Part shown: one piece after another, positions 1 to 64,000 of the stretch
How positions within the stretch are numbered: position 1 is the stretch's first letter
How the letters are laid out: each line of letters begins with the position of its first letter
Source of the DNA: Hyphomicrobiales bacterium
GTDB lineage: Bacteria > Pseudomonadota > Alphaproteobacteria > Rhizobiales > Devosiaceae
Direction of reading: 5' to 3'
Length of the DNA stretch: 64,000 nt
Assembly (NCBI GenBank): GCA_004144345.1
Contig: SEEL01000014.1
Coordinates: 17,626-81,625 of the forward strand
Notes under the pieces: model-generated
What the model saw: only the letters and a program-made list of their open reading frames with translations
Told to the model about the DNA's origin: nothing
Databases searched by the model: none
Program-made: the position numbers and the translations under genes

Positions 1-2
1 AA

Positions 3-1625
3 CGCGACGACGTCATCATCGTCGCCTCCGTCTCCTGCATCTATGGCATCGGCTCGGTGGAAGACTACACCGCCATGACCTTCGACCTGCGCAAGGGCCA
101 GACCATCGACCAGCGCGAGCTCCTCCGCTCCCTGACGCAGCTCCAGTACAAGCGCGGCGACACCGGCTTCGTCCGCGGCACCTTCCGCGTCCGCGGCGAC
201 ACCGTCGAACTCTTCCCCGCCCACTATGAGGATGCCGCCTGGCGCATCACCCTGTTCGGCAACACCATCGAATCCATCGCCGAATTCGATCCGCTCACCG
301 GCAAGAAATCGTCCGACCTCATCTTCGTGCGCATCTTCGCCAACAGCCACTACGTCACGCCCCGCGCCACCCTCACCGGCGCCATCAAGCTGATCCGCGC
401 CGAACTCGCCGCGCGCCTCCAGGAGCTCAACGGCGCCGGCCGCTTCCTCGAAGCCCAGCGCCTCGAACAGCGCACTTTGTTCGATCTCGAAATGATGGAA
501 GCCACCGGCTCCTGCGCCGGCATCGAGAATTACTCGCGCTACTTCTCCGGCCGCAAACCCGGCGAGCCGCCGCCGACCCTGTTCGAATATCTCCCCGACA
601 ACGCCCTCGTCTTCATCGACGAAAGCCACGTCACCATCGGTCAGCTCGGCGCCATGTATCGCGGCGACCTTCGCCGCAAGGCCACCCTCGCCGAGTATGG
701 CTTCCGCCTGCCCTCGGCCATGGACAACCGCCCGCTCCGCTTCGAGGAGTGGAACGCCATGCGCCCGCAGACCATCTATGTCTCGGCCACCCCCGGCGCC
801 TGGGAACTCGAACAGGCCGGCGGCGTCTTCGCCGAACAGGTCATCCGCCCCACCGGCCTCACCGATCCCCCGGTCGAAATCCGCCCGGCCAAGACCCAGG
901 TCGATGACGTCGTCGACGAGATCCGCCAGACGACGAAAGCCGGCTACCGCACCCTCGTCACCGTCCTCACCAAGAAGATGGCGGAAGATCTCACCGAATA
1001 CATGCATGAGCAGGGCATCAAGGTCCGCTACATGCACTCCGACATCGACACCATCGAGCGCATCGAGATCATCCGCGATCTGCGCTTAGGCGCCTTCGAT
1101 GTGCTGGTGGGCATCAACCTCCTGCGCGAAGGCCTCGACATCCCCGAATGCGCCCTCGTCGCCATCCTCGACGCCGACAAGGAAGGCTTCCTGCGTTCAG
1201 AGACGTCCCTGATCCAGACCATCGGCCGCGCCGCGCGTAACGTCGACGGCAAGGTGATCCTCTATGCCGACCGCGAAACCGGCAGCATGGAACGCGCCCT
1301 CGCCGAAACCAACCGGCGTAGAGAGAAGCAGATCGCCTACAACGAGGCGAACGGCATTACACCGCAGAGCGTCAAGTCCAACATCAAGGAGATCGTCGAC
1401 AGCGTCTACGAAAAGGACCACGTCACGGTCTCGATCGGCAAGGACAAGGCTGGCAAAGAGCAAATCCAGGTCGGCGCCAACCTCCAGGCCGTCATCAAGG
1501 ACATGGAAAAGCAGATGCGTGAAGCGGCCACGAACCTCGAATTCGAACGCGCGGCAAGGCTACGCGACGAAATCAAGCGCCTGCGCGAAGCGGAATTGGA
1601 TGTGCTGGAGGGGAGTGGGGATTAG
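3..1625 (+). CDS. uvrB: Excinuclease ABC subunit B, 5'-truncated by the window edge
   Basis: Open frame from base 3 ([18 protein letters not shown]); helicase motifs [34 protein letters not shown]; C-terminal UVR coil [17 protein letters not shown]. Confidence 0.98.
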
Positions 1626-2218
1626 CTGGTCGAATTACCGAACTCATGCTGCCGCGCGTCTCGGTCGTCGATGCTCAGCGTTCGTCGAAAGTCGTCCCTA
1701 TTGCAATTGTAGCGATGACAAAAATTGGTAGTCTGATCGACACCGAAGCCATCGTCGTAAGTCACCAATCCCCAGACAAAGCAGTATGATTCGCCAGTGG
1801 CACCAATTGGCGGCGTGCCTCGTGCCATTGTTCCCCGCGCGCCGACAATCTGGCTTCCTCGACGGATCGATGGGATTGCGAAATCTTGTTTGTCGCCATC
1901 GTTCGACATCTCAATGCAGAGGACCCATCTCAAGTTTCTAGCAGGGAGGACCCCAGAGTTCACAATCGCTACGTGGCCAAGGAAGCGATTGGCCTCGCCA
2001 CGCCAAGGAGACAAACCTCTTGGCTCCACACTAACGTAGGCCCGATTCATGAAACGCGAATCTACAAATTGCTGGCGCGCCACAAGGACCAGCATGAACG
2101 TCGCCACGGCCAAGAGCGCCGTGGAAAGGGTCAACCACAGCGTATAGTACGTGAGTTGATCATTTTGTCCTGAAGGAACGTTCTTCCAGGCCACAATTAC
2201 AATTGCGACGAAAGCCAA
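1622..2218 (-). CDS. Hypothetical membrane-anchored protein; true start uncertain, possibly frameshifted from ATG 2256/2265
   Basis: 198-aa ORF with two N-terminal hydrophobic segments, low-GC codon usage, TTG start with no clear RBS. Confidence 0.65.
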
Positions 2219-2300
2219 GGCCCCAACTGCCAGTGCACTACGGACCAGCTTTTCATTTGTGCCATTCTATCCACGATCAGGTACGGCGTTCCGATAAGCT

Positions 2301-3329
2301 CTAGCGGGCCAGCCAAGCCCTGAATGAGGCGTCTAGGATTTCGGCGCGCTGATTATGCGACCAGTCATCGTTTACGCTCCGAGACGCTTGTCGATAAGCC
2401 GCGTAGTCTGTGTCCTCGCGGTTCAACTCTTTGTCCAAGTTCAGTTCCGACTGAAACTCCTCTAGAAACTGACGGAAAATTCCAAGGCGCTTTGCCGATT
2501 GGTCGCGGCAAACCCAATAGTAGACTGGTATCTGACCCTGCGACGAAAGAAGCGGATCTCGATTGCCAAAAACGCTGCGCATCTTGTCCAGTCCGGAAAG
2601 CGTCTTCTGGAATGCCACTTTAATCTGGCCCTCGTCGGCTTCGCGCACCATGTCGTCTAGCGAGACCTTTTTGGTATCTACAGGCCCTTCTGAAAGCTCA
2701 AATATTAGCAGCTTGGCTGCCGCGTTAAGGTTCTGACCGCGCTTCGTTTGATAGCGAACGCACTCTGCGAAGAATTCGTGTTCGGCAATCCGGCGAAGCA
2801 TCTTTGGCACAGGACCAATCATCGCATTTCGCTTCTCAGCGCCAGTTAGATTCGCGCCCTTGTTCAGCCGCACAAAGAGTTCGTTGATCTTCTCTAACTC
2901 GTCGGTAACGACATGCATGATCGGCATCGGATACTCTTCAATGACAGCCGCGACAGCCTCGTGCGATCTCTGCAGGTCCTTATAGTACAATCCCCTAAGA
3001 GCCAGATTTTCATTCTTTTGATACTGGAATTTTCTGCTCAGAGGATAATCGTTACTCAAGAATCCAAATATCGCTTCAATTCTCTGCTTTCCGTCAATAA
3101 CAGCAAACTGTAGGTTATCTTCGTTTATGACGCTCTTTATCGTCGTGAAATCCGCCAAGTATAGTTTTGGGATATCGTACTCGTTAAGTATTGAGTCGAT
3201 GAGGTACTGCTTATCCTCAAGCGACCAAATACCGCCAGAGCGCTGATACTCAGGCTCCATGTCGATACGGTTTCTTATGCTAAACCAGTATCTTGCGGAT
3301 TTTAGGTTTCTAGCCTGTACCTCAAACAT
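2301..3329 (-). CDS. DUF262 (GmrS/ParB-like) domain protein
   Basis: Motifs PEYQR..IW...KQYLIDSIL...IP, AVIDGKQRIEAI, ELFVRLNKG..LT.AEKRNA; start reassigned to ATG 3329, 1 nt after the FRG stop. Confidence 0.85.
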   Translation of the reverse strand: MFEVQARNLKSARYWFSIRNRIDMEPEYQRSGGIWSLEDKQYLIDSILNEYDIPKLYLADFTTIKSVINEDNLQFAVIDGKQRIEAIFGFLSNDYPLSRKFQYQKNENLALRGLYYKDLQRSHEAVAAVIEEYPMPIMHVVTDELEKINELFVRLNKGANLTGAEKRNAMIGPVPKMLRRIAEHEFFAECVRYQTKRGQNLNAAAKLLIFELSEGPVDTKKVSLDDMVREADEGQIKVAFQKTLSGLDKMRSVFGNRDPLLSSQGQIPVYYWVCRDQSAKRLGIFRQFLEEFQSELNLDKELNREDTDYAAYRQASRSVNDDWSHNQRAEILDASFRAWLAR

Positions 3330-3330
3330 G

Positions 3331-4128
3331 CTAATATCCGTACTTTCCGCGTATCTCGGTCGCAAGGCCATCCAAGTCGGGGAATACGCTTGAGTATGTT
3401 ACTCCATAGTGCTGCAAGTCGGCATACACCCCAAGGGCCGCGGTTGGTTTAATCTCAATCTTTGTCAGCGGCACATCAGTATTCCATGCTTTATGACCTT
3501 CACAAAATTGCTCCAGAGATTTCTTCTGCGGGCCAAATATAACGAACTTTCCGCGCTGGGCGTTTATCCTAGGGTTGTTGATGACACCCTCGATCCCGAG
3601 TGGCTCGGACCGACGACTCCCCGTGGCGAGAGGATGATACTGGGCAACAGTGGTGTCGTCTGTTGGGTAAACCAGTTGAGGCCCACTTATGTCGTGCAGC
3701 ATTCCCTCGTTCCATCGAGCGGGGTCGAGAACCCAGAGGACTGGCGGCTTAGCCTTGGGTCCGTTCTTGAAACTACTGAGAGCGAAAAAAAGCCCAACAA
3801 GGGGACTGGCGGTCCAGTCCAGCAGCCTCGTAGGAAGTCGATAGTGCTGCATCAGGAACAACTGATCCCACAAATCCACCCTAACCAAGCTATCGTACAT
3901 GGGAGAGCGGAAGTGAAAGTCCTTGTACAGCCGCGCCTCCTTGGCGGAGATGTCTGCTATGGGCGCATCTAGGCGATGCAGTCCTGGTGCGAGCACGTAG
4001 GAATTGCTGCTGTGTCCCCGGTACCACAGCTCTCTATCAGGCCTAAGCGCTCTAACCGCCTCGATTGAGTCGATCACTGATCGGAATGAGTCTGCAGTAA
4101 GGGTTTTAATATTGCTGTTCTTGGACAA
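3331..4128 (-). CDS. FRG-domain protein
   Basis: WYRGH near N-terminus, MQHYRLPTRLLDWTASPLVGLFFAL, NPRINAQRGKF, C-terminal GVTYSSVFPDLDGLA. Confidence 0.9.
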   Translation of the reverse strand: MSKNSNIKTLTADSFRSVIDSIEAVRALRPDRELWYRGHSSNSYVLAPGLHRLDAPIADISAKEARLYKDFHFRSPMYDSLVRVDLWDQLFLMQHYRLPTRLLDWTASPLVGLFFALSSFKNGPKAKPPVLWVLDPARWNEGMLHDISGPQLVYPTDDTTVAQYHPLATGSRRSEPLGIEGVINNPRINAQRGKFVIFGPQKKSLEQFCEGHKAWNTDVPLTKIEIKPTAALGVYADLQHYGVTYSSVFPDLDGLATEIRGKYGY

Positions 4129-4141
4129 TTCGGCCCCGAAA

Positions 4142-4188
4142 CATCTAGAATTCCAGACATTACTATCGTCCCAAGGGGATTCTAGATG
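4142..4188. repeat. Inverted repeat just upstream of the FRG start
   Basis: CATCTAGAAT (4142-4151) and ATTCTAGATG (4179-4188) are exact reverse complements; extendable to 13 bp with one G-U pair. Confidence 0.8.
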
Positions 4189-4436
4189 GAAGAGACCGGT
4201 TCCACTGGATTTTGGTGATTGTCGCGGCTCCTACACGAAGAGCAATCTGCCTGATCCCAACTCCACTATCGTCCGCGCCCCTTATCGAGTCACGGAATCC
4301 GCAGAACGTGAACTGCTCGCCCGTCGAGGCTGAAATCCCGCTACACTTCACAACAAGATTCCGGCAGAACCCACTGCCCCCATTCAGCAATCCAAGAAAT
4401 ATCCGAAAACTTATCCACGTCCCCCTGGACCGCCCG

Positions 4437-4442
4437 CATAAT
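4437..4442 (+). promoter_or_regulatory. Putative -10 element (CATAAT) for the structured RNA
   Basis: Ends 7 nt before G4449, the first base of the first stem; no convincing -35. Confidence 0.4.
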
Positions 4443-4448
4443 GCCCTC

Positions 4449-4850
4449 GCTGCCGCCGTATAGCCCGGCGTACCGACGAAGTGCGGGTGGCAGCGGCGGG
4501 GGCGGTGTGGTCGCACATCGTATGGTCCAGCCTTGGGGTACCCGTTGGTGAGCGACTGGGCGGTGTCAGAGACCGCGCCAGACCCGCAATAAGCCCTCGC
4601 GCGCCCCACTGGTTCCTCACATCCCGTCAGCGGCATCCCCCAGCGGGGGACCGGTCGAGCCGAGGCTCGGTTGGTCACAGCGCAGGGGTAAGCGCGGAGC
4701 GTCTCGAACGCTTCGCCAAAGCATCGGAGGCGCTCCGCGCTTCCGTCCGGGGACGCTTGTCCCCGGCAAGGGAACAACCGGGGTCGCAAGACTGCCGGAA
4801 ACCTCCGCACGCCCCTACGCAGGCGAGCTACATCGGATCACCCGCAGCGC
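4449..4850 (+). ncRNA. Candidate large structured non-coding RNA, family not recognised; 3' end approximate
   Basis: Stems 4449-4457/4486-4494, 4499-4504/4602-4607, 4505-4518, 4560-4576, 4650-4675, 4692-4705/4727-4740, 4747-4766, 4778-4798 (GCAA loop), 4680-4688/4812-4820; G-U pairs consistently on the + strand; no protein-like ORF. Confidence 0.6.
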
Positions 4851-4863
4851 ACAAACAATTCCC

Positions 4864-4889
4864 GCAACCCCTGCCCGGCCCTCGCGTTT
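4864..4889 (+). promoter_or_regulatory. Putative EcfG/sigmaT (general stress response) promoter
   Basis: GCAAC-N15-GCGTTT, one mismatch to the GGAAC-N15/16-gcgTT consensus, directly upstream of a general stress protein gene. Confidence 0.55.
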
Positions 4890-4923
4890 GCCAAGCACAC
4901 TTCAAACTATAGGAGCGGCAACA

Positions 4924-5433
4924 ATGCCCCATGAAAAGCAGCAGGAAACCGACATGAGCCCGGCCGAGATTGCCGACCGCGTCTGGGAGCTGGCCAAGAG
5001 AATCGACTTCTGCATGTTCGACACCTGGGACGGCAGCAAGCAGCAATCGCGCCCGCTCAGCTCGCGCGTCTTCCGCGACGAGCACGCCATCTATTTCCTC
5101 ACCTCCGCCACGAGCCACAAGCTCGAGCAGATCGAACAATATCCGCGGGTGAATCTCGCTTATGCCGATACCGGCTCGATGAAGTTCGTCTCCATCTCGG
5201 GCGACGCGACCGCCAGCAATGACCGCGCCAAGATCAAGGAATTGTGGTCGCCCTTCGACAAGGCCTGGTGGGACGATGAGAACGATCCCGACATCCGCCT
5301 GATCACCGTGCGGCCCGATAGTGCCGAGCTGTGGGACTCGCCCAACAAGGCCATCGCGTTTTCGGCCATGCTGGTCTCGGCCGTCACCGGCGCCAAGCCC
5401 AAATTTGGCGACAACGCCACGGTGCAGCTCTAG
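4924..5433 (+). CDS. General stress protein 26 / pyridoxamine 5'-phosphate oxidase-like FMN-binding protein
   Basis: RBS AGGAG; SRPLS, IYFLT, PRVNLAY, IKELWSPFDKAWW...DPDIRLITV..DSAELWD. Confidence 0.85.
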   Translation: MPHEKQQETDMSPAEIADRVWELAKRIDFCMFDTWDGSKQQSRPLSSRVFRDEHAIYFLTSATSHKLEQIEQYPRVNLAYADTGSMKFVSISGDATASNDRAKIKELWSPFDKAWWDDENDPDIRLITVRPDSAELWDSPNKAIAFSAMLVSAVTGAKPKFGDNATVQL

Positions 5434-5452
5434 AAATGGATGCGTTCGGGCG

Positions 5453-5809
5453 TCAGCTGTCCCGCAGCCGGCGCCTGAGCGCGTTCACCGAGGCCTCGAC
5501 CCCGTCGAGCGCCTTCTCCACATCGCTGACCCGCGAATGGCCGGCGACCATGCGGGGCGCATCCATCAGCCCCATCACCAGCGCCACCCGCGCCTCCTGC
5601 ACTTCGCGCATGATGACTTCGCAGCGATCCAGCATGCGCTGCCGCTCGGCCGTACTGAAACGGCGTTCTGCAATCACGGCATATTGGGCGAGGTCGCTGC
5701 GCCAGGCCGGAAAGCGGGACACCGTATCGGCGATCGCCTGCCGGGCCTCGGCATTGCTGGTATCGGTCTTGCGGCGCGGCCGCTCGACCTCCTGTTCCTG
5801 CATATCCAT
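5453..5809 (-). CDS. Hypothetical helical protein
   Basis: ORF from MDMQEQEVER; host-like codon usage; upstream extension looks non-coding. Confidence 0.6.
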   Translation of the reverse strand: MDMQEQEVERPRRKTDTSNAEARQAIADTVSRFPAWRSDLAQYAVIAERRFSTAERQRMLDRCEVIMREVQEARVALVMGLMDAPRMVAGHSRVSDVEKALDGVEASVNALRRRLRDS

Positions 5810-6175
5810 CAGCGGAACCTGCCGGTGCGGACCGGCAGCAGCAGGCGTGCGGCGCTCAGCGCCATGAAGGGGAGACAAAGAGCAAAAGCAATATCGGCCG
5901 TCAGCAAGATTTCCTCCGCAATAGATGTCCGCCACGCAGGATGCATGCCGGCCGAATCCCATTCATTGCGCAGGAGAACGCCCGGAACACGAATCCCATC
6001 ACCGAACGCAAATCGGCGGCCGTCCCGGTCTAGGCATCACCAGATCACCCTATGGTCCGGCATGACAGTAACTTGTGTGAATCGCGATGGTTCCATCCGG
6101 CCGCCGCGCCAAACTCCCCTTGCCCGCCAGCGGCTTGCCGCCCGTACACAATTTCATGAGCGGCCGGCAGCGCGC

Positions 6176-6811
6176 CTATTCGAGCGAGCGCAGATAAGCC
6201 ACGATCGCCGCCGCCTGCTCCGGCTCGAACGCGAATTCCGGCATGTCCGGATGGCCGCTCACCAGCCCTTCGACCAGCCCTTCCTCGAGATCGCCCACAT
6301 CATAGCGCTCATCCAGCGTACGGAACGGCGGCGCCGCCTCATGCGCGCTGGCATCGTCGCGGCCGATGGCGTGGCAGGCCCCGCAATAGGTCTCGACGAG
6401 CGTCTGGCCGAGCTGCAGTTCGACCTGCGCCGGTGTCTGGAAGGTCATGATGTACGCCACCACATCGGCGATATCGGCCTCGCCCTTCAGCCCGGAAAAG
6501 ATCATCCCCGTGCCCGGCTCGAAATGGCGCGGCTTGGCGATGAAGTCCGACACCGTTTCGGCCGTCCACACCAGCCCGCCATCGCCTGCCTCACGCAGCG
6601 CCGGGCTATACGGAAAATCCGCCACGCTCGCGGCGCGCCGGCCGAACAGGCCGGTCAGCACGGGCCCCTGCCGGTTGCGCGCCCCCTCGCCGATGTCGTG
6701 GCACAGCGCACAGCGCTCAAACACTTCGGCGCCCATGCCCACATCCTGCGCGGCCGCCGGGGCTGCCGCCAGCCCTGCCACCACCGCCATCATCGCCGCA
6801 AATCTGTACAT
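6176..6811 (-). CDS. Di-heme c-type cytochrome (cytochrome c2-like domain plus a second class I domain)
   Basis: Signal peptide; CALCH and CGACH; GPVLTGLFGRRA, GTGMIF, HPDMPEF. Confidence 0.9.
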   Translation of the reverse strand: MYRFAAMMAVVAGLAAAPAAAQDVGMGAEVFERCALCHDIGEGARNRQGPVLTGLFGRRAASVADFPYSPALREAGDGGLVWTAETVSDFIAKPRHFEPGTGMIFSGLKGEADIADVVAYIMTFQTPAQVELQLGQTLVETYCGACHAIGRDDASAHEAAPPFRTLDERYDVGDLEEGLVEGLVSGHPDMPEFAFEPEQAAAIVAYLRSLE

Positions 6812-6945
6812 CCGACACTCCTCGTCCGGCCGCAGCCTACCCGCCCGCCGCCGCCATGCCATTGATCCAGCGCAAATGCCAGCCGGCGGCATCGGGAGCC
6901 CAAGCTGCCGTCACCGCGTTAAAACCCCGTAACAAGGAGCCCTCC

Positions 6946-7173
6946 ATGTCCCGCCCCGAATCCGCCCATGTCACCGCGCTGAAGTCGTTCCGCGACCGCC
7001 TCGTCGACGCGCGCCGCGCCGCCGTGCTCGAGACCAATCTCGATACGGCCCGCCAGCGCTTCGCCGAGATCCAGTCCGCTCTTGCGCTGGTCGAGCGCGC
7101 CATCGAAAATGAACTCGACCTCACGCCCCTGCCCACGGTCGATGATCCCACCGCGCCCGAGCCGCAAGTCTAG
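6946..7173 (+). CDS. Small hypothetical protein
   Basis: RBS AAGGAG, 75-aa ORF. Confidence 0.65.
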   Translation: MSRPESAHVTALKSFRDRLVDARRAAVLETNLDTARQRFAEIQSALALVERAIENELDLTPLPTVDDPTAPEPQV

Positions 7174-7192
7174 CTGTCCCAGGAGATCGCCC

Positions 7193-7558
7193 ATGCGTCA
7201 CCCCACTCTCGCCCTTCTCGCCGCCGGTGCAGTGCTGCTCGCCGGCCTCGCCGCCGCCTCCCCGGCGCTCGCCGATCGTCCCACCGCCCGTTCCTCCGGT
7301 GTGCAGGCCGTCCACCTCTTCCCGCGCAGCGGCTCCGCCGTCATCGACAAGCTCCGGAACAATGAGCGGGTCTATCTCGACCGCTGCACCCGCAAGGCAC
7401 GCTGGTGCCTTGTCCGCCAGCTCGACGGCGGCCCCTCCGGCTGGGTTCCCGGCAGCTGGCTCATCGGCTCCCCGGCCAAGGTCCAGGTCACGCCGTTCGA
7501 ATTCTCCTTCGATCCGCTGGACCCGATTCCTAACAATTTTCCGAAAATCTGGAACTAA
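7193..7558 (+). CDS. Secreted SH3b-like domain protein
   Basis: RBS AGGAG, signal peptide, C.....WCLV......SGWV.GSWL. Confidence 0.7.
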   Translation: MRHPTLALLAAGAVLLAGLAAASPALADRPTARSSGVQAVHLFPRSGSAVIDKLRNNERVYLDRCTRKARWCLVRQLDGGPSGWVPGSWLIGSPAKVQVTPFEFSFDPLDPIPNNFPKIWN

Positions 7559-7646
7559 ACGGCCGCGTCAGCTTCGGTTCAGCCAGACCGGAATAGCGTT
7601 CGGGTCAAGGCAAGCGATTGCCCGCTCAACGCGAAAGGAATCTGAA

Positions 7647-8000
7647 ATGGCTCTTTCCCTGCTGAAGACCGGCGCCCTTGCCGCCACCGTGCTCGTCCTG
7701 TCCGTCAGCGGCGCCTTCGCCGCCACCTACGGCTATGTGAACTACGACACCAAGGTCAAAAAGACCTGGTCGTCCAACTCCCCCACCGTCGAGTGGGTCG
7801 AGGAAGGCGACTACGTCAAGGTGATCAACTACACCAACAAGAATGGCGGCTGGTTCCGCATCGACCCGCCCGGCCCGAACAATGCCGGCTGGGTGAAGAA
7901 GTCGGCCATCGATATCGATGACGACTATGATTACGATCCGAAGCCCGGCGTGCAGTTCTGCTTCACCGGCCCGCTCGGTTACGTCTGCATCAACCAGTAA
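7647..8000 (+). CDS. Secreted SH3b-like domain protein
   Basis: RBS AAAGGAA, signal peptide, GDYVKV...GWFRI.....GWVKKSAI, C-terminal FCFTGPLGYVC. Confidence 0.7.
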   Translation: MALSLLKTGALAATVLVLSVSGAFAATYGYVNYDTKVKKTWSSNSPTVEWVEEGDYVKVINYTNKNGGWFRIDPPGPNNAGWVKKSAIDIDDDYDYDPKPGVQFCFTGPLGYVCINQ

Positions 8001-8022
8001 GCCGACCGGTTCCCCTTACGCG

Positions 8023-8046
8023 CGCCGGCCTCCCGCGAGGCCGGCG
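8023..8046 (+). terminator. GC-rich hairpin, possible terminator
   Basis: CGCCGGCCTC/GAGGCCGGCG 10-bp stem after the stop at 8000; weak U-tract. Confidence 0.5.
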
Positions 8047-8096
8047 TTGCCGTTTGCCGGTCAAGCTCCTATCTTTTCGGGCAACGGAGACACGCC

Positions 8097-8321
8097 ATGG
8101 CCGAACAGGGCACCAAACCCTACCTCAAGCTCGCTTCCACTCTGGTGCTTTTGGGCATCGGCCTGTTCAGCCTCGAACAGTTCGGCCTCAGCCGCCTTGC
8201 CGGCCCGAACGGCAGCACGCATCTCGACGGCACCTTGCTGTCCATCCTCGTGCTGGCCCCCCTCGCCCTCGTGCTGGCCGGGGTGCTCACCTTCATCGTC
8301 GGCAAGATAAGGCGGCTCTAG
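8097..8321 (+). CDS. Small two-helix membrane protein
   Basis: RBS GGAG; two hydrophobic segments. Confidence 0.7.
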   Translation: MAEQGTKPYLKLASTLVLLGIGLFSLEQFGLSRLAGPNGSTHLDGTLLSILVLAPLALVLAGVLTFIVGKIRRL

Positions 8322-8324
8322 CCG

Positions 8325-8765
8325 CTATTCGACGCGGAGACGCTCGACGTCGATACCCTTGGCCTCGAGCGGGCCGATCATCTGCCGGCCGAGGAACTCG
8401 TTGATGCCGTAGAGCACCAGCGCCGCCACCACCAGCGCGATACCGAAGCCGCGCGTCCCCTCTTCGGTCGCGACCAGGATCGCGCCGATCAGGCCCACCA
8501 GCACGCCACCGAACAGCAGATAGAGCCGGCGGTCGCGCTGCACCTTGAGATTGTGTGCGCTCGACATCAGCAAATCCCGCAGCTCATTGTCGCTCATCGC
8601 CACCAGCTCCTTGTTGGAGCCCTCGCGTCGGATCGTCTCGATGTAGGCGTCGACCCGGCGGTCGATCATGGCGCCGCGCGCCGCCTGCTGCCGGCCGCGC
8701 GTCATGTAGCTGACCACGCCGCCCACCAGGATCAGAGCCAGAGCAACTTCTATGATGATGAGCAT
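8325..8765 (-). CDS. Hypothetical membrane protein
   Basis: ORF from MLIIIEVALAL; three hydrophobic segments. Confidence 0.7.
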   Translation of the reverse strand: MLIIIEVALALILVGGVVSYMTRGRQQAARGAMIDRRVDAYIETIRREGSNKELVAMSDNELRDLLMSSAHNLKVQRDRRLYLLFGGVLVGLIGAILVATEEGTRGFGIALVVAALVLYGINEFLGRQMIGPLEAKGIDVERLRVE

Positions 8766-8852
8766 CGCGTGCACCCTTTCGTGTCGGCGTTCCCGGTAAA
8801 CCTCGGCTAAAGTGCCCATGGCACCTTACGGATTCAAGACCTTGGGAGACAA

Positions 8853-9068
8853 ATGGAACGCCCGCTGACCATCTGGGCCAAGCTGCTGCTGCGGCTGGGC
8901 GTCGTCCTCCTCGCCATCGGCACGTTGCCGGCCCTCGCCGTGCACTATGTCTTCACCGATGTCGACGCGCTGATCCCGGCCCTGCTGCTGTTCTCGGCCG
9001 CCCCGCTCGGGGCGCTTGTCCTCGCCGGGTCCGCTATTCTTTTCCTGGCAGCGTGGCTTCGCCGCTGA
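8853..9068 (+). CDS. Small membrane protein
   Basis: RBS GGGAG; two hydrophobic segments; 3' end overlaps the convergent DMT gene. Confidence 0.6.
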   Translation: MERPLTIWAKLLLRLGVVLLAIGTLPALAVHYVFTDVDALIPALLLFSAAPLGALVLAGSAILFLAAWLRR

Positions 9069-9960
9069 GCTGCGGCACCTTGCGGAACCGCTCCCGCGCC
9101 ATCACCACAAGGCCGGCGCCCACGATGATCGCCGCGCCCAGCAGCGAGATCCCGTCGATCGTCTCGTGAAAGATCACGATCGAGAACAAGATGCTCCAGG
9201 GCAATGATGTGTAGTTGAATGGCTGCAGCACGCTCGCCGGCGCCTGCGACAGGGCAAAGATCATCATGCCATGCGCCGTTACGCCGGTGACCATGATGTA
9301 GCCGATGAGCAGGAACGACTGCAGGTCCAGCATCTGCCAGTGGAATATCCCGACGCCCGTACTGAGCAGCAGGCCGACCACGCCCGTATAGGCCATGCTC
9401 GTCGTCGGCGAGTCATCCGCCGAAACCTTGCGCGTCAGCACTAGATAGAGCGCATAGGTCGCGCCCGAACCAATGGCGAGCCACACGCCCCAGTCGAGCG
9501 GCACGCCGCCCGGGCGCACGATCACCAGGGCGCCAAGAAAGCCGACGATGACCGCGCTGATGCGGAACACACCCACCTTCTCGCCAAGGAACGGGATCGC
9601 GAACACCGTCACCAGCAGCGGATAGACCAGCACGATCGATTGCGCTGCCGCCAGCGGCACCGTCGCCAGTGCCATGATGAACAGCCAGATATCGACGACC
9701 AGCAGCAACCCGCGCGCTACCTGCAGTTTCGGGTGCTTCGAGCGGAACGCGGCCCGCAGCCCCATCCGCCGCCAGGCAAACACCAGCGCAAAGGCGGCGA
9801 ACGCCCAGAAGCGCATCATGGTCATCTGGAAGGGCGACACGTCCGACTGGACGAGGAATTTTGACGCCGCGTCCTGCGTCGAAAAGATCAGGACCGCTCC
9901 GAGGGCCAGAGCAATCCCGCGCCCCACATTGTCGCGCCTGGGGCCTGTCATATCTGTCAT
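9034..9960 (-). CDS. DMT/EamA family transporter
   Basis: About 10 TM helices; PLLVTVFAIPFLGEKVG, APASVLQPFNYTSLPW. Confidence 0.9.
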   Translation of the reverse strand: MTDMTGPRRDNVGRGIALALGAVLIFSTQDAASKFLVQSDVSPFQMTMMRFWAFAAFALVFAWRRMGLRAAFRSKHPKLQVARGLLLVVDIWLFIMALATVPLAAAQSIVLVYPLLVTVFAIPFLGEKVGVFRISAVIVGFLGALVIVRPGGVPLDWGVWLAIGSGATYALYLVLTRKVSADDSPTTSMAYTGVVGLLLSTGVGIFHWQMLDLQSFLLIGYIMVTGVTAHGMMIFALSQAPASVLQPFNYTSLPWSILFSIVIFHETIDGISLLGAAIIVGAGLVVMARERFRKVPQLSGEATLPGKE

Positions 9961-10016
9961 CGTTCAGTCCAGTTTGCCGGGCCGTCTGCCCTCGGCCCGG
10001 CATATGTGTGTCGGCG

Positions 10017-10298
10017 CTACTTCGCGGTCGCGTTCTTGATGGCGCCGACAATCGCTGTGAGAATGCCGCCGCCCACCACGCCGGTAACGGCCTGGCCGGC
10101 ATAGGCCGCGCCACCACCCGAGATCAGGGGCAGCAGGGCAGGGATGAGCCCGGCAATCCATGTCCCGCCGAAACCACCGATCAGGCCGACAATGGCGTCA
10201 ACGGTGGGGTTGATGCTGACATTTTTTGCCACTCGACCGGTGCCATAACCACCGGCGGCGCCACCTACGAGTTGAAGAATGAGTCCTACGAAGTCCAT
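10017..10298 (-). CDS. Small Gly-rich membrane protein
   Basis: RBS AAGGAG; LVGGAAGG, IVGLIGGFGG, GVVGGGILTAIVG. Confidence 0.75.
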   Translation of the reverse strand: MDFVGLILQLVGGAAGGYGTGRVAKNVSINPTVDAIVGLIGGFGGTWIAGLIPALLPLISGGGAAYAGQAVTGVVGGGILTAIVGAIKNATAK

Positions 10299-10455
10299 GA
10301 GCAAAGCTCCTTCCCAATAGCGGGTGCGTGCCCCCGCTCGCCAACAAAGTCTATGCCGGTCATTTGGCCCCTGAAAGACGCTTCTGGCCCGCTTCCCCCG
10401 CGAACTTGCCCCTGCCCTTTCAGCCGCCGCCGCGAAATCCTATCTTGGACAGCCC

Positions 10456-11232
10456 ATGATCAAACCCTCGAATCAGCCCGTCGCTCTCGTCACCGGCGCC
10501 GCCAACCGGCTTGGCGCTGCCATGGCCCGTGCCCTCTCGGGCGCCGGCTATGCATTGGTCATCCACCATCGCGGCGGGGAGGATGACGCCAAAGCTCTGG
10601 CCGTGGAGATCAGGGCAACCGGCGGGCAGGCCGCCACGCTCAAGGCCGATCTTGCCAACCGCCGCCAGCGTGCCGCCCTCATCGAGAAGGCCATGAAGCC
10701 CTTCGGCGCGCTGACCCTCCTCGTCAACAACGCCTCGTCCTTCGAGCCGGATTCGGTCATGGATCTCGAGGAGGCGCTGTGGGACCGCCATTTCGCTATC
10801 CATCTCGAAGCGCCGGCCTTCCTCGCCCGCGATTTTGCCGCCCAACTGCCCGACGGCACGCAGGGGAACATCGTCAACATTATCGACGAGCGTATCCTGC
10901 ATCTGACCCCAAACTACTTCAGCTACACGCTGAGCAAGGCCGCGCTCTGGACCATGACCCAGACCATGGCGCAGTCACTCGCCCCACGCATCCGCGTCAA
11001 CGCCATCGGCCCCGGCCCGACCCTTCGGGACAAGGGACAATCCGAAGCAGCGTTTCAACGCAACCAGGCTGCCACGCCGCTGGGTTATGCCGCCAATGCG
11101 GGCGATATCTGCGAGGCCCTGCTCTACCTGCTCAACGCCCGCGCCGTGACGGGCACCATGATCCCGGTCGACGGTGGCCGCCATCTCGATTTCCCCGCCA
11201 CGCGCGGGCCCAGTCCGAGGCGCGCCGAATGA
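10456..11232 (+). CDS. SDR family oxidoreductase (pteridine reductase-like)
   Basis: [27 protein letters not shown]; stop overlaps the uvrC start (ATGA). Confidence 0.9.
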
Positions 11233-13109
11233 ACGACGTGCCCTACGAAGTCGGTGCGGAGATCATCCGCGCCTTCGTCAAGACGCTGCCCTCCGCCCCC
11301 GGCGTCTACCGCATGATCGATGAGGCCGGCGAGGTCATGTATGTGGGCAAGGCGCGCAGCCTCAAGGCGCGCGTCACCAACTACACCCGCCCCGAAGCCC
11401 TAGAAGTCCGGCTCCAGCGCATGATCGCGGCAACGCGCACCATGGAGTTCGTACGCACCGAGACCGAAGCCGAAGCCCTTCTCCTCGAAGCCAATCTCAT
11501 CAAGCGCCTGAAGCCGCGCTTCAACGTGCTGCTGCGTGACGACAAGAGCTTCCCCTACATCCTCATCGCCACCGAGCACGAAGCGCCCGAGCTCACCAAG
11601 CATCGCGGCACCAAGCGCCGGAAGGGCCATTATTTCGGCCCCTTCGCCTCGGCCATCGCGGTCAAGCGGACCATCACCTCACTGCAGAAGGCGTTCCTGC
11701 TGCGCACCTGCACCGACAGCTTCTACAAGGCTCGCACCCGCCCCTGCATGCTGCACCAGATCAAGCGCTGCTCTGGCCCCTGCACCGGCGAGATCTCGAT
11801 CGACGCCTATGGCGAACTTGTCGAGGAAGCTCGCCAGTTCCTCTCCGGCCGCTCCAAATCCGTGCAGGACCATCTCCAGTCCGACATGAACCAGGCCGCC
11901 GAGTCTCTCGACTTCGAACGCGCCGCCCTGCTGCGCGATCGTCTCTCCGCCCTCGCGCTGGTGCAGAGCCAGAGCGATGTCGCCGCCCGCAACGTCGAAG
12001 AGGCCGACGTCTTCGCCATCGCCCACGAAGCCGGCCAGTTCTGCGTCCAGGTGTTCTTTTTCCGCGCCCACCAGAACTGGGGCAATCACGCCTTCCGTCC
12101 CAAGGCGGATGCCACGCTCAGCGATACCGAAGTGCTCGAAGCCTTCATCGGCCAGTTCTACGAGGACCGTACGCCGCCCAAGCTGATCCTCCTGAGCCAC
12201 GAGCCCAGCGAGAACGCATTGCTCGAGGAAGCGCTGACCTCGCGGCTCGGCTCGCGCGTCTATATCGAAACACCGCGCCGCGGCGAGAAGCGCGACCTCG
12301 TCAACCACGCCCTCAACAATGCTCGCGAAGCCCTCGGCCGCCAGCTCGCCGAAGGCGCCACGCAGCGGCAATTGCTGGAAGGGGTCGCCGAACTCTTCGC
12401 CCTCGACGAAGCGCCGCGTCGCATCGAAGTTTACGACAACTCGCACATCTCCGGCACAAACGCCGTCGGCGCCATGATCGTCTCGGGTGAGGAAGGCTTC
12501 TCCAAGAAGCACTACCGCACCTTCAACATCCGCTCGACCGACATCACCCCGGGCGACGATTTCGGCATGATGCGCGAAGTGCTCACCCGCCGCTTCTCGC
12601 GCCTCGCCAACGAAAGCGAACTCGACGCCGAGGATGAAAACACCGGCATGCCCGATTGGCCCGATGTCGTCTTCATCGATGGCGGTCTCGGCCAGCTCAA
12701 TGCCGTCAAGGAAGTCATCGCCGGCCTCGACCTGCCGCGCGAAGTCACCTTCATCGGCATCGCCAAGGGCGAGGAACGCGACGCCGGGCGCGAGAAATTC
12801 TTCATGGAGGGCCAGGAGCCCTTCATGCTGCCGCATCGCGACCCGGTACTCTATTTCGTGCAGCGCCTGCGCGACGAAGCCCACCGCTTCGCCATCGGCA
12901 CCCATCGCGCCCGCCGCAAGAAGGACATCATCAAGAACCCGCTCGACGAGATCGACGGCATCGGCCCGACGCGCAAGCGCGCGCTGCTGCAGCATTTCGG
13001 CTCCGCCAAGGCCGTCAGCCGCGCTTCCCTCGCCGACCTCGCCGCCATTCCCGGCATTTCCAGCGCCATGGCGCAGTTGGTCTACGACCATTTCAACCGC
13101 ACCGGCTGA
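11229..13109 (+). CDS. uvrC: Excinuclease ABC subunit C
   Basis: GIY-YIG ([24 protein letters not shown]), [26 protein letters not shown]-terminal HhH. Confidence 0.98.
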
Positions 13110-13165
13110 GTTCAGCGCCTGTTCAGTCCGGCCCTGCTAGCGCACCGGCAAACGGGAGCTCGTCC

Positions 13166-14458
13166 ATGAATCGCATCGCCACCGCCCTTGTCCTGACCCT
13201 GCTCGCGAGCCCGGCCCTCGCCGACGCTGTCACCTACAAGGGCACCATTGGCGATCTGCCCATTGTGCTGGAGCTGTCGGAAGAGCCGCATGCCGGCAAT
13301 GCCGATCTCTTCGGCCGTTACTTCTACGTCAACAAGGGCGTCGATATCCCGTTCCACGCCGCGCCTGCCGCCCGCTCGCGCTTCGGCCTCGCCGAGGAAG
13401 TCGCCTGCTCGGCGGACACCAACAACTGCCCCGGCGCGCAGGACGACCCGCCCGGCCCCGCCCCGCTGGGCGCCAGATGGGCGCTCGAGATCTCCCGCGA
13501 CGGCCAATCGCTCGAAGGCCATTTCGCCATCAACGGCCGCAACCGTCCGGTGAGGCTCGAACGTGTCGGCACCCGCTTGTTCGATCCCGCCGGCGGCACG
13601 ATCGCCCTGCCCGAATTCGCCAACAGCCTATATTGGGACGGCACGCTGACGCCGGAGACGTCGCCCTACGACTATCTCAAGGTCACCGCGGTCAAGCTTG
13701 CCGCCAGCGACCCCGTCGAGATGAACGGCGCGAGCTTCCACTACGTTACCGATCCCAGAACGAAGTTCCGGTATCCGCGTCTGCTCGATATGTCCGGCTA
13801 CGACATCGCGCCCGCCAATGCATGGCTCGAACGGCGCCACTGGATCATGACACTCGATGCCCTCTCATGCATGGCGCAGCAGTATCAGGGCTTCGGCTGG
13901 AACGGTTACAACTACGACGCCGGTACCTTGGGCTGGTACGACGAGGAGCAGGTCACAGTCGACTACGCCTCGTCCACCGTCCTGAGCTGGACCCAGTCGG
14001 GCAGCCTGTCCTGCGGCGGCGCCCATCCCTACAACCACATCGACATCTACAATCTCGATCTGGTGGACGGCGTGCCGCTCGATCTGAGCCGCATCTTCCG
14101 CGGCTGGCGGCCGCTCAACTATGACGGTACGCCCGCCGATCTCGAAACCGCCCGCGCCAACCCGCGCGACTATCAGTGGCTCCCCGACGCCGAGCTCGCG
14201 ACCTTCGTCAAGGAACACCGCCGCACCGACGCGGAGATGGACGTCCCGAGCGGCGAGGATGGCTGCCCCATCGACGAGTTGATCGACACCAACCTCGCCA
14301 TCGGCTTCAAGGACGGTGACCGCGTGGTCTTCACGCTCGGCGGCCTGCCGCATGTCATCTTCGCCTGCACCGCCGTGCTCTACGAAACGCCGATCCTCGA
14401 TATCGCGTGGCTGCTCACCAACGAGGCCGAGAACTACTTCCCCAGCCTCGCCGATTGA
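13166..14458 (+). CDS. Secreted hypothetical protein
   Basis: RBS GGGAG; signal peptide MNRIATALVLTLLASPALA; several Cys; host-like codons. Confidence 0.75.
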   Translation: MNRIATALVLTLLASPALADAVTYKGTIGDLPIVLELSEEPHAGNADLFGRYFYVNKGVDIPFHAAPAARSRFGLAEEVACSADTNNCPGAQDDPPGPAPLGARWALEISRDGQSLEGHFAINGRNRPVRLERVGTRLFDPAGGTIALPEFANSLYWDGTLTPETSPYDYLKVTAVKLAASDPVEMNGASFHYVTDPRTKFRYPRLLDMSGYDIAPANAWLERRHWIMTLDALSCMAQQYQGFGWNGYNYDAGTLGWYDEEQVTVDYASSTVLSWTQSGSLSCGGAHPYNHIDIYNLDLVDGVPLDLSRIFRGWRPLNYDGTPADLETARANPRDYQWLPDAELATFVKEHRRTDAEMDVPSGEDGCPIDELIDTNLAIGFKDGDRVVFTLGGLPHVIFACTAVLYETPILDIAWLLTNEAENYFPSLAD

Positions 14459-14558
14459 GGTCTGCCCGGGCCGCCGCTCTGCAGCCCTGCGGGGCGCCGT
14501 GTTGATCGGCACCATCCATTCGTGTTCATCATAGCGGATTGGTTGGGAGGCTATTTCA

Positions 14559-15017
14559 TTGGCAACGCCGGACGACGCCCATCTGCTGCGCGATCTGACG
14601 CGCAATCTGCTGCTGGCCGGTCGCCAGTGGCGCAAGATCGGCCGCCAGGTCGCGGCGCGGCACGGCGTTTCCGAGGCGGCTTCCGCCCCGCTGCTGTGGA
14701 TCGAGCGGCTCGGCGAGAATGTCCGTCAGAACGCCCTGGCCGATGCCATCGGCATCGAGGGCGCCTCGCTGGTCCGCCTGCTCGACGAGCTTCAGACCCA
14801 TGGTTTCATCACCCGCGTCCCCGACCCCGCCGACCGCCGCGCCAACGCCGTGAACCTCACCGACGCCGGCTGGACCGTGGTGCATGAGGTGAACGATGCC
14901 CTCAACGAACTCCGCCTCGAGGTCTTCGCGGGCGTCAGCCGCAAGGACATCGAGGCGACGCTGAGGGTTTTCGACGCCATCGACGATGCAGCGGGCGCCG
15001 TTGACGAGACCCCGTGA
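14559..15017 (+). CDS. MarR family (SlyA-like) transcriptional regulator
   Basis: LADAIGIEGASLVRLLDEL...GFITRVPDPADRRANAVNLT. Confidence 0.9.
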   Translation: MATPDDAHLLRDLTRNLLLAGRQWRKIGRQVAARHGVSEAASAPLLWIERLGENVRQNALADAIGIEGASLVRLLDELQTHGFITRVPDPADRRANAVNLTDAGWTVVHEVNDALNELRLEVFAGVSRKDIEATLRVFDAIDDAAGAVDETP

Positions 15018-15050
15018 CAAGCGTTTCGCGCTGGTATACAGACTCCGCCC

Positions 15051-15128
15051 ATGAACCTCGTCCGCGCCAGCTTTACGTATTGGTATTTTAGCAACGGAAG
15101 CCGCTGGCAGCCGGAGGGGCGCGTTTGA
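15051..15128 (+). CDS. aroG leader peptide MNLVRASFTYWYFSNGSRWQPEGRV
   Basis: 25-codon ORF with clustered F-T-Y-W-Y-F plus a later W, between a promoter-like sequence and an intrinsic terminator upstream of DAHP synthase. Confidence 0.75.
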   Translation: MNLVRASFTYWYFSNGSRWQPEGRV

Positions 15129-15158
15129 TCTGACACCATCAAACAGACAAGTTTCCCG

Positions 15159-15186
15159 AAGCCGCCAGCGACTGGCGGCTTTTTTT
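15159..15186 (+). terminator. Attenuator terminator upstream of aroG
   Basis: AAGCCGCCAG-CGA-CTGGCGGCTT followed by a T run; its 5' arm (15164-15170) can alternatively pair with 15102-15108. Confidence 0.8.
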
Positions 15187-15222
15187 GTCGCCGGTCCCCT
15201 AAAAATCCAGAGGACCAAGACC

Positions 15223-16293
15223 ATGCTCAAGACCACCGACGACCTGCGCATCAAGGACATCCGCGAGCTCCGAACGCCCGCCGAGGTGATGCACGAATTC
15301 CCGCGCACCGATGCCGCCACCCGCACCGTGCTCGCCTCGCGTCACGCCATCCACAACGTCCTGCATGGCGCCGATGACCGGCTTGTCGTCGTGGTCGGCC
15401 CCTGCTCCATCCACGACCCCGTCGCTGCCATCGACTACGCCAAACGCCTCGCGCCGCTCCGCGAAAAACTCGGCGACCGGCTCGAAATCGTCATGCGCGT
15501 CTATTTCGAAAAGCCCCGCACCACGGTCGGCTGGAAGGGCCTCATCAACGACCCCGATCTCGATGGCAGCTTCAAGATCGACAATGGCCTGCGCGTCGCG
15601 CGCAGCCTGCTGCTCGAGATCGCCAATCTCGGCCTCCCCGCCGGCTGCGAATTCCTCGACATGACGACGCCGCAATATTTCGCCGACCTTGTCGCCTGGG
15701 GCGCCATCGGCGCGCGCACCACCGAGAGCCAGGTGCATCGCGAGCTCGCCTCCGGCCTTTCCTGCCCGGTCGGCTTCAAGAATGGCACCGACGGCAATGT
15801 CCGGATCGCCCTCGACGCGGTGAAATCCGCCAGCCAGCCGCACCATTTCCTCGCCGTCACCAAGGACGGGCGCTCCGCCATCGCCTCCACCTCAGGCAAT
15901 GACGATTGCCACATCATCCTGCGCGGCGGCAAAACCACGAACTACGACGCGCCCAGTGTCGAGGCCGCGGCAGCCGAATCGGCCAAGGCGGGCATCGCGC
16001 CCGCCATCATGATCGATGCGAGCCATGCCAATTCGTCCAAGAAGCCCGAGAACCAGCCGCTCGTCCTCGCCGATGTCGGCGCCCAGATCGCGGCCGGTGA
16101 TCGTCGCATCGTCGGCGTCATGATCGAGAGCAACATCGTCGCCGGACGCCAGGATCTCGAACCCGGCAAGGGACTGGTCTACGGCCAGTCCATCACCGAT
16201 GGCTGCATCGGCTGGGACACGACGGTTGAAACCCTCGAACTGCTCGCCAACGCCGTCGCCGCCCGCCGCGAATCCGCCCAGCAGGTCGCGTAA
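15223..16293 (+). CDS. aroG: 3-deoxy-7-phosphoheptulonate (DAHP) synthase, class I alpha
   Basis: GPCSIHD, RVYFEKPRTTVGWKGLINDP, IGARTTESQVHRELASGLSCPVGFKN, DASHANS, GQSITDGCIGW. Confidence 0.97.
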   Translation: MLKTTDDLRIKDIRELRTPAEVMHEFPRTDAATRTVLASRHAIHNVLHGADDRLVVVVGPCSIHDPVAAIDYAKRLAPLREKLGDRLEIVMRVYFEKPRTTVGWKGLINDPDLDGSFKIDNGLRVARSLLLEIANLGLPAGCEFLDMTTPQYFADLVAWGAIGARTTESQVHRELASGLSCPVGFKNGTDGNVRIALDAVKSASQPHHFLAVTKDGRSAIASTSGNDDCHIILRGGKTTNYDAPSVEAAAAESAKAGIAPAIMIDASHANSSKKPENQPLVLADVGAQIAAGDRRIVGVMIESNIVAGRQDLEPGKGLVYGQSITDGCIGWDTTVETLELLANAVAARRESAQQVA

Positions 16294-16312
16294 CGGCAGC
16301 CAGCCCTCAGGT

Positions 16313-16337
16313 TCCTCCCCCGCGTGGCGGGGGAGGA
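16313..16337. repeat. REP-like palindrome
   Basis: TCCTCCCCCGC-GTG-GCGGGGGAGGA, perfect 11-bp stem. Confidence 0.7.
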
Positions 16338-16382
16338 CGCGAGCCACAGCCACGGAGCCGAACCGCGCGCGCCGCGTTTCAC

Positions 16383-16411
16383 TTGACCCTTGCTCTCCCC
16401 CGGCCCACATT
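16383..16411 (+). promoter_or_regulatory. Putative sigma70 promoter giving a leaderless pgsA transcript
   Basis: TTGACC-N17-CACATT with the ATG A 7 nt downstream; no SD sequence. Confidence 0.45.
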
Positions 16412-16417
16412 CCCACC

Positions 16418-16996
16418 ATGTACATACCCGCCTCGCTCCGCTCGCTGCCCAATCAGCTCACCCTCGCGCGCATCGCCGCCATCCCGGTGATCTGCCTTCT
16501 TCTGGTCGCGCAGGCGGACTGGCTGGGTTGGATCGCCCTCGTCCTCTACGTCGTCGCAGCGGTGACCGACTGGCTCGATGGCTTCCTCGCCCGCCGCATG
16601 AATCTCTACTCCGATCTCGGCAAGATGCTCGATCCGATCGCCGACAAGCTGCTCGTCAGTGCCCTGCTGGTCACTTTCGCGTGGACCCGCGATTTCTCCG
16701 GCTGGGAACTGATCCCGGCCATCGCCATCCTGATGCGCGAGATTTTCGTTTCCGGTTTGCGCGAATTCCTCGGCAACAAATCCGTCTCCGTGCCCGTTAC
16801 CTTCCTAGCCAAATGGAAAACAACGGTACAACTCGTGGCCCTCTTCTTCGTCATCGTCGACGGCCTCTTGCCGAGCTTCGGCTTTATATCCGGCGCCCTG
16901 ATGTGGCTCGCCGCCGCTTTGACCGTCTGGACGGGGTGGCAGTACCTGTCGTCAGCCTGGCTGCATTTCGACAGCCCGCCGACCCCGTCGGAATGA
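16418..16996 (+). CDS. pgsA: CDP-diacylglycerol--glycerol-3-phosphate 3-phosphatidyltransferase
   Basis: LPNQLTLARI, TDWLDGFLARR....SDLGKMLDPIADK, REIFVSGLRE, AKWKTT.Q. Confidence 0.97.
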   Translation: MYIPASLRSLPNQLTLARIAAIPVICLLLVAQADWLGWIALVLYVVAAVTDWLDGFLARRMNLYSDLGKMLDPIADKLLVSALLVTFAWTRDFSGWELIPAIAILMREIFVSGLREFLGNKSVSVPVTFLAKWKTTVQLVALFFVIVDGLLPSFGFISGALMWLAAALTVWTGWQYLSSAWLHFDSPPTPSE

Positions 16997-17244
16997 AGAT
17001 TCTCTATTTCGCCTGGCTGCGCGAACGGCTCGATCGCGGCGAGGAAGAAGTGTCGCCACCCCCGGAGGTCGCCACCATCGCCGATCTCATCGCCTGGCTC
17101 CGGGCCCGGGACGAAGCGGCCGATCTCGCTTTGCAGCGCCCCGAAATCATCCGCGCCGCCATCGATGCCAGGATCGTCGCTCACGATGCCCCCATCGCCG
17201 GTGCCCGGATCATCGCCCTCTTCCCGCCCATGACGGGCGGCTAG
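16993..17244 (+). CDS. moaD: Molybdopterin synthase sulfur carrier subunit
   Basis: MKILYFAWLRE ... ALFPPMTGG. Confidence 0.95.
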   Translation: MKILYFAWLRERLDRGEEEVSPPPEVATIADLIAWLRARDEAADLALQRPEIIRAAIDARIVAHDAPIAGARIIALFPPMTGG

Positions 17245-17245
17245 A

Positions 17246-17692
17246 ATGGGTGTCCGCATCCAGGAAGCCCTGTTCGATCCCGGCGCCGAGCTCAACGCCT
17301 TCGCTGAGCTGACCGATGGCGCTGGCGCCGTCGTCACCTTCACCGGCCTTGTCCGCTCGCTGCCCGACGATCCGATCCAGAGCCTGACGCTCGAATGCTA
17401 CCCCGAGCTCGCCCTCAACCAGATCGGCGCCATCGTCGCCGAGGCCCGTCGCCGCTTCGGCCTGCTCGATGAGACCATCATCCACCGCTATGGCGTGCTG
17501 AAGCCGGGCGAACCCATCGTCCAGGTAATGACCCTCGCCCCGCACCGCGAAGCGGCATTCGAGGGCGCGCAATTCCTGATGGACTACCTCAAGACCGACG
17601 CGCCCTTCTGGAAGAAGGAAGCCACCGCGTCAGGCGAACGCTGGGTCGAACATCGTCACGAGGACGACAAGGCCAAAGCCCGCTGGAGCTAA
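17246..17692 (+). CDS. moaE: Molybdopterin synthase catalytic subunit
   Basis: GAVVTFTGLVR, LECYPELA, HRYGVL, APHREAAFEGAQFLMDYLKTDAPFWKKE. Confidence 0.96.
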   Translation: MGVRIQEALFDPGAELNAFAELTDGAGAVVTFTGLVRSLPDDPIQSLTLECYPELALNQIGAIVAEARRRFGLLDETIIHRYGVLKPGEPIVQVMTLAPHREAAFEGAQFLMDYLKTDAPFWKKEATASGERWVEHRHEDDKAKARWS

Positions 17693-17695
17693 CCG

Positions 17696-19252
17696 CTACG
17701 GCACCAGTTCGTCCGTTTGCGTCCCATCCAGCAGGAACGTCATCCAGCCGGCGTCGCCGCTGCCATTGGCCTGCCCGTAGCGGATCTCGACCATCAGCCG
17801 ATTATCGCTCGGGTCCATGATCAGTGCATGCCGCGAGAAGGTGAAACGGAACACCGCGCCCCGGGGCATCTTGAGCCGCTCTTCCGTCCGCCGCACCATG
17901 TCGGCCAGTTGCTCGACGCTAAGCCCCGCCAGATCGCCCGGCGTGAACACATTGCCCGGCTCGAGGCTGGCGAAATACGACGCCGACCCGAACCGCGTGA
18001 TCTCGCGCGCATCGACTAGGAACTGCGCCAACTGACCCGGCCGCTGCGGGTCCTCGATATCCATCGACCCTTGAGTGTCGCTTATCAGCAGTTCCGACAG
18101 TTTTGCGTCCGGCCCGAATGTCTCGCTGATCCGGCTGATCGTATCGATCACCGTCTCCGGCGCCAGCCAGGGTCCCACTGGCGGCAGCCGGCTCTCCGGC
18201 AGCTTCACCTCAACCACCAGGCCCGTAGTGTCGAGCCACACCTCGCCCTCATCGCCATTGGCCTGCCGGAACTCGACCTCCCACAACACGCGCAGCTCGC
18301 CCGATGCGCGGTCGAGCGGCTTGCTGGCCCCGATAGCGAGAAGCGTCGCGTCGGCTGCGCCGAACGCCTCGCGCGCCGCTGCCCTGATGACCGGCAACGC
18401 GGTCAGATCGACATCGCTCCACTGGAACGCTGCCCTATTACCCATGCCCAGCGTCAGGAGGTTGGGCGTGTCGATGAGCCCGTGCCTAACCCCTTCGAGG
18501 TTCCACGAATAGTCTCGCGCCAGGCCACTATCCGTCGGGTGGTTCGCCGTCACGAACACATAGCCCTCATAGATCCGCACTTCATGCACGCCCGCGCCGC
18601 CGATCGCCGCGCCAAGCGCCGCCTGCGCCTCCGCCATCGGCCACTCATCGCCCGTGAGGAAACTCGTCGCTTCGGCGCGCTTGGTGTCCGACAGATCGCC
18701 ACCGAACACCACGCCAGCCAGCGTCACATAGGCCATGGCGCGCTCGTCAGCCGTTTCCAGCATCACGGTCCAGCGCGGCCCGCCATAGGCAGGCTCGGGC
18801 AGGATCGACACCGGCCGCGACAGTTCCACAGAACTCACTACCGGCTCGCTCTCGAGCTTGGCGTAGTCGATGGCCGCCCTCACCACGCGCTCGAAGCTCG
18901 CGAGGTCCGCTTCCGACAACCTGAAATACGCCCCTGACACATCGCCGACGAGGTCGAAGGCCGAAACTCGCCGCGGTCCCGTCACGCTATGGATATTGGC
19001 CACCAGCAGATCCGTGCGATGCGCCGTCCATTCGGCGAAATCGCGCCCGCTGTCGGCCTGCATCGTGGCGATGATCTTGTCTGGCGTGAACAGCAGCCGC
19101 GCCACCGGTCGCGTCTCGCCCATCCGCGCCACCAGCGCCGCCATCCCCTTGTAGCGGACGTCCGCATTGTTGGTGTAAGTCCGGTCGGCCGCCATCGCCG
19201 GCAGCGCCGCGAACATCAGAGCAAGGGCAAGCAGCATCGCGCGCATCATCAT
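17696..19252 (-). CDS. Secreted hypothetical protein with an apparent three-fold internal repeat
   Basis: RBS GGGAG, signal peptide; recurring F..S..DL..L...A...W.V pattern. Confidence 0.7.
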   Translation of the reverse strand: MMMRAMLLALALMFAALPAMAADRTYTNNADVRYKGMAALVARMGETRPVARLLFTPDKIIATMQADSGRDFAEWTAHRTDLLVANIHSVTGPRRVSAFDLVGDVSGAYFRLSEADLASFERVVRAAIDYAKLESEPVVSSVELSRPVSILPEPAYGGPRWTVMLETADERAMAYVTLAGVVFGGDLSDTKRAEATSFLTGDEWPMAEAQAALGAAIGGAGVHEVRIYEGYVFVTANHPTDSGLARDYSWNLEGVRHGLIDTPNLLTLGMGNRAAFQWSDVDLTALPVIRAAAREAFGAADATLLAIGASKPLDRASGELRVLWEVEFRQANGDEGEVWLDTTGLVVEVKLPESRLPPVGPWLAPETVIDTISRISETFGPDAKLSELLISDTQGSMDIEDPQRPGQLAQFLVDAREITRFGSASYFASLEPGNVFTPGDLAGLSVEQLADMVRRTEERLKMPRGAVFRFTFSRHALIMDPSDNRLMVEIRYGQANGSGDAGWMTFLLDGTQTDELVP

Positions 19253-19338
19253 GCTCCCATCTTGCCCGCCGCGCCTGTATCCGCGATGAACGCCGCCGCC
19301 TCAATTGTTACAGTCGGGTGGCGCAGTCAGCACGGATA

Positions 19339-19390
19339 CCCTCTCCCGCCTGCGGGAGAGGGGGGACCAGCGAAGCTGGTGGGAGAGGGG
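19339..19390. repeat. Composite REP-like element (copy 1)
   Basis: CCCTCTCCCG/CGGGAGAGGG hairpin + ACCAGCGAAGCTGGT hairpin + GGGAGAGGGG. Confidence 0.75.
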
Positions 19391-19424
19391 TGCACCGTGA
19401 GTGGAGCCGCCCTGCCCTACCCGC

Positions 19425-19454
19425 AAAACAAAAGGCCCGCATCGCTGCGGGCCT
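19425..19454 (-). terminator. Intrinsic terminator of ilvE
   Basis: GGCCCGCA/TGCGGGCC stem with an A-run on the left (U-tract on the minus strand). Confidence 0.75.
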
Positions 19455-19478
19455 CTCCAATTCCGTATCGATCGCACC

Positions 19479-20366
19479 TTACTCGGCAGCGACCTTCTTG
19501 GGCGTCACGGCTTCGGTGTAGGCATTGATCAGCGTCTCGCAGCCCTTGCCCGGCGTGAATTTGTACTCGCCCACCAACGACACCGGCGTCACTTCGGCCG
19601 CCGTGCCGGTCAGGAAGCACTCGTCGTAATTGGCGAGTTCTTCCGGCAGGATGTGCCGCTCGACAACCTTGAAGCCCTTCTCCTTGGCCAGTGCGATCAC
19701 CGTCTGACGGGTCAGGCCGTTGAGGAAGCAATCGGGCTCCGGCGTATGCATCTCGTCGCCCTTGATGAAGAACACATTGGCGCCCGTCGCTTCCGCGACA
19801 TAGCCGCGATAGTCGAGCATCAGCGCATCGGCATAGCCATTGGCCATCGCCGCGTCCTTCGACAGTGTGCAGATCATGTAGAGGCCGGCGGCCTTCGCCG
19901 TGCACGGGATCGTCTCCGGGCTCGGGCGCTTCCACTTGCTCCATTCGAGGCGGATGCCCTTGAGCTTTTCCTCAACCGAGAAATAGCTCGGCCACACCCA
20001 GGCCGCGATCGCCAGATGCACCGTGTTCTTGCGCGCCGGCACGCTGAGCTCTTCCGAACCGCGCCAGGCGACAGGACGCACATACGCATCGACCAGCCCG
20101 TTCTTCTCGAGCACCAGGCGCTTGGCCGCCTCGATCTCGTCGACGCTATAGGGAATGGTGAAGTCCAGCGTCTTGCCCGAGCGGATCAGCCGCTCCGTGT
20201 GCAGACGCGACTTGAAAATTTCGCCGCCATAGGCGCGCTCGCCCTCGAACACGCTGCTCGCGTAATGCAGCCCATGGGTCAGGACGTGTATCTTCGCGTC
20301 CTTCCACGGTTTCATCTCGCCGTCGAACCAGATCCAGCCCTCGCGCTGGTCCATCGGAATAGCCAT
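19479..20366 (-). CDS. ilvE: Branched-chain amino acid aminotransferase
   Basis: THGLHYASSVFEGERAY, AKAAGLY, EATGANVF, LNGLTRQTVI, GTAAEVTPV. Confidence 0.95.
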   Translation of the reverse strand: MAIPMDQREGWIWFDGEMKPWKDAKIHVLTHGLHYASSVFEGERAYGGEIFKSRLHTERLIRSGKTLDFTIPYSVDEIEAAKRLVLEKNGLVDAYVRPVAWRGSEELSVPARKNTVHLAIAAWVWPSYFSVEEKLKGIRLEWSKWKRPSPETIPCTAKAAGLYMICTLSKDAAMANGYADALMLDYRGYVAEATGANVFFIKGDEMHTPEPDCFLNGLTRQTVIALAKEKGFKVVERHILPEELANYDECFLTGTAAEVTPVSLVGEYKFTPGKGCETLINAYTEAVTPKKVAAE

Positions 20367-20496
20367 ACTAGCCTCCACTTCCCACCAGGCCTCGCAGGCC
20401 CTTCTCCCCATCGTTCAATCTTGTCCCGAAGCGCCAGCCTTGGCAAACCGGAATGGCTAGGGGATAAGTTTTCGACGGGCTCGCAATGGAGAAACA

Positions 20497-21015
20497 ATGG
20501 CACCGGCCAAAATAAATGTCAACAGTACTGACATAAATGCCGGAGCACCCGCGGCGGACAAGCTTCCGCTGGACGTTATGGGGCTGTTTTTCTTCGCTTA
20601 TCGCGACTTCGTCGGCGACGCCGACGCCCTGCTCGAGCGCCAGGGCTTTGGCCGCGCCCACCACCGCGTGCTGTATTTCGTGAACCTGAAGCCCGGCATG
20701 CCGGTCGCCGACCTTCTCGATATCCTCAAGATCACCAAGCAGAGCCTCGCCCGCGTCCTGCGCCAGCTCATCGACAATGGCTATATCGAGCAGCGCACCG
20801 GCGATGCTGATCGCCGCCAGCGCCTGCTGCACGCGACCGAGAAGGGCCGGCGCCTGTTCGACGTCCTGTCCGCCACCCAGACCAGCCGCATCGAAGCCGC
20901 CATCGCCGCCCTCCCCCCTGAAGGCAAGCGCACCGTGCTCCGCTTCTTCGTCGGCATGGTCGAACCGGGCGACCGCGCCACGCTCGATCGCCTGAAGTTG
21001 ACAGACGACCTCTAG
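20497..21015 (+). CDS. MarR family regulator (PetP-like), divergent from ilvE
   Basis: FFFAYRDF...DALL...GFGRAHHRVLYFV, ITKQSLARVLRQL, DRRQRLL. Confidence 0.9.
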   Translation: MAPAKINVNSTDINAGAPAADKLPLDVMGLFFFAYRDFVGDADALLERQGFGRAHHRVLYFVNLKPGMPVADLLDILKITKQSLARVLRQLIDNGYIEQRTGDADRRQRLLHATEKGRRLFDVLSATQTSRIEAAIAALPPEGKRTVLRFFVGMVEPGDRATLDRLKLTDDL

Positions 21016-21028
21016 TCGACCTCTAGTC
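21007..21028. repeat. 11-bp tandem duplication spanning the marR stop codon
   Basis: GACCTCTAGTC x2. Confidence 0.85.
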
Positions 21029-21195
21029 GTCCCCTAATCAACTCATAGTCGTGCGGCGGCTTCGCCTCGCACTCATGGATTGCTCACTGTCTATTGCTCC
21101 GCGCCTCTTAGGAGGCTCACGGCACTACAGCGTCACGCCTCTCTACTGCCGACCATTGTCAGAATAAGCACCATCCAGTTTGAGGAGTCTGAGCC

Positions 21196-22314
21196 ATGGC
21201 CTTGGCCCGCCTCTACTCGATCGAGGGACGTCAGAAGACCCACGAGATGGAATACTCGACGCCCGGCGACTTCGTGCTGGGCGCCCCGGCCATCGCGCCG
21301 GCAGCTATCATCCTCAACGAACCCGGCTGGTCCCCCTATTGCATCGACCACACCAACCACGAGCTGGTGTGCGTCCACCTGGCCGATAGTATCGACCTCG
21401 CCAAATCAGCGTTCTACTATCTGACTCAGTATCAGCGTGCCGACCGCATGCTGACACTGCCGCTCACCGCGCTCGCCGATCTCGCCGGCGATTTGCCCGA
21501 CCCCAATGTGGTCATCATCTACTCCATGGGCCGGTGCGGCACGACGCTCGCGAGCCTCGCGCTCAACGAATCCCCGCAGGCCTGGAGCCTGAGTGAGCCC
21601 GAGGTATTCAATGACCGCTCGCTCAGGCTCCCTCCTGACGCTCCGGTCGCCGGCGGCGATCTCGTCCGCCTGCTGATCCGCATCATCTTCGCCCAGCGCG
21701 CGCGGCGCGAGGCGACAACCCTCGCGCTGAAGCTGCGGAGCCAGGCGACGTTCCACATGCAGCAGTTCATCGACGCGCGGCCCGATGCGCGCGCCGTCTT
21801 CATGTATCGCGACGCCCTTGGCTGGGGGCAGTCGATGTATCAATTCCTCGGCGAGTTTGACTGGCAGGACGACATCCCGGCCGACCAGCGCCTGCCCTAC
21901 TGGGATTTCTTCTCGGGCGGCGGACCGCTCTCACAGCTGGAGCGCTACGTCGAGACGCCTTCAGCCGCCACGCTCACCACCATGATCGGCGCGGGCTGGC
22001 TGCACTGCCTCGAGACCTATCTCGACCGCCTTGCCGGTGGCGTGCAGTTTCTTGCCCTGCGCTACAACGACCTCACCTTGGGGCGGCGGCATGAGATCGA
22101 AAAGCTGTTCCGCCACGCCGGCCTCGACACGTCAGGTCTCGATGGGCTCGACGCCGTCTTCGACGAGGACTCGCAGAAAGGTCTGAGCATCGGCCAGCGC
22201 GAAGGCAAGCGGCGTTTGAGCGAAGCGCAGATCAGCGAACTGCGCGCCGTACTGGACGCGCATCCGCGCCTGCGCGACCCGAACCTTGTTCTGCCCGACA
22301 TCTATTCGCGCTAG
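21196..22314 (+). CDS. Sulfotransferase-fold (P-loop) protein
   Basis: RBS GAGGAG; IYSMGRCGTTL (5'-PSB-like), SLSEP, FMYRD (3'-PB-like), RYNDL. Confidence 0.65.
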   Translation: MALARLYSIEGRQKTHEMEYSTPGDFVLGAPAIAPAAIILNEPGWSPYCIDHTNHELVCVHLADSIDLAKSAFYYLTQYQRADRMLTLPLTALADLAGDLPDPNVVIIYSMGRCGTTLASLALNESPQAWSLSEPEVFNDRSLRLPPDAPVAGGDLVRLLIRIIFAQRARREATTLALKLRSQATFHMQQFIDARPDARAVFMYRDALGWGQSMYQFLGEFDWQDDIPADQRLPYWDFFSGGGPLSQLERYVETPSAATLTTMIGAGWLHCLETYLDRLAGGVQFLALRYNDLTLGRRHEIEKLFRHAGLDTSGLDGLDAVFDEDSQKGLSIGQREGKRRLSEAQISELRAVLDAHPRLRDPNLVLPDIYSR

Positions 22315-22649
22315 AGCAGCTTCTCGCCATTCGGCACGGGCTTGTCGCTCGCCGCCAGAACGATCGCGCCATTGGCGTCGGCAAAGCCCAGCGTCAGCAC
22401 TTCCGAGCGCACCGGCCCGATCTGCCGCGGCGGGAAGTTCACCACGCCCAGCACCTGCCGCCCGACCAATTGCTCGGGCGTATAATGCACCGTGATCTGC
22501 GCCGAGCTCTTCTTGACGCCGATCTCGGGTCCGAAATCGATGAGCAGGATGATCGCGGGCTTGCGGGCTTCGGGAAAGGGCTTCGCCTCGATCACCGTGC
22601 CGACGCGGATGTCGACCTTGGTGAAATCGTCATAGCTGATCTCAGCCAC
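22311..22649 (-). CDS. csaA: tRNA-binding protein / chaperone CsaA
   Basis: DFTKVDIRVGT, KKSSAQIT, VVNFPPRQIG...SEVLTLG. Confidence 0.93.
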   Translation of the reverse strand: MAEISYDDFTKVDIRVGTVIEAKPFPEARKPAIILLIDFGPEIGVKKSSAQITVHYTPEQLVGRQVLGVVNFPPRQIGPVRSEVLTLGFADANGAIVLAASDKPVPNGEKLL

Positions 22650-23466
22650 GACCGAGTTCCTCCGAGCGGTGCCGCGCCGCGCGCACCGCCCGCTCCATCA
22701 GCGGCTCGAGGCCATCGGCCGCCATCAGCACGCTCAGCGCCGCCGCCGTCGTGCCCTTGGGCGATGTCACGTTCTCGCGCAGCACCGACGCGGGCGCCTC
22801 GTCGGCTTCGAGCAGCGCCGCCGCGCCGATGATCGTCTGTCGCGCAAAGCGCATCGCCTGCTGCGGATCGAACCCCTGCCGCATCGCCGCCACCGCCAGC
22901 GCCTCGACCATGTAGAACACATAGGCCGGCCCCGACCCCGAGATCGCCGTCACCGCGTCGATCATGTTCTCGGCATCGAACCACGCCACATCACCCGCCG
23001 CCTTGAGCAACAAATCGGTTACCTCGCGGTCGGCTTCCGACACCTCAAGCCCTACCGCACCGGTGATTCCCTTGCCCAGTTGCGCCGGCGTATTGGGCAT
23101 CGCCCGCACCACGCGCTCCGTATCGAGCCCCGCCGCCAGGGTGTGCAGCGATATCCCCGCGGCAATCGAAATCACCAGCGTGTGCTTGCCGACGACAGGC
23201 AGCACCTGCTGCAGCACGGGGATCATGTTCTGCGGCTTCACTGCCAGCACCAGCACATGCGTCAGCACGCCCTCGGCGCTCTTGAGCAGCCGCACGCCGG
23301 TTTCGCTGGCAAAAGCCTGTGCCGGTTCACCGGCCATCGGATCGACCAGCACCAGCCGGTCGGCGGGCAAGCCACCATTGATCCAGCCCCGCGCCAGCGC
23401 GAGGCCCATCTTGCCGGCCCCGATCAGGACGACGGGACCGATATCTTTGAGAGTCTGTGCAGCCAA
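22642..23466 (-). CDS. proC: Pyrroline-5-carboxylate reductase
   Basis: IGAGKMG, LAVKPQ, SIAAG, RAMPNTP, TAISGSGPAY, VTSPKGTT. Confidence 0.96.
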   Translation of the reverse strand: MAAQTLKDIGPVVLIGAGKMGLALARGWINGGLPADRLVLVDPMAGEPAQAFASETGVRLLKSAEGVLTHVLVLAVKPQNMIPVLQQVLPVVGKHTLVISIAAGISLHTLAAGLDTERVVRAMPNTPAQLGKGITGAVGLEVSEADREVTDLLLKAAGDVAWFDAENMIDAVTAISGSGPAYVFYMVEALAVAAMRQGFDPQQAMRFARQTIIGAAALLEADEAPASVLRENVTSPKGTTAAALSVLMAADGLEPLMERAVRAARHRSEELGRG

Positions 23467-23497
23467 CGCCTAATCCCCGCGTCTGGCGGGGAGGCGT

Positions 23498-23998
23498 TCA
23501 GGCTTCCCCGACGGTCTCGAACAGCACGCTTTCGAGTGCTTCGGTAGCCGACTTACCGGCCCAGACGACGAACTGGAAGGCCTGATAGTAAAGATCGCAG
23601 CTTTCCGTCGCCGAACGCAGCAGCGCCTCGCATTGCTGCGGGCTCACTTCCGCCCCGCCGGTCAAGAGGTGCGAATTGCGGAACAGGATCACGCCTTCGT
23701 GGTGCCAGACGTCGAAATGCCCGATCCACAGCTGCTCGTTGACCAGCGCGATCAGCGCCTTCACCTCGGCCCGGCGCGGCTCCGGCACCTTGAGGTCGAA
23801 CGCCGAAGCGATATGGAGCGACTCGAGGTCTTCCATCCAGTTGAACGACACGTGGTAATCGCTCCACGACCCACGCACCGAGATCGAGATCTCGTCGGTG
23901 TCCTGGCGTTCGAAATTCCAGTCGTTGATCGCTGCGATATGTTCGATGATGTCCACCGGATGAACGGTGGTTTCGGGCTCGAGTTCGAGTAGGGCCAT
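23498..23998 (-). CDS. YbjN domain protein
   Basis: HPVDIIEHIA...W.FER, INEQLWIGHFDVW, YYQAFQFVVWAG, ETVGEA. Confidence 0.88.
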   Translation of the reverse strand: MALLELEPETTVHPVDIIEHIAAINDWNFERQDTDEISISVRGSWSDYHVSFNWMEDLESLHIASAFDLKVPEPRRAEVKALIALVNEQLWIGHFDVWHHEGVILFRNSHLLTGGAEVSPQQCEALLRSATESCDLYYQAFQFVVWAGKSATEALESVLFETVGEA

Positions 23999-24171
23999 GG
24001 TGGTTCCCGCCGGTGAGCGTGAAGGAAAAAACGCTTTACTCAAAGGAACTTGCCGCACGCAGGAAGCCTACGAATCGTGCCTTGGGGTCAACCTAGGCAG
24101 TGTGCTGATTCAGGGGAATCCCCCCGAAGCGCCATCGCGGCTTTCTCCTGTGGATGATCCCGCTCAGACTG

Positions 24172-24187
24172 TTAAGAACGTCTTAAC
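24172..24187. promoter_or_regulatory. CtrA-binding consensus
   Basis: TTAA-GAACGTC-TTAAC = TTAA-N7-TTAAC. Confidence 0.65.
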
Positions 24188-24215
24188 CATACGCCCCCAG
24201 CCCCATGAATTTGGT

Positions 24216-24235
24216 GTCACATTCGGACATGTGAC
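24216..24235. promoter_or_regulatory. Dyad-symmetric putative operator
   Basis: GTCACAT-N6-ATGTGAC. Confidence 0.45.
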
Positions 24236-24325
24236 GCATGCGCTGCCCGCCCGGATCACAATCGAGTCATCTGCCGTTCAGTCACCTCCTGCTAGCCGCC
24301 CGCCTTCCTTCGAAGGACCACGACT

Positions 24326-25759
24326 GTGCAGCCGATCCGTCTCCTTGCCGCCCTCCTGCCATTCCTTATTCTCCCCACCGCGGCGGAGGCCGCCGGCCGC
24401 TATTTCGCCCCGGCACAGGAATCGGCCAGCGCCGCCATCGCGGCGGATAGCGCGGGAGGCCTCCATGCCGCCCATACCGGTTATGACGGCGAGACCGGCG
24501 ATTTCGTCTATTATTCGGCGTGCACCGCATCCTGCGAGAATGCTGGCAACTGGCGCAGCGTCACCCTGCCCCTCGCCGATCCGCAGATTCTACAGGTTGC
24601 CGTCACCCCGGACGGGCGCCCCCGCCTGATGATCGGCAGCTCGACCTATGTCTCCGGCGCCTCGACGCTGTTCACCTATGCCGAATGCGACACCGCCTGC
24701 ACCGAGGCGGCCAACTGGACCCTCGTGCCCGTCGCCAACAAGGCCGACGGCACCTTTGGCAACATCTTCCTCTACCGGATCCCGCAGCACAGCTTCGCCG
24801 TCGATGGAGAGGGCCGCCCCTGGTTCGCCTACACCGACGCCAATTACGGTGCCGAGCCAGATCATTACGGCACGTTCGTGACCACCTGCGCCGCCGATTG
24901 CACCGATCCCGAGAACTGGACCGAAACCAACGTCGCGGTGCGCCTCCCCGAGCGCTACACCACCGAATATTGGGATCAGGTGGCGCTAGCCGTCACGCCC
25001 GACGGCCGCCCACGCCTTCTCGGCAAGGTCTATCCGCTCGACGAAGAGGGCAACCAGATCGAGAACGGCGAAGGCCTCTTCTACTATGAGTGCGACGCCG
25101 GCTGTGACACGCGCACCAATTGGCGCCGCACCCGCATCATCGACACCGGTTCGGGCTCCTACCCCAATCCAGGCTGGGATCTCGAAGTCCTGCCCGACGG
25201 CCGGCCGCGGGCCGCCTTCTTCACCGGCTCGAGCATGCTGCAGCCCAGCCTCGACAATTCGCTGCTTTATCTCTGGTGCGACAGCGCCTGCGATAAGGAT
25301 GCCAATTGGTACGGCCACGGCCTCACTGCCAAGGGCGACGGCGAATCTCCTGATCTCGCCCTCACCGCATCCGGCGCACCGCGCCTCGTCTTCCTCGGCG
25401 GCTATGGCGACCTCGGCTATCTCGCCTGCGACATCGATTGCGAATCCGACAAGGGCCAGTGGTCGCTCGCCCTGCAGGACTCGACCGATGCCGCTGCTGC
25501 CGACCGTCCCACCGCCCTACCCTACACCTGTGACGCCGAACTTTGGCACGGCCTCATCCCGCGCCTCGCCGTCGCCGGCGACAAGCCCTGGTTCGCCTAT
25601 GACCTCGTCGTCGAAGCCCGCTGCCTCTACAAGGAATTCGGCGAACCCGAGATCACCTACCAGTTCCACGAACTCTGGCGCGGCGCCCGCCTGAGCTGGG
25701 GCGACGGCACGCTCGTGCCACCACCATCAGGCGCCTCTGCTACCTCACTCCGCCGCTAG
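24326..25759 (+). CDS. Secreted repeat protein with six C-x3-C-x4/6-(N/Q)W units, probable beta-propeller
   Basis: RBS GAAGGA, signal peptide, repeats visible in the translation. Confidence 0.75.
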   Translation: MQPIRLLAALLPFLILPTAAEAAGRYFAPAQESASAAIAADSAGGLHAAHTGYDGETGDFVYYSACTASCENAGNWRSVTLPLADPQILQVAVTPDGRPRLMIGSSTYVSGASTLFTYAECDTACTEAANWTLVPVANKADGTFGNIFLYRIPQHSFAVDGEGRPWFAYTDANYGAEPDHYGTFVTTCAADCTDPENWTETNVAVRLPERYTTEYWDQVALAVTPDGRPRLLGKVYPLDEEGNQIENGEGLFYYECDAGCDTRTNWRRTRIIDTGSGSYPNPGWDLEVLPDGRPRAAFFTGSSMLQPSLDNSLLYLWCDSACDKDANWYGHGLTAKGDGESPDLALTASGAPRLVFLGGYGDLGYLACDIDCESDKGQWSLALQDSTDAAAADRPTALPYTCDAELWHGLIPRLAVAGDKPWFAYDLVVEARCLYKEFGEPEITYQFHELWRGARLSWGDGTLVPPPSGASATSLRR

Positions 25760-25768
25760 CAGTCAGGA

Positions 25769-25817
25769 CTCCCTCCCCACCGGGGAGGGGGGACCGGCGA
25801 AGCCGGTGGGTGGGGCG
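25769..25817. repeat. Composite REP-like element (copy 2)
   Basis: CTCCCTCCCC/GGGGAGGGGG hairpin + ACCGGCGAAGCCGGT hairpin + GGGTGGGG. Confidence 0.75.
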
Positions 25818-25835
25818 AGCCCCAAACACCAAACC

Positions 25836-26558
25836 TCAGAACAACCCCTTCGCCCCGACCCAGCCGGCGATCAGCGCGTCCCGCCACTGCGGAAAACCGT
25901 TGGCTTCCGCCTGCCGCGCCGCCGCGAAATGATCGTACGGCACCGTGTGGAACGCCGCGTAATATTTGCCGCCGCGCAGCTCGACCGTCGCATAGCGCGC
26001 ATCAGGCGAGCCATGGTTCAGTTGCAGCCCAACCGCCCCCGGATTGACGATCAGCCGCCCGTCCCTCAGCCGCACCGCCCGCGGAATATGCGTGTGCCCG
26101 CAGAGCAGCACCGGATAGTCGAAGCCCTCGGCCTTGGCCGCCACCGTCGCATGGTCGGGTATCGTCGTCGTCCGCCCGTCCCACCAGCCATCGAGCCAGG
26201 GCTCTTCGTCCGAAGTCGGCGTGCCGTGGCAAAGAAATATGTCATCGACGATCGACAGCGTCGGCGGCAGCGCATTGATCCAGCCCCGATGCCGCGCTTC
26301 CATCTGGATTTGCGCGAAGCGGTCCACCGGCCCGAGCTTTTCGGGCGGATTGTCGATCAGCGCCCGCTCGTGATTGCCGCGCACCGTCGGAATGTCGATA
26401 TCCATCAGGATATCGAGCACCCAGTTGGGCTCCATCGGCCCGGCCACCAGGTCGCCGAGGTTGAACGTGCCGTCCACCCCCTGCCGCGCAATATCGTCCA
26501 GCACCGCCTCGAGCGCGAGGCGGTTGCCGTGAATGTCGGAGATGACGGCGATCTTCAC
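25836..26558 (-). CDS. Metallophosphoesterase (calcineurin-like, YfcE type)
   Basis: ISDIHGN, LGDLV, VRGNHE, LCHGTP, CGHTH, NPGAVG. Confidence 0.92.
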   Translation of the reverse strand: MKIAVISDIHGNRLALEAVLDDIARQGVDGTFNLGDLVAGPMEPNWVLDILMDIDIPTVRGNHERALIDNPPEKLGPVDRFAQIQMEARHRGWINALPPTLSIVDDIFLCHGTPTSDEEPWLDGWWDGRTTTIPDHATVAAKAEGFDYPVLLCGHTHIPRAVRLRDGRLIVNPGAVGLQLNHGSPDARYATVELRGGKYYAAFHTVPYDHFAAARQAEANGFPQWRDALIAGWVGAKGLF

Positions 26559-26812
26559 GCGGCGGGCGGCGTGTCCGTGCCTTTCAGCGCGGCCACTTCC
26601 GCCTTCAACGCCTTGAGTTCGGCGCTCTGCGCCTGCACCAGTTCGCGCAGGGCATCATAGTCCTCGCGCTTGACGAGGTTCATATCCATCACGAAGCGCT
26701 CGGCCTGCGCCCGCACCATGGTCTCGACTTCACGCCGCACGCCATCCGCGACGCCCGCCGCATCGTTCATCATTCGACCGACATTGTCGAAAATCCGGCT
26801 GCTCTGGGCCAT
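26555..26812 (-). CDS. UbiK/BMFP accessory factor family protein
   Basis: IFDNVGRMMNDAAGVA..VRREVET...MNLVKREDYDA, coiled-coil tail. Confidence 0.88.
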   Translation of the reverse strand: MAQSSRIFDNVGRMMNDAAGVADGVRREVETMVRAQAERFVMDMNLVKREDYDALRELVQAQSAELKALKAEVAALKGTDTPPAA

Positions 26813-26924
26813 GTTGCACTCCGAAACGCGAATTGAGGCCCCTATTTAGGGGGAACCGCCCGGCTTGACCAGAGCGACGGGCCGCCTACAAGGACCCCAG
26901 CCACCTTAAAACAGAGCGCCCCGC

Positions 26925-27740
26925 TTGCCCTTTCCCGATATCAGCCCGATCGCCTTCGAACTCGGCCCCTTCGTCGTCCGCTGGTATGCCCTGGGCTATC
27001 TCGCCGGCGTCTTCGGCGGCGCCTGGTATGCGACGAGCTTGCTGAGCCGCCCGCAATTGTGGGCCAACAACCGGCCGCCCTTCCCCACGCCCGCTATCTG
27101 GGATTTCGCCTTCTGGGCCGTCATCGGCATCGTCGCCGGCGGGCGGCTGGGCTATGTGCTCTTCTACAATCTGCCCTATTACGCCGCGAACCCGGGCGAG
27201 ATCATCGCTCTGTGGGACGGCGGCATGTCCTATCATGGCGGCATGCTGGGCCTGATGCTGGCCATGGCGCTGTTCACCCGGCGCCATAAGGGCGCGATCC
27301 TGTCGAGTTTCGATCTCCTCGGCGCCATTGCCACCATCGGCATCTTCCTCGTCCGCATCACCAATTTCATCAATGCCGAACTCTATGGCGCGCCGACCGA
27401 CATGCCCTGGGGCGTCGTCTTCCCGACCGACCCCGAGCAGTTGCCGCGCCACCCCACCCAGCTCTACGAAGCCGCTCTCGAAGGCCTGCTGCTGTTCGTC
27501 CTGATCATGGCCGGCACCCGGCTCTGGGGCTGGCTCCGCCGCCCCGGCCTAACCGCCGGCATTTTCGGGGTCGGCTATGCGCTCGGCCGCATCCTTGTCG
27601 AATTCTGGCGCCTGCCCGATATCCAGCTCGGTTACCTCCTCGGCACCGGCTGGCTCACCATGGGCATGGTGCTGAGCCTCCCCATCCTCGCGGCCGGCAT
27701 CGCGCTCGTCGCCTACGCATTGGCAAGACCCCGTGGCTGA
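26925..27740 (+). CDS. lgt: Prolipoprotein diacylglyceryl transferase
   Basis: VRWYALGY, GGRLGYVLFY, WDGGMSYHGG, RITNFINAELYG, RHPTQLYEA. Confidence 0.97.
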   Translation: MPFPDISPIAFELGPFVVRWYALGYLAGVFGGAWYATSLLSRPQLWANNRPPFPTPAIWDFAFWAVIGIVAGGRLGYVLFYNLPYYAANPGEIIALWDGGMSYHGGMLGLMLAMALFTRRHKGAILSSFDLLGAIATIGIFLVRITNFINAELYGAPTDMPWGVVFPTDPEQLPRHPTQLYEAALEGLLLFVLIMAGTRLWGWLRRPGLTAGIFGVGYALGRILVEFWRLPDIQLGYLLGTGWLTMGMVLSLPILAAGIALVAYALARPRG

Positions 27741-28812
27741 AGAAAAAACTCTCACTCTCGCTGAACAGATCGACACCCAGATCCGCACCACGGGTCCGAT
27801 GTCCCTCGCCACCTATATGGGCCTCTGCCTCAGCCATCCGCGCCACGGCTATTACACGCAGGGCCGCCCCATCGGCGCCGCGGGCGATTTCATCACCGCC
27901 CCCGAGATCAGCCAGATGTTTGGCGAGCTGGTCGGCTTCTTCATCGTCAATCTCTGGCAGCAGATGGGCGAGCCCAAGAGCTTTACCTTGCTCGAACTTG
28001 GCCCCGGCCGCGGCACCCTGATGCAGGATGCGCTGCGCGCCGCCAGCAAGGCCGACGGATTCGAAAATGCCTTGCATCTCCAGCTCTTCGAGTCGAACGC
28101 TCTTCTAAAGGGCGAACAGGAAAAACGCCTCGGCAACTACTCGCCCTATTGGGCCAGCGAGCTCGACGCCGTCAGCGAAGACCCCATCTTCGTCATCGCC
28201 AACGAATTCTTCGACGCGCTGCCCATCCGCCAGTTCGTCAAGACCGATGATGGCTGGCACGAGCGCCTTGTCGGCCTCACCGAAGGCCAGCGCGCCTTCG
28301 GCCTGTCGCCCACCCCCATCGCCGATTCCGCCGCGCCACCCGAAGTGCACGGCGCCTATGCCGGCGAAGTCCTTGAAATCGGCACGGCCGGCGTCGATGC
28401 CATGCAGTCGCTTGCCCGCAAGGTCGCGCTGCAGGGCGGCGCCATCCTCGCCATCGACTATGGGTACCCGGTCACCCAGACCGGCGAGACCCTGCAGGCC
28501 GTCAAATCCCACGCCTTCGCCGAGCCGCTCGAGGCGCCCGGCGAGGCCGACATCTCGGCCCATGTCAATTTCGGCGTCCTCGGCGAAGCCGCGAAGGCCT
28601 CTGGCCTTGCCGTCGCCCCCCTCGCCAACCAGGGCGAATGGCTGCTCCGCATCGGCCTCGGCCAGCGCGCCAAGGCGCTGGCGACCGCCAATCCCGCCGA
28701 AGCCGCCAACATTGTCCGCGCTATCGAGCGACTGACCTCGCCCGAGCAGATGGGCACCTTGTTCAAGGTGCTCTGCGCCCATTCCCCCGGTCTCCGTCCC
28801 GCAGGTTTCTGA
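27733..28812 (+). CDS. SAM-dependent methyltransferase, MidA/NDUFAF7 family
   Basis: GDFITAPEISQMFGEL, ELGPGRGTLM, ANEFFDALP, IDYG, DISAHVNF, MGTLFKV. Confidence 0.93.
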   Translation: MAEEKTLTLAEQIDTQIRTTGPMSLATYMGLCLSHPRHGYYTQGRPIGAAGDFITAPEISQMFGELVGFFIVNLWQQMGEPKSFTLLELGPGRGTLMQDALRAASKADGFENALHLQLFESNALLKGEQEKRLGNYSPYWASELDAVSEDPIFVIANEFFDALPIRQFVKTDDGWHERLVGLTEGQRAFGLSPTPIADSAAPPEVHGAYAGEVLEIGTAGVDAMQSLARKVALQGGAILAIDYGYPVTQTGETLQAVKSHAFAEPLEAPGEADISAHVNFGVLGEAAKASGLAVAPLANQGEWLLRIGLGQRAKALATANPAEAANIVRAIERLTSPEQMGTLFKVLCAHSPGLRPAGF

Positions 28813-29585
28813 TGGCCGCCCCCTACACCGTCTCCAAGGCGCTGAACGTCCCCGGTATCAGCCACGGCTTCTTCGGCCGCGAGGGTGGCCGCTCGAAGGG
28901 CGATCTTGCCGCCAACAACATGTCGATCACGCAGGGCGACAACCCCGATCTGGTCGTTTCCAACCGCTCCAGCGCCGCCTTCGCCATGGGCGGCTACGAC
29001 ATCAAGGATCTGGTCGTCTTCCGCCAGACCCACTCGACCACCGTCGTCACCCTCACCGAGCGCCCCGACCGCACCGTCGCCATCGAGGCCGACGCCATGG
29101 TCACCAACCGCCCGGATCTGCTGCTCGGCATCCTCACGGCCGATTGCGCCCCGGTGCTGCTGGCCGACCCTGAGGCGGGAATCATCGGCGCCGCCCATGC
29201 CGGCTGGAAGGGCGCCGCCGGCGGCATCCTCCAGGCCACCGTCATGGCCATGGTGACCCTCGGCGCCGACCCGAAAGACATCCGTGCCGCCATCGGCCCG
29301 ACCATTTCGGCAGCCAATTACGAGGTCGGCCCCGACACGGCCGCCCAGATCGCCGCCCTCGACAGCACGGCAGCCCACCACGTCACTACCCCCGAGGGTA
29401 AGACCCGGGAACATTTCGACATTCCGGGTCTCCTTGCCGAACAGCTGTTCGGCGCCGGCGTCGGCACCGTGGGCGATCTCGGCCTTTGCACCTATGCCGA
29501 CCCTGCCCGCTTCTTCTCCCACCGCTATGCCACCCACCAGGGCATCACCACCGGCCGCCAGATCAGCTGCATCGGCCTTCGCTGA
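28812..29585 (+). CDS. pgeF: PgeF/YfiH family purine nucleoside phosphorylase / laccase-like protein
   Basis: HGFFGREGG, ADAMVT, TADCAPVLL, AHAGWKG, AIGPTIS, FFSHR, GRQIS. Confidence 0.93.
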   Translation: MAAPYTVSKALNVPGISHGFFGREGGRSKGDLAANNMSITQGDNPDLVVSNRSSAAFAMGGYDIKDLVVFRQTHSTTVVTLTERPDRTVAIEADAMVTNRPDLLLGILTADCAPVLLADPEAGIIGAAHAGWKGAAGGILQATVMAMVTLGADPKDIRAAIGPTISAANYEVGPDTAAQIAALDSTAAHHVTTPEGKTREHFDIPGLLAEQLFGAGVGTVGDLGLCTYADPARFFSHRYATHQGITTGRQISCIGLR

Positions 29586-29689
29586 TGCCGGCTAATACAA
29601 GACATTCATCACTCCGTCATAAGGTGCATTGCGCCTGACAGAGTCGCGGGATAAACACCCGCCACCTTTCCGATACTGAGGCGCGCACC

Positions 29690-30622
29690 ATGAAACTGGT
29701 CACCGGCAATTCCAACCGGGCCCTCGCGCTGGCGGTATCAGATTACCTGGAATTGCCCCTGACGGACTGTACGGTGAAGCGCTTCGCCGACAAGGAAGTC
29801 TATGTCGAGGTGCATGAGAACGTCCGCGGCGAAGACGTTTTTGTCCTCCAGTCGACCTCCTTCCCGGCCAATGACAATCTGATGGAGCTGCTGATCGTCA
29901 TCGACGCGCTCCGCCGCTCCTCGGCCCGCCGCATCACCGCCGTGCTCCCCTATTTCGGCTATGCCCGCCAGGACCGCAAGTCCGCCCCGCGCACCCCGAT
30001 CTCGGCCAAGCTCGTGGCCAACCTCATCACCACCGCCGGCGCCAATCGCGTTCTCACCCTCGATCTCCACGCCGCGCAGATCCAGGGTTTCTTCGATATC
30101 CCGACCGACAATCTGAGCTCGGCCCCAGTGATCGTGCGCGACATCCGCGCCAATTACGACACCTCCAACACCATCATCGTATCGCCCGACGTCGGCGGCG
30201 TGATCCGCGCCCGCAACGTCGCGCAGCGGCTGGGCACCAATCTCGCCATCGTCGACAAGCGCCGCCCCAAGGCCGGCGTCTCGGAAGTCATGAACATCAT
30301 CGGCGATGTGTCCGGCCATGACTGCATCCTCATCGACGACATCGTCGATTCCGGCGGCACGCTGGTCAACGCCGCCGAGGCGCTGATGAAAGCCGGCGCG
30401 CGGAACGTCTCGGCCTACATCACCCACGGTGTGCTGTCGGACCAGGCTCCGGTAAAGGTCTCGGGCAGCAAGCTCAAGGAACTCGTCGTCTCCGACTCCA
30501 TCGAGGCCCGCCCCGAAGTCGCCGCCGTCGCCAACATCCGCCGCATGAGCATCGCCCCCCTGATCGGCGAAGCCATCGCCCGCACGGCCAGCGAACAGAG
30601 CGTCAGCTCCCTCTTCGACTGA
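29690..30622 (+). CDS. prs: Ribose-phosphate pyrophosphokinase
   Basis: [46 protein letters not shown]. Confidence 0.98.
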
Positions 30623-30673
30623 CGGCTCAAGCCGATCGCCAGCCTCCACGTCAGGCGGAAAGCGGACGCACGA

Positions 30674-31567
30674 TCATGCGCCCGCCCGAAGCGCATTGAT
30701 GATCACCTGAAACGCCAGGGAGTTCTGGCGCCGGCTCGGGTAGTACAGATAGTAGCCCGCGAACAGGGGCGACCAATCGTCCAGCACCTGCACGAGCGCG
30801 CCCGATGCAATCCGCTCCTGCACCAGATCCTCCGGCAAATAGGCAATGCCATAGCCCGCCACTGCAGCTTCGATCTGCGCGTAGGAGGTGTTGAAGGTGA
30901 ATTGCCCATCGACGCGAACCCGCAGCTCCCGCCCGCGCTTCTCGAACTCCCATACATACAGTCCGCCCGACCTGACCTGCCGTTGGTTGATGCAGCTGTG
31001 GTGGACCAGATCTTCGGGATGGCGGGGTACCGGACGCGCGGCGAAATACGACGGCGACGCCACCGCAACGAGCCGCCAGTCCGGGCCAATCCTGACGGCG
31101 ATCATGTCCCGGTCGACGCTCTCCCCTAGCCGGACACCTGCATCGAAGCGCTCCTGGACGATGTCGCGGAATCCGTTGTCGCTGTTCAGCTCGACCTTGA
31201 TGTCGGGATAGTCGCGCATGATGGGCCTCAGCTTTGGCCAGACGACACTTTCGAGGGCATGGTCCGACAGCGTGATCCTGACCGTCCCGGAGGGCTTGTC
31301 GCGTATCGCCATTAAGGCGTCGATGTCGGTCTCAAGTCCCTGAATGCGAGGCCTGAGGGCCGCTAGAAGACGCTCGCCGGCTTCGGTCGGCGCAACGCTC
31401 CGCGTTGTCCGGGTCAGAAGCCGGAACCCCAGCCGTTCCTCCAGCGCCTTGATCGTCTGGCTGAGCGTCGGCTGGGAGGTGCCCAGCTTGGCTGCCGCCT
31501 TGGTAAAGCTCCCCTCCTCCGCGACGGCGAGGAACCAGAGCATGTCGGTCAGTTCGCGACGGTCCAT
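30674..31567 (-). CDS. LysR family regulator (PgrR/DmlR-like)
   Basis: FLAVAEEGSFTKAAAKLG.SQPTLS, LLTRTTRSV, FDAGVRLGE, YYLYYPSRR. Confidence 0.95.
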   Translation of the reverse strand: MDRRELTDMLWFLAVAEEGSFTKAAAKLGTSQPTLSQTIKALEERLGFRLLTRTTRSVAPTEAGERLLAALRPRIQGLETDIDALMAIRDKPSGTVRITLSDHALESVVWPKLRPIMRDYPDIKVELNSDNGFRDIVQERFDAGVRLGESVDRDMIAVRIGPDWRLVAVASPSYFAARPVPRHPEDLVHHSCINQRQVRSGGLYVWEFEKRGRELRVRVDGQFTFNTSYAQIEAAVAGYGIAYLPEDLVQERIASGALVQVLDDWSPLFAGYYLYYPSRRQNSLAFQVIINALRAGA

Positions 31568-31584
31568 CTCTCACCTCCAATCGC

Positions 31585-31609
31585 CACTTATATCACAAGC
31601 CGATAAGTG
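31585..31609. promoter_or_regulatory. LTTR recognition box
   Basis: CACTTAT-N11-ATAAGTG dyad containing TATC-N7-GATA (T-N11-A). Confidence 0.6.
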
Positions 31610-32018
31610 CATGTGGATTACCATGGCTAATCGCCATGACAGGCGAACGCTATCTTCGCCTCATGCCAAGAACGGAAGATCGAAAGCCTGGTCATGAACC
31701 GATGACGCCCCGGCGCTACTGGGAGCGGGCATTGACGGGTGGTCTTGGCGCTCAACTGGACTGGCTGGCCATCTCGATGACCGCGCCGTCCCCCTCGCCC
31801 GACCGCCAAGGTCCGCAATCGACTAACGACACGGCAAACCCGTCGCGCCCCGCTGACCAGCCAGCCACCGCCACATCGTGGGGCGCCGTATGCATGGCGC
31901 TCCTCCGCAATATAACATCGCTATAGACAGCATGCGCCTCTATCGATCAGCGCAGCCCACATCTGCCCAACACTAGAAGACCGATTGTCCGTTCAAGTAG
32001 CGTTAGCTTGTCCGCCCT

Positions 32019-32705
32019 TCACTCGAAATAGGTGTTTGACCATTCGAGAATGTGAGCGCGCATCGCCGCGGAAGCTTCGGCGGGGCGCCGGGCTTTCACC
32101 AGCTCGAATATGGAACGGTGATCGTCGATCTCCTTGCGGCGGGCATTGGGGATCGCATCGATGCGTCGACCGCGTTCCTGCATGATATGCAGGATCGATG
32201 ACATGAACGACGCTGCCACGCGATTGTGCGACGCTTCCGCCAGTAATATATGGAATCGCGCTCCATATTCTGAAACTGGCCGATCCTGCTCGTGCCGCTC
32301 CTCATGCTCATCGAGCAGGCGCTCGATACGTTCGAGGTCCTCCTCGGTAGCGCGCTGGGCAGCAAAGCCGACGCAGTCGGGTTCGATCATGACCCGCGCC
32401 TCCAGCATCTCCTCGGCCAACGTATCGTTGATCAAAAGACCAATCACGTCGGTGCGGAAGAGTTCGGCCGGCGTCGGCGCTTTGACAATGGTGCGATGAC
32501 CGGCCGAGGACTCGACGACGTTGAGCGCGACCAAATTCTGCAATGCTTCGCGCACCGTCGAGCGGCCCACGTCCAGGCTCTCGGCAAGCTCCTTCTCCGA
32601 TGGCAGCACATCGCCGACGCGCCAGGTGCCAGAACGGATCATGCCAAGCAGTTGGTTCGCCGCTGTCTGAGCGCTGGTCCGCCTCACCACGGGTTTGAGC
32701 GTCAT
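32019..32705 (-). CDS. GntR/FadR family regulator
   Basis: LPSEKELAESLDVGRSTVREAL; FCD domain with ASHNRV. Confidence 0.93.
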   Translation of the reverse strand: MTLKPVVRRTSAQTAANQLLGMIRSGTWRVGDVLPSEKELAESLDVGRSTVREALQNLVALNVVESSAGHRTIVKAPTPAELFRTDVIGLLINDTLAEEMLEARVMIEPDCVGFAAQRATEEDLERIERLLDEHEERHEQDRPVSEYGARFHILLAEASHNRVAASFMSSILHIMQERGRRIDAIPNARRKEIDDHRSIFELVKARRPAEASAAMRAHILEWSNTYFE

Positions 32706-32721
32706 GAGGTATCCTCTCAGG

Positions 32722-32732
32722 TTGTCTGATAG
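32722..32732. promoter_or_regulatory. Degenerate copy of the FadR-type operator
   Basis: TTGTCTGATAG versus TTGTCTGACAA at 34656-34666. Confidence 0.4.
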
Positions 32733-32763
32733 CTAGTTCGCAACCGCTGCATTTGCAATCTGC

Positions 32764-33501
32764 TCAGACGAAGTTTCGGGGTGGCAGCAGGCGCGCGACG
32801 CGTTGCATGGCTTCCGCCACATGCGACTTTGCACCGGAAAGCACGGCACTGCCGTGCCCCGCCAGAAACGCATCGAAGCTTAGCGAGGCCAGGCGCCTGA
32901 TCGACTCGCAGCTTTGGGCGACCGAACTGTCCCAGATGTCCTGGAGGATAATGGTCCCCCCGGCAAAGATGGCGTCGCCGGCGATCAGGGTCGCCTCCCC
33001 ATCGATGGTCACGAGGTAACTGAGGTGATCGGCGCTGTGCCCCGGCGTCGCCACCGGCCGGATTTCAGCATCACCGATGGCAATCGCCGCCGCATCGTCA
33101 ACAATCTGGTCAATCACCAGCGGCTGCCACTTATACTGGTCGGGATAGACGCCGGCGCGGCGGGCAGCCGGTAGGCTGATCCTCTCCTCGTCGCCGGCAG
33201 CTAGCCACTCCGCCGTAAGCGGACCGGCATAGACCACCGAGCCATACTGCCGTGCGATGTGGGCTGCCCCACCGGAATGGTCGGCGTGCCCATGCGTCAG
33301 GAACAGATGTCGCGGACCATTCGCAAAGCCGGCGGCCGCGACGGCAGTATGCAACTCCACCGGATCGATGCCCGCCCCCGCATCAAACATCACGAGTCCG
33401 GCGCTCGTTTCGAGACCGAATGCGTTGCAGTCGACGGCATTCGACAGGGGCACGCCGTTGGAACTTCCAAGAATCTGGTGCCAGCGATGGTTGATGCGCA
33501 T
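32764..33501 (-). CDS. Metallo-beta-lactamase-fold hydrolase
   Basis: THGHADHSGG, TPGHSADH, AGDAIF, GHG. Confidence 0.9.
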   Translation of the reverse strand: MRINHRWHQILGSSNGVPLSNAVDCNAFGLETSAGLVMFDAGAGIDPVELHTAVAAAGFANGPRHLFLTHGHADHSGGAAHIARQYGSVVYAGPLTAEWLAAGDEERISLPAARRAGVYPDQYKWQPLVIDQIVDDAAAIAIGDAEIRPVATPGHSADHLSYLVTIDGEATLIAGDAIFAGGTIILQDIWDSSVAQSCESIRRLASLSFDAFLAGHGSAVLSGAKSHVAEAMQRVARLLPPRNFV

Positions 33502-33505
33502 GAGC

Positions 33506-34603
33506 CTATCTTGCCAGCAATTCCGGCAACGTCGCCAGCGTCGCCGTTTCCATCGTGAGCGGCGCGGCATCCAGCAAGACGCTCGTTTCACGGAAGCCCG
33601 AGCCACAGGCTAGCGCGACGACAGTCTGGCCCGGCGAAATCACGCCGTCCCGCTGCATCTGGCGCAAGGCCGGCAGCGCGATGGCGCTTGAGGGCTCGAG
33701 GTAGATCCCGTCGCTCCGCCCGATCTCGGCCACGGCCAGGATGGCATCACTGTCCTCGAAGGCGTAGACGGCGCCCTTGCTCTCGCGCAGCGCGCGCAGC
33801 GCTTCGATGCCATCGGGGGCGTGGTCGTGCGCGATCTTGTTGAGCACCGTTGGACCTCCCACCGGCGCAGGAAGATCGAAGAACGCCTTGGCGTCGGCGA
33901 TACCCGCTTCGTGAGCCGTCTTCAGCGCGTCATACCGGGACGGCACCACGCCGATGAGCCGTGGCAGCCGGGCGATCCTGCCCGCCTGAAGCAACTGCGT
34001 GAAACCGCGATGGATCGCCCCAAGCGTGCCGCCCCCACCGACCGGCACGACGAGAACATCGGGGGCGTCGCCCAGATCGTCGACCAGTTCGAAGGCGATG
34101 GTGCGGGCGGCTTCCGCCTGAACCGCGTTGGCAGATTGGGTGGTCGAGGCGACGTAAATGCCGTCCTTGCCGGCCAGCCCGGTTACGGTCGCAATGAGCT
34201 CGTCGATACCGCCGTCAACGGCCACCAATCGCGAACCCAGGGCATGCAGTGGATAGACGCGCTCGCGCGGCGCGCCGGCCGACATCACGGCAATGCTGCG
34301 TAACCCGGCGCGCGCCGCATAGGCAGCGTTGGAGAGGCCAGTAGACCCCGCCGACACGACAACCATCGTCCGCGCGCCGATAGCCCGTGCATGCGTCGCG
34401 GCCAGGGAAAGAGCCCGGTCCTTGTGGGAACCGGTCGGGTTGCGAGTCTCGTCTTTCCACTTGAGATCGATGCCCGGCAACAGGTGGCTCGCGACCAGCG
34501 GCGTCAGCCCCTCCCCCAGCGATACCGGCCGCTCGCCCATCTCGGGGAGCATGGCACGATAGCGCCACATCGACTTATCCAGCCTGCTGTCTTCCATCTG
34601 CAT
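33506..34603 (-). CDS. Threonine synthase-like PLP enzyme (fold type II)
   Basis: SLGEGLTPL, NPTGSHKDR, SAGSTG, VPVGGGG, EPSSA; start could be 34597. Confidence 0.85.
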   Translation of the reverse strand: MQMEDSRLDKSMWRYRAMLPEMGERPVSLGEGLTPLVASHLLPGIDLKWKDETRNPTGSHKDRALSLAATHARAIGARTMVVVSAGSTGLSNAAYAARAGLRSIAVMSAGAPRERVYPLHALGSRLVAVDGGIDELIATVTGLAGKDGIYVASTTQSANAVQAEAARTIAFELVDDLGDAPDVLVVPVGGGGTLGAIHRGFTQLLQAGRIARLPRLIGVVPSRYDALKTAHEAGIADAKAFFDLPAPVGGPTVLNKIAHDHAPDGIEALRALRESKGAVYAFEDSDAILAVAEIGRSDGIYLEPSSAIALPALRQMQRDGVISPGQTVVALACGSGFRETSVLLDAAPLTMETATLATLPELLAR

Positions 34604-34622
34604 TCTAGTTCGCACCACCCGC

Positions 34623-34668
34623 TTGACGTATGGCGGCTTTCTACACATATTCTGATTGTCTGACAATC
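34623..34668 (+). promoter_or_regulatory. sigma70 promoter plus FadR-type operator
   Basis: TTGACG-N17-CATATT, then palindrome GATTGTC-T-GACAATC (34654-34668) over the predicted start site. Confidence 0.7.
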
Positions 34669-34719
34669 GGGCAGGAGGGCAGTTGGGATGCTCTTCCGAT
34701 CGAAAGGGCAGGGAGCCTC

Positions 34720-35994
34720 ATGATAATCCGCACGACTAAAGCCTCGACCTTGGCTACCTCGGTAGCCGCCACCGTACTTGGCCTCGCGCTGGCGAATGGC
34801 GCTGTTGCAGCCGAGCTCAATTTCTCCGTGATGGAATCGGGAACGTACGACAAAGCCGCCAACCAGATCGCGGCCGAGTTCGCGTCGACTGGCACCGACG
34901 TGAAGGTCTTCGCCTTCCCGTGGGCCGTGCTGCGCCAGAACAACACGACCGACCTGATTTCGGGCACCAACCAGTACGACGTGATGAGCGGCGGCTACTA
35001 TCTCGCCGACGTCTATTCCTATTTCTCTACTGTCGACGACCTCATCGCCAAGGACAACTATGCCGAGGGCATGATCCCCGGCCTGCTGTCGCCGGGCCGC
35101 TCGGAATTCGTCGACGGCAGGTCGATCGGCATTCCATATGGCATCGACGCCTACGGCCTGATCTTCAACAAGGAGATGCTCGAAAAGGCCGGCGTGTCGC
35201 CCGAGTTCGCCAGTTGGGCAGACCTCGCTGCGGCTTGCGAAAAGATCGTCGCGGCCAACCCGGGCGTTGCCTGCCTCAGCCACGCGACCGGTAGCCCCGA
35301 GCAGATCGGCGGCTTCTTCTTCTCGGGCTATGCGGGCACCTACGTCTCGAGCGACGGCAAATATGCCCTCGACGTTCCGGCCGCCACGGCTGCCGCCGAA
35401 GAGATCGCCGCGCTCTGGAAGTATCTGCCCGAAAAGGGCACGGCGCTCACCTTTGACGAGGCGCACCAGCTGTTCAAGGATCAGCAGGCCGCCATCACCG
35501 TCACCTATCCGAGCTTCATCACCAACAGCCTCGATGTTGAGGGCTCGCCGGTGGCCGGCAATTGGGGCATGAGCAAGTTCCCCGGGCAGGGCTTCCCCTG
35601 GCTGTCGCTGTGGCAGCTCTTCATCCCCTCGGCGACCGAGGACAAGGATGCCGCCTGGGCTTGGATCAAGGCCTATGCCGGTCCGGAAAACGCCAAGCGC
35701 AACCTCGTTGAGCACAACATCGGTTCGGTCTGGCTCGCTACCTATGAAGATGCCGAGCTCAAGGCAAAGAACGCGCACTTCTGGCCGGCTCTGATCGCGG
35801 GCTTCTCGGCCGCCAAGAACCCGCCGCTCTCGGGTGAAGCGCAGGATCTGCTCACCAACACCCTGCAGGACATCGCCAACGGCCGCGTCTCGGCCGCCGA
35901 TGGCATTGCCTCAGTGGCCGCGCAGTGGGCCAACATTCCGGTGCCGTCGGCCATGTTGGAAGCCGCCGCTGGATCGGACCTGCAGGCAAAGTAA
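34720..35994 (+). CDS. Carbohydrate ABC transporter substrate-binding protein (family 1)
   Basis: RBS GGGAG, signal peptide, GIPYGID..GLIFNKEML. Confidence 0.9.
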   Translation: MIIRTTKASTLATSVAATVLGLALANGAVAAELNFSVMESGTYDKAANQIAAEFASTGTDVKVFAFPWAVLRQNNTTDLISGTNQYDVMSGGYYLADVYSYFSTVDDLIAKDNYAEGMIPGLLSPGRSEFVDGRSIGIPYGIDAYGLIFNKEMLEKAGVSPEFASWADLAAACEKIVAANPGVACLSHATGSPEQIGGFFFSGYAGTYVSSDGKYALDVPAATAAAEEIAALWKYLPEKGTALTFDEAHQLFKDQQAAITVTYPSFITNSLDVEGSPVAGNWGMSKFPGQGFPWLSLWQLFIPSATEDKDAAWAWIKAYAGPENAKRNLVEHNIGSVWLATYEDAELKAKNAHFWPALIAGFSAAKNPPLSGEAQDLLTNTLQDIANGRVSAADGIASVAAQWANIPVPSAMLEAAAGSDLQAK

Positions 35995-36007
35995 GCTGCC
36001 GCACAAT

Positions 36008-36032
36008 TCGGGGCGCGCAAGTCGCGCCCCGA
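36008..36032 (+). other. Intercistronic hairpin after the SBP gene (mRNA stabiliser or partial terminator)
   Basis: TCGGGGCGCG/CGCGCCCCGA 10-bp stem. Confidence 0.55.
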
Positions 36033-36055
36033 TCCCACGACGCATGGACCACACA

Positions 36056-37003
36056 ATGACTGTGCCTGAGACAATCACGGAGAAGCGACGGCCCGCCGGT
36101 CTGGTGGCTCGTCTGGAGGGGCGGCTCGGCGAGAGTGGCGTGCTCCTGCTGTTTCTGGCACCGGCGCTGTTGGTGGTTGCAGTGGCGCAGTTCTACCCGC
36201 TGGCGTCGTCGGCCGTCCTGTCGTTCTTCGACTGGAGCCTGTCGCGATCACCCCGGGTCGGTCCCTTTATCGGCTTCGACAACTATGCTCGAACCTTCAA
36301 CGATCCGATCTTCTCGGGCGCCGTAACCTACACCATCATTTTCGCCATCTCCTCGACGCTGCTGCAGCTCGTGTGCGGGTTGGGCATTGCGCTTCTGACC
36401 GTTGGCGAGAGCTATACGCTGCGACTGGTCCGCACGCTGTTGATGCTGCCCATGGTCATTGCCCCGATCGCCGTGGGCACGATCTGGCGCATGATCCTCG
36501 CAGCGCGCGTCGGCCCGCTCAACCAGGGCCTCGCCAGTATCGGCATCGACGGTCCCAATTGGCTGGGCGACCCGATGTGGGCGTCCTTCTCGCTGATCAT
36601 GATCGACGCCTGGGAATGGACGCCCTTCGTCGCGATAACGCTCACCGCTGCTCTCACATCGATCCCCAACGACCTGACGCTCGCCGCGTCGGTCGATGGC
36701 GCTGGCCGGTGGAAGACCTTCCGCTATGTCGTGTTCCCGATGATCTTGCCGGTACTTGTCCTCGTGGCGATGTTCCGCATGATCGAGGCCTTCCTGACCC
36801 TCGATATCGTGTTTACCACCACGGCCGGCGGTCCCGGCTACGCCACGCACACGCTCAGCTTCTGGATCTACCAGCAGGGTCTGCGCTACTTCAACATCTC
36901 CTACGCTGCGGCCACGTCCTGGATCATGCTCCTTGCATGCCTGGCCATGGCGCTCGGCTTCCTTGCCTGGCGCCGGCATGTCAGCAAGTGGCAGGTGTCG
37001 TGA
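36056..37003 (+). CDS. Carbohydrate ABC permease (CUT1)
   Basis: FIGFDNY, LMLPMVIAPIAVG.IW, WEWTPF, AASVDGA; start 36044 or 36056. Confidence 0.92.
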   Translation: MTVPETITEKRRPAGLVARLEGRLGESGVLLLFLAPALLVVAVAQFYPLASSAVLSFFDWSLSRSPRVGPFIGFDNYARTFNDPIFSGAVTYTIIFAISSTLLQLVCGLGIALLTVGESYTLRLVRTLLMLPMVIAPIAVGTIWRMILAARVGPLNQGLASIGIDGPNWLGDPMWASFSLIMIDAWEWTPFVAITLTAALTSIPNDLTLAASVDGAGRWKTFRYVVFPMILPVLVLVAMFRMIEAFLTLDIVFTTTAGGPGYATHTLSFWIYQQGLRYFNISYAAATSWIMLLACLAMALGFLAWRRHVSKWQVS

Positions 37004-37839
37004 TGATGACGACCCTTGCCCTCCGCCTCGGCCGTGTGGTGCTGATCAGCATTGCGCTGATCATTGCGCTGGCGCCTTTCGTGGTGCTGTTCCTCAACAG
37101 TCTGCGGCCCGCCGACGAATTCCTTTCCGCTGGCTCGGGCCTCATCCCCTCGCATGTGACGTTCGAGCACTATGCCGAGATCTTCGATCCGAGCGGCGAC
37201 ACCTTCCGTTACCTGCTCAATTCGCTGATCATCACTACGGCGAGCACGATCATTGCTGTGCTGTTGGGTGCCATGGCGGCCTATGCGCTGGCGCGCCTCA
37301 AGCTGCCGTTCCGGCTGTCGATCGTCATCGGCATCATGTTCCTCGTGATCCGCTTCTATCCCAAGATCACGGTTGCCCTGCCCTACTTCCTGCTCATGCG
37401 GCAGTTCAACCTGCTCGACACGCACCTGGCAGTGATCATTGCCCATGTCAGCATGACCGTGCCCTTCGTCGTCTGGATGCTGCTGGCCTTCTTCGAGGAC
37501 TTCCCGAAGGAACTGGAGCAGGCGGCGATGGTCGATGGTGCCGGTGCCCTGACGCGCTTCACCCTGATTATCGTGCCGCTGATGGCCCCTGCCCTCGCCG
37601 CCTCTGCCGTGCTCACCGCCTTCATGTCGTGGAATGAGTTTCTGATGGCGTCGACGGTTGCCCCCAATTTTGCCAAGACGCTGCCGGTTCGCATCTCGGG
37701 CTTCATCACCGACAAGGGCATCCTGTGGGGTTCGATGTCGGCGATGAGTTCGGTGATCGTCATTCCCGTCGCGCTGTTCGCCCTGTTTACACAACGCTGG
37801 CTGGCCCGTGGCCTGACGGCCGGCGCGGTGAAGGGCTAG
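37003..37839 (+). CDS. Carbohydrate ABC permease (CUT1)
   Basis: LLNSLII, ELEQAAMVDGA, SWNEFL, RGLTAGAVKG. Confidence 0.93.
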   Translation: MMTTLALRLGRVVLISIALIIALAPFVVLFLNSLRPADEFLSAGSGLIPSHVTFEHYAEIFDPSGDTFRYLLNSLIITTASTIIAVLLGAMAAYALARLKLPFRLSIVIGIMFLVIRFYPKITVALPYFLLMRQFNLLDTHLAVIIAHVSMTVPFVVWMLLAFFEDFPKELEQAAMVDGAGALTRFTLIIVPLMAPALAASAVLTAFMSWNEFLMASTVAPNFAKTLPVRISGFITDKGILWGSMSAMSSVIVIPVALFALFTQRWLARGLTAGAVKG

Positions 37840-37937
37840 CCCATGGCACGCCTTCCATCGCCATCGATCGGCGGCTCACCACTACCGGCAGCAGGTTTCC
37901 TTGCCGCCTCCCCAACGCACACCCGGAGAACCTAGAA

Positions 37938-38750
37938 ATGACGACCAAGCACCTCTACGCCGACATGACGTGGCCCGAGGTCAATGAAGCCGTGAAGCAG
38001 GAACGCGTCGTGCTCATTCCTGTCGGCGCTATCGAGCAACACGGCTACCATCTGCCGGTCGACGTGGACAACGTCATTGCCGTCCACATTTGCGACGAAG
38101 TGGCCAAGCGGTCCAACGAGACCATCGTGACGATGCCGCCGATCCATTATGGCTACAATGACCACAACATGGATTTTCCCGGCACCATCTCGATCAAGAT
38201 GCAGCACTTCATCGACTATTGCGTCGATGTCGGTCTGAGCCTCGCCTCACAGGGCTTCAAGCACATCCTCTACGTCAACGCCCACGGCTCGAACGCCCCC
38301 TTGTGCGACCTTATCTCTCGCCGGGTGACGGTAGAGAACGAGAACTGCCTGTGCGGCTCGGTCAATCACTGGCAGGTTGGCTGGGACGTGATCAGTTCGG
38401 TGCTCGAAGGCGGTCCCTATGCCGCCGACCACGCCTGCGAATGGGAGACGTCGGAATATCTCTACATCGACCCCAACAAGGTGCAGATGGACAAGGCCGT
38501 CGACGAAATCCCGGCCCACCGCGGCGGTCCGCGCTGGCTCTATCCGGATCTGAGCGATAGCCGCAAAGTGTTCTTCATGAACTACTGGAGCCGGATGAAC
38601 GTGTCGGGTGTCGCCGGCACCGCAACTCTCGCAACGCCGGAAAAGGGCAAGGCCATGGTCGAAGGGACGATCGAACGCCTGATCACCATCGCCAATGAGT
38701 TCCGTGACCTCGAAATCGTCCCGCGCATCGATTACCGCGTGAAGGTGTGA
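37938..38750 (+). CDS. Creatininase-family amidohydrolase
   Basis: PVGAIEQHGYHLPVDVD, DFPGTIS, NAHGSN, HACEWETS. Confidence 0.92.
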   Translation: MTTKHLYADMTWPEVNEAVKQERVVLIPVGAIEQHGYHLPVDVDNVIAVHICDEVAKRSNETIVTMPPIHYGYNDHNMDFPGTISIKMQHFIDYCVDVGLSLASQGFKHILYVNAHGSNAPLCDLISRRVTVENENCLCGSVNHWQVGWDVISSVLEGGPYAADHACEWETSEYLYIDPNKVQMDKAVDEIPAHRGGPRWLYPDLSDSRKVFFMNYWSRMNVSGVAGTATLATPEKGKAMVEGTIERLITIANEFRDLEIVPRIDYRVKV

Positions 38751-39739
38751 TGACGACCGTAACTATAGCTGCATCCTCTGGCGCTGCCGTTACTGCGGCA
38801 GCGCCAGGGAGCCGGGTAGATCGCCTGGTCACCTTCGCGGTCGCGCCCGATGGCACCGAGCAGAGCTTTCCGCTGATCGTCATTCGGGGCAGCCACGAAG
38901 GACCCACCATGGTCTTCACGGCGGGTATCCATGGCGACGAATTTGAGGGGCCCGCCGCGCTTTGGCGGTTGGCCGAGGCCCTCGACCCATCGCAGCTGCG
39001 CGGTACCCTGCTGCTCGTGCCGATTGCCAATGCCAGCGCCTTTGCGGCCGGGATGCGCACCAGCCCGGTCGACAATGAGAACCTGGCCCGCATCTTTCCC
39101 GGCAACGCCGAGGGCACGCTGTCGCATCGGCTCGCCGACGCGCTGATGCGCACCGTCGTCGAGAAGGCGGACATTCTCATCGACAGCCATTCCGGAGGCG
39201 TCCGTCTTGCCTTCGTTCCCGTTGCCGGCTTTTACGAAGGCGGCGATGTGTCGGCCGCAGTGACGGCGCGCTCGCTCCAGATCGCCAAGCAGATGGGCAT
39301 CGAGTATTTGTGGCAATTGCCGCCGGTCAACGGTGTACTCTCCTATGAGGCGGCGCGGCGCGGTATCGCCGTCTGCGGCGCCGAGATCGGCGGTCGCGGC
39401 AACTGTTTGCCCGAGGATGCCGAGAATTATCTCGGCGCCTATCTCTCGGTTCTCGCCCACCAAGGCATGATCGATCCGGCTCACAAGCGCGCCGAGACCA
39501 CCGCCTGCCTTGAGGGCGATTGGCAGACGACGCCCGATGCGGGCTATCTTGAAACCGTGGTCAGCCTTGGGTCGCGCGTCGGCAAGGGTGAAACGGTCGC
39601 CGTACTGCACGACGCACTGGGCCAGACAATTCGCGAATTCCCCGCCGGGTTTGATGGCCGCGTGATGGCGGTACGTCACCTCAACAGTGTTCAGAGCGGC
39701 GACCTCGCGATCTGCGTGGTCAAGGAGACAATACGATGA
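38750..39739 (+). CDS. Succinylglutamate desuccinylase/aspartoacylase (AstE/AspA, M14-like) deacylase
   Basis: AGIHGDEFEG, PIAN..AF...RTSP.D..NLARIFPG, IDSHSGG, AEIGG. Confidence 0.9.
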   Translation: MTTVTIAASSGAAVTAAAPGSRVDRLVTFAVAPDGTEQSFPLIVIRGSHEGPTMVFTAGIHGDEFEGPAALWRLAEALDPSQLRGTLLLVPIANASAFAAGMRTSPVDNENLARIFPGNAEGTLSHRLADALMRTVVEKADILIDSHSGGVRLAFVPVAGFYEGGDVSAAVTARSLQIAKQMGIEYLWQLPPVNGVLSYEAARRGIAVCGAEIGGRGNCLPEDAENYLGAYLSVLAHQGMIDPAHKRAETTACLEGDWQTTPDAGYLETVVSLGSRVGKGETVAVLHDALGQTIREFPAGFDGRVMAVRHLNSVQSGDLAICVVKETIR

Positions 39740-40503
39740 GCATGCGCTTTGCGGGTAAGGTCGTCCTAGTCACCGGAGCCGCCGGGGGCATCGGCGCCGC
39801 GACGGTCCGTGCCCTCGTGGCGGAGGGCGCGCTCGCCATCGCCTCCGACCTCAAGCGTCCAGCGCGAGACCTTGGCATCGAAGACGTCCGCTTCATCGAA
39901 GCCGAGGTCAGCGACCGGTCCAGCGTGGACAACCTCGTCGCCGCAGCAGAAGCTGTCGCCGGGCACATTGATGCGCTGGTGCACACCGCGGCGATCCTCG
40001 GGGCCAGTGGCCCCTTCGAGCAACTCAGCAGTGATGACTGGTCGCGCTACCTCGACATCAATCTCACCGGCACCTTCAATACGTGTCAGTCGGTCGCCCG
40101 CTCGATGATCCGCACCGGCACCAGGGGACGGATCGTTACGATGGGTTCCGTCAACGCCTTCGCCGCCGAACCTGAGGCTGCCCCCTACGTCGCCAGCAAG
40201 GGCGGCATTCGCCTGCTGACCAAGGCAATGGCCGTCGATCTGGCCCGCCACGGTATCGCCGCCAACATGGTCGCCCCCGGTCCTATCCATGTGCCGCGCA
40301 ACACCGAGCTGTTCGCCCAGCCTGAACTCGTCGCCTTGTTTGCTCAGTCCGTCCCCTACGGGAGCGCCGGCAGCGCCGAAGACGTCGCGCGCGCCGCCGT
40401 GTTCCTAGCCGATCCCAACCTCGCCTTCGTCACCGGCGCCGAGCTCGCCGTCGACGGCGGCACCATGGCGCAGGTGCTGGCCCTCCCAAAAGCTGCCGGA
40501 TAA
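39736..40503 (+). CDS. SDR family oxidoreductase
   Basis: TGAAGGIG, INLTG, YVASKGG, NMVAPG. Confidence 0.92.
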   Translation: MSMRFAGKVVLVTGAAGGIGAATVRALVAEGALAIASDLKRPARDLGIEDVRFIEAEVSDRSSVDNLVAAAEAVAGHIDALVHTAAILGASGPFEQLSSDDWSRYLDINLTGTFNTCQSVARSMIRTGTRGRIVTMGSVNAFAAEPEAAPYVASKGGIRLLTKAMAVDLARHGIAANMVAPGPIHVPRNTELFAQPELVALFAQSVPYGSAGSAEDVARAAVFLADPNLAFVTGAELAVDGGTMAQVLALPKAAG

Positions 40504-40721
40504 CCGGCCCCGCCGCGACTGGCGGCCATCTTTTGTCCTTGCACACGAAGTGCTTGGCGGCCGCGGATCGGTACGCCACCGCTCCGAGTTGCCCGGGTCA
40601 TACCGTTCCGGCCGCCATGACGGGATCATTTCTTCCGCTCTGTGGTCCGCGCGCATGACAGGGCGGCTTCCTGCCCGGTGCGAGGGTGCAGGCGATGCAA
40701 CCGCCAGCACCGGAGGAACTC

Positions 40722-40904
40722 ATGGACGTCTACAGCCTCGCCGCAACCCAACTGCATTCGGGTAACCGTTCCGCGCCAAAGGACGGCAAGTCCGAAGACC
40801 GCTACTATGCCGAGGGGATTACCCTGCCCCGGTTGGCGCCGGGACTGGTCGGGCCAATCATCGTCTGTGCCCTGCTCATTTTCATCGGCCTGCCCGTCAG
40901 CTGA
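40722..40904 (+). CDS. Small single-pass membrane protein
   Basis: RBS GGAGG; 60 aa with a C-terminal hydrophobic helix. Confidence 0.55.
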   Translation: MDVYSLAATQLHSGNRSAPKDGKSEDRYYAEGITLPRLAPGLVGPIIVCALLIFIGLPVS

Positions 40905-40961
40905 CGCCGCTGACCACGAGGGCACCGCCGTGATAGGCTGCCCGGTGCCGGAGTGCGCATC

Positions 40962-41930
40962 ATGGACGATAGCGAGACCGAGAAGGCTGCAGTGGTGGCG
41001 GTGATCCGCGCCGAGACGGAAGCCTGGCTGCTGCGGGACTTCGATCTCTTGTCGAACTACTGGCTGCAATCGCCCCAGACCCGGCGCATGGAGGCCTTTG
41101 CCTCGCTCGGCGTCCGGGTCGATGAAGGTTGGGACGCCATCGCCGCCCGGCTCAGGAAGATCGTCGAGCGCTTCCCCGACCAGCATGCCTTCGAGGAGCG
41201 GGTGCGCTGGGAGAAGGTCAACATCGTCATCGAGGGCAATGTCGCCTGGATGACATTCGACCAGATCGGCAGTGACACGGGCGAAGACCGCAAGCGCCAG
41301 CTTCGCATTCTCCAGCGCATCGACGGCAACTGGAAGATCGCCTGCATGGTGATGATGGAGAGCAGCGTCGAGGAAACGAACAGCCCGCTGATCGAAATCG
41401 ACGCGGAGGGGCGCATCCTGTGGACGAACCAGTTGGCGCGCGAGCGGATCGCTGGTCACCCCGGCTTGATCAACGCCGCCGGTCGCCTGCGGGCCCGGCG
41501 CCGCGAGCGTGACGCCGGACTGCAGGACGCAGTGCGCCTGGCGTTTCGCGAGCTGCAGAGCCAGCGGCCCCTGAACGTATCGCCGAAACAGGCCTGGGCC
41601 GTAGCGCTCGGCGAGGACGAGGCCGGGCTGCCGATGCATTGCTGGGTTCTGCTCGAGGATGGCAAGGCGCTGGTGTCGTTCGACGATGCCGCGACCATCG
41701 CCAGGCGGATCACCGCGGCACAGGAAGTCTACGGGCTCTCGCCGGCCCAAGTGAGGCTTGCCCGCCTCATCGTCGATGGGCACGATCTGGCGGCCGCCGC
41801 CGATCTCCTCGCCGTCAGCATCAACACGCTGAGGACGCAATTGCAGCGGATCTTCGACAAGACCGGCGTGCGAAGCCAGGCCGCCCTCGTGCGCTCACTG
41901 CTCAGCACCGAAGCGCCGAACAAGACCTGA
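40962..41930 (+). CDS. NTF2/SnoaL-like + PAS-like + LuxR HTH regulator
   Basis: N-terminal NTF2-like domain ending GNWKIA; IDAEGRILWTN; LSPAQVRLA...HDL..AAD.L.VS.NTLRTQLQRIFDKTG. Confidence 0.8.
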   Translation: MDDSETEKAAVVAVIRAETEAWLLRDFDLLSNYWLQSPQTRRMEAFASLGVRVDEGWDAIAARLRKIVERFPDQHAFEERVRWEKVNIVIEGNVAWMTFDQIGSDTGEDRKRQLRILQRIDGNWKIACMVMMESSVEETNSPLIEIDAEGRILWTNQLARERIAGHPGLINAAGRLRARRRERDAGLQDAVRLAFRELQSQRPLNVSPKQAWAVALGEDEAGLPMHCWVLLEDGKALVSFDDAATIARRITAAQEVYGLSPAQVRLARLIVDGHDLAAAADLLAVSINTLRTQLQRIFDKTGVRSQAALVRSLLSTEAPNKT

Positions 41931-41936
41931 TGCCCG

Positions 41937-43052
41937 TCAGAGCGCCGTTCTATAGATGGTCTCAATATCTGCGAGGGTGAACTCGCGGGGGTTGTTGAGG
42001 ATCAGGCGCTTGATGGCGAAGGCGTCCTCGGCGAAGAGGCCGATATCCTCGGCCCGGGCGCCATGGTGCGCGAGGCTCATGTCGATCCCCAGCCTTGCAC
42101 AGAAGGTGAGGCTTTCCGCTCGCGCTGCAGCCTCGTCAGTTGCGCTGGCGAGGCCGAGCGCCGCCATGATGGTCGCGGTCTTGTCGCGCTGGACCGGCGC
42201 GTTGAAGGCGAGCACATGCGGAAAGATGATGGCGTTGGCGAGCCCGTGCGGCAGCTTCAGCCTGGTGCCAAGCGGATAGGCGAGCGCATGGCCGCCAGCG
42301 GTATTCACCGGCCCGAGGCAGACGCCGCCATAATAGGAAGCGAGCATCATGCCAGCCCGCGCTTCGGTGTCGCTGCCGTCGGCAACGGTGCGGCGCAGAT
42401 AGCGGCCCACCAGCTCGATGCCGAGTGTGGCATAGCCATCGATCAGCGGATGCGCCTTGATGTTGGTGAAGGCCTCGACGCAATGCGCCAGCGCGTCGAC
42501 GCCCGTGGCGGCCGTCACTGCCGGCGGCACGGAATAGGTAAGCTCGGGGTCGAGGACCGCGATATCGGCCAGCATGAAGCGGCTCTCGATCGCCAGCTTG
42601 GCCTGCGTCGCCGGGTTTGTCACCAGCGAGCGGATGCCTGCTTCCGATCCCGTGCCGGACGTCGTCGGGACCTGCGCGAGCGCCGTACGGCGGCCACCGA
42701 CCCTGTCGACGCCAACGACATCGAGCACGCTTTGCTCGCTGTCCCACAGCACGGCGACGAGCTTGGCAACATCCATCACCGAGCCGCCGCCGAGCCCGAT
42801 GACGAGATCCGGCTTGAAGGCGCGCGCGCTGGCCAGCACGGCCTCGACGGCGGGCAGGTCAGGCTCGGGCGGGATATCGGTATAGGTGACGATTTCACCG
42901 GCAAGGCCGATGCTTGCGGCAAAGCCAACCGTCGGCGCCATGGCGACAATGAAGATGCGCTTGTAGGCCGACGCCCAGAGGCCGAGCCGCCCAATCGCCC
43001 CTGCCCCGATCTCCAGACGTGCCGGCTGCAGCAGCGTGATCGGCCGCGCCAT
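41937..43052 (-). CDS. Iron-containing alcohol dehydrogenase
   Basis: GLGGGSVMDVAK, PTTSGTGSE, DALAHCVE, HALAYPLG...PHGLAN. Confidence 0.93.
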   Translation of the reverse strand: MARPITLLQPARLEIGAGAIGRLGLWASAYKRIFIVAMAPTVGFAASIGLAGEIVTYTDIPPEPDLPAVEAVLASARAFKPDLVIGLGGGSVMDVAKLVAVLWDSEQSVLDVVGVDRVGGRRTALAQVPTTSGTGSEAGIRSLVTNPATQAKLAIESRFMLADIAVLDPELTYSVPPAVTAATGVDALAHCVEAFTNIKAHPLIDGYATLGIELVGRYLRRTVADGSDTEARAGMMLASYYGGVCLGPVNTAGGHALAYPLGTRLKLPHGLANAIIFPHVLAFNAPVQRDKTATIMAALGLASATDEAAARAESLTFCARLGIDMSLAHHGARAEDIGLFAEDAFAIKRLILNNPREFTLADIETIYRTAL

Positions 43053-43065
43053 CGATAGGGTGGCG

Positions 43066-43998
43066 CTAGACATTCTCCTCGGCCTCCAGCGCGTCCATCC
43101 TGGCCCACACATTGGCGATCTCGTCTGCCGTCAGTTCGACCAGCGGCGGGCGCACCCGGGTCCAGCCGGCATGGCCGCGACGCTTCGCCAGCATCGCCTT
43201 GACGGTGGGCAATTGCACATAGGCATTGGAGAGGTCGCGCCAGGCATTGATGCGAGCCTGCGCGGCATCGACTTCGGCGCTCCTATTGGCGTCGAACCAA
43301 TTGTCGAACACGACGCGCAAATGCCTGGCGATGAGGTTCGAGCTCGAGGTGATGCAGCCGGCGCCGCGCGAGCGGAGCAGCGGCAGCATGAAAGGATCAG
43401 CCCCGGCGAGAACGGAGAAATTCTCGAAGGACGAGGCGAACGCCTGCATGCTGTCGAGCTTGCCCGAGCTATCCTTGATACCGACAACGATGCCGGGGAA
43501 GGCTTCAAGCAACCGGCCGGTCAGTTCGAGCGACAGGCCGACCTGCGCGATCGGCGGGATGTGGTAGAGCACTACCCGCAGCCTGTCACTGCCGACCCCC
43601 TCGATCACCTCCGCATAGAAGCGGAACAGTCCCTCATCGCTCACGCCCTTGTAATAGAAGGGCGGCAACAGGACGCTGGCCTGCACACCGGCGTCGAGCG
43701 CGTGCCGCGTCAGCGCAACGGTATCGCCGACATTGGTCTGCGACGTGCCGGGCAACAGGCGCTTGGCGTCGACGCCGGCCGCGATGACGTTTTCCACCAA
43801 TTGCATGCGCTGCGCGAGGCTGAACGAGTTTGCCTCGCCCGTGGTCCCGAGCAGCGCGATACCGTCGCAGCCTTCAGTCAGCAGCGCCTTGGCATGAGTG
43901 GCGAAGGCGTCGTGGTCCGGCGTGCCGTCGGCGAGCACCGGCGTCGCCGAGGCGCTGAACACGCCGTGGATGGGGAGGCTGCTGGCGGGATTCATCAC
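43066..43998 (-). CDS. DHDPS/NAL-family Schiff-base aldolase
   Basis: GTTGE, PPFYY, LYHIP, GIKDSSG (catalytic Lys). Confidence 0.92.
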
Positions 43999-44942
43999 TT
44001 CTTCCCCGAGACGAGCCGGCGCGCATAGGCGATGGCCGAATTCATGTTGACGTGGTTGGCCCGGCCCGTGCCGGCGATATCAAACGCCGTGCCGTGATCG
44101 ACCGAGGTGCGGTCGATGGGCAGGCCCAGCGACACGTTCACCGCCGTATCGAAGGCAACGAGCTTTATCGGGATGTGGCCCTGGTCGTGGTACTGCGCCA
44201 CCACCAGGTCGAACGCCCCATTGTAAGCGCGGTGATAGACCGTATCGGCGGAGATCGGCCCCGACACGTCGATGCCTTCAGCCCGCGCCATGGCGACGGC
44301 GGGCACCACCTGCTGATCGTCCTCGGTACCGAACAGCCCACTCTCGCCGCAATGCGGATTGATGCCAGCCACCGCAATGCGCGGACTGGCATAGCCGATG
44401 CGCTTCAGATGCTCATTGCCGGCGCGGATGGTCGCCAGAATGCGTTGGGGCGTCGCGCGGTCGATCGCCGTCTTCAGCGACACATGCGTCGAGACGTGGA
44501 TGACCTTGAGCCGTTCCGAGCCGAGCAGCATGAAGGCCGACTTCTGTCCGGTCAGCGCGGCGAGCATGCCGGTGTGGCCATCATAGTGGTGACCGGCGAG
44601 GTTGAGCGCTTCCTTGTTGATCGGCGCCGTGACGATGCAGCCGATGGCGCCGGCCTGCGCGTCGCGCACCGCCTTCTCGATGAAGCGGAACGCCGCGTCG
44701 CCGGCCCGCGGATCGAGCTTGCCCCAGGGCAGCACGCCGCCCTCGATCGGCAGGTCGACAACCAGCGTCTCGAGGTCGAGCGCGAGGCCCGTCGCCTGCA
44801 ACGCTTTATCCAGCGTCGCGCGGTTGCCATATATGCGGGTACGCGCCCGATCCCCGGCGCTCATCTCGGCTACCGCCTTGACCGCGATTTCGGGCCCGAC
44901 GCCGGCCGGGTCACCCATGGTGATGCCAATGATGTCGCTCAC
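43995..44942 (-). CDS. pdxA: PdxA-family (PdxA2-type) 4-phospho-tetronate dehydrogenase
   Basis: [48 protein letters not shown]. Confidence 0.93.
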
Positions 44943-46111
44943 TCGGTCACTCCGTCGATCCATCCCCGCGGGAGACGGACATATTTTATGGCGCGGCGGA
45001 AGTAGGTGTAGGCGACATGCAGCGCGCCGTCCGGACCTTCCAGCAGATAGGGGTAGGACAGTTCCCTGTTCTTGCCGTCGACCGAATTGTTGGTGAGGCA
45101 GGTGCCGGGGCTGTCATCGACGATGCGGCGCAGCGGCCAGCTCTTGCCGCCATCGCTCGAGACGCACAGCGTCAGCGGCGCGCGCGGCACGCCCCACACC
45201 GGGGCACAGCCGCCGGTGGCATCGGGTCGGTCGTCGCCCGCTTCGATCTCGTCATAGAGCGACACGCGCCGGTCCGGCGAGATTGCCGCCGACATCGGGT
45301 TGCACACCATGGCGAGTCGGCCGTCGGCGAGGCGCACGACGTTGATCGAAGAATTGTTGTTGGGCACATCGGTCGGCTCAGGCGCCGACCAGGTGAAGCC
45401 GCCATCGAGGCTTTCGGAGCGGTGGACGAAATCCGACTGGCGGCGGCGATAGAAGGCCACCATGTGGTCGCCATCGAGCGGCACGATCGTCATGTGCACC
45501 GAGCCGATGGAGCCCGGCACTTCGCTCAGCGTCCAGCTCTGCCCTTCGTCGAGACTCACTGCAACGCCGGCCGTGTCATGGCTGCCGTTCCAGCGCTGGC
45601 CGGGCCGCGAAATGCAGCGGAACACCGGCATCATCCACGCCCCGTCCTTGCGGCGCGGGAAGCGGGCACGCACAAATGTCCCGAGCGGCAGATCGAGATC
45701 GCGCGGCGCACCGCCAACCAGCCGGTCGCCCTCAAGCGACACCGGGCGCGAACGCAGCAGGCATTCGTCCTGGTTGCCGGCGGGCTGCGCCGTATGGATC
45801 AGCTGCCACTGGCCGTTGCCGTCGCGGGCAAGCACCGGGTTCTGCTCCGAGCGGTCGGGGTCGTGACTGAGCGCCACCGTCGGTCCCCAGCTCCTGGAAC
45901 CGGGCGCGAGGACCGTGCCATGGATCGAGATATCGGACTTGCCCTCCAGCGTGCCGCCGAACCACAGGCAGGCGAGCGTGCCGTCGTCGAGCAGCTCGAT
46001 GAACGCCGCATGGTTCTGCACCATCGGTGAAGCGAGGAAGGCTTCCTGCCTGCCATCAGCGCCATCGATGAGCCGCCCGTCCATGCGGGCGGCGATCTCG
46101 TCGGGAGTCAT
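44939..46111 (-). CDS. Cytoplasmic BNR/Asp-box (sialidase-like) beta-propeller protein
   Basis: Asp boxes [24 protein letters not shown]; QNHAA, EQNPVL, NNNSSI, ELSYP; no signal peptide. Confidence 0.88.
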
Positions 46112-46412
46112 CTCGTCCTCTTGCTGTTTGGCGGCAAACTCTAGGTCACCACACATGTTGTCAAGTTATAATCTCGCCGCAACACCTTGCATGTGCCGTT
46201 TTGTCTCATATTTTATATAGCTATTTCAATACGTTATACGACTACGCGACGTGACAAGCATTTGCCAAAGTAGTTTTAATTTGACAACTCGACCGCGTCT
46301 CCGGTTAGGTGCTGTCCGTTGGGCACCGCAACAGCGGCGCCCGTGGAAATATTCGCGTGGGCTGTTCGCAGCTCTGCCCATGCCTTCCGCAAAGCTGCGA
46401 AGGGAGGATGAC

Positions 46413-47918
46413 TTGATCATCAAACACGTTCTGGTGGGCGCCCTGATGGCGTCGGGGCTGGTTGCCCCGGCGATGGCGCAATCCAACACCGATATCACCG
46501 TGGTGCTCAGCGAAGAACTCGACCTGGTTGAGCCCTGCATGGCGACGCGATCCAACATTGGCCGCGTCATCATGGGCAATATCAGCGAGACGCTGACCGA
46601 GCTCGACGTGCGCGGCGACAAGGGCCTGATGCCCCGCCTCGCCGACAGCTGGGAAGACAAGGGCAATGGCACCTGGCAGTTCAAGCTGCATCCGGGCGTC
46701 AAGTTCTCCGACGGCACCGATTTCGATGCCGCCGACGTCAAGCACTCGTTCGATCGCGTCTTCAGCGACCAGATCACCTGCGAGAGCAAGCGCTACTTCG
46801 CCGACACCGCCCTGACCTTCAACATTGTCGACGCCACCACCATCGACATCACCGCGACGCCGGCCCAGCCGATCCTGCCGTTGCTGATGTCGCTCGTCAC
46901 CATCGTGCCGTCGGAAACGCCGGTCGAGTTCGTGCGTGATCCGGTCGGCACCGGCCCCTACAAGATGACCGAGTGGACCGCCGGCCAGCAGATCGTGCTC
47001 GAACGCCGCGACGATTATTGGGGCGCCGCCCCGGCCGTGACCAAGGCCACCTATGTGTTCCGCTCCGAGCCGACCGTTCGCGCGGCGATGGTCGAAGCCG
47101 GCGAGGCCGACATCGCGCCGCAGATCACCGAGGTGGAAGCCACCAACCCCAAGACCGACTTTACCTACCCGAACTCGGAAACCGTCTATCTGCGCATCGA
47201 CCAGACCGTCGAGCCGATGGGTGACCTGCGCGTCCGCAAGGCGCTCAACGCGGCGATCGATCGCGATGCCTTCATCGGCACCGTGCTTGCCGCCGGCACC
47301 GAGCTTGCTGTCGCCATGGTGCCCCCGACGACCCTGGGCTGGAACGGCGACCTCACCCCGCCGGCCTATGATCTTGAGCAGGCCAAGAAGTGGCTCGCCG
47401 AAGCCGAGGCCGATGGCGTCAACGTCAAGGCGCCGGTCGAAGTGATCGCCCGCACCGAGAACTTCCCGCACGTCACCGAAGTCGGTGAAGCGCTGGTCGA
47501 CATGCTCAACGAAGCCGGCTTCAACGCCAGCCTCCGCATGGTCGAAGTGGCCGAGCACGAGCAGTACTACTCCAAGCCCTACCCCGAAGGCCGCAATGCC
47601 CAGCTCGTCGTCGCCCAGCACGACAATGCGCGCGGCGACCCGGTGTTCTCGATGTACTTCAAGTACCACAGCCAGGGCACGCAGTCGGGCGTCAACGACC
47701 CCAAGGTCGACGAGCTGATCGAAAAGGCCAGCGCTGCGACCGGTGCGGATCGTGCCGCCCTGTGGTCCGAACTGTTCGCCTATGTGCAGAAGGACATCGT
47801 CGCCGACGCCCTGCTGTTCCACATGGTTGCCCATAGCCGGGTGAGCGAGCGTCTCGACTTCACCCCGACCATCGCCACCAACCAGCAGCTCCAGCTGAGC
47901 GAGATCGGCTTCAAGTAA
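46413..47918 (+). CDS. Opp/Dpp-type ABC substrate-binding protein (family 5)
   Basis: RBS GGGAGG, TTG start, signal peptide, LADSW, GVKFSDG, VGTGPYK, DLRVRKALNAAIDR. Confidence 0.92.
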   Translation: MIIKHVLVGALMASGLVAPAMAQSNTDITVVLSEELDLVEPCMATRSNIGRVIMGNISETLTELDVRGDKGLMPRLADSWEDKGNGTWQFKLHPGVKFSDGTDFDAADVKHSFDRVFSDQITCESKRYFADTALTFNIVDATTIDITATPAQPILPLLMSLVTIVPSETPVEFVRDPVGTGPYKMTEWTAGQQIVLERRDDYWGAAPAVTKATYVFRSEPTVRAAMVEAGEADIAPQITEVEATNPKTDFTYPNSETVYLRIDQTVEPMGDLRVRKALNAAIDRDAFIGTVLAAGTELAVAMVPPTTLGWNGDLTPPAYDLEQAKKWLAEAEADGVNVKAPVEVIARTENFPHVTEVGEALVDMLNEAGFNASLRMVEVAEHEQYYSKPYPEGRNAQLVVAQHDNARGDPVFSMYFKYHSQGTQSGVNDPKVDELIEKASAATGADRAALWSELFAYVQKDIVADALLFHMVAHSRVSERLDFTPTIATNQQLQLSEIGFK

Positions 47919-47941
47919 GCCTCTCTCCGGCCTACACTCAG

Positions 47942-47969
47942 GCGGTGCCGGACCTCACTTCGGCACCGC
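47942..47969 (+). other. Intercistronic hairpin after the SBP gene
   Basis: GCGGTGCCG/CGGCACCGC 9-bp stem. Confidence 0.55.
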
Positions 47970-47995
47970 TGCCCCGAACCAAACGGACGATCGCG

Positions 47996-48910
47996 ATGAC
48001 CAAACTGATCGGACAACGCGCGATTGCCAGTCTTCTGTCCCTGTTCGGGCTGATGATCCTGGTCTTCTTCCTGTCGCGCCTCACCGGTGACCCGGCGGTG
48101 CTGTTCCTGCCCATCGATGCCACCGAGCAGATGAAGCAGGAATTCCGTGCCCTGCACGGCCTCGACCTTCCCGTCATCGAGCAGTTCTGGCGCTACATCG
48201 TCGACCTCGCCCAGCTCGATTTCGGCGACAGCCTGCGCAAGGCCCGCCCTGCCCTCGACATCGTGCTCGAAGCCTATGCCTGGACGCTGCCGCTGGCCCT
48301 CATCACCATGGGCCTCGTCATCGTCGCCGCCATCGTGCTCGGCTCGCTCGCCGCCTTCAACGTCGGCGGCTTCTTCGACCGGCTCGTCTCCATCATCTCG
48401 CTGATCGGCGCCTCGGCCCCGGATTTCTGGATCGCCATCGTGGCGATCGTCATCTTTTCGATCGGGCTGGGCTGGGTGCCCACCTCCGGCGTCGGCACGC
48501 CGCTGCACTGGGTGTTGCCCATCGCCGTGCTGTTCATCCGCCCCTTCGGCCTCGTCGTGCAGGTGGTGCGCGGCTCGATGCTCTCAGCCCTCTCGGCGCC
48601 CTATGTGAAGACGGCGCGCGCCAAGGGCGTGAAAAACCTGCCGCTGATCTTCGTCCATACCCTGCGCAACGGCATGCTGCCGGTCGTCACCGTCATTGGC
48701 GACCAGGCCGCCGCCATGCTCAACGGCGCCGTGATCGTCGAGACCATTTTCGGCTTCCCTGGCATCGGCAAGCTGATGATCGACTCGATCCTGCAGCGCG
48801 ATTTCAACGTCGTGCTCGCCGCCATCATGATCACCGCCATCGCCATCTTCCTCATGAACATCCTGATCGACATCGCCTATTCGGTGCTCGATCCGCGTAT
48901 CCGTCACTAG
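47996..48910 (+). CDS. Opp/Dpp-type ABC permease
   Basis: GDPAV, YVKTARAKG, VETIFGFPGIG, DIAYSVLDPRIR. Confidence 0.93.
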   Translation: MTKLIGQRAIASLLSLFGLMILVFFLSRLTGDPAVLFLPIDATEQMKQEFRALHGLDLPVIEQFWRYIVDLAQLDFGDSLRKARPALDIVLEAYAWTLPLALITMGLVIVAAIVLGSLAAFNVGGFFDRLVSIISLIGASAPDFWIAIVAIVIFSIGLGWVPTSGVGTPLHWVLPIAVLFIRPFGLVVQVVRGSMLSALSAPYVKTARAKGVKNLPLIFVHTLRNGMLPVVTVIGDQAAAMLNGAVIVETIFGFPGIGKLMIDSILQRDFNVVLAAIMITAIAIFLMNILIDIAYSVLDPRIRH

Positions 48911-48922
48911 GAGGCGTCGCGC

Positions 48923-49840
48923 TTGTCCGACCTGTCGCTCGCCAAGACCCCTGCTCCCCGCCTCGCGCCGCCTTTGCTCGGCATGCTGTGGCGCGACAAG
49001 CTCGCCTTCACCTCGGCACTGGTGCTGCTGCTGATCGTCGCCGCGGCGCTGTTCGGCCCCATGCTGCTCGGCGAAATGGCGAGCGACCAGAATCTGCGTG
49101 GCCGCAATTTCCCGCCCTTCAGCCTCGACCGGGGCTGGGCCTTCTTCCTCGGCGGTGACTCTCTGGGCCGGCCGATGCTCGCCCGCCTCATCGTCGCGGC
49201 GCATTCGACCATGCTGATTGCCGCCGGCACTGTGGCCGCTGCCATGCTGATCGGCGCCACCCTCGGCCTCGTCGCGGGCTATCTGGGCCGCAACGTCTCG
49301 CAGGTCATCATGCGCCTTGCCGACGTCATCATGTCCTTCCCCTCGCTGCTGCTCGCCGTGGTGGTGCTCTATGTGCTCGGCGCGTCGATCCCCAACATGA
49401 TCCTCGTGCTCGCGCTCACCCGCATCCCGATCTATCTGCGCACGACCCGGGCCGAAGTGCTGGAAGTGCGCGAGCGCATGTTCGTACAGGCCGCCGTCGT
49501 GATGGGGGCGTCGCATGCCCGCATCATCTTCCGCCACATCCTCCCCGTCGTGGCGCCGACGCTGGTGACCATTGCAACGCTCGACTTCGCTTTCGTCATG
49601 CTGGCGGAAAGCTCGCTGAGCTTCCTCGGCATCGGCGTGCAGCCGCCCGATATCACCTGGGGCCTGATGGTGGCACAGGGCCGCCCCTACCTCACTACCG
49701 CCTGGTGGCTCGCCTTCTGGCCGGGCCTGCTGATCGTCATCACCGCCCTGTCGCTCAACCTGTTGTCGAACTGGATGCGGATCGCGCTCGACCCCAATCT
49801 GCGCTGGCGCCTCGAAGCGCGGAGTACCGCCAATGGCTGA
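48923..49840 (+). CDS. Opp/Dpp-type ABC permease
   Basis: LGGDSLGR, MRLADVIMSFP, AAVVMGAS, ESSLSFLGIG. Confidence 0.93.
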   Translation: MSDLSLAKTPAPRLAPPLLGMLWRDKLAFTSALVLLLIVAAALFGPMLLGEMASDQNLRGRNFPPFSLDRGWAFFLGGDSLGRPMLARLIVAAHSTMLIAAGTVAAAMLIGATLGLVAGYLGRNVSQVIMRLADVIMSFPSLLLAVVVLYVLGASIPNMILVLALTRIPIYLRTTRAEVLEVRERMFVQAAVVMGASHARIIFRHILPVVAPTLVTIATLDFAFVMLAESSLSFLGIGVQPPDITWGLMVAQGRPYLTTAWWLAFWPGLLIVITALSLNLLSNWMRIALDPNLRWRLEARSTANG

Positions 49841-51452
49841 CGCCCTGCTCACCGTCCGCAATCTGTCGGTCGATTTCCACACCGCCCGCGGCACCGTTCA
49901 TGCCGTCAAGAACATCAGCTGGTCGGTCGGCCGCGGCGAGACCCTTGCCGTGCTCGGCGAAAGCGGTTCGGGCAAGTCGGTCTCCGCCAATGCGGTGATG
50001 AACCTGCTCGACACTCCGCCGGCCCAGATCGTCTCGGGCGAGATCATCTATGACGGCAAGGATCTGTTGAAGGTCAGCTACGAGGAGCACCGGGCGCTCA
50101 ACGGCAAGAAGATCGCCATGATCTTCCAGGACCCGCTCGGTCACCTCAATCCGGTCTACACCGTGGGCTGGCAGATCATCGAGATGATGACCGCGCATGG
50201 CCGCCCCGCCGGCCTCGCGCGCAGCCGCGCGCTCGAACTCATCGCCCGCGTCGGCATTGCCGACCCCCAGGCGGCGATGCGCAAATATCCGCATCAATTC
50301 TCCGGCGGCCAGCGCCAGCGCCTGATGATCGCCATGGCGCTGATGCTGAAGCCCGACATCCTGATTGCCGACGAGCCGACGACGGCACTCGACGTCACCA
50401 TCCAGGCGGAAGTGCTCGCGCTCCTCAAGGAACTGCAGGCCGAGACCGGCATGAGCCTCGTGCTCATCACCCATGACCTCGGCGTTGTCGCCGAGATCGC
50501 CGACCGCGTGGTGGTGATGAACCAGGGCGAGATCGTCGAACAGGGTTCGGTGCGCGACGTCTACCACAACCCCCAGCACCCCTATACGAAGAAGCTCATT
50601 GGTGCCGCCCCCGGCAAGGGTGAGATCAAGCAGCTCGAAGCGGATTTGCCGCTCCTGCTCGACGTGAAAAACCTGAGCAAGACCTACGGCGATTTTACCG
50701 CGCTCAATAGTGTCTCGCTGACTCTCGCGCGCGGCCAGAGCCTCGCGGTCGTGGGTGAGAGCGGCTCGGGCAAATCGACCCTCGCCCGCACCCTGCTCCG
50801 GCTTGAAACCGCCGATGGCGGCGAAGCCCTGTGGAAGGGTCGCGACCTGATCCGTATGAAGGCGCGCGACCTGCTCGGTGTCCGCCGCGAAATCCAGATG
50901 GTGTTCCAGGACCCGACGCAATCGCTCAATCCGCGCATGTCGGTCTACCAGCTCATCGCCGAAGGCTGGGACATCCACCGGCTGATGCCGGACAAATCGC
51001 AGCGCCGGGCCCGGGTGCTTGAGCTGCTCGATCAGGTCGGCCTCGCACCCGAGCATGCCGAACGCTATCCGCATCAATTCTCGGGCGGCCAGCGCCAGCG
51101 CATTGCGATCGCAAGGGCGCTGGCGCTCGAGCCCGAGCTGATCATCTGCGACGAAGCGGTCTCGGCCCTCGACGTGTCCATCCAGGCGCAGGTCATCGCC
51201 CTCCTCGACGGCCTGCGCCAGCGGCTGAACATCTCGTTCCTCTTCATCGCCCATGATCTCGGCGTCGTGCGCGATTTCGCCGATACGGTGATCGTCATGA
51301 AAGCCGGTGAGATCGTCGAACGCGGCCCGACCGCACAGATCTTCGACGCCCCGCCGCACCCCTATACGCAGCGCCTCCTCGCCGCCAATCTCGACCCCGA
51401 TCCCGACGTGCAGGCCCAACGTCGCGCGGCCAAGGCGCCCGCCGATGCCTGA
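49833..51452 (+). CDS. Opp/Dpp-type ABC ATPase with two fused NBDs
   Basis: GESGSGKS x2, FSGGQRQR x2, [18 protein letters not shown]. Confidence 0.95.
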
Positions 51453-52485
51453 GCTGACGATTGTCGCCGATGATTTGACCGGCGCACTCGATACGGCCGC
51501 GCCCTTCGCCATGCGCGGCATCCGGACGGTGGTCGCGCTGAACCCCGAGGCGCTCCCCGAGGCCATCGCCAGCGGCGCCCGGATCGTCTCCGTCTCCACC
51601 GACAGCCGCGAGTTGAGCCCGGCAGGTGCCAGCAGCACTGTCGAACGGGCGATCGCCGCGCTGCCGGCGGGCACACGGCTGTTCAAGAAGATCGACTCGC
51701 GGCTCAAGGGCAATATCGAGGCCGAGCTCGATCCCCTCCCCCATACACGGAGCCTCGTCATCCCCGCCATTCCCGCCTTCGGCCGGTTGGTGCAGGGCGG
51801 CAGTCTCCACGGCGCCGGCGTCAGCGAGCCCATCGGCATCGCCGCCCGCCTCGGCCGCCACGCGGGCGCCGCGACCATCCCCGACATCCGCACCCAGGCC
51901 GATATCGAGGCCGCCCTCGCTGGCGATTTTGACCTGCTCGTCGGCGCGCGGGGCCTCGCCGAGGCGATGGCCGTCGCAATGGCGCCTGAACCGCGCGTGC
52001 CCGGCATCGAGCTGCCGTCCGGCCCCGCTTATTGCGTGATCGGCTCCACCGATCCCATCACTGTCGAACAACTCAGGCGCCTGCGCCGCCGCCTGCCGGA
52101 GCTCGCTTGCATCGCCGCGCCCAATGGCGAAGCGCCCATCGGCTTGGCCGCCGCCGGGCCGCTGACCATCATCGAAGCGACGCAGGGAACCGCACCCGCC
52201 GACGCGAGGACCGTTGCCGCGGCTCTCGCCCGCTCCCTCGTCCGCCTGTCGCCGCCGCCGGGCGCGCTGCTTGTCCTCTCAGGCGGGGCTACCGCTCAGG
52301 CCATTCTCGAGCAGATGCATGTGCATATCCTCGATCTGGTCGGCGAAGCGTTGCCCGGCCTGCCCTTGGCGACAGCAGGTGACTTGACTGTCGTGACCAA
52401 ATCGGGCGGCTTTGGCGACGAGAACACCCTGCTTCGCCTGCTCGCTGGGTTTCTCGAACCCCGGGAGCGTGTTGCCCTATCATGA
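51445..52485 (+). CDS. Four-carbon acid sugar kinase (DUF1537, DtnK/DenK family)
   Basis: VADDLTGALD, FKKIDSRLKGNI, PAIPAFGR, SGGATA, TKSGGFG. Confidence 0.92.
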   Translation: MPELTIVADDLTGALDTAAPFAMRGIRTVVALNPEALPEAIASGARIVSVSTDSRELSPAGASSTVERAIAALPAGTRLFKKIDSRLKGNIEAELDPLPHTRSLVIPAIPAFGRLVQGGSLHGAGVSEPIGIAARLGRHAGAATIPDIRTQADIEAALAGDFDLLVGARGLAEAMAVAMAPEPRVPGIELPSGPAYCVIGSTDPITVEQLRRLRRRLPELACIAAPNGEAPIGLAAAGPLTIIEATQGTAPADARTVAAALARSLVRLSPPPGALLVLSGGATAQAILEQMHVHILDLVGEALPGLPLATAGDLTVVTKSGGFGDENTLLRLLAGFLEPRERVALS

Positions 52486-53186
52486 ACGAAGGTCTCAACG
52501 TCCGGCGCAGCCTCTCCGATGCGGTGTTCGATCGCATCCAGCGGGCCATCAAGTCCGGGGCCTATGCCATTGATGAGCGCCTGCCCACCGAGCACACGCT
52601 TGCCTCCGAATTCCAGGTGTCGCGACCGGTGGTCCGCGATGCCCTGCAGCGGCTGCGCGATCAGGGCCTCATCTACTCGCGTCGCGGCGCCGGCAGCTTT
52701 GTGCGCGAACAGGGCATCCGCGAGCCGCTCGGCTTCGGCCAGATGGAGAACCTCTCCGATCTGCAGCATTGCTACGATTTTCGCCTGACCATCGAGCCAG
52801 AGGCGGCGGCGATGGCGGCCCTCAGGCGCACACCCGAGGGGCTGCAGAAGATCAAGACGGCGCTGGCCCTGCTGCGCGACGCGACCAACCGGCAGGCGCA
52901 CCGCGCCGATGCCGATTTTCTGTTCCACCTCAGCATCGCCCAGGCCTCGGGGAACCCCTATTTCTCCACTGCCATGCAGGCGCTCGAAGAGCACATCGCC
53001 GTGGGTATGCGCTTTCACGGCATGACGCTGCGTAGCACCACCGATGGCCTCCAGCATGTGTTCGTCGAACACTCCGCGGTGTGCGAGGCGATCGAGCGCG
53101 GCGACGCATCTGCGGCCCGCAGCCTGATGCGCACCCACCTCACCGGCTCCCGCGACCGCCTGTTCGCGCCCAAGCCCCCGGCCTGA
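52482..53186 (+). CDS. GntR/FadR family regulator
   Basis: RLPTEHTLASEFQVSRPVVRDAL, GAGSFV, FHLSIAQASGN. Confidence 0.94.
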   Translation: MNEGLNVRRSLSDAVFDRIQRAIKSGAYAIDERLPTEHTLASEFQVSRPVVRDALQRLRDQGLIYSRRGAGSFVREQGIREPLGFGQMENLSDLQHCYDFRLTIEPEAAAMAALRRTPEGLQKIKTALALLRDATNRQAHRADADFLFHLSIAQASGNPYFSTAMQALEEHIAVGMRFHGMTLRSTTDGLQHVFVEHSAVCEAIERGDASAARSLMRTHLTGSRDRLFAPKPPA

Positions 53187-53192
53187 GGCTCC

Positions 53193-54851
53193 CTAGCCGT
53201 CAACCGATGCGGCCGTCGCCCACACATTGGCCTCGAACGGGCCAAGCGACAGCGTCGCCGGAAGCACATCAGCGGGCGCCGCAGCGCCAATGACCGTGAC
53301 CCATTTGCGGCGCAGCGCCTGCGGCACATCCACGGTTACGCTTCGTGCCGTGAAGTTGGCGACCACCATTATCGACTGGTCCGCGACGCTGCGCGTATAG
53401 GCCATGACATCCGGGTGCTCATCGAGCCATGACCTGTACCGGCCATCGACGATGATGCGCATCTCCTTGCGCAGCGCGATCAGCCGCCGGTAGTGCGCCA
53501 AGATGGACAGCGGATCGTGCTCGGCCGCCTCGACATTGATCTGCGTATGGTTGGGATTGACGTCGATCCACGGCGTGCCGCTCGTGAACCCGGCATTCGG
53601 GCCGGCGCTCCATTGCATCGGCGTGCGGGAATTGTCGCGACCATTTTCATTCGCGCCGGCAATGAAATCGGCCTCGGGCAGGCCCGCCTCGAGATGCAGC
53701 CGATGCATGTTGAGCGTTTCGATGTCGCGATACTGCGCAATCGAGGTGAACGGCACATTGGTCATGCCGATCTCCTCGCCCTGATACACATAGGGCGTGC
53801 CCTTGAGGAAATGCAGTACCGTCGCCAGCATCTTCGCCGACTCGACGCGATAGCCCTTGTCATCGCCATATTTCGACACGGCGCGCGGCAGATCGTGATT
53901 GCCCCAGAACAGCGAGTTCCAGCCATCGTCGGCCAGCGCCTCCTGCCAGCGGCTGATGATGCGCTTGAGCCCGACGAGGTCGAACGGCTTGGGCTGCCAC
54001 TTGCCCCATGTCTCGTGCCACTGCGCCATCACATGCTCGAACTGGAACACCATCGACAGCTCGCGCCGGTCGCGGCCGGAATAGAGCAGCGCACTCTCCG
54101 GCGTCGCGCTCCATGACTCGCCAACCGTCAGCACGTCGCGCCCGGCCAGCGTCTCGCGGTGCATCTCCTGCAGATACTCATGCAGCTTCGGCCCGTCGGC
54201 GGTGATGCCGCGATCGGGTTCCTTGGCAATGAGGTTGATCACATCCATGCGAAAGCCCGCGATGCCGCGATCGAGCCAGCGATTCATCATCGCATAGATC
54301 TCGGCCCGCACTTCCGGGTTCTCCCAGTTGAGATCCGGCTGCTCCTTGGCGAACTGGTGGAAGTAATATTGCCCGCTCGCCTCATCCAGCGTCCATGCCG
54401 GGCCGCCAAAGGTCGATTGGATATCATTGGGCAGGCCGCCATCGGACCCGGCATCGCGCCACACATAGAAGTCGCGATAGCGGCTGGTCCGCGCCGATCG
54501 CGCGTCGATGAACCAGCGATGGTGGTCCGAGGTGTGGTTGACCACCAGATCCATCAGGATGCCGATGCCCCGCGCCTTCGCTTCCGCGATCAGCCGGTCG
54601 AAATCCTCGAGCGTGCCGAAGATCGGCGCGATCGCCTCATAGTCGGCAATGTCATAGCCATTGTCCGCCATCGGCGACTGGAAGATCGGCGACAGCCAGA
54701 TCACCCCGATGCCGAGCTGCTGCAGATAGTCGAGCTTCGACACGATGCCCGGCAAGTCGCCCATGCCGTCGCCATTGCTGTCGGCAAAGCTGCGCGGATA
54801 GATCTGGTACACGGTGGCGCTCTGCCACCAATGCGTCGGCTGCTTGGTCAT
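53193..54851 (-). CDS. GH13 oligo-1,6-glucosidase / alpha-glucosidase
   Basis: YQIYPRSFADSNGDG.GD, DNGYDI, DLVVNHTSD, GFRMDVI, VGE, NHD.PR, RDNSRTPMQW. Confidence 0.94.
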   Translation of the reverse strand: MTKQPTHWWQSATVYQIYPRSFADSNGDGMGDLPGIVSKLDYLQQLGIGVIWLSPIFQSPMADNGYDIADYEAIAPIFGTLEDFDRLIAEAKARGIGILMDLVVNHTSDHHRWFIDARSARTSRYRDFYVWRDAGSDGGLPNDIQSTFGGPAWTLDEASGQYYFHQFAKEQPDLNWENPEVRAEIYAMMNRWLDRGIAGFRMDVINLIAKEPDRGITADGPKLHEYLQEMHRETLAGRDVLTVGESWSATPESALLYSGRDRRELSMVFQFEHVMAQWHETWGKWQPKPFDLVGLKRIISRWQEALADDGWNSLFWGNHDLPRAVSKYGDDKGYRVESAKMLATVLHFLKGTPYVYQGEEIGMTNVPFTSIAQYRDIETLNMHRLHLEAGLPEADFIAGANENGRDNSRTPMQWSAGPNAGFTSGTPWIDVNPNHTQINVEAAEHDPLSILAHYRRLIALRKEMRIIVDGRYRSWLDEHPDVMAYTRSVADQSIMVVANFTARSVTVDVPQALRRKWVTVIGAAAPADVLPATLSLGPFEANVWATAASVDG

Positions 54852-54863
54852 GCTGTCTCGATG

Positions 54864-56021
54864 TCAGTGCTGATCGGTACGGTGCCCGAGAACGAAGGTC
54901 TGGATGGCGACGACGGCGGCGCCACGGCACCACTCGACATTGTCGCCGGAACGAATGGTCAGCGGCAACGGCCTCGTGCGCGGATCGCGGTCGGCCCGCA
55001 GCCCCATCTCGACCGCCTCCGACGCCACCGACGCGAGCCGCACCCCCTCGCCGCCGATCACCACCGTCTCGGGCATGGTAAGATTGGCGATCGCCGCGAG
55101 CAGCCGGCCGAGCCCCCGGCCCGCATCGTCGACAATGCGTCGCGCCGCCGGCTCACCCGAGGCGGCAAGGTTGAGCGCCGCCTTGTAGGTGACGGGCTTG
55201 CCCAGCGCCTGCGATACCGATTGCGCGATGGCGCTGTCGGTGAGGATAGCCTTGGCGCAGCCGCGATGGCCTTCCGAACACACCGGCCCGAACGGATCGA
55301 GCGGCCAGTGGCCGATCAGCCCGATGCCGAATTCGTCGTTGCTCACGATCTCGTCATGGATGACGAGGCCATAGCCGATACCGGCGCCCAGCGTCACCAC
55401 CGCAAAGCGGTCGAGACCGCGCCCCGCCCCGAACCAGTGCTCATACTCGGTGAAGGCAACGAGATCGTTCTCGATGATGACAGGCAGGCCAGTGGCAGCC
55501 TCGACGAGACTGCCGAGCGAAACGTCGTTCCATTTGAGGAACGGCGCGCTGCGCACCAGCCCATGCTCCTCGATCAACCCGCCTACGCCGATGCCGATTG
55601 CCGTGACTTCCGGCTGCCCGCGCATCAGCGATTTCGCCAGTTCGGCGATGACCTCGACCACCGCTGCCGGATCGGTGCCCTTGAGCTTCCGGCTCTCGGT
55701 CGCCAGCACATTGGCGCGCAGATCTGCGGTGACGCCGAGCACTTCTTCCGATGTCAGCTTCATGCCGACGAAGCGGCGCGAGCCGGGCACGATATCGAGC
55801 AATTGCTGCGGCCGGCCCACCTTGCCGTCGGCCTGCTCGCCAGCCTCGACCAACAGGCCCGACTCCAGCAGCGGGTTGGCAAGCCGCGTCAGCGAGCCCG
55901 GCGACAGCTCGAGCCGGCGCGCCACTTCGCTGCGCGACAGCGGCCCGTGAATGAGCACTTCAAGCGCCACGGCGCGCATAGCCCCATCTCCGGGCGTCCA
56001 GCGTGGCGTGGTTATTCTCAT
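54864..56021 (-). CDS. ROK family transcriptional regulator
   Basis: N-terminal HTH with GRP, IENDLVA, LGAGIG, GHRGC, CRGAA. Confidence 0.92.
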   Translation of the reverse strand: MRITTPRWTPGDGAMRAVALEVLIHGPLSRSEVARRLELSPGSLTRLANPLLESGLLVEAGEQADGKVGRPQQLLDIVPGSRRFVGMKLTSEEVLGVTADLRANVLATESRKLKGTDPAAVVEVIAELAKSLMRGQPEVTAIGIGVGGLIEEHGLVRSAPFLKWNDVSLGSLVEAATGLPVIIENDLVAFTEYEHWFGAGRGLDRFAVVTLGAGIGYGLVIHDEIVSNDEFGIGLIGHWPLDPFGPVCSEGHRGCAKAILTDSAIAQSVSQALGKPVTYKAALNLAASGEPAARRIVDDAGRGLGRLLAAIANLTMPETVVIGGEGVRLASVASEAVEMGLRADRDPRTRPLPLTIRSGDNVEWCRGAAVVAIQTFVLGHRTDQH

Positions 56022-56061
56022 GGGTCAGGGCTCCTCATTTCGAGGCATTAGCGCATCACAA

Positions 56062-56149
56062 TAGTTTTGCCAAGGAACATAATCGGCCGGAATCCAGCCC
56101 TTGTTCCGCCAGTTGACAGCCTAATTACTTCCGTCATAAAACAATTAGG
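56062..56149. promoter_or_regulatory. Divergent promoter region with putative ROK operators
   Basis: TTGACA (56113-56118)-N16-CATAAA; related sites TAGTTTTGCCAAGGAACATA (56062) and TACTTCCGTCATAAAACAAT (56126); CCTAATT/AATTAGG dyad. Confidence 0.5.
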
Positions 56150-56187
56150 ACGGGTCCCCCGAAGGTCCCGCATCAGGAGGATTTCAC

Positions 56188-57447
56188 ATGTCATTCGTAC
56201 CGACGCGCCGCGGCGCGTTGCTTTCCGTGGCGGCTGTTTCCGCCCTCATGCTCGCCTCTCCCGTGTTGGCCCAGGACGTCACCATCGAGTTCTGGGGCTC
56301 CTATGGCAATGGCGGCAACTCCACCCAGCAGGACGCGCTCAACGACACCCTCATTCCCGCCTTCGAGGCCGCCCATCCCGGCATCAAGGTGAAGTATGTC
56401 GACGTGCCCTATGACTCGCTGCTGCAGAAGCTGACGACGTCCGCCGCCGGTGGCGAACTGCCCGATCTCGTCCGCGCCGACCTCGGCTGGGTGCCGCAAT
56501 TCGCCGATCTGGGCGTCCTCGATCCGCTCTCGGACACCATGCCCGACTTCCAGGCGCTCGCCGACGCGACCTATCCGGGCGTGCTCGCCACCAATCTCTA
56601 CAAGGGCAAATATTACGGCCTGCCGCTCGACACCAACACCCGCGTGCTGGTCACCAGCCAGGCCGCGCTCGACGCCGCCGGCCTCAGCGCCCCGCCCGCC
56701 ACCTTCGACGAGCTGAAGGCCGCCGCGCCCAAGCTCAAGGAAGCCGGCTTCTCGGTCTTTGCCGATGGCGGCCTTGGCGGCTGGAACATCCTGCCCTGGA
56801 TCTGGTCGGGTGGCGGCAACATCACCAACCCGGAGATCACCAAGTCCTCGGGCTATCTCGATAGCGCCGAGAACATCGCCACCGTGCGGATGCTGGTCGA
56901 CCTCTACAATGCCGGCAGCATCCCGAACCTGATCATCGGCAACCAGGGCGCGACCGGCACCTCCGACGGCCTGCCCTCGGGCGAATATGCCAACATCTTC
57001 GATGGCCCGTGGATGGCCGGCATCTGGCGCGACCAGTATCCAGACTTCACGCCCATCTATGCGCCGATCCCCGCCGGTCCCGGCGGCTCGGTCAGCGTCG
57101 TCGGCGGCGAGGATATCGTCGTGACCGCCTCCTCGCCCCACAAGGAAGCCGCTTACGAGTTCGTGCGCTTCACCCAGTCCGAACTGTTCCAGGTCGAAAT
57201 GGTCAAGACCGGCCAGATGACGGTGCTGCCGGCCTATGCCGACCAGCAGGCCAGCATCGCGCCCTTCTACTCGACCTTCTCCGAGCAGTTGAAGACCGCC
57301 AAGTCCCGCCTCGCCATCGCGCAGGGCGGCAAGGTCGATGGCATCCTCAGTGCCGAGTTGACCAAGGCCTTCACCGGCGAGGCCAGCGTCAAGGATGCCC
57401 TCACCGCTGCGGCAACGCAGATCGACGCGATCCTCGCGGCCGAATAG
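56188..57447 (+). CDS. Carbohydrate ABC substrate-binding protein (family 1)
   Basis: RBS AGGAGG, signal peptide, LPDLVRAD, YYGLPLDTN, SVVGGED. Confidence 0.93.
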   Translation: MSFVPTRRGALLSVAAVSALMLASPVLAQDVTIEFWGSYGNGGNSTQQDALNDTLIPAFEAAHPGIKVKYVDVPYDSLLQKLTTSAAGGELPDLVRADLGWVPQFADLGVLDPLSDTMPDFQALADATYPGVLATNLYKGKYYGLPLDTNTRVLVTSQAALDAAGLSAPPATFDELKAAAPKLKEAGFSVFADGGLGGWNILPWIWSGGGNITNPEITKSSGYLDSAENIATVRMLVDLYNAGSIPNLIIGNQGATGTSDGLPSGEYANIFDGPWMAGIWRDQYPDFTPIYAPIPAGPGGSVSVVGGEDIVVTASSPHKEAAYEFVRFTQSELFQVEMVKTGQMTVLPAYADQQASIAPFYSTFSEQLKTAKSRLAIAQGGKVDGILSAELTKAFTGEASVKDALTAAATQIDAILAAE

Positions 57448-57455
57448 TAGCAGCG

Positions 57456-58400
57456 ATGACGGACTTGGTTCGCACGCCATCCTCCGTCACACTCGCGCGG
57501 CGCTCCTCCTCCGGAGCGTCGCGCAGAGCGGGGGGAAGCATGCACAGTCTGCGGCCATGGCTGACGCCGGCGCTGTTCGTGGCGCCGGGCTTCCTCGTCT
57601 ACACCGCCTTCATCCTCTACCCGATGCTGCAGGCCGTGATCATCAGCCTCTACGACTGGAAGATCGTCGCGGGCGCCACCAGCACCTTTCTCGGCCTTGC
57701 CAATTATGTGCGCGCCTTCAACGACGCGCATCTGTGGCTGAGCCTCTCCAACAGCGCCATCTACATGCTGTTCACCGTGCCGCCGCAGATCGCCCTCGGC
57801 CTCGGCATCGCGCTGCTCCTGCAGCACAAGAGCCCCGCGCAGCCCCTCTTCCGCGTGCTCTATTACCTGCCTGTCGTGACCAGCTGGGTCGTGGTCTCGC
57901 TGCTGTTCAAATATCTCTTCGCCGATCGTGGCCTCATCAACTTCCTGCTCGGCCTCCAGGTCTCGTGGCTCTCCGAGCGCGGCACCGCGCTGGTCGCCAT
58001 CTGCGCGCTCGGCGTGTGGAAAGGCATCGGCTGGTCGATGATGATCTTCATCGCAGCGCTCCAGGGCGTGCCGGGCTCGCTGATCGAGGCCGCCAAGATC
58101 GATGGCGCCGGCCCGTGGCAGCGCTTTGTCAGCGTCACCCTCCCCGCCATCTGGCCCACCATGGGCTTCATCAGCATCATGCTGGTCATTGGCGGGCTCA
58201 ATGTCTTCACCTCGGTGCAGGCCATCACCGATGGCGCGCCGGGCGGCTCGACCGATGTGGTGCTCACCCACATGTACCGCACCACCTTCGCCTTCCTCGA
58301 TTTCGGTTATGGCTCGGCCATCGCCGTGCTGCTCACCGTCCTCGTGTTTGCGCTCTCGGCTTTCCAGCTCCGCTTCTTCCGCAACGGAGCAACGTCATGA
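57456..58400 (+). CDS. Carbohydrate ABC permease
   Basis: FLGLANY, FRVLYYLP, WKGIG, EAAKIDGA. Confidence 0.93.
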   Translation: MTDLVRTPSSVTLARRSSSGASRRAGGSMHSLRPWLTPALFVAPGFLVYTAFILYPMLQAVIISLYDWKIVAGATSTFLGLANYVRAFNDAHLWLSLSNSAIYMLFTVPPQIALGLGIALLLQHKSPAQPLFRVLYYLPVVTSWVVVSLLFKYLFADRGLINFLLGLQVSWLSERGTALVAICALGVWKGIGWSMMIFIAALQGVPGSLIEAAKIDGAGPWQRFVSVTLPAIWPTMGFISIMLVIGGLNVFTSVQAITDGAPGGSTDVVLTHMYRTTFAFLDFGYGSAIAVLLTVLVFALSAFQLRFFRNGATS

Positions 58401-59230
58401 GCGCGCAGGCCCGGGCCCTGTCGAGCCTCCGCATCGTCACCCTCACCATCGGCGCCATGGTGATGATCACGCCCTTCCTCTACATGGTCTCGACCAGCTT
58501 CAAGGCGCAGCAATACGTGCTGAAGGTGCCGCCGCAATTCATCCCCGATCCGGCGACGCTGTCGAACTATCAGCGCATCCTGTTCAAGGACGATTTCGGC
58601 CTCTACTTCCTCAATTCGCTGATCGTCTCGGTCACCTCGACCACCCTCTCGGTGCTGCTCAGCGCCATGATGGCCTATGGCTTCGCGCGCTACCGCTTCC
58701 CCGGCCGCGAATGGCTGTTCCGCATCCTGCTGCTCGGCCTGATGATCCCGGCCATGATGCTCATCGTGCCGCAATTCGTGCTGGCCAAATGGCTCGGCCT
58801 CATCGACTCGCTGCCCGGCCTCATCGTCTTCTACGTCGCCGGCACGCTGGCGCTGAACACCTTCCTCATGCGCGGCTTCTTCGAGGCCCTGCCGCAGGAG
58901 CTCGACGACGCCATGCAGATCGATGGCGCCAATGCCTGGCGCCGCTTCATCACCCTCGCGCTGCCGCTGGCCCGCCCGGCGCTCGCCACCGCCACCATCT
59001 TCACCTTCCTCGCCACCTGGGACGAATATGCCTGGGCCCTCACCAGCATCGTCAGCCCCGAGAACAAGACGCTGCCCATCGCCGTGGCCCTGCTGCAGGG
59101 GCCGCGCGGCACGCAATGGGGTCTCGTCTTCGCGGCGTCGATCATCGCCATCCTCCCGGTGATAACCGTCTTCCTCATCTTCCAGCGTCACTTCGTGCAG
59201 GGCCTGACGGCCGGCGCGGTCAAAGGATAA
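58397..59230 (+). CDS. Carbohydrate ABC permease
   Basis: YFLNSL, ELDDAMQIDGA, TWDEY, VQGLTAGAVKG. Confidence 0.93.
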   Translation: MSAQARALSSLRIVTLTIGAMVMITPFLYMVSTSFKAQQYVLKVPPQFIPDPATLSNYQRILFKDDFGLYFLNSLIVSVTSTTLSVLLSAMMAYGFARYRFPGREWLFRILLLGLMIPAMMLIVPQFVLAKWLGLIDSLPGLIVFYVAGTLALNTFLMRGFFEALPQELDDAMQIDGANAWRRFITLALPLARPALATATIFTFLATWDEYAWALTSIVSPENKTLPIAVALLQGPRGTQWGLVFAASIIAILPVITVFLIFQRHFVQGLTAGAVKG

Positions 59231-59232
59231 TC

Positions 59233-60804
59233 ATGCCCGAATTGCTGCCGGCGAAAGCCTCGTTCCGCCCGGACGAGCCCATCGAGATCGAGATCCGCGG
59301 CAATGTGCCGGCCGGCACGCTGCGCGTCTGGCATCTGGGCCAGCTCGTCAGCGAGACACCTTATCCCGGCGGCCCGTCGCTCACCCTCCCCGGCTTGCCC
59401 GAAGGCGGCTACGGCATTGAGCTCGGCGACCTCCGCACCGCCATCGAGATCGCCGCCGATCCCCGCCAGCGCCTCCGCTACGGCTTTGTCGCGAGCTATG
59501 CCCCCGACAAGGATGTCACCGGACTCACCGACACGGCCCGGCGCCTGCATCTCACCGGAATCCAGTTCTATGACTGGGCCTACCGCCATGCCGATTTGAT
59601 GGGCGGTGGTGACAGCTACAACGACGCCCTCGATCAGCCCATCGCGCTCGCCACGGTGCAACGGCTCGTCACGGCCGTGCAGGCCGCCGGCTCGCGCGCC
59701 CTCGGCTATGCGGCGGTCTATGCCGTCGGCCCGAAGGAATGGCCGCTCTGGCAGCATCAGGCCCTGCTCAAGGCCGGCGGCGAGCCCTATGCGCTGGGCG
59801 ATTTCCTCTTCGTCCTCGATCCCGCCGCGCCCGACTGGCTGGCGCATTTCACCGCCGACCTCACATCGGCGACGGCGACGCTCGGCTTCGATGGCTATCA
59901 TCTCGACCAATACGGCTACCCCAAGCGCGCCATCCGCGCCGACGGTGCCGATGTCGATGTGGCCGCCTCCTTCGTCACGCTGATCGAAGGCGTCCGCGCC
60001 GCCCTGCCCGACGCTCACCTGGTCTTCAACAACGTCAACGACTTCCCCACCGGCCTCACCGCCCGCGCCGATCAGGACGCGGTCTATATCGAGCCCTGGG
60101 CGCCGCAACTGACGCTGCAGGCGCTCGCCGACACCGCCAGCCGCGCCCGTGCTGCTGGCAATGGCAAGCCGGTGGTCTTCGCGGCCTACCAGCATGTCTA
60201 TGACAAGGCATCGGCCGTCGAATCCGACCGCGCCACGGCGCTGACCATGGCGACCCTCTTCTCGCATGGCGCCACGCAGCTGCTGGCCGGCGAGACCGAC
60301 CGCATCCTCGTCGATCCCTACTACGTGCGGAACCATGTCGCCGAGCCGGGCACCGCGGCGCTGCTCAAGCGCTGGTACGATTTCCTCGTCGCCCATGACG
60401 AACTGCTGATGCCGCCCGCGCTGGTCGAGGTGACCCACTCCTATGCCGGCGACTACAATGGCGATCTGGATGTGACCTTCGCGAACGCGGAAACCAGCGT
60501 CACCGCCGAACCCGGCAAGATCTGGCGCCGGATCGTCCGGGCAGGCGACCGGCTGGTCATCCATTTGATCAATCTGTGCGGCCAGACCGACACGCTCTGG
60601 GACGCCGCGCGGCAGCCCCTTTCCTCCCCCGGTGACGCGACCCTCCGGATCAGGGCCCTCCGGGGCCGGCAACCGCAGGTCTCCATTGCCGACCCGGACG
60701 GCTCCGGCCGGCTTGAGCCCGTGGCCACGACCAGCCATGGCGACCACGCGACAGCGTCGCTGCCGACCCTTGGAACCTGGCAGCTCATCGTCGTCGATCT
60801 GTGA
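59233..60804 (+). CDS. GH66 family glycoside hydrolase (dextranase/cycloisomalto-oligosaccharide-active), no signal peptide
   Basis: RYGF, IQFYDWAYRH, ALGYAAVYA, FDGYHLDQYG, VFNNVN, YIEPW, LVIHLINL. Confidence 0.8.
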   Translation: MPELLPAKASFRPDEPIEIEIRGNVPAGTLRVWHLGQLVSETPYPGGPSLTLPGLPEGGYGIELGDLRTAIEIAADPRQRLRYGFVASYAPDKDVTGLTDTARRLHLTGIQFYDWAYRHADLMGGGDSYNDALDQPIALATVQRLVTAVQAAGSRALGYAAVYAVGPKEWPLWQHQALLKAGGEPYALGDFLFVLDPAAPDWLAHFTADLTSATATLGFDGYHLDQYGYPKRAIRADGADVDVAASFVTLIEGVRAALPDAHLVFNNVNDFPTGLTARADQDAVYIEPWAPQLTLQALADTASRARAAGNGKPVVFAAYQHVYDKASAVESDRATALTMATLFSHGATQLLAGETDRILVDPYYVRNHVAEPGTAALLKRWYDFLVAHDELLMPPALVEVTHSYAGDYNGDLDVTFANAETSVTAEPGKIWRRIVRAGDRLVIHLINLCGQTDTLWDAARQPLSSPGDATLRIRALRGRQPQVSIADPDGSGRLEPVATTSHGDHATASLPTLGTWQLIVVDL

Positions 60805-60835
60805 TTGCGGACGCGCCGCAGCGCCTCACCCGCGC

Positions 60836-62359
60836 TCAAACCGGCAGCCCGGCTTTCCGGGCGCCATCGAGGACCATCGCGATCTGCTTGGGTTGCACCG
60901 CGGTGCGGTTGAGCCGTTCCTCCATCGCGTAGTTCGGATTGACCGCCATCAGCTCGGCCCACACCTGCCGCGCCTCCTCGAACCTGCCGAGATGGCCGAG
61001 GGCGGCGGCGAGATAGCCGCGCGACGAATCCGTATCTGGCATCAGCAGGATGCGCTCGCGGAACAGCGCCACGGCCGTCTCGTAGCGGCCGCCATAGAAA
61101 TACGCCCTGCCGAGCAGTTGCAAATAGAGCAGCGTCGCGCTCAGCGACGGGTCGAGCCGCATGCAGCGCTCGAAATGCGCGATGGCCTCGAGCGGCGCCT
61201 CGTTGACGAGGCAGAGATGGCCCTGCATGTCGCTGGCAATCCCGGCATCCGGGTTGAGCGCGATGACGATCGCGGCCTCGCGGCGAAACCGCTCGAAATT
61301 GCGGGCGACCATCGATGTAAGCGCGACGGCGAAATGCCCGCCGGCGTGGTTCGGCGCCAGCTCGACGATCCTCTCGCCCAGGCTCTGCGCCTCCCTCAGC
61401 GAGCGGTCGGGGTCGTCGCTCCAGCGGTTCAGATAGTCCGCCTGGAGGGCAATCGCCAGCTCGCGCAGGGCATCCACATAGTTGGGATCGCGTTCTATGG
61501 CGCGCCGGATGAGGTCGGTCGCATGCTTGTGCAAGGCAAGGTTCTGGGTCGGTCCGCCAAACAGCGCGCGACCCCGCATCAGCAGATCCAGCGCCTCGAT
61601 ATCACTGGTGCCGCCGTCGCTCAGCGCCTGCGACGGCGACAGTTTGAGCCTGAGGGCATCGACGATCCGCCGGGTCACTTCGTCCTGGAGCGCGAACACA
61701 TCGGCCAGTTCGCGATCGAAAGTCTCCGCCCAGAGCTGCGCCCCGCTCCCGGCGTCGGCGAGCTGGGCGCTCATGCGCAGCCGCGATCCGCCGCGCCGCA
61801 CGCTACCCGACAGCACATAGCGCACATCGAGCTCACTGCCGACCTTGCGCACATCGACATCATTGCCGCGATAGGCAAAGCTCGAGTTGCGCGCCATCAC
61901 CAGCAGCCCGGGGAGTTTCCCCAACGCGACGATGATCTCCTCCGCCAGACCATCGGCGAAGAACGCCTGCTCGAGATCGCTGCTGAGATTGACGAACGGC
62001 AACACCGCGATCGATTTTTGCTCGCGTCCATCCGACGACGCAGTGGACGCCGATGGCGAAGCAAAGCGGTAGCCGACGCGCGGCACGGTCACGATCCACT
62101 CGCCGCCATTGGGCGATGGCCCGAGCACCTTGCGCAACGCCGCGATTTGCACCGACAGATTGCTTTCCTCGATCGCGGCGCCACCCCAGGCGGCATCCAT
62201 CAGTTCGGTCTTGGTGAGAACTTCGCCCGGGCGGCTGAACAGGATCGCGAGCAAGGCGACGCCGCGGTGGCCGAGCGGCAAAGGCGCGCCGTCCCTCGTC
62301 ACCAGCTTGGCGGCGACGTCGATCGCAAACGGCCCACAGATGATCCGCTGGTCGGACAT
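60836..62359 (-). CDS. Winged-helix (CadC/OmpR-type) + TolB-like + TPR transcriptional regulator
   Basis: VLTKTELMDAAW, NLSVQIAALRKVL, IVTVPRVGYRF, IAVLPFVNLS..EQAFFADGLAEE, TPR-like tail. Confidence 0.9.
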   Translation of the reverse strand: MSDQRIICGPFAIDVAAKLVTRDGAPLPLGHRGVALLAILFSRPGEVLTKTELMDAAWGGAAIEESNLSVQIAALRKVLGPSPNGGEWIVTVPRVGYRFASPSASTASSDGREQKSIAVLPFVNLSSDLEQAFFADGLAEEIIVALGKLPGLLVMARNSSFAYRGNDVDVRKVGSELDVRYVLSGSVRRGGSRLRMSAQLADAGSGAQLWAETFDRELADVFALQDEVTRRIVDALRLKLSPSQALSDGGTSDIEALDLLMRGRALFGGPTQNLALHKHATDLIRRAIERDPNYVDALRELAIALQADYLNRWSDDPDRSLREAQSLGERIVELAPNHAGGHFAVALTSMVARNFERFRREAAIVIALNPDAGIASDMQGHLCLVNEAPLEAIAHFERCMRLDPSLSATLLYLQLLGRAYFYGGRYETAVALFRERILLMPDTDSSRGYLAAALGHLGRFEEARQVWAELMAVNPNYAMEERLNRTAVQPKQIAMVLDGARKAGLPV

Positions 62360-62476
62360 TTGCCCCGCTTCGGAATGGTCTTGGAACTATTCGGCGAGAT
62401 TTCGGCGAGGTTTCAATACCCCGGCCAGCGTTCCGGCAACACTCCCCCCCGTCGATCCACAAGGGGAGAACGGCCC

Positions 62477-62686
62477 ATGTACTTCTGCCACGAGTTTTAT
62501 CGCGACGCCTGCTCCGCCGGCGCCTTGGAAGATCTCGGCGCCCGGGAGCCGCGCGACGACGACCGCCACTGCGCGCCCGCGCCGATCCCCTTCCCTGCCA
62601 TGCTGATCTGGCTGCTTGTGGTAAGCGTCGCCCTTTGCGCGCTCACCATTGCCATCCAGCTCCTGAGCTCAGGGGCCGCAACATGA
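62477..62686 (+). CDS. Small single-pass membrane protein
   Basis: RBS GGGGAG; 69 aa with a C-terminal TM helix; ATGA overlap with the next gene. Confidence 0.6.
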   Translation: MYFCHEFYRDACSAGALEDLGAREPRDDDRHCAPAPIPFPAMLIWLLVVSVALCALTIAIQLLSSGAAT

Positions 62687-63402
62687 CGCAACGCCATCGG
62701 CAGATGCGCCTGACGGCGGCGCATGTCGCGCTCCTGCCCACCCGGATCGACGACCCCGGTCCCATGCCCCTCGAGAGCCGGCGGGCCCGGCCCGACGGCT
62801 ATTACGCCGCAACCACCGAGGCCCTGATCAACGCGGTGCCTCCCGGCGGCGACATGTGGCTCTTCGCCTGCGGCTCGCTCATCTGGAACAAGCGCTTCAC
62901 GTCAATCGAAGAGCGCCCCGCTTTGGTCCGCGGCTGGCATCGCGACTTCTGTCTCGGTCCCGACACCCGCTTCCGCGGCAACCCGGCGGCGCCCGGCTAT
63001 ACGCTGTCGCTCGATCGCGGCGGCCAGTGCAAGGGCATGGTCTATCGCTTCCCGCGCGACGGTCTCGCCGCCAATGTCGAGGGCCTGCTGCGCAAGGAAC
63101 CGCCGTTCCCGCCCCGCTGGGTAACCGCCGTCACGCCCCTCGGCACGGTGCGCGCCATCGCCTTCACCCATCCGGGCAAGCGCATCGAATACACCGGCCA
63201 TCTCACCGACGAGGCCATCGCCGACGCACTCGCCCAATCGGTCGGCATGGTCGGCTCCATGGCCGAGTATGTCTATCTGACGGCCCTGCATCTGGAACAA
63301 CTGGGCCTCTGCGACGATCGCCTGTGGCACATGCAGGACATGATCGCCGAGCGCATCGAACGCGCCCATCCCGGCCGCCTCCCCACGCCGGCGCGCGCGT
63401 GA
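62683..63402 (+). CDS. ChaC-family gamma-glutamylcyclotransferase
   Basis: WLFACGSLIWN, GWHRDFC, RG...PG..LSLDRGGQCKG, GSMAEY. Confidence 0.9.
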   Translation: MTQRHRQMRLTAAHVALLPTRIDDPGPMPLESRRARPDGYYAATTEALINAVPPGGDMWLFACGSLIWNKRFTSIEERPALVRGWHRDFCLGPDTRFRGNPAAPGYTLSLDRGGQCKGMVYRFPRDGLAANVEGLLRKEPPFPPRWVTAVTPLGTVRAIAFTHPGKRIEYTGHLTDEAIADALAQSVGMVGSMAEYVYLTALHLEQLGLCDDRLWHMQDMIAERIERAHPGRLPTPARA

Positions 63403-63515
63403 CCAACCGCACGCGCGCCGCCACACCAAAAACCTCCCTTCGCCTGTCGAAATGCGCCATGCTCGCGCGACATCATCATGAGGCGGCTGTGCCGCTCCCA
63501 ACTGAGGATGACGCG

Positions 63516-63863
63516 ATGAAATTCATGTTCCTGCTTTACGCCAACGAACAGGGCGGCGTGTCGCTGCCGCCCGAGGAAATGGCCGCCTGGATGGAGAAGA
63601 TGGGCGCTTACGCCGCCGCCCTCGAAAAGGCCGGCGCCCTCGTCTCGACCGGCGGCCTCGGCCTCACCCGGGACGCAGCCGTCGTCCACATCGAGGCTGG
63701 CGAGCTGCAGGTCCATAACGGCCCCTATGCCGAAACCCAGGAACAGCTCGGCGGCTATTTCCTGATCGAGGCGGCGGACATGAACGCCGCCCGCGACTGG
63801 GCCGCCAAATGCCCGGCCGCGCTCTGGGGCCACATCGAAATCCGCGCCATCATGCACGGCTGA
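63516..63863 (+). CDS. YciI/DGPF family protein
   Basis: MKFMFLLY, NGPYAETQEQLGGYFLI, WAAKCP, IEIRAI. Confidence 0.92.
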   Translation: MKFMFLLYANEQGGVSLPPEEMAAWMEKMGAYAAALEKAGALVSTGGLGLTRDAAVVHIEAGELQVHNGPYAETQEQLGGYFLIEAADMNAARDWAAKCPAALWGHIEIRAIMHG

Positions 63864-63966
63864 GGCGCAGGCCTTCCCTTTTCTTCCGGGGAGGAGTCGA
63901 AATCCGTCTGGCCGCCGCGTCATAACTGCATCCGGACCCGATGCTCCGGCTCAAAGGAGAAACCGA

Positions 63967-64000
63967 ATGCGCTACATGATGCTGATCCACCACGACGATG
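63967..64000 (+). CDS. Probable second YciI-family protein, truncated by the window edge
   Basis: RBS AAGGAG, MRYMMLIHHDD. Confidence 0.6.
   Translation, partial: MRYMMLIHHDD

Follow-up and report, generated by a model that had tools for sequence, protein, structure and literature searches.

Described systems related to the cluster

The D-threonate pair DtnK (a DUF1537 kinase) and PdxA2 (D-threonate 4-phosphate dehydrogenase) was reportedly described by Zhang et al. in PNAS in 2016. In the Devosia cluster analysed here both families recur in that order, with identical predicted products (DHAP and CO2), but the cluster differs in having three upstream enzymes and a dedicated importer attached, in a kinase that is ~80-100 residues shorter, and in placing the kinase and PdxA genes on opposite arms of the regulon. 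In the D-glucarate/galactarate route of E. coli, an aldolase (GarL) is followed by a tartronate semialdehyde reductase (GarR) and a glycerate kinase (GarK). The logic shared with this route is that a 2-keto-3-deoxy aldaric acid yields pyruvate and an acid semialdehyde, followed by reduction and then phosphorylation, and one lineage of the module described below, at locus L197, also shares its GarL/HpaI-family aldolase. The route proposed for Devosia would differ in its seven-carbon rather than six-carbon substrate, its C4 aldehyde half, the use of an Fe-ADH reductase and a DUF1537 kinase, and an additional oxidative decarboxylation by PdxA2. In homoprotocatechuate degradation, too, the HpaI/HpcH step splits a C7 diacid of the 4-hydroxy-2-oxo type into pyruvate and a C4 acid semialdehyde; unlike the Devosia cluster, that pathway lacks a kinase, a PdxA2 and a protein of the sialidase fold.

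Sialic acid (nan) catabolism employs a sialidase, SiaT or NanT, NanQ (YhcH) and the NanA lyase. Shared with the Devosia cluster are a sialidase-fold protein, a DHDPS-family lyase and a regulator whose best NCBIfam match, under the cut-off, is NanR. Sister clusters also share a symporter of the sodium:solute family, and their YhcH protein matches N-acetylneuraminate anomerase best, again under the cut-off. In contrast to the nan system, the Devosia BNR protein is predicted to stay in the cytoplasm, and neither the RIP arginine nor the catalytic Glu is present in it; the module has no ManNAc kinase, epimerase or deacetylase, with a proposed tetronate route downstream instead.

The cluster itself is already on record, with its substrate unassigned: a 2026 paper (PMC12928451, citing Thiaville et al. 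2016) lists the 'pdxA2 cluster' of S. meliloti pSymB and island GR6 of B2/ExPEC E. coli without a substrate. As in Devosia, both combine a sialidase-like COG4692 gene with genes for a DapA-like protein, an Fe-ADH, a DtnK-like kinase and PdxA2, and the S. meliloti version has an ABC transporter, as does Devosia (PMC12928451). Plasmid pAtC58 of A. fabrum C58 shows the same layout. Devosia differs from the S. meliloti and E. coli versions in its aldolase, which is of type A rather than type B and adjoins PdxA. The papers on these two clusters discuss B6-related chemistry alone (PMC12928451), and no substrate assignment for either was found in the searchable literature. Nor was a Dha catabolic route found there, in agreement with the initial annotation, which knew of none.

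Organisation of the locus

The window, the whole 64,000-nucleotide stretch analysed, contains ten genes at 41937-53186, in each of which a Pfam search found the domain predicted earlier. The genes form a genuine cluster of wide conservation, and the FadR-linked divergent arrangement of the families first named was confirmed throughout. The accompanying statement that all motifs were intact held for the aldolase, Fe-ADH and kinase and failed for the BNR protein, whose active site is not that of a canonical sialidase. Overlaps of 4-25 nt occur between neighbouring genes within each arm.

41937-46156, minus strand: minus arm (Fe-ADH, DHDPS family, PdxA, BNR_2)
41937..43073, minus strand: Fe-dependent (group III) alcohol dehydrogenase (Pfam Fe-ADH and ADH_Fe_C)
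43066..43998, minus strand: DHDPS/NAL-family class I pyruvate aldolase, 'type A' (PF00701, 144 bits)
43995..44963, minus strand: predicted PdxA2-type oxidative decarboxylase (PF04166, 330 bits)
44939..46111, minus strand: BNR_2 sialidase-fold six-bladed propeller, cytoplasmic, 390 aa (PF13088, 181 bits)
46112..46412, no strand: divergent control region with two inverted TTGACAAC boxes and a hairpin
46157-46167: inverted TTGACAAC box 1, GTTGTCAAGTT
46280-46288: inverted TTGACAAC box 2, TTTGACAAC
46368-46398: GCAGC...GCTGC hairpin, ahead of the ribosome-binding site of the solute-binding protein gene
46251-53186, plus strand: plus arm (SBP_bac_5, two permeases, fused ATPase, DUF1537 kinase, GntR/FCD)
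46413..47918, plus strand: periplasmic solute-binding protein, family 5, PepT/Opp type (PF00496)
47945-48910 and 48923-49840, plus strand: two ABC permeases (BPD_transp_1, OppC_N)
49833..51452, plus strand: fused double ABC ATPase (two ABC_tran domains and oligo_HPY)
51445..52485, plus strand: shortened DUF1537 acid-sugar kinase, 346 aa (SBD_N and NBD_C)
52482..53186, plus strand: GntR/FCD (FadR-subfamily) regulator (GntR and FCD domains)

Several open reading frames extend upstream of the gene starts. That of Fe-ADH spans 41937-43112, with an ATG at 43073 as the likely start, and that of BNR_2 spans 44939-46156, with the true start at Met16 (46111) giving 390 aa, as in 120 homologues among the matches listed. 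The SBP_bac_5 frame opens at 46251 and its conserved start is a TTG at 46413.

Proposed pathway

The locus may be a two-operon regulon for the catabolism of an imported C7 3-deoxy-2-ulosaric acid, with Dha or a small Dha derivative as the best candidate, a reading to which we give an even chance. The reactions, substrate and regulation set out here are all deduced from the observed genes, motifs, fold and co-inheritance. The Opp-type ABC system would bring the substrate in, and the cytoplasmic BNR protein would convert the imported form to the free acid ready for the aldolase, perhaps by hydrolysing a small ketoside, or by opening or hydrating a form that is anhydro, lactone or ring-closed. 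The DHDPS-family aldolase would then cut C3-C4 to release pyruvate and a C4 acid semialdehyde (D-threuronate), the aldehyde of which would be reduced by Fe-ADH to D-threonate. Phosphorylation by the DUF1537 protein, a proposed D-threonate 4-kinase, would give 4-phospho-D-threonate, and the PdxA2-type enzyme is proposed to oxidise and decarboxylate this to DHAP and CO2. In response to the sugar acid or an intermediate, the FCD regulator would derepress both arms, probably at or near the two TTGACAAC boxes. On this reading, the most likely one, a rare seven-carbon plant acid sugar would be converted to pyruvate, DHAP and CO2 by a route not found described.

Since a C4 acid semialdehyde would be left after the loss of pyruvate, the substrate would have to be a C7 diacid. 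The carbon bookkeeping of the initial annotation, from a C7 2-keto-3-deoxy diacid to pyruvate and a C4 semialdehyde, then D-threonate, then DHAP and CO2, is well supported by the conservation of the module, three aldolase lineages, carboxylate carriers and the scores of a gammaproteobacterial sister cluster (L022). A hand check confirmed its stereochemistry, in which D-lyxo at C4-C6 leads to D-threonate. Of its overall interpretation the pathway logic stood, whereas release of Dha from a glycoside by the BNR protein is weak and the window kinase and PdxA fall below the D-threonate cut-offs.

Dha (3-deoxy-D-lyxo-hept-2-ulosaric acid) from pectin is our best guess at the substrate. Against Dha count its scarcity in nature as the free acid and the gene content around the locus: no pectin-related genes were found in the window or its flanks, and a creatininase/AstE cluster and an alpha-glucan cluster lie next to the locus. 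The same module and reaction types might instead serve another acid sugar, either a different C7 ulosaric or ulosonic acid or an amino analogue giving 4-hydroxythreonine. We consider this unlikely; the missing link to pectin favours it, and against it we know of no second natural C7 ulosaric acid.

A five-enzyme module is conserved across genomes

More than 100 loci, ranging in GC content from 31% to 71%, combine the BNR protein, pyruvate aldolase, Fe-ADH, DUF1537 kinase and PdxA2-type dehydrogenase, and metagenome contigs (GC 0.31-0.71) carry the same five enzymes. Presence was counted across 65 loci that were retrieved by their BNR gene alone and whose 10-kb flanks were complete. All 65 contain Fe-ADH as well as a DHDPS-family gene, while FCD occurs in 62/65, PdxA in 58/65 and DUF1537 in 54/65. 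In L065 and L076, which have the layout behind most gaps, PdxA lies right at the boundary of the retrieved sequence, and at the remaining loci of this layout it is probably just outside the fetched flank.

Alphaproteobacterial versions have an Opp-type ABC system and FCD, while those of L022, Pantoea and Ralstonia have a sodium:solute symporter and DeoR; the L022 and Pantoea clusters additionally hold YhcH and an SDR. The importer is replaced by TRAP DctQM in L183, by TctABC with several TctC receptors in L192 and L197, and by a CitT-like permease in E. coli GR6. These TRAP, TctABC and CitT-like carriers point to a carboxylate, probably a dicarboxylate, as the substrate, which argues against the alternative of another acid sugar. 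As judged from these comparisons, the five enzymes form a module kept over distant lineages while the regulator (FCD-GntR or DeoR) and transporter vary.

The initial annotation had suggested examining co-occurrence of the five enzymes in plant- and alga-associated bacteria; most of the copies carried on plasmids belong to Rhizobium, Sinorhizobium, Pantoea, Ralstonia solanacearum and Agrobacterium, hosts that provide a plant link in line with Dha. Bacteroides thetaiotaomicron, the model organism for breakdown of RG-II, the pectin that bears Dha, served as a control; its genome lacks a DUF1537 gene, an observation against Dha.

Aldolase and Fe-ADH

Three motifs are retained by the window aldolase: GTTGE, LYHIP with its Tyr, and GIKDSSG with the Schiff-base Lys. 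Arg138 of DapA is the binding residue for the carboxylate group of a C4 acid semialdehyde. The window enzyme is not a true DapA, because Ile replaces Arg138; it scores 127 against a cut-off of 206 for TIGR00674, and its second-best NCBIfam match is TIGR02313, the DHDPS-family 2,4-dihydroxyhept-2-ene-1,7-dioate aldolase (102 against 397 bits). This type A aldolase is present in 24/65 loci. A type B DHDPS gene, in which Arg or Lys is kept at the Arg138 position in line with the proposed route, occupies the other 41; the two types are ~25% identical and never occur together in one of the 65 loci found via BNR. The absence of an Arg138-type residue from type A is an observation against Dha. At L197 the aldolase slot is filled by a third lineage, an HpcH/HpaI aldolase, from the family to which GarL and 4-hydroxy-2-oxoheptanedioate aldolase belong. 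That three lineages have filled this slot independently speaks for cleavage of a 4-hydroxy-2-oxo acid by a pyruvate aldolase.

The Fe-ADH contains GGGS and the Asp/His/His/His ligands. Its top NCBIfam matches, all under the cut-off, are aldehyde/semialdehyde reductases (e.g. 4-hydroxybutyrate dehydrogenase and lactaldehyde reductase). One form of the other-substrate alternative, raised in the initial annotation, has a 3-deoxy-heptulosonate yield a tetrose that is then oxidised. Fe-ADHs, however, interconvert aldehyde/alcohol pairs rather than converting aldehydes to acids, and the module has no recurring aldehyde dehydrogenase or lactonase.

DUF1537 kinase and PdxA2

The kinase, with its true start at 51445, is the only DUF1537 protein of the genome and has 346 aa against the usual ~420-440 aa. 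Compared with the 442-aa L022 kinase it has three deletions, and the motifs ADDLTGALD, KKIDSRLKGN, SGGATA and TKSGGFG are kept. The nearest solved structures to the window PdxA are PdxA2 (2hi1) and D-threonate 4-phosphate dehydrogenase (6e85), at E ~1e-85, compared with ~1e-46 for housekeeping PdxA. In the Ralstonia orthologue, kinase and PdxA are fused into one protein. The structural matches and the fusion both favour a D-threonate end to the route.

The curated models for the D-threonate kinase / D-threonate 4-phosphate dehydrogenase pair were NCBIfam NF047819 and NF002891. The kinase model was the best NCBIfam match of the window kinase, at 99.7 against a cut-off of 450, and the window PdxA scored 315 against 583. 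These scores, far under the cut-offs, and the three kinase deletions are observations against Dha, and the unmet cut-offs favour another acid-sugar substrate. So does a passage of a 2023 vitamin B6 genomics paper (citing Thiaville 2016), by which PdxA2 can also perform the PdxA reaction on 4-phosphohydroxythreonine. Against that substrate change, the sister proteins pass: the syntenic L022 kinase scores 615 bits and the L022 PdxA 681 bits. The Pantoea PdxA is named D-threonate 4-phosphate dehydrogenase by PGAP, and identity between the window PdxA and its Pantoea and L022 counterparts is 44-46%.

The kinase and PdxA2 might alternatively serve vitamin B6 metabolism, recycling 4-hydroxythreonine to 4-phosphohydroxythreonine, with loose ties to their sugar-acid neighbours. 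The pair is described in this way in a paper on E. coli BEN2908, with reference to Thiaville et al. 2016, and the window PdxA exceeds the generic TIGR00557 pdxA cut-off. We regard this as very improbable. The same genome has a separate, housekeeping PdxA on another contig (C19); kinase and PdxA2 are inherited jointly with BNR, aldolase and Fe-ADH over phyla-scale GC ranges, in single operons (e.g. L021), and share a sugar-acid type regulator with the other module genes; and the 2023 B6 genomics paper assigns PdxA2 to organic-acid catabolism.

BNR protein

The BNR protein has no signal peptide. Its AlphaFold model (pLDDT 90.6) gave GH33 sialidases as the best Foldseek matches, with a TM of 0.69 and 15% identity. 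On alignment to NanB, E56 takes the place of the acid/base Asp, H206 that of the catalytic Glu and R222 that of the second Arg, and the RIP motif (sialidase Arg) is absent. About 25 residues are invariant among homologues down to 31% identity. The protein is present at every locus yet lacks two canonical sialidase catalytic residues, an observation against Dha, and a non-canonical site is also in keeping with another acid-sugar substrate. The GH33-like fold, together with the YhcH and sodium:solute-family symporter of sister clusters, resembles a front end of the ulosonic-acid style, an observation in line with Dha.

Release of Dha from an imported glycoside, the role first assigned to this protein, is weakened by the missing RIP Arg and the replacement of the catalytic Glu by His206, and also by the symporter, TRAP and TTT importers of sister clusters. 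Such systems mostly carry small solutes. The same importers argue against a two-branch pathway in which BNR splits an imported conjugate (opine-like, or a tetronate glycoside), one half passing through aldolase and Fe-ADH (e.g. a 2-keto-3-deoxy sugar acid to pyruvate and lactaldehyde or glycolaldehyde) and the other, a tetronate, through kinase and PdxA2. A hydrolase-like cytoplasmic protein at every locus, lactaldehyde reductase among the top Fe-ADH matches, and related family-5 binding proteins that take agrocinopine and agropinic acid all favour this split. Such a conjugate is not known, however, and the linear route to D-threonate would employ each enzyme once without gaps; we consider the split quite doubtful.

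Importer and control region

From its TTG start the solute-binding protein has a Sec signal peptide (AMA-Q). Among its solved relatives are proteins that bind nickel, dipeptides, agrocinopine or agropinic acid, and an Opp-type binding protein would be an odd choice for a sugar diacid, an observation against Dha.

A strict promoter scan of the control region found no promoter. A perfect -35 hexamer lies inside each TTGACAAC box, so promoter and operator are indistinguishable at the boxes. The folding energy of the hairpin is ordinary (z = -1.0). Across nine Devosiaceae and Chelativorans intergenic regions the TTGACAAC boxes and the stem ends are invariant, and the remainder is 55% identical.

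Layout and boundaries of the cluster

Each of the domains named in the initial annotation was recovered by Pfam search of the window, and the boundaries it had set for the cluster hold, the genes on both sides being unrelated. The genes of the two divergent arms are as follows.

Genes of the divergent cluster at 41937-53186, with the evidence for each
41937-43073, minus strand: Fe-ADH (Pfam; start at 43073 probable)
43066-43998, minus strand: DHDPS-family protein (Pfam PF00701, 144 bits)
43995-44963, minus strand: PdxA (Pfam)
44939-46111, minus strand: BNR_2 protein (Pfam; start at Met16, 390 aa)
46413-47918, plus strand: SBP_bac_5 binding protein (Pfam; TTG start)
between the binding protein and ATPase genes, plus strand: two permeases (Pfam)
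49833-51452, plus strand: fused double ATPase (Pfam)
51445-52485, plus strand: DUF1537 kinase (Pfam SBD_N and NBD_C; 346 aa)
52482-53186, plus strand: GntR/FCD regulator (Pfam PF00392 and PF07729)

Gene starts were revised for four of these, the BNR protein, binding protein, Fe-ADH and kinase. Starting the BNR protein at Met16 gives it the same 390-residue length as the homologues listed, and the conserved TTG start of the binding protein (46413) is followed by a signal peptide. Genes within both arms overlap by 4-25 nt. The host genome is 4.1 Mb with approximately 65% GC, and among the matches listed the closest relatives of the BNR protein are those of Devosia and Pelagibacterium (76-89% identity), which places the window in a Devosia-like alphaproteobacterium.

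On one side the cluster is flanked by a creatininase/AstE/SDR cluster and a convergent LuxR-type gene, and on the other by an alpha-glucan cluster. A minus-strand ORF at 40626-41840 was considered as a fifth gene 3' of Fe-ADH and was rejected because its codon-position GC was wrong. The real gene there is 40953-41930 on the plus strand, which encodes 325 aa, is convergent with the Fe-ADH gene and has a coding-like third-position GC of 0.86. Its product carries a C-terminal LuxR/GerE-like helix-turn-helix recognised by eye; it had no Pfam match at 1e-5, and no counterpart was present in the related loci.

Five enzymes are constant across loci

Comparison loci were retrieved through the BNR protein alone. 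Ten came from a 401-genome phylum sample, a further 80 from one-genome-per-species contigs, and a further 80 from metagenomes queried with distant BNR family members. Gene-presence counts were restricted to the species loci for which the flanks were complete, 65 in all. Fe-ADH and a DHDPS-family gene were each present in 65/65, an FCD regulator in 62, PdxA in 58 and the DUF1537 kinase in 54. In L065 and L076, two loci with the layout behind most of the gaps, PdxA lies at the extreme edge of the fetched stretch, and in the other loci of this layout it is probably just outside the fetched flank. The five enzymes are constant across loci, while the regulator and transporter vary.

Most hosts are bacteria of soil or plants, among them Devosia, Chelativorans, Agrobacterium, Rhizobium, Shinella, Ensifer, Paracoccus, Amaricoccus and Halomonas. 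Plasmid-borne BNR homologues were found mostly in Rhizobium, Sinorhizobium, Pantoea, Ralstonia solanacearum and Agrobacterium. The cluster is carried by pSymB of S. meliloti 1021 and by pAtC58 of A. fabrum C58, the latter with a layout identical to that of the window.

In the gammaproteobacterial locus L022 and in Pantoea, one arm encodes DeoR, PdxA and the kinase, and the other Fe-ADH, DHDPS, a sodium:solute symporter, BNR, a YhcH-family protein and an SDR, the last two following the BNR gene (L022, 10752-12059; comparison locus L127, 13181-14333). The SDR recurs in metagenome versions of the module, as does the YhcH protein but in few loci; neither was found near the alphaproteobacterial cluster. 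In L021 and Ralstonia the whole module forms a single operon. The same enzyme set appeared again on metagenome contigs with a GC content of 0.31-0.71, accompanied in L183 by TRAP DctQM and in L192 and L197 by TctABC or several TctC receptors. TRAP, TTT and CitT-type systems are carboxylate carriers, and their presence in versions of the module fits a substrate that would be an acid, probably a diacid. No carbohydrate-active enzyme was recognised in the ORF lists of four low-GC metagenome loci and four high-GC loci, in which few ORFs were Pfam-scanned.

A related gene set has been described in island GR6 of E. coli BEN2908, which carries a CitT-like permease, a NanQ-like protein, COG4692, DapA, Fe-ADH, a DtnK-like kinase, PdxA2 and a DeoR-type regulator (PMC12928451). 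The same paper mentions the S. meliloti cluster, which carries an ABC transporter (PMC12928451).

The aldolase slot is filled in three ways

The window aldolase has the features of a class I pyruvate aldolase of the DHDPS/NAL family, to which it is assigned by its motifs: the Schiff-base lysine in GIKDSSG, the catalytic tyrosine in LYHIP, and the GxTGE motif as GTTGE. It is predicted not to be a true DapA (4-hydroxy-tetrahydrodipicolinate synthase), as it has Ile at the Arg138 position and scored 127 against the TIGR00674 cut-off of 206. The genome's best DHDPS-family match lies on another contig, C19.

At the first synteny pass the window's type of aldolase was seen in only about one third of loci, and the possibility that it was an accessory gene was considered; this was rejected, as the other loci have a second DHDPS lineage and L197 an HpcH aldolase. 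This second lineage (type B) is approximately 25% identical to that of the window (type A) and is encoded directly after the ATPase gene in loci without type A. Type A was found in 24 loci and type B in 41, never both in one locus. A third solution is seen in metagenome contig L197, where an HpcH/HpaI class II aldolase (12278-13060), flanked by three TctC receptors, occupies the DHDPS slot. The HpcH/HpaI family includes GarL and 4-hydroxy-2-oxoheptanedioate aldolase. These three independent solutions argue strongly for a pyruvate aldolase, predicted to act on a 4-hydroxy-2-oxo acid, as the function of the slot.

The Schiff-base lysine, the tyrosine and GxTGE are retained in all DHDPS versions. 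The carboxylate of a C4 acid semialdehyde, aspartate semialdehyde, is bound in DapA by Arg138; this position is Arg or Lys in type B and Ile in the type A enzyme of the window.

The Fe-ADH is predicted to be a group III Fe-dependent alcohol dehydrogenase, with both Pfam domains and with the nucleotide motif and Asp/His/His/His ligands in GLGGGSVMD, VDALAH, GGHALA and LPHGLA. The families that match it best are reductases of aldehydes or acid semialdehydes, with every score below cut-off.

The kinase and PdxA2 pair

Both SBD_N and NBD_C are present in the window kinase, which scored 99.7 bits with NF047819 (cut-off 450), and the window PdxA scored 315 bits with NF002891 (cut-off 583). By these curated models neither protein would be named D-threonate kinase or D-threonate 4-phosphate dehydrogenase. 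The syntenic L022 proteins pass both D-threonate models, with 615 bits for the kinase (cut-off 450) and 681 bits for PdxA (cut-off 583), and the Pantoea PdxA is named D-threonate 4-phosphate dehydrogenase by PGAP. Among solved structures, the window PdxA matches PdxA2 and D-threonate 4-phosphate dehydrogenase far better than housekeeping PdxA. The genome has a second, separate PdxA copy; the DUF1537 gene of the window is its only one.

Kinase and PdxA are coupled, lying in one divergent regulon in the window, adjacent in most loci and fused in Ralstonia, where a 766-aa kinase-PdxA fusion on the R. solanacearum megaplasmid (L107, 5079-7379) is annotated as hypothetical. The alphaproteobacterial module kinases (window, 51445-52485; comparison locus L106, 13059-14087) are a minimal DUF1537 form of approximately 345 aa. 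Three deletions set this form apart from the L022 enzyme of 442 aa, and the conserved motifs are intact. These kinases diverge faster than their neighbours, being 41-66% identical where the ABC ATPase is 67-92% identical.

The E. coli kinase and PdxA2 pair has been regarded as B6-related (PMC12928451, 2026), and a 2023 B6 genomics paper assigned PdxA2 to organic-acid catabolism.

A C7 diacid as the candidate substrate

The module is built from enzymes of known kinds, and its substrate can be approached by carbon bookkeeping. A 2-keto-3-deoxy acid of n carbons that loses pyruvate leaves n-3, and if the kinase and PdxA2 are to finish the route, this aldehyde fragment has to be converted to a tetronate. 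No redox enzyme but the Fe-ADH is common to all versions of the module, so the fragment should already carry a carboxylate, and the substrate would therefore be a C7 2-keto-3-deoxy dicarboxylic acid. To our knowledge Dha (3-deoxy-D-lyxo-hept-2-ulosaric acid) is the only known natural sugar of this kind. The initial annotation had traced such an acid through D-threonate. Its stereochemistry was confirmed on rechecking (C5 of Dha becomes C3 of the tetronate and C6 becomes C2, so that the product is D-threonate), and its pathway logic is well supported by the comparative evidence (the constant enzymes, the aldolase slot and the D-threonate scores of L022). Dha itself is a reasoned guess, with an even chance or slightly less of being the substrate.

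Dha is a signature sugar of pectin rhamnogalacturonan II (RG-II) and of green-algal scales. No described pathway for its breakdown was found in the literature searched on Dha catabolism and on this enzyme combination, and we know of only partial coverage of the breakdown of the other rare RG-II sugars.

The BNR protein resembles a sialidase in fold

The sequence of the BNR protein gave marginal matches only to solved structures, and a fold search of its model (pLDDT 90.6) was used instead. The top Foldseek matches were GH33 enzymes (TM 0.69, 15% identity), and Pfam gave a weak BNR Asp-box match. The model is consistent with the six-bladed beta-propeller with Asp-boxes of GH33 exo-sialidases.

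The active site was assessed from profile HMM alignments to NanB and NanC alone. No RIP motif, which would supply the F/YRIP arginine, was found in the BNR protein, and an invariant QNHAA stands at the expected position. R222 aligns with the second arginine of the sialidase triad in pneumococcal NanB; R310 as the third is no more than a guess based on spacing. His206, where distant members have His or Gln, aligns with the catalytic Glu of NanB, and Glu56 with the acid/base Asp. Tyr353, in an invariant SYP outside the alignment, is a candidate nucleophile. As aligned, the protein appears to lack both the arginine triad and the Tyr/Glu/Asp set of GH33 exo-sialidases. These are secreted or surface enzymes, and no signal peptide was found in the BNR protein. 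Approximately 25 residues are unchanged even in members of as little as 31% identity, and for this reason the protein reads clearly as an enzyme, though not as a canonical sialidase.

The initial annotation had suggested that the BNR protein releases or anomerises Dha from an imported glycoside. A role in freeing Dha from an imported oligosaccharide is weakened by the sister clusters, which import by symporter, TRAP or TTT systems. A small ketoside is one candidate for its substrate, an anhydro, lactone or ring form another.

Taken at its widest, the proposal is that the module is the first Dha pathway, common to rhizobia, Agrobacterium, Ralstonia, Pantoea, B2 E. coli and this Devosia, and that the sialidase-fold protein always present in it, which is cytoplasmic and has His where the RIP arginine and the catalytic Glu would be, performs a new ulosaric-acid reaction. 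We advance this tentatively, with the balance tipped somewhat against it. Candidates for the new reaction are ketoside cleavage specific for Dha, hydration, and the opening of a ring or lactone. If true, Dha breakdown by the module would fill a gap in the plant cell-wall carbon cycle and account for the conservation of an island that plant symbionts and pathogens share with extraintestinal E. coli, and a large family of 'predicted neuraminidases' that are not sialidases would gain a real substrate.

Four BNR_2 paralogues and two DHDPS-family genes were also found within approximately 37 kb on another contig of the same genome (C45, ~80-118 kb; L128 and L129), which may be another locus of the ulosonic-acid type in this Devosia.

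Regulatory region

The regulator is predicted to belong to the FadR subfamily of GntR/FCD proteins, with an N-terminal GntR winged helix and a C-terminal FCD domain. A promoter and terminator scan found nothing. A GCAGC...GCTGC hairpin at 46368-46398 (plus strand) lies directly upstream of the ribosome-binding site of the binding protein; its folding energy is not unusual (z = -1.0), and the ends of the stem do not vary among nine relatives. The 301-bp divergent region contains two inverted TTGACAAC boxes, at 46157-46167 and 46280-46288, which are invariant over nine regions from Devosiaceae and Chelativorans with 55% identity elsewhere. A perfect -35 hexamer lies within each box. The boxes may mark both promoters, and could double as the FCD operator.

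Occurrence in haloarchaea

BNR homologues were found on three Haladaptatus (haloarchaeal) plasmids in the plasmid collection, and the Haloferax volcanii control genome gave matches for BNR_2, DUF1537, PdxA and DHDPS. The module may extend to archaea.
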